DNA of 12,310 nucleotides from Oligoflexia bacterium (GTDB lineage Bacteria; Bdellovibrionota; UBA1018): the NCBI GenBank assembly GCA_043732485.1, contig JAYTHP010000144.1:1-12310 (forward strand), read 5' to 3'. Both the position numbers and the translations under genes were made by a program. Positions 1-12,310 of the stretch are shown in pieces. The notes under the pieces are model-generated. The model made no database searches and was not told the origin of the DNA. It was given only the letters and a program-made list of their open reading frames with translations. How positions within the stretch are numbered: position 1 is the stretch's first letter; every line of letters starts with the position of its first letter.

Positions 1-681
1 CCCGATTTTGCTTGGATCCACCGCGCGGTGAAGCTGGCGCGCGCGAATGGCTGTTTAGTGATTTTTGATGAGGTGATCACGGGTTTGCGGGTGGGGCTCG
101 GCGGGATGGCACAATTCTTAGGCATTGAGCCTGATTTGGTGACTTACGGCAAGATCATTGGCGGGGGGTTCCCGGTGGGAGCCTATGGTGGTCAATCAAA
201 GTGGATGGATTGGGTGGCGCCTCTGGGACCGGTCTACCAAGCAGGCACGCTGAGTGCGAATCCAGTGGCGATGGTGGCGGGACTGACGGTCCTGAAGAAG
301 CTGATTGCTGACCCTCCTTACCAGCGGCTCGCCGACAGCACGGAAAAGCTCGCGCAAGCCATTGAGCAGCGGGTAGGGGCGGTCGTAGGCCTTGAGGCGG
401 GTGAGAAATCACTCAGCGTCCAGCGCTTTGCCTCCCTGTTTTGGATGATTTTTGGCAAGCCTACCACTCCAGACGGCGTGGTGCGCAGATCGCAAGACAT
501 TCCGGTCAGCCACAAAGCGCGTTATGCTTCGACGTTTCATGCGCTCTTGGCTGAGCAGATTTACCTGGCACCTAGCGCCTTTGAGGTCTGCTTCTTGTCG
601 GTTGCCCACCAGCCTGAGCACCTGGAGGCGTTGGTTGCGGCCTTAGAAAGAATTGAGTCTGCAGGGGGAGCCCGGACTTAA
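1..681 (+). CDS. hemL: Glutamate-1-semialdehyde 2,1-aminomutase, 5'-truncated by the window edge
   Basis: Frame is open from base 1 (PDFAWIHRAVKL...), so GTG 28 is internal. Class-III aminotransferase/HemL motifs: FDEVITGLR, PDLVTYGKIIGGGFPVGAYGG (PLP lysine), YQAGTLSANP, YLAPSAFE. Lies next to other hem genes. Confidence 0.96.
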   Translation, partial: PDFAWIHRAVKLARANGCLVIFDEVITGLRVGLGGMAQFLGIEPDLVTYGKIIGGGFPVGAYGGQSKWMDWVAPLGPVYQAGTLSANPVAMVAGLTVLKKLIADPPYQRLADSTEKLAQAIEQRVGAVVGLEAGEKSLSVQRFASLFWMIFGKPTTPDGVVRRSQDIPVSHKARYASTFHALLAEQIYLAPSAFEVCFLSVAHQPEHLEALVAALERIESAGGART

Positions 682-762
682 GGGAACCCCAGAGAGCCCC
701 AGAGGGCTTAAGACCCGAGGAGCGTGAGACCGGAAGCGTGAAAGTGGAAGCGCCCTCAGAAA

Positions 763-2175
763 GTGAGAACGATGCATCTTCAGGCGGATCGCAAATTAAG
801 GATCATTCTTATCGCTTACGCCTTGTGGTTGCTGATTGTTTGTTTGCTCGGCGGTTGGTGGGGTCGATTGGGATGGCGCCAGGCCCGACAAATTGCTGAG
901 CTTGAGAGTCGGGTTTATGAGTTACAGCTGAGCTTAGCGCAGCAGCAGCAGCAGTATGGCCAAGACGTCGGCCAAGTGGTCACAGCCGAGCGCGGCTTGG
1001 GACTCGCGGGAGCGCAGCAAAACGCGGCGCAATTTGCAGGCGAAGTGCACGACCACTGGTATCACACCAGGCGGATGTTGTTCTGGGAGTCGACGGTATT
1101 TTTTGGCCTGCTGTTGGCGTGCACAGGCGGACTGATTTGGGTGTATGGCCGCGACCTTAAGCGAGGTCAGGGATTGACGGCTTTTTTTGCCTCCGTGACC
1201 CATGAGCTGCGCACCCCGCTCACCAGTATTCGGTTGCAGGCGGAGGCGATTGCTGATCATTTACAATACCTGGTACAAGACCGGGTACAAAGCCTGACAG
1301 TCCAGCGTCCCGATGTGTTACAGGCCCAGGAAGTGCGGTTTCATGCCTTGATGGAGCGCCTGGTGCCGCGACTGCTCGAAGACACCCTGAGGCTGGAGTC
1401 GCAAGTCGAGCGCACCTTGGAGCTCGCACGTGTGGAGGGCGGGGGCTTGATCTCAAGCCAGCCGCTGCCGCTCCAGACCTGGCTTGAGCAGTTTTTAAAG
1501 AAGTGGCAGGTGCACTATGCTGGGCAAATTGAGATTGAAACCCGGGACGTGTTAGGGTCGTCTTCGTTGTCGCTTGGCGCAGAAGGGCTTGAGCAAGAAG
1601 ACGATTGGGGTGATGTGGGCGGTAGTCACAGCGGCAGGGAGGTGAGGCCCGCCCGAGTGGTGGAAGCCGATCCGATGGCGCTCCAGATCATTTTTAAGAA
1701 CATTCTAGAAAACGCCATGAAGCATGGCGGCGAACAGTTGCCTGCCAAGGTGCTGATTGCCATTGAAGATAAGCTTGAGGCAGGACGGCTGGGCGTCCAG
1801 ATCACTTTGCACCATCCCCAGCCTGCACCCTCCCACCGCTCCGACGGTTGTGAGCAGGGGTTCGTGGCTTTCAGTGAGACCAGTCACCCTCAGCCGAAAG
1901 CGGCGCGGGCGTTGGTGTTACAGCCGTGGGGTATGCTTTTTCATAAAGGACCGCACTCAAGCGGTGCGGGCGTGGGGTTGTACTTGGTCAAGGTGCTGAT
2001 GGCGCAAATGAAGGGCTGGGCAAGGTTTCAGCGGCTTGAGGCGTCCGTGGGCGGGGATTTAGATCGCACGCAGCAGGGCTTTGATGACGACCTTGTTTGC
2101 GGCTCGGAAAACGTCGCAGGGTTTCGGGTGACCTTGTGGTTTCCAGGCGGGCGGGAGTGGGCGCCCGTTTTGTGA
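763..2175 (+). CDS. Membrane sensor histidine kinase (HisKA + HATPase_c-like), G1 box degenerate
   Basis: Two hydrophobic segments (IILIAYALWLLIVCLLGGWW; VFFGLLLACTGGLIWVY), H-box FFASVTHELRTPLTSIR (His codon 1201-1203), N-box IFKNILENAMKH, G2 box GAGVGLYLV. Start could be GTG 763 or ATG 772. Confidence 0.92.
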   Translation: MRTMHLQADRKLRIILIAYALWLLIVCLLGGWWGRLGWRQARQIAELESRVYELQLSLAQQQQQYGQDVGQVVTAERGLGLAGAQQNAAQFAGEVHDHWYHTRRMLFWESTVFFGLLLACTGGLIWVYGRDLKRGQGLTAFFASVTHELRTPLTSIRLQAEAIADHLQYLVQDRVQSLTVQRPDVLQAQEVRFHALMERLVPRLLEDTLRLESQVERTLELARVEGGGLISSQPLPLQTWLEQFLKKWQVHYAGQIEIETRDVLGSSSLSLGAEGLEQEDDWGDVGGSHSGREVRPARVVEADPMALQIIFKNILENAMKHGGEQLPAKVLIAIEDKLEAGRLGVQITLHHPQPAPSHRSDGCEQGFVAFSETSHPQPKAARALVLQPWGMLFHKGPHSSGAGVGLYLVKVLMAQMKGWARFQRLEASVGGDLDRTQQGFDDDLVCGSENVAGFRVTLWFPGGREWAPVL

Positions 2176-2232
2176 CGCTGCTGCGACGGCTGAGTGGGAT
2201 GGGTCATCAAGAGGAGAAAGGAGGGTTGAGCG

Positions 2233-3042
2233 ATGTTCGCCGGGTTATCATCAGATAGGTCGTCAGATAGGTCGTCAGATAGGTCGTCAGAAGACAAGTC
2301 AGAAGTGGTCAGCGGTGTTGACAGCCAGGCCGGTCTTCCCACCCACCTGTTGCTGGTAGAGGACGAAAAAAACGTCGGCTCCACCTTAAAAGAGCGCCTC
2401 GTGGATGAAGGCTACCGGGTGACTTGGGTGACGAACATGCGGGAGGCCAAGCGTGAGCTTGCGCTCGCAGGTCAGCGGTTTGCGCTCGCTTTAGTCGATG
2501 TCGGGTTACCGGAAGGCGCGTCAGGGTTTGAGGTGGCAAAGTTGATTCGCACCCAGCAGCCTGAGGTGATTGTGGTCTTTTTAACCGCCTATGGCTCTGC
2601 AGCCTCGCGCATTCAGGGTCTGGAGCTCGGGGCTGAGGATTACATCGTGAAGCCGTTTCATTTCAAGGAGTTGCTGCTGCGGATTCGCAATCGGCTGCAA
2701 CGGCTGGAGAGTTGGAAGCGGCTGGAGCAGGCATCGGTGGCGCAAGAGCCTTGGGTCATTGGTCAGGCGCAAGTCTGGTTTTCGAAGTTTCAAGCGGAGG
2801 TCGGGGGGCGCACGGTGGCGCTGAGCCACAAAGAGGTCTTGCTCTTGCGCTTGTTAGTGGCAAAGCGTGGCTGTGGGGTCAGCCGCGATGAGATTCTTGA
2901 TTATGCCTGGTCTGAGGACGAATGCCCGACGCCTCGGACGGTGGATAATTTCATTATGCGGCTGCGACGCTTAGTCGAGCTGCAGCCTGAGGACCCGCAG
3001 GTGATTAGAAACATTCGTGGCATAGGATACCAACTCGTGTGA
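2233..3042 (+). CDS. OmpR/PhoB-family DNA-binding response regulator
   Basis: Receiver motifs LLVEDE, ALVDVGLP (phospho-acceptor Asp), FLTA, DYIVKPF. Winged-helix motifs RTVDNFIMRLRR and IRNIRGIGYQL. SD AGGAGG at 2218-2223. Confidence 0.95.
   Translation: MFAGLSSDRSSDRSSDRSSEDKSEVVSGVDSQAGLPTHLLLVEDEKNVGSTLKERLVDEGYRVTWVTNMREAKRELALAGQRFALALVDVGLPEGASGFEVAKLIRTQQPEVIVVFLTAYGSAASRIQGLELGAEDYIVKPFHFKELLLRIRNRLQRLESWKRLEQASVAQEPWVIGQAQVWFSKFQAEVGGRTVALSHKEVLLLRLLVAKRGCGVSRDEILDYAWSEDECPTPRTVDNFIMRLRRLVELQPEDPQVIRNIRGIGYQLV
2251..2291 (+). repeat. 12-bp tandem repeat (TCAGATAGGTCG)x3 plus partial copy, encoding SDRS repeats
   Basis: Exact units at 2251, 2263 and 2275, TCAGA at 2287, and another TCAGA in the same register at 2299. 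Confidence 0.95.
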
Positions 3043-4118
3043 GCAACAACAACAACACCAACCACCCTACCGACAACTTACTTCTGCAAGCTTTAGCGCG
3101 CAGGAATCTCAGTGAACGCCCCCCGGTGTGGATGATGCGGCAGGCGGGGCGCTATCACTCGCATTACCAGCAGCTGCGCCGTCAATACTCCTTTCTAGAG
3201 CTGTGCAAGCTGCCTGCGGTGGCCTGCGAGGTGACCTTAGGGCCGATTGACGACTTTCACTTTGATGCGGCCATTCTCTTTTCGGATTTGCTCTTCCCGC
3301 TTGAGGTCATGGGGATGGGCTTGAGCTATCCGCAAGGCCCGGTCTTGGGGTGGCATCTCGAGTCACGCGCCGATGTCAGTCGGCTGCAAAGTGGTTCGGA
3401 GTTAGCAAGGGAGTTGCAATTTCAAGGGGAGGCCTTGAAGCTGATTCGCGCGCGCTTGCCGCAAGAAAAAGGCTTATTAGGCTTTGTCGGGGGGCCGCTC
3501 ACTTTGTTTTGCTACGCGGTGGATGGCAGTCATCAAGGGGGCTTGCAACGCTCGCATGAGGGCCTGGCGCAAGGCTGGTTTGATGACTTTTGTGAAAAGC
3601 TCGAAAGCGTGCTCGTCGCCAATATGGTCTTACAAGCGCAAGCGGGCGCCGATGCCATCGCAGTGCTGGATACTGCGGCAGGAGATTTTACGCCAGAAGT
3701 CTACCAGGCAAGAGTGGTGCCCTGGTTAAAGCGCATCTTGATGAAGTTCCGTAGTGAAATCCCTGACTTGCCCTTGCTTTATTACTCAAAACACACCGAC
3801 TCCCGCCATTGGCAGGCGTTAGCGCAAAGCCAAGTGCCGATCCAGGCGCTGGGAGTGGATAGCGGCGTGCCGCTGGAGCAGGTGCTTGCGGAGTGGGGCG
3901 AGGTGTGGGCGATTCAAGGCAATACCGATCCGCAAGCGATGCTCTTGCCTCCGCTTGAGCTGGCAAGACGCTTGCGGCAGCAATGGTTACCGGTACAAGC
4001 GCTGCCGGCCCGGCTGCGGGCGGGTTGGATTTGTGGCCTAGGCCACGGCGTTTTGCCTGCCACCCCGGAGGGTAACGTGCACTTATTCTTGCGGATGCAA
4101 AAAGAGATGTTCTCATGA
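3039..4118 (+). CDS. hemE: Uroporphyrinogen decarboxylase
   Basis: Signature PVWMMRQAGRY, DAAILFSDLL, GFVGGPLTL, IQGNTDP, GLGHGVLP. 359 aa is typical. GTG start overlaps the regulator stop (GTGA). Confidence 0.97.
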   Translation: MSNNNNTNHPTDNLLLQALARRNLSERPPVWMMRQAGRYHSHYQQLRRQYSFLELCKLPAVACEVTLGPIDDFHFDAAILFSDLLFPLEVMGMGLSYPQGPVLGWHLESRADVSRLQSGSELARELQFQGEALKLIRARLPQEKGLLGFVGGPLTLFCYAVDGSHQGGLQRSHEGLAQGWFDDFCEKLESVLVANMVLQAQAGADAIAVLDTAAGDFTPEVYQARVVPWLKRILMKFRSEIPDLPLLYYSKHTDSRHWQALAQSQVPIQALGVDSGVPLEQVLAEWGEVWAIQGNTDPQAMLLPPLELARRLRQQWLPVQALPARLRAGWICGLGHGVLPATPEGNVHLFLRMQKEMFS

Positions 4119-5491
4119 ACGAGCTCAAGCGATTGGAATTACTCAGAAAATACAACGTCCCTGGGCCTCGGTACACGAGTTACCCGACAGTGCCCTACTG
4201 GTCGCAACCTCCGACCGTGACGCAGTGGCTAGAGAGTCTCAGGAGTAGCATGAGCAGTGATCCGCAGAAGGAAACGGCGGGAGCGTCGCTCTACATTCAC
4301 ATCCCCTTTTGCCGGGCGCTGTGCACCTATTGTGGCTGCAACACTCGCATTACCCGCAATCAAGGGATGGTGGCGCCTTATATCGCAGCCATTCACCAGG
4401 AGTTAGCGACTTACTTGCAAGCGCTCGGGCAAAGCCGGCTGGTGGTGAGTGAATTGCATCTCGGCGGCGGGACCCCGACCTTTTTGACGGCAAGCGAGCT
4501 TGCCCAGCTCATGGAAGGGGTGCTGGCGCAAGTCGAGCTACGAGACGCTGAGTTGTCGCTCGAAGCCGATCCTCGCGTGACTGATGCTGAGCAGTTGCGG
4601 GTGCTGTATCAGTTTGGTTTTAGGCGGTTGAGCTTAGGGGTGCAAGATTTTGACGAGAAGGTGCAAGAAATTGTCCACCGGGTCCAAAGCGAGGCTGAGG
4701 TAGCAGCCCTCACTGAAAGTGCTCGCTCGATTGGCTATCACAGTATTAATTACGATCTGATCTATGGTTTACCCAAACAAACCCTTCAGTCCATTGAAAC
4801 GACGCTGAAAGCGGTGCAGCGTCTGCGCCCGGATCGCATTGCTTTTTACTCTTACGCCCATGTGCCTTGGATTAAAGCCAGCCAAAGACGCTTCACTGAG
4901 GCTGACTTGCCGCAAGCAGACGAGAAGCGGAAACTCTACGAGCTAGGTCGCAGCCAGCTTGAGGCGGTGGGTTATCATGAAATCGGGATGGATCATTTTG
5001 CGCTGGAAGGAGACGCCTTGTGGACGGCGGTGAAGGAAAAAACCTTGCATCGCAACTTTATGGGTTACACCTCGAAATTTGTGGCGCCCCAGATCGGCTT
5101 AGGAGTCTCAGCCATTGGTGATGCCTGGGGGGCGTTTGCCCAGAATGAAAAGAATCTCGAGAAGTACCAAGCAAGGGTGGCGCAGGGAGAAATTCCGATT
5201 TTTCGGGGGCATCTGTTAACCCCCCAAGACCAAGTGCTGCGGACCCATATCTTGCATTTAATGACTCGGCTTGAAACCCACTGGGAGGATCCAAGCTTGC
5301 AAGATGAGTTTTTAAGCGACTTAAGCGGGAGGCTCGCTGAGATGGTGCAAGATCAGCTGGTGCAACTCACCCCCCACTCCCTGGTGATTGCGCCAGAGGG
5401 CAGGCCGTTTTTGCGTAACATTTGCATGGCCTTTGATGCCAGACTGTGGGAGCAAAAGCCATCCACGAGCCTTTTTAGTCAGACCATCTGA
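4115..5491 (+). CDS. hemN: Oxygen-independent coproporphyrinogen III oxidase (radical SAM)
   Basis: GPRYTSYP N-terminal motif, YIHIPFCRALCTYCGC (CxxxCxxC), HLGGGTPT, DLIYGLP, IGMDHF and the HemN-specific RNFMGY motif. ATGA overlap with hemE. Confidence 0.97.
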   Translation: MNELKRLELLRKYNVPGPRYTSYPTVPYWSQPPTVTQWLESLRSSMSSDPQKETAGASLYIHIPFCRALCTYCGCNTRITRNQGMVAPYIAAIHQELATYLQALGQSRLVVSELHLGGGTPTFLTASELAQLMEGVLAQVELRDAELSLEADPRVTDAEQLRVLYQFGFRRLSLGVQDFDEKVQEIVHRVQSEAEVAALTESARSIGYHSINYDLIYGLPKQTLQSIETTLKAVQRLRPDRIAFYSYAHVPWIKASQRRFTEADLPQADEKRKLYELGRSQLEAVGYHEIGMDHFALEGDALWTAVKEKTLHRNFMGYTSKFVAPQIGLGVSAIGDAWGAFAQNEKNLEKYQARVAQGEIPIFRGHLLTPQDQVLRTHILHLMTRLETHWEDPSLQDEFLSDLSGRLAEMVQDQLVQLTPHSLVIAPEGRPFLRNICMAFDARLWEQKPSTSLFSQTI

Positions 5492-5500
5492 ATAAAAAGG
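5470..5500. repeat. Inverted repeat spanning the hemN stop codon
   Basis: CCTTTTTA-G-TCAGA-cca-TCTGA-A-TAAAAAGG: 8 bp + one mismatch + 5 bp, 3-nt loop. No downstream U-tract, so not a canonical intrinsic terminator. Confidence 0.6.
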
Positions 5501-5661
5501 TGTCGGAAGAGGAAGAGGCAGAGGAGGACGACCAGAGCAAGGGGGCAGCGACCCTAGCCGCCGGCCCGGGCCCACACAGCAAAAAAAGCCCGCTCATTAT
5601 AAAAAAACTGAGCAAAAACAAATAGTTACTATCATAGGGGTGCAAAAGCGTAAAAAGTGAC

Positions 5662-5688
5662 TCAAGATCCTCGGCGTCTCACCGATGA
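5662..5688 (+). promoter_or_regulatory. Putative sigma28 (FliA) promoter of the MCP gene
   Basis: TCAA (5662-5665)-N15-ACCGATGA (5681-5688) versus consensus TAAA-N15-GCCGATAA. Correct spacing, directly upstream of a chemoreceptor gene. Confidence 0.75.
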
Positions 5689-5717
5689 AGATCCTAGCAA
5701 AAGGAAATCAAACGATT

Positions 5718-7520
5718 ATGGGTCAAAAGAAAAACTTACACACCAGGTTACTCACTTTGTTCGCATTGCTTACGGTCCTGTCCGCGCTGGCCGGCATATC
5801 AGGTTACCTAGGGCTCTCACGGGTGATTCAGCACTATTCGCAAATCACCGACAATAATCTGCCGCATGTGAAGATTGCCGGCGAGATGTTTCGCAGGTTT
5901 CGTCAGGTGCGTATCAGTATGATGACGCTTGGTCTGCCAGGACTTAACCAAGCCGAGGGGAAAAAGGCGTTAGACGAGCTCAAGAAGTACGAGGCTCTCT
6001 ATGACGAAGCAGGTGATCAGTATCTGAGTTATCAATTTAAGCCCGGAGTGGTTTTTGCTCCTAGTGAAAAGAAAGCTTTTGAAGCTGCCGCAGAGCAGTG
6101 GGTGCGGTTTCGGGCTGTAGCCGATCAAGCGGCAGCACTCTACCTGTCCGGAGAAGAGGCTAACTTGCGGAAGATTGCCTCTTTGTGCTTGAACGAGGGC
6201 GAGGAAGCCTCCAAGGCCTACAACGAGGCGATGAACAAGCTGATCGACTTCAATGATCGTGCCGCCCAAGCCTCCGTGGCTGAGGCGGAGATGAGTTCAA
6301 AGTTTGTCAATCTCTTGGATCTGGTTTTGATCGTGGTGGGTTCGATCGTCACAATGGCTGTGGGCCATTTTTTTGCCAAAGGCCTCACGGAATCGGTACG
6401 CGGCATCACCCAAGACCTGTCGCAAGGAGCCGAAATCGTCGACTCAGCAGCGCAGCGAATTACCGCTGCAAGTCAGGATCTCTCCTCCAGTGAGACTGAG
6501 CAGGCGGCGGCCTTGCAGCAGACAGTGGCCTCGCTTGCTGAAGTGAGCGCCATGGTCGATAAGAACGCTGAAAACGCTAGACGCTCGCAAAAAGGCTCAA
6601 AAGAAAGCCAGGAAGCAGCCCAGCGTGGCAATCAAGTCGTCGGCGAGATGATTCGCTCGATTCAAGAAATTAGCGACAGCAACGATAAGATCATGCAGCA
6701 AGTTGAGGCCAGTAATCATGAGTTTTCGCAAATCGTCAAGGTAATCGCCGAGATTAGCGAGAAAACCAAAGTGATTAACGACATTGTTTTTCAAACTAAG
6801 TTGCTTTCCTTTAACGCTTCGGTGGAAGCGGCCCGCGCAGGCGAGCACGGCAAAGGGTTTGCAGTGGTGGCAGAAGAGGTCGGGAATTTAGCACAAATGA
6901 GTGGTTCTGCTGCTAAGGAGATCTCGCAGCTTCTAGAAAGTAGTATACAGAAAGTAGAAAGCACCGTGAATCAGACTAAGTCAAAAGTCGAGGGTCTGAT
7001 CCGGGTGGGCAAAGAAAAGGTTGATTCCGGCTCCACCACCGCCAAGCGCTGCGGAACAGTGCTTGAGGAGATTCTACAAAACGTCACCTCGGTCGGCGAA
7101 ATGTTGGCTGAAATCACCGTGGCTTGTAACGAGCAGGCGACAGGGGTGTCAGAAATCAATAAAGCCATGAACCAGATGGATCATGTGACGCAAAAAAACG
7201 CCGCAGCTTCACAACAAGCCACTGCAACCGTCACCTCGCTCAGCGAAGAAGCCAAGCTACTCAGGGGCTCCGTTCACAAGCTGTTCGATTTAGTGGAAGG
7301 TGATGCGATCCGTGCTCACTCCTCACTGGCGGCGAATGCCCATCCACAAGCGACCGTTGACGCTCGTGCTGCCCGAGTGATCGATTTTGCCGCCCACCGT
7401 GACGCCAAGAGCGCTCACCGGGAGCCTGCCCCTCATGAGCATCTGGCTGCTCCACTCAAACAAGCAGTAGGAGGCTATCGCACGCCCTCAGGCGATGATC
7501 CTCGGTTTGAAGATATCTAG
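5718..7520 (+). CDS. Methyl-accepting chemotaxis protein (periplasmic four-helix-bundle-like sensor, no evident HAMP)
   Basis: Two TM segments flank a helical periplasmic domain. Signalling tip [43 protein letters not shown], methylation-type helices ([16 protein letters not shown]). Start placed at ATG 5718 (AAGGA at 5701-5705) because ATG 5685 lies inside the sigma28 -10 element. Confidence 0.95.
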
Positions 7521-7587
7521 GAGAGCGCGGTCTCAAGACGCTTACTTCGAGTAGGGTGATTTCTGGTATGCGGTTGGGCGCGGCAGT

Positions 7588-7680
7588 GAAAAGAAAAAAA
7601 AGAGAAATCCCCCACTAAAGGCGGACGGTGAGAGAGACGGGTGACTTGTCCTCGTCTCCTTTCGATGGGACTTTTTTTTC
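7588..7680. terminator. Long imperfect hairpin flanked by A8 and T8 tracts; possible bidirectional terminator
   Basis: GAAAAAAAAG (7593-7602) is the exact reverse complement of CTTTTTTTTC (7671-7680). Nested pairs TCCC/GGGA, AAAGG/CCTTT and GAGACG/CGTCTC. Lies about 70 nt after the MCP stop. Confidence 0.6.
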
Positions 7681-7730
7681 ATGTTTTTAACGAATTTACA
7701 CAAGACTTTACGAGAGATAAGTCGTAATCC
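7590..7730 (-). ncRNA. Candidate small RNA (~140 nt), unknown family
   Basis: Bounded by a near-consensus sigma70 promoter (7737-7765, minus) and a hairpin plus U-tract. Has a 5' stem UUACGA/UCGUAA and an AU-rich linker. Inferred only; no family recognised. Confidence 0.5.
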
Positions 7731-7736
7731 AATCGT

Positions 7737-7765
7737 ATTTTAAATAAAATCAGGGTGATTGTCAA
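7737..7765 (-). promoter_or_regulatory. Putative sigma70 promoter, leftward
   Basis: Minus strand reads TTGACA (7765-7760), exactly 17 nt, then TAAAAT (7742-7737): 6/6 and 5/6 matches to consensus. Confidence 0.7.
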
Positions 7766-8770
7766 TCGCTTTTCATGCGCTCAGGTGCCAGTGCCAATGA
7801 ATCTTCAGTAGAAAATATTTGCTCAAAAAGATCAGGAGAAATTCTAGCAACTCTCTTCGCTGGACTGAGGGGAAGGCTCACGCCTCGTCTAGCGATTTTG
7901 ATCGTCGCCAACCTCAAAAACTGGGTACTATTATTTGCCGCCCAACAGCCACCCAACAGCCGCGAAGACCGCCTACCTGGTTGCGTCAGCAGTGCGCTGT
8001 TGAGGACGACGAAACGTGGTTTTTTGCTAGCAAGTTGTGCCAAGCTTGCCGCGTGCAGAAGCAAAAAGGGAGCCATTCGCTGGGGCTCAGTTAAGAAAGG
8101 GGCGGAAAATCACACGCGGTTTTTGCCCGTTCTGGGGGAGATTTTTAGGGTCGTGATTACCTGTCAGTGATCATCACCAAGCGCTAAAATCTGCCCCTCT
8201 GGCCGGAAGAAATAGGGTACTGTTTTAATTTTCTATTGGGTGGAAGCAGCGGGATTCATAGGGGCCAAAAATAGCGGGATAGGGGGGGACCAGGGATCAC
8301 CTCAGGCGGATCTCCTGAATACTTGATTAATTTGATCGTTGATTATTGATCCGCAGCTTCAGCGACGTTCAGGGAAGGTGGATGTCGGTGGATGCGACTG
8401 AGCTCAAAGCAGCGAGTGATTGAAGGACGCAGTTGATGGAGGTAGACTTGATTGGAATCTGATCGTGGCGTAATGTCGAGCCTGCTCACTCTGCTGAAAG
8501 AAAATGCGCAGCCACTGAGACGACCACTCTGGGTAACGCGAAGTGGGCAGTCAGTTATCCCAAAAGCGGATCGTCCAAGCCACTTCCCACCTTTGTTTTT
8601 CCTCCTACTGCAACAAGGGGAGCTTCTAGGGTAGTCAACACCTGCCCCACCGGCCTAGGTTTACGTTCCCAGGAGTCCTCCCAGCTAAGCTTGGAACTTC
8701 TCCACTGCCGCCGAAACCCTTTTAGCGCCAGCGGCACACTAGCTTCGGCCTGTGAGTTGAAAGCGCCGTC

Positions 8771-8796
8771 CATGATAGCCCAGGTCCGCTATCATG
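8771..8796. repeat. Perfect 9-bp inverted repeat
   Basis: CATGATAGC-ccaggtcc-GCTATCATG. Confidence 0.8.
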
Positions 8797-8958
8797 ATTA
8801 GCCTCTTGCTGAGCGAGGTTAGCATCGAGCGTAAAAGCTATGCCTCCCGAGCGCACAGCAGGGTGATTCTCATTTCCTGGATCGCTGCAGCAGCGGCGGA
8901 CTGGAACACAGCTAGCACTCTGTGGGTCCCTTGTTATGCGGGTGCGGCCTCCCCTGAG

Positions 8959-9003
8959 GCCCCCTGACGGCTATAGAGCCGGATCAGATAGCCGTCAGGG
9001 GGC
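8959..9003. repeat. Perfect 16-bp inverted repeat with 13-nt loop
   Basis: GCCCCCTGACGGCTAT (8959-8974) / ATAGCCGTCAGGGGGC (8988-9003). Confidence 0.92.
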
Positions 9004-9823
9004 GATTCGTAATGGTAAAGCACTGGAGGAGGCCCTTCTCTCATTTTGCCTAGGGTGCGGTATTTTCCTAACATCTCCCTTAATTTTAAAAAGGCAGTAG
9101 GCAGGTTCTTGCTTTTAAGCGGAGAGCAACCTAACCCCCAGCTTCCTGATTCCCGGACTTTGTGGATCGTTTCCTAGCTGAGAGCGGCGGCAATGAAGTC
9201 AGAAGCGGAGCTGCGCATGAGCTCCCTAGCCCCAGAAGACCGCATCGTTGCCCATCAATGAACTGGGCGATGCACTCGGCGCCTTCACCCTGGTTCTTAG
9301 AGCAGAAACCGATTTTTTCAGATCATTGCCGATCGGCACATGAGCGGGGCTTAGCACTGCGGTGACCACCCTCTCGCCTTCCGGAAACTGGACTCAAATC
9401 CTTGCCTCTAAGGGCCTCAGCGGGTTTCCTCGCCCCGGCCATGGGATGCCGATACCGCAGTTTTTACCTTACAGGAGAGAAATTATAGTCGGAAAAACCT
9501 AAAAAAAGCCTTTCTCTCCAACGTTATCGCCGAAAAAAGAACCATTTTTTGCCGCCTGATCTACGCCTTGTTGCTAACCAGTCGATCCAGCTCACGCCCC
9601 GGGTTCCCAAAAAAGCCGACTGGCCGCCACATGGTCCGGCCCCAACTACCATAAATGGCCGCCTTCGATCACGCCGCCTCCAATGAGTATTATGGGGGGA
9701 TCGCTGAGGCTGGACTAGGAACTCAGACTGGAGCTGGTTTGACGGGTGACTTGCAGGGTGAAGTCAGGATCTGCAAGCAGAGTTCAGCAATGGCAAGAGA
9801 CGGTTTTTATGAGTCACTTCATC

Positions 9824-9890
9824 AAAAAAAGCCCCATCCCAGGCGGTTGGAGGTGGCTAGCACCGCCTGCGCTCGCTGGAAATGGGGCTT
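9824..9890 (-). terminator. Probable terminator of the minus-strand secreted-protein gene
   Basis: Outer stem AAGCCCCAT (9829-9837)/ATGGGGCTT (9882-9890), inner stem CAGGCGGT (9840-9847)/ACCGCCTG (9862-9869), ending in T7 on the minus strand. Begins about 54 nt after the stop at 9944. Confidence 0.6.
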
Positions 9891-9943
9891 AAGGGCTGGA
9901 TCAAGAGAGACCAAGAGCAAGAGCGACCGAAAAAGGCGTTGCC

Positions 9944-11167
9944 TTACGAGGTCGGACCGGCAGTACCGAGCTGTTCTAACAGTTCTGGCATGGTGGTCAG
10001 GGCCCAATCGAGGGTAAACCTACCGCTTGAGGAAATCCCAGGCGCCGAAGTCGGCGTGGAGATAGCCATGCCGGTGCACAAGTCAGACGAGGCTGGCAAG
10101 GTGCCCCCGTTTGCGCTGCTGCTATTCAGAGTGACGCAACCTTGCTGCTGAATCGTCCCACCGGTGGAAGGGGCTAAGGTCGCAAAGGTGGTGTCAAAAG
10201 CGTGACTGGTGACGGTGGGAACCGTTGCAGTCGTGGCATTGCTAGCTGAGGCGAGAGCAGAAGGAAACGCCCCGGCAGCTGGAATCGGAGAGTCGGAGTT
10301 GCGCCCGAACACCCCGTCAAAGAGAATAGAGGCAAGGCCTGAGGTGTAATCACCGTGCATGAACAAGCGACCCACCACGGCTCCGTTTGCGTTTTCTGGG
10401 TTAAAGCTCACTACGCTCCAGAGTTGATAAGTGTTGGCGGCAGGATTGTAATAGATTCTCATCAGATTCACGCCGCGAGCGGTATGAGCGACATTGCGAA
10501 CGTGCTCCACCATGTAGACTTCAATGCCTTGGTTGCTGGCATCTACGGGACCATTGTAAAGGGCAATTTCACGGTTATAAGCATGGCCTAGGATCTGGGC
10601 GTTCCCGCTGTTGGAGTCTAGCATCGGCATGCTTACTGCTGCGTAAATGGCTCCAGTAGAGCCGCAATCAAATTCTACGGCAAGCGAAAGCGGTACGGTT
10701 GCGGTCCCACCTAAGACAACACCGGCTGTGAAAGTGACGCGGTGGGTAAACACTGTGCCGCCGTCGACCCAGTCGCTAGGAATGGTGTGGGTGGGGGTGG
10801 CAAAAGTCAGGGTGTACGAGGTGCCATCCGATCCGGTGCCGGTAATCGAGCCGGTGCTGGGTAATTCTGCGCAACTCACGGTGCCACCGACTGAGGCGAC
10901 CGTTGAGATTTGATTGATGAAGTCAGTGATCGTGCCGACGATGCCGTTTTTGGGAGGTCCGTCGCAGTTGTTGGCGCTGACGGTCTTGCCCCCGCATGCC
11001 AAGTTGGAGTAACTGTCGTTACTCGAGTAGCCGACTACCTGTTGAATCGAATTTCTAATTTCGTTGATAATGTTCGCCCTGACCATAGCGCTTGAAGCGT
11101 CGCGGGCAGCCGTAAGCTGGAGAGAAGTCAGGAGTGAAAATAGGATGAGTTTTTTAGACTGAATCAT
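9944..11167 (-). CDS. Hypothetical secreted Ser/Thr/Gly-rich protein, 407 aa
   Basis: Long ORF with GAGGA 10 nt upstream (11178-11182). Sec-type N-terminus MIQSKKLILFSLLTSLQLTAARDASSA, six Cys, alternating beta-strand-like patterns. No family recognised. Confidence 0.85.
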   Translation of the reverse strand: MIQSKKLILFSLLTSLQLTAARDASSAMVRANIINEIRNSIQQVVGYSSNDSYSNLACGGKTVSANNCDGPPKNGIVGTITDFINQISTVASVGGTVSCAELPSTGSITGTGSDGTSYTLTFATPTHTIPSDWVDGGTVFTHRVTFTAGVVLGGTATVPLSLAVEFDCGSTGAIYAAVSMPMLDSNSGNAQILGHAYNREIALYNGPVDASNQGIEVYMVEHVRNVAHTARGVNLMRIYYNPAANTYQLWSVVSFNPENANGAVVGRLFMHGDYTSGLASILFDGVFGRNSDSPIPAAGAFPSALASASNATTATVPTVTSHAFDTTFATLAPSTGGTIQQQGCVTLNSSSANGGTLPASSDLCTGMAISTPTSAPGISSSGRFTLDWALTTMPELLEQLGTAGPTS

Positions 11168-11430
11168 TGTGGAGTCGTCCTCGTTGTTGGGTTAGCGCTG
11201 TGGGAGCTTTTTTCGCTCCCAAAGCTGAGTTTTGGGTTGCTGTGTCAGTGGGCGGCAGGGTGAAAAATTGATCTTTTTCCCTCTACCCGGGGTTGGCCTC
11301 TCGTGCTGCTAAAGCTGTGATCTTCTGGTTTTGGGTGCGGCTCATGCTAATGAGGCGCATTTAAGCACTAGATTTTAAGCAGGCACGATACTAGGAGGTG
11401 GTTTCTGACATCTCACGGCTTAGTTTCAAA

Positions 11431-11589
11431 CTACTGCACACAAGCGCTGGTGCCACAGGTCACACTGGCGACTGGGTATTTTTCCGTGGCAGAAGAGCTG
11501 GGGGTGGTTTCTGCTTTTTTGGCGCAACCTTCCCATGCACTCAAGCTGATTAGGAGACAAAAAGACGTGAAGATAATTTTTTTTCGCAT
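11431..11589 (-). CDS. Small lipoprotein-like protein, 52 aa (absent from the ORF track)
   Basis: Hand translation: MRKKIIFTSFCLLISLSAWEGCAKKAETTPSSSATEKYPVASVTCGTSACVQ*. SD-like AAAGAGGA just upstream, basic N-terminus, hydrophobic core, Gly-Cys22, then a Ser/Thr linker. Confidence 0.75.
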   Translation of the reverse strand: MRKKIIFTSFCLLISLSAWEGCAKKAETTPSSSATEKYPVASVTCGTSACVQ

Positions 11590-11600
11590 AAATCCTCTTT

Positions 11601-11710
11601 GGTTAGTAACTATTGTAAACTGTGCAATACAGCTCTTAGTTTAAGTTTATTTATATTAAAATCAATAAGTATTTTAAAATATTAATAAATAATATTATTA
11701 CTGAGGCAAG
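11601..11710 (-). promoter_or_regulatory. AT-rich promoter/regulatory region upstream of the small lipoprotein-like gene
   Basis: 11641-11700 is almost entirely A/T in an otherwise GC-leaning window. Palindromes TATTTTAAAATA (11670-11681) and AATAATATTATT (11688-11699). Exact -35/-10 elements cannot be assigned. Confidence 0.55.
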
Positions 11711-12310
11711 GGGGGGGTGAGACTGCCAGCGGCTTGCGTTAGTGGACCAATAGCCGGTCGCGATCAGGCACCTGCCAGCTTGATGGGCCTTCCATGCCTG
11801 CAAAACTGCAGCTTTGGCTGTAGGCTCTGCGCGGAAAAAAATAAAAGTGCAGGAAAGAGGAAAAAGCAGCCCCTGAGAAAACAAAAGCTGAGGAGGCGCG
11901 GGCGGGAACCTGTAAGCTAGGGTGAAAGGGGGGGCGGGCGCGTTTACAGGGTTTGCAAAGGTTAAAAAAAGTTTCTTGAGCCTAGTCAAGGGTTTGACGG
12001 CTGCAAGTGGTTGCAGTTTTTCAGGAGGCGCGGCTGTGAGAGGCAGGCGGGGCCCCGTTTTTTTTTGACTATTAGCAGGGAATTCGTATAATTGGAGCTT
12101 GCAGAGGGGCAGAAAAACCTTCCTCAAGCCTTCCCCACAAAGTAGGTGGAGGCAAGTCATGGGCTTGAGGTGCGAAGACTCGCGCAAAGTACCGTTGGTG
12201 CCAGCCGTCGTGAGGCGTTTTTGGCAGCGTGAAGGAGCGAGAAAAACTTGAGTTGCGCAAGAAGAAGTAAGCAGATTGCGCAGCAACGAAATGAGGCAGC
12301 TTGTGGATTT

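Follow-up and report, generated by a model that had tools for sequence, protein, structure and literature searches.

The question raised by this locus is whether the non-coding DNA beyond the 3' end of a methyl-accepting chemotaxis protein (MCP) gene gives rise to a small RNA. The window analyzed was an entire contig of 12,310 nt (C144), which belongs to an 89% complete MAG, assigned to the Bdellovibrionota on the basis of its best protein relatives, whose assembly comprises 2.58 Mb in 250 contigs. A preliminary description had proposed that a promoter on the minus strand, convergent with the MCP gene, drives the synthesis of an sRNA of about 140 nt that shares a bidirectional terminator with the MCP gene and has a layout typical of trans-acting sRNAs. 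The analysis described below indicates that the candidate is a plausible but unsupported orphan transcription unit. The preferred reading, which was assigned a probability of roughly 0.45, was that a short non-coding RNA is made, most probably as an unselected by-product whose effect, if any, is limited to cis.

The MCP gene (5685 to 7520, plus strand) encodes 611 residues and was identified by its matches to MCPsignal (5.4e-41) and 4HB_MCP_1 (3.8e-14). Upstream of it, the plus strand carries, in this gene order, a partial aminotransferase, a histidine kinase, a response regulator, uroporphyrinogen decarboxylase and a radical-SAM (HemN-like) enzyme. Coding potential was evaluated with a dicodon log-odds score for which 917 long ORFs from the same genome served as the training set. 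On this scale, chunks of true genes have a mean of 0.61 and a 5th percentile of 0.18, and wrong frames have a mean of -0.74. The MCP gene scored 0.648. Every ORF between 7521 and 9943 fell below the 5th percentile of real genes, so that this region holds no credible gene, in agreement with the earlier claim that none follows the promoter. Two ORFs in this region, one on the plus strand (7775 to 8170) and the other on the minus strand (7762 to 8076), were considered as genes and rejected; their coding scores were -0.115 and -0.272, respectively, neither had a Pfam match and both hold a non-coding repeat. The closest real gene on the minus strand is a 407-aa ORF that ends at 9944 (9944 to 11167, coding score 0.434), for which a Pfam family was not found, even at E 0.1. 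The contig is otherwise dense, and the 2.4-kb non-coding stretch from 7521 to 9943 contains a terminator, an orphan promoter, two short repeat families and what looks like a mobile element. At the end of the contig, a 211-aa ORF (11651 to 12286, minus strand) had a coding score of -0.137, as expected of non-coding DNA, and adjoins a trough in G+C content of 0.37-0.40 at 11401 to 11850.

A sigma-70-type promoter-like site was found on the minus strand at 7765 to 7737, exactly where the preliminary description had placed it, with TTGACA at 7765-7760, a 17-nt spacer and TAAAAT at 7742-7737. It agrees with the consensus at 11 of 12 positions, the -35 hexamer being perfect, the -10 hexamer matching at 5 of 6 positions and the spacer having the optimal length of 17 nt. 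When the contig was searched for TTGACA-N17-TATAAT with at most one mismatch, there was one match in 12,310 nt, compared to 0.02 expected, and 4 of 200 shuffled sequences had any match at all.

Genome-wide counts were used to evaluate the meaning of such a site. With spacers of 16-18 nt, the whole genome contained 15 sites matching at 11 or more of the 12 positions versus 31, 21 and 14 in three block shuffles. This undivided count looked unenriched, and the enrichment emerged once intergenic and coding DNA were separated. Proxy intergenic DNA (691,651 nt) had 10 sites with a score of at least 11/12, as compared to 2.9 ± 1.6 in 12 dinucleotide shuffles, and 110 sites with a score of at least 10/12, as compared to 76.8 ± 8.3. 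Inside proxy genes, sites of at least 10/12 were depleted on both the sense strand (48 versus 64-79 in five codon shuffles) and the antisense strand (79 versus 98-123). Sigma-70-like motifs are therefore about 30% rarer inside genes, on both strands, than in codon-shuffled genes, and intergenic DNA is enriched in them. The upstream regions of 39 tRNA genes were also scanned. The best score reached at least 9/12 in 9 of them on the sense strand versus 2 on the antisense control, and an exact TTGACA occurs 13-36 nt from the tRNA at several of these genes. RpoD is encoded in the genome (403.5 bits). The intergenic enrichment, the depletion within genes, the matches upstream of tRNA genes and the presence of RpoD together show that matches to the sigma-70 consensus are informative in this genome, and the promoter at 7765-7737 is likely to be usable. 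Four of the 15 near-consensus sites of the genome reside on a single contig, C73, at 28223-28285 and 34686-35065.

The picture changed when the near-consensus promoters were sorted by what follows them. A plausible coding-like ORF on the same strand was found within 400 nt of 7 of the 10 intergenic sites, versus 32% of 2000 random intergenic strand-positions. The orphans number three (C27, C246 and C144), close to the two or so expected by chance (2.9 x 0.68). Thus, the excess of near-consensus promoters belongs to those with a gene behind them; orphans are not in excess, and there is no statistical sign of selection on the orphan promoter at 7765-7737. Because only the near-consensus promoters that precede a gene exceed chance, a promoter paired with a terminator is by itself weak evidence that an sRNA gene is present here. 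The two other orphan sites are both on the plus strand of their contigs (C246:19429-19458 and C27:39990-40018).

The possibility was considered that the promoter is a silent chance motif in an AT-rich spacer, not measurably used, and that the hairpin downstream is simply the MCP terminator with an A-rich flank that extends its stem. The number of orphan sites agrees with this explanation, and the G+C content around the candidate unit, 0.42-0.45 compared to 0.54 for the genome, favors the occurrence of such motifs. However, a site that combines a perfect -35 hexamer, 5 of 6 positions of the -10 hexamer and a 17-nt spacer outscores the best match upstream of every one of the 39 tRNA genes, for which the maximum was 9/12. 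Moreover, the depletion of these motifs within genes implies that the polymerase uses them where they are present. A silent motif was consequently judged possible, if somewhat unlikely, and the properties of the predicted RNA also bear on it.

Transcription from the promoter is predicted to start at 7729 to 7731 on the minus strand, 6-8 nt past the -10 hexamer as dictated by promoter geometry. The candidate RNA would open with a weak 5' hairpin (7708 to 7727, minus strand, -5.1 kcal/mol), in which UUACGA (7727-7722) and UCGUAA (7713-7708) are separated by 8 nt. It would continue with an AU-rich stretch (7676 to 7707, minus strand), predicted from sequence and fold to be unpaired, that ends in A8 (7679-7672). 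Folding then places a long imperfect hairpin at 7603 to 7674 that is common to both strands and corresponds to the stem of the MCP intrinsic terminator. The predicted 3' end of the RNA (7589 to 7601, minus strand) is a tract consisting of U8 (7601-7594), C (7593) and U4 (7592-7589). The 5' hairpin and the U8-C-U4 tail are both present as originally described. The three nested stems that had been listed were also located, with AAGUCCC (7673-7667) paired to GGGAUUU (7611-7605) through one G-U pair, AAAGG (7662-7658) paired to CCUUU (7621-7617) and GAGACG (7658-7653) paired to CGUCUC (7639-7634). However, G7658 is used twice in this arrangement, so one of the stems must be one pair shorter.

The stability of these structures was compared with that of 200 shuffled sequences in each case. 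The 147-nt RNA folded with -32.8 kcal/mol on the minus strand (z -0.97), and 29 of the shuffles were equally good. The 75-nt stem had a folding energy of -23.1 kcal/mol on the minus strand (z -1.33, 24 shuffles equally good) and -22.2 kcal/mol on the plus strand (z 0.01, 101 shuffles equally good). For the 5' hairpin on the minus strand, z was -0.94 and the number of equally good shuffles was 36. No stability beyond that of shuffled sequence was seen for the full RNA, the 75-nt stem or the 5' hairpin. Furthermore, the A8 run pairs with the U8 run in the minimum-energy fold. Both the missing structural signal and the pairing of the two runs count in favor of a silent chance motif.

The hairpin is located 75 nt past the MCP stop codon on the plus strand and is followed there by T8 (7672 to 7679), the termination tract of the MCP mRNA, which identifies it as the intrinsic terminator of the MCP gene. 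On this face, a 59-nt hairpin of -20.7 kcal/mol ends 2 nt ahead of the T8 run. In a simple terminator scan the plus face was clear, whereas the minus strand had only a local stem of 5 pairs, and our own crude scan gave -8.8 kcal/mol for the minus face. The order on the plus strand is A4-G-A8, hairpin, T8, which yields a hairpin with a T-run on each strand. The hairpin is thus a putative bidirectional terminator, with a 5' A-tract and a 3' T-tract around one stem. The minus-strand hairpin and its U8-C-U4 tract are positioned 130-140 nt downstream of the promoter and are weak by simple rules. The proposal of an sRNA of about 140 nt with a shared bidirectional terminator therefore holds in part. 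The T-run on both strands, the promoter and the geometry of a 90-nt overlap with the MCP transcript agree with it, but the minus-strand stem is weak in the scan and the fold is no better than that of shuffled sequences.

Bidirectional intrinsic terminators occur at convergent transcription units. As in these systems, a single hairpin with an A-rich tract on its 5' side and T8 on its 3' side provides a hairpin and U-run on each strand. However, the convergent partner of the MCP gene at this terminator is not a gene; the minus strand has only the orphan promoter, which would produce at most a 140-nt RNA, and the nearest gene ends at 9944. The hairpin is also long (about 60-75 nt) and imperfect. 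In addition, a crude genome-wide scan found an A-rich 5' flank at 8 of 104 co-directional and 3 of 46 convergent terminators. Since such flanks are no commoner at convergent pairs, the flank seen here is unusual but not diagnostic, and is poor evidence for a transcript on the minus strand. Terminator-like sites downstream of 610 genes showed a weak strand bias, with 104 in the sense and 84 in the antisense orientation, in a scan that was crude and serves as a rough base rate only.

It was also considered that the minus face of the terminator stops leftward transcription arriving from further to the right, the promoter at 7765-7737 being incidental. Such transcription might originate from the 407-aa gene (11167-9944) or from the 1.4-kb inverted-repeat element (8240-9682). 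In keeping with this idea, the nearest real minus-strand gene, with its coding score of 0.434, does end at 9944, no clear gene intervenes between this position and the terminator, and the mobile element appears to have been inserted between them. However, the read-through would have to span 2.3 kb (about 0.8 kb if the element is discounted), and no promoter pointing out of the element was identified. This explanation was judged highly unlikely.

An open frame exists behind the promoter and could in principle represent a small protein gene. It extends over 7542 to 7703 on the minus strand and encodes 53 aa from TTG 7703 or 46 aa from ATG 7682, with the stop codon at 7544-7542. The 46-aa version (7682-7542) had been offered as a weaker alternative to the sRNA. 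The frame is present as described, but it was rejected as a gene, having coding scores of -0.336 (53 aa) and -0.356 (46 aa), compared to the 5th percentile of 0.18, and no Pfam match. The A8 and T-runs of the terminator account for its Lys and Phe runs. Moreover, the stop codon is about 45 nt past the U-tract, so the terminated RNA would not contain it. Neither a complete ORF inside the predicted transcript nor a coding-like composition, the features by which a small protein or type I toxin gene would be recognized, was found, and a protein product is extremely improbable.

The candidate was then compared with known RNA families and with related genomes. When the contig was searched against Rfam 15, there were no matches at the gathering thresholds and, up to E = 5, none that overlapped 7588-7765. 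A second copy of 7521-7892 was not found in the genome itself. The comparison with 40 relatives (24 of the same family, 16 of the same order and none of the same genus) gave no credible match to the candidate and was without power. A search of 74 same-family genomes, again with none of the same genus, returned only 4 short matches (E 3.7e-4 to 7.2e-3), which are 22-39 nt long and lie mainly in the T-rich stretch. The single genomic copy and the lack of a credible match elsewhere are likewise consistent with a chance motif. Among 27 MCP-related loci, blastn at a word size of 7 detected only chance matches of 14-28 nt and nhmmer detected none. Plasmid and phage collections had no match for 7521-9700.

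The genomic neighborhood is not shared with the relatives that were compared. In collections of genomes and metagenomes, the closest relatives share 48-57% identity with the MCP, and the best of them (55-57%) have different neighbors, with a CheA-like gene on one side and a cysteine-dioxygenase-like gene on the other. The HemN-like neighbor is kept in 29 of 40 family genomes at 52-66% identity. In 8 regions downstream of the HemN-like gene in relatives, no homologue of the MCP or of the 407-aa protein was found at E <=1e-5. Because the relatives compared include neither a same-genus genome nor a syntenic locus, the absence of matches does not bear on conservation. Of the 7 sequencing runs found, none was of RNA. 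Contigs of four glacier-metagenome runs were also aligned to 6500-8500. Two short ones (7462-7685 and 7493-7671) match the sequence studied here exactly and thus offer no variation for covariation analysis. The remaining glacier-metagenome matches were unrelated MCP signaling domains.

These results can be set against the original view that the locus encodes an sRNA of about 140 nt that functions in trans by base pairing; its AU-rich open stretch would then serve as the seed on mRNAs from elsewhere in the genome. Promoter, 5' hairpin, open stretch, terminator hairpin and U-tail do follow one another as proposed, and the unit has no coding potential. At the level of motifs, an intergenic promoter of its own with no gene downstream would be in keeping with an sRNA gene. 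However, a search for Hfq (PF17209) was negative both in the genome itself, which is 89% complete, and in all 41 family genomes examined, of which 23 are of high quality; it did match E. coli, B. subtilis, Caulobacter, Thermotoga and Methanocaldococcus. ProQ (PF04352), sought in this genome only, was also not found, and its search control matched. The lineage thus appears to be without Hfq and ProQ, and the chaperone on which an Hfq- or ProQ-dependent sRNA relies was not found in these searches. Furthermore, in a crude scan of the open stretch against 60-nt windows at gene starts, the best duplex had an energy of -21.3 kcal/mol, and 18 of 24 shuffled seeds were equal or better. A fold no better than that of shuffles, no Rfam match and no conservation to draw on, with relatives that include no same-genus genome, weigh in the same direction. 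The description of the candidate as a typical trans-acting sRNA was consequently left without support, and such a function is regarded as unlikely.

The E. coli screens of Argaman et al. and Wassarman et al. in 2001 reportedly took an orphan sigma-70 promoter together with a Rho-independent terminator as the criterion for sRNA genes. The candidate resembles the genes recovered in this way, in that an intergenic non-coding stretch has a near-consensus promoter followed 130-140 nt later by a hairpin and U-tract. In contrast, it is a prediction from sequence with no structural signal, its host lineage appears to be without Hfq and ProQ, and orphan promoters of this type are not in excess over chance.

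Another parallel is provided by Bdellovibrio bacteriovorus HD100, a member of the same phylum. Its attack-phase sRNAs include eight that are intergenic, measure 98-655 nt and lack homologues in other species (Karunker et al. 2013, PMC3627812). They were found by RNA-seq and start-site mapping, and 3 of the 8 have FliA-type promoters, TTAAG-N16-CCGATA (PMC3627812). Species-restricted sRNAs are thus documented in this organism, a point in favor of a trans-acting sRNA, and the candidate is likewise intergenic and had no credible match in the relatives searched. However, it differs from the B. bacteriovorus sRNAs in having a sigma-70-type promoter and in being a prediction from DNA. A search for TTAAG-N15-17-CCGATA gave no match in the contig, where the sole CCGATA is at 9449. 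Since the B. bacteriovorus sRNAs also lack outside homologues, missing conservation is compatible with a real RNA but adds no evidence for one.

The preferred explanation, a short non-coding by-product, suggests the following sequence of events. RNA polymerase would initiate near 7730 on the minus strand and stop at 7601-7589, producing a predicted RNA of about 130-145 nt that is species-specific and non-coding. The MCP 3' UTR extends from 7521 to about 7680, and the candidate RNA would overlap it in antisense through its 3' 90 nt. The RNA would be the by-product of an unselected promoter, and the second face of the terminator would keep antisense transcription out of the MCP gene. If both RNAs end as predicted, an overlap of about 90 nt (7589-7680) follows from the geometry. 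Because these 90 nt are exactly complementary to the MCP 3' UTR, a perfect duplex with the 3' end of the MCP mRNA would be the sole built-in interaction of the candidate RNA. This duplex is a predicted substrate of RNase III, which is encoded in the genome (128.9 bits), and its cleavage could trim or destabilize the MCP mRNA. A trans-acting, chaperone-assisted role would be the less likely option. The candidate unit lies at one edge of the 2.4-kb stretch, which is free of genes, rich in repeats and possibly under relaxed selection, a point against the preferred explanation.

Overlapping 3' UTRs and cis-antisense RNAs are processed by RNase III in Staphylococcus and Listeria, where in the latter they are known as excludons. 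The term excludon is also used in PMC3627812. The locus resembles these systems in that the genome encodes RNase III and the two predicted RNAs would be fully complementary across about 90 nt (7589-7680); it differs in that the overlap is a predicted one, limited to the terminator itself. A more ambitious proposal is that the level of one chemoreceptor in a Bdellovibrionota lineage lacking Hfq is tuned by a recently arisen, species-specific antisense sRNA, which would pair with the 3' end of the receptor mRNA across a shared two-way terminator. This was considered very unlikely. If true, it would represent a chaperone-free, 3'-end-directed control of chemotaxis input. If real, the candidate would add one more lineage-specific small RNA to the phylum, of which B. 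bacteriovorus is the only member surveyed. A small RNA adjoining a chemoreceptor gene in a lineage seemingly without Hfq would be of modest interest and would open no long-standing question.

The remainder of the gene-free stretch contains several repeats. A 1.44-kb element without ORFs at 8240-9682 carries imperfect inverted repeats of about 35-40 bp (TGGARGCRGCGKGAT...) at its two termini. Other contigs of the genome (C137, C140, C141, C7, C96, C159 and C152) hold at least 7 copies of it, complete or partial, with 76-80% identity. Several copies are at contig ends, and the indels among the copies are not multiples of three. A transposase-bearing copy was not found in the assembly. There was no plasmid or phage match to the element, and the 74 family genomes gave only one 55-nt match resembling the terminal repeat. 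It looks like a non-autonomous mobile element.

Closer to the promoter, a 55-nt intergenic repeat at 7894-7948 on the plus strand (TYGTCGCCAACCTCAAAAACTGGGTACTWTT...GTCGCCCAAC) has 5 copies, on C144, C27, C18, C87 and C172 (nhmmer E 1.5e-17 to 8.4e-6), and was not found in the 74 family genomes. Its motifs are spaced as in a promoter, T[TC]GTCG-N18-TACTWT, and the direct repeat GTCGCC(C)AAC lies within it. In three cases, the copy is directed toward the 3' ends of convergent genes. The sequences downstream of the copies are unalignable and often end in a T-run, which in C144 is at 8019-8026. The repeat may represent a paralogous promoter, an operator or the beginning (5' end) of a small-RNA family. 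A 79-nt repeat at 8162-8240 on the plus strand has 4 copies, on C144, on C86 and two on C141. A consensus fold of the four copies gave nothing convincing (-7.45 and -3.66 kcal/mol). The repeat opens with TTGTCA-N18-T[AG][AC]AAT around a GTGATCA(T/C)C palindrome, and the copy in C144 abuts the left end of the 1.44-kb element.
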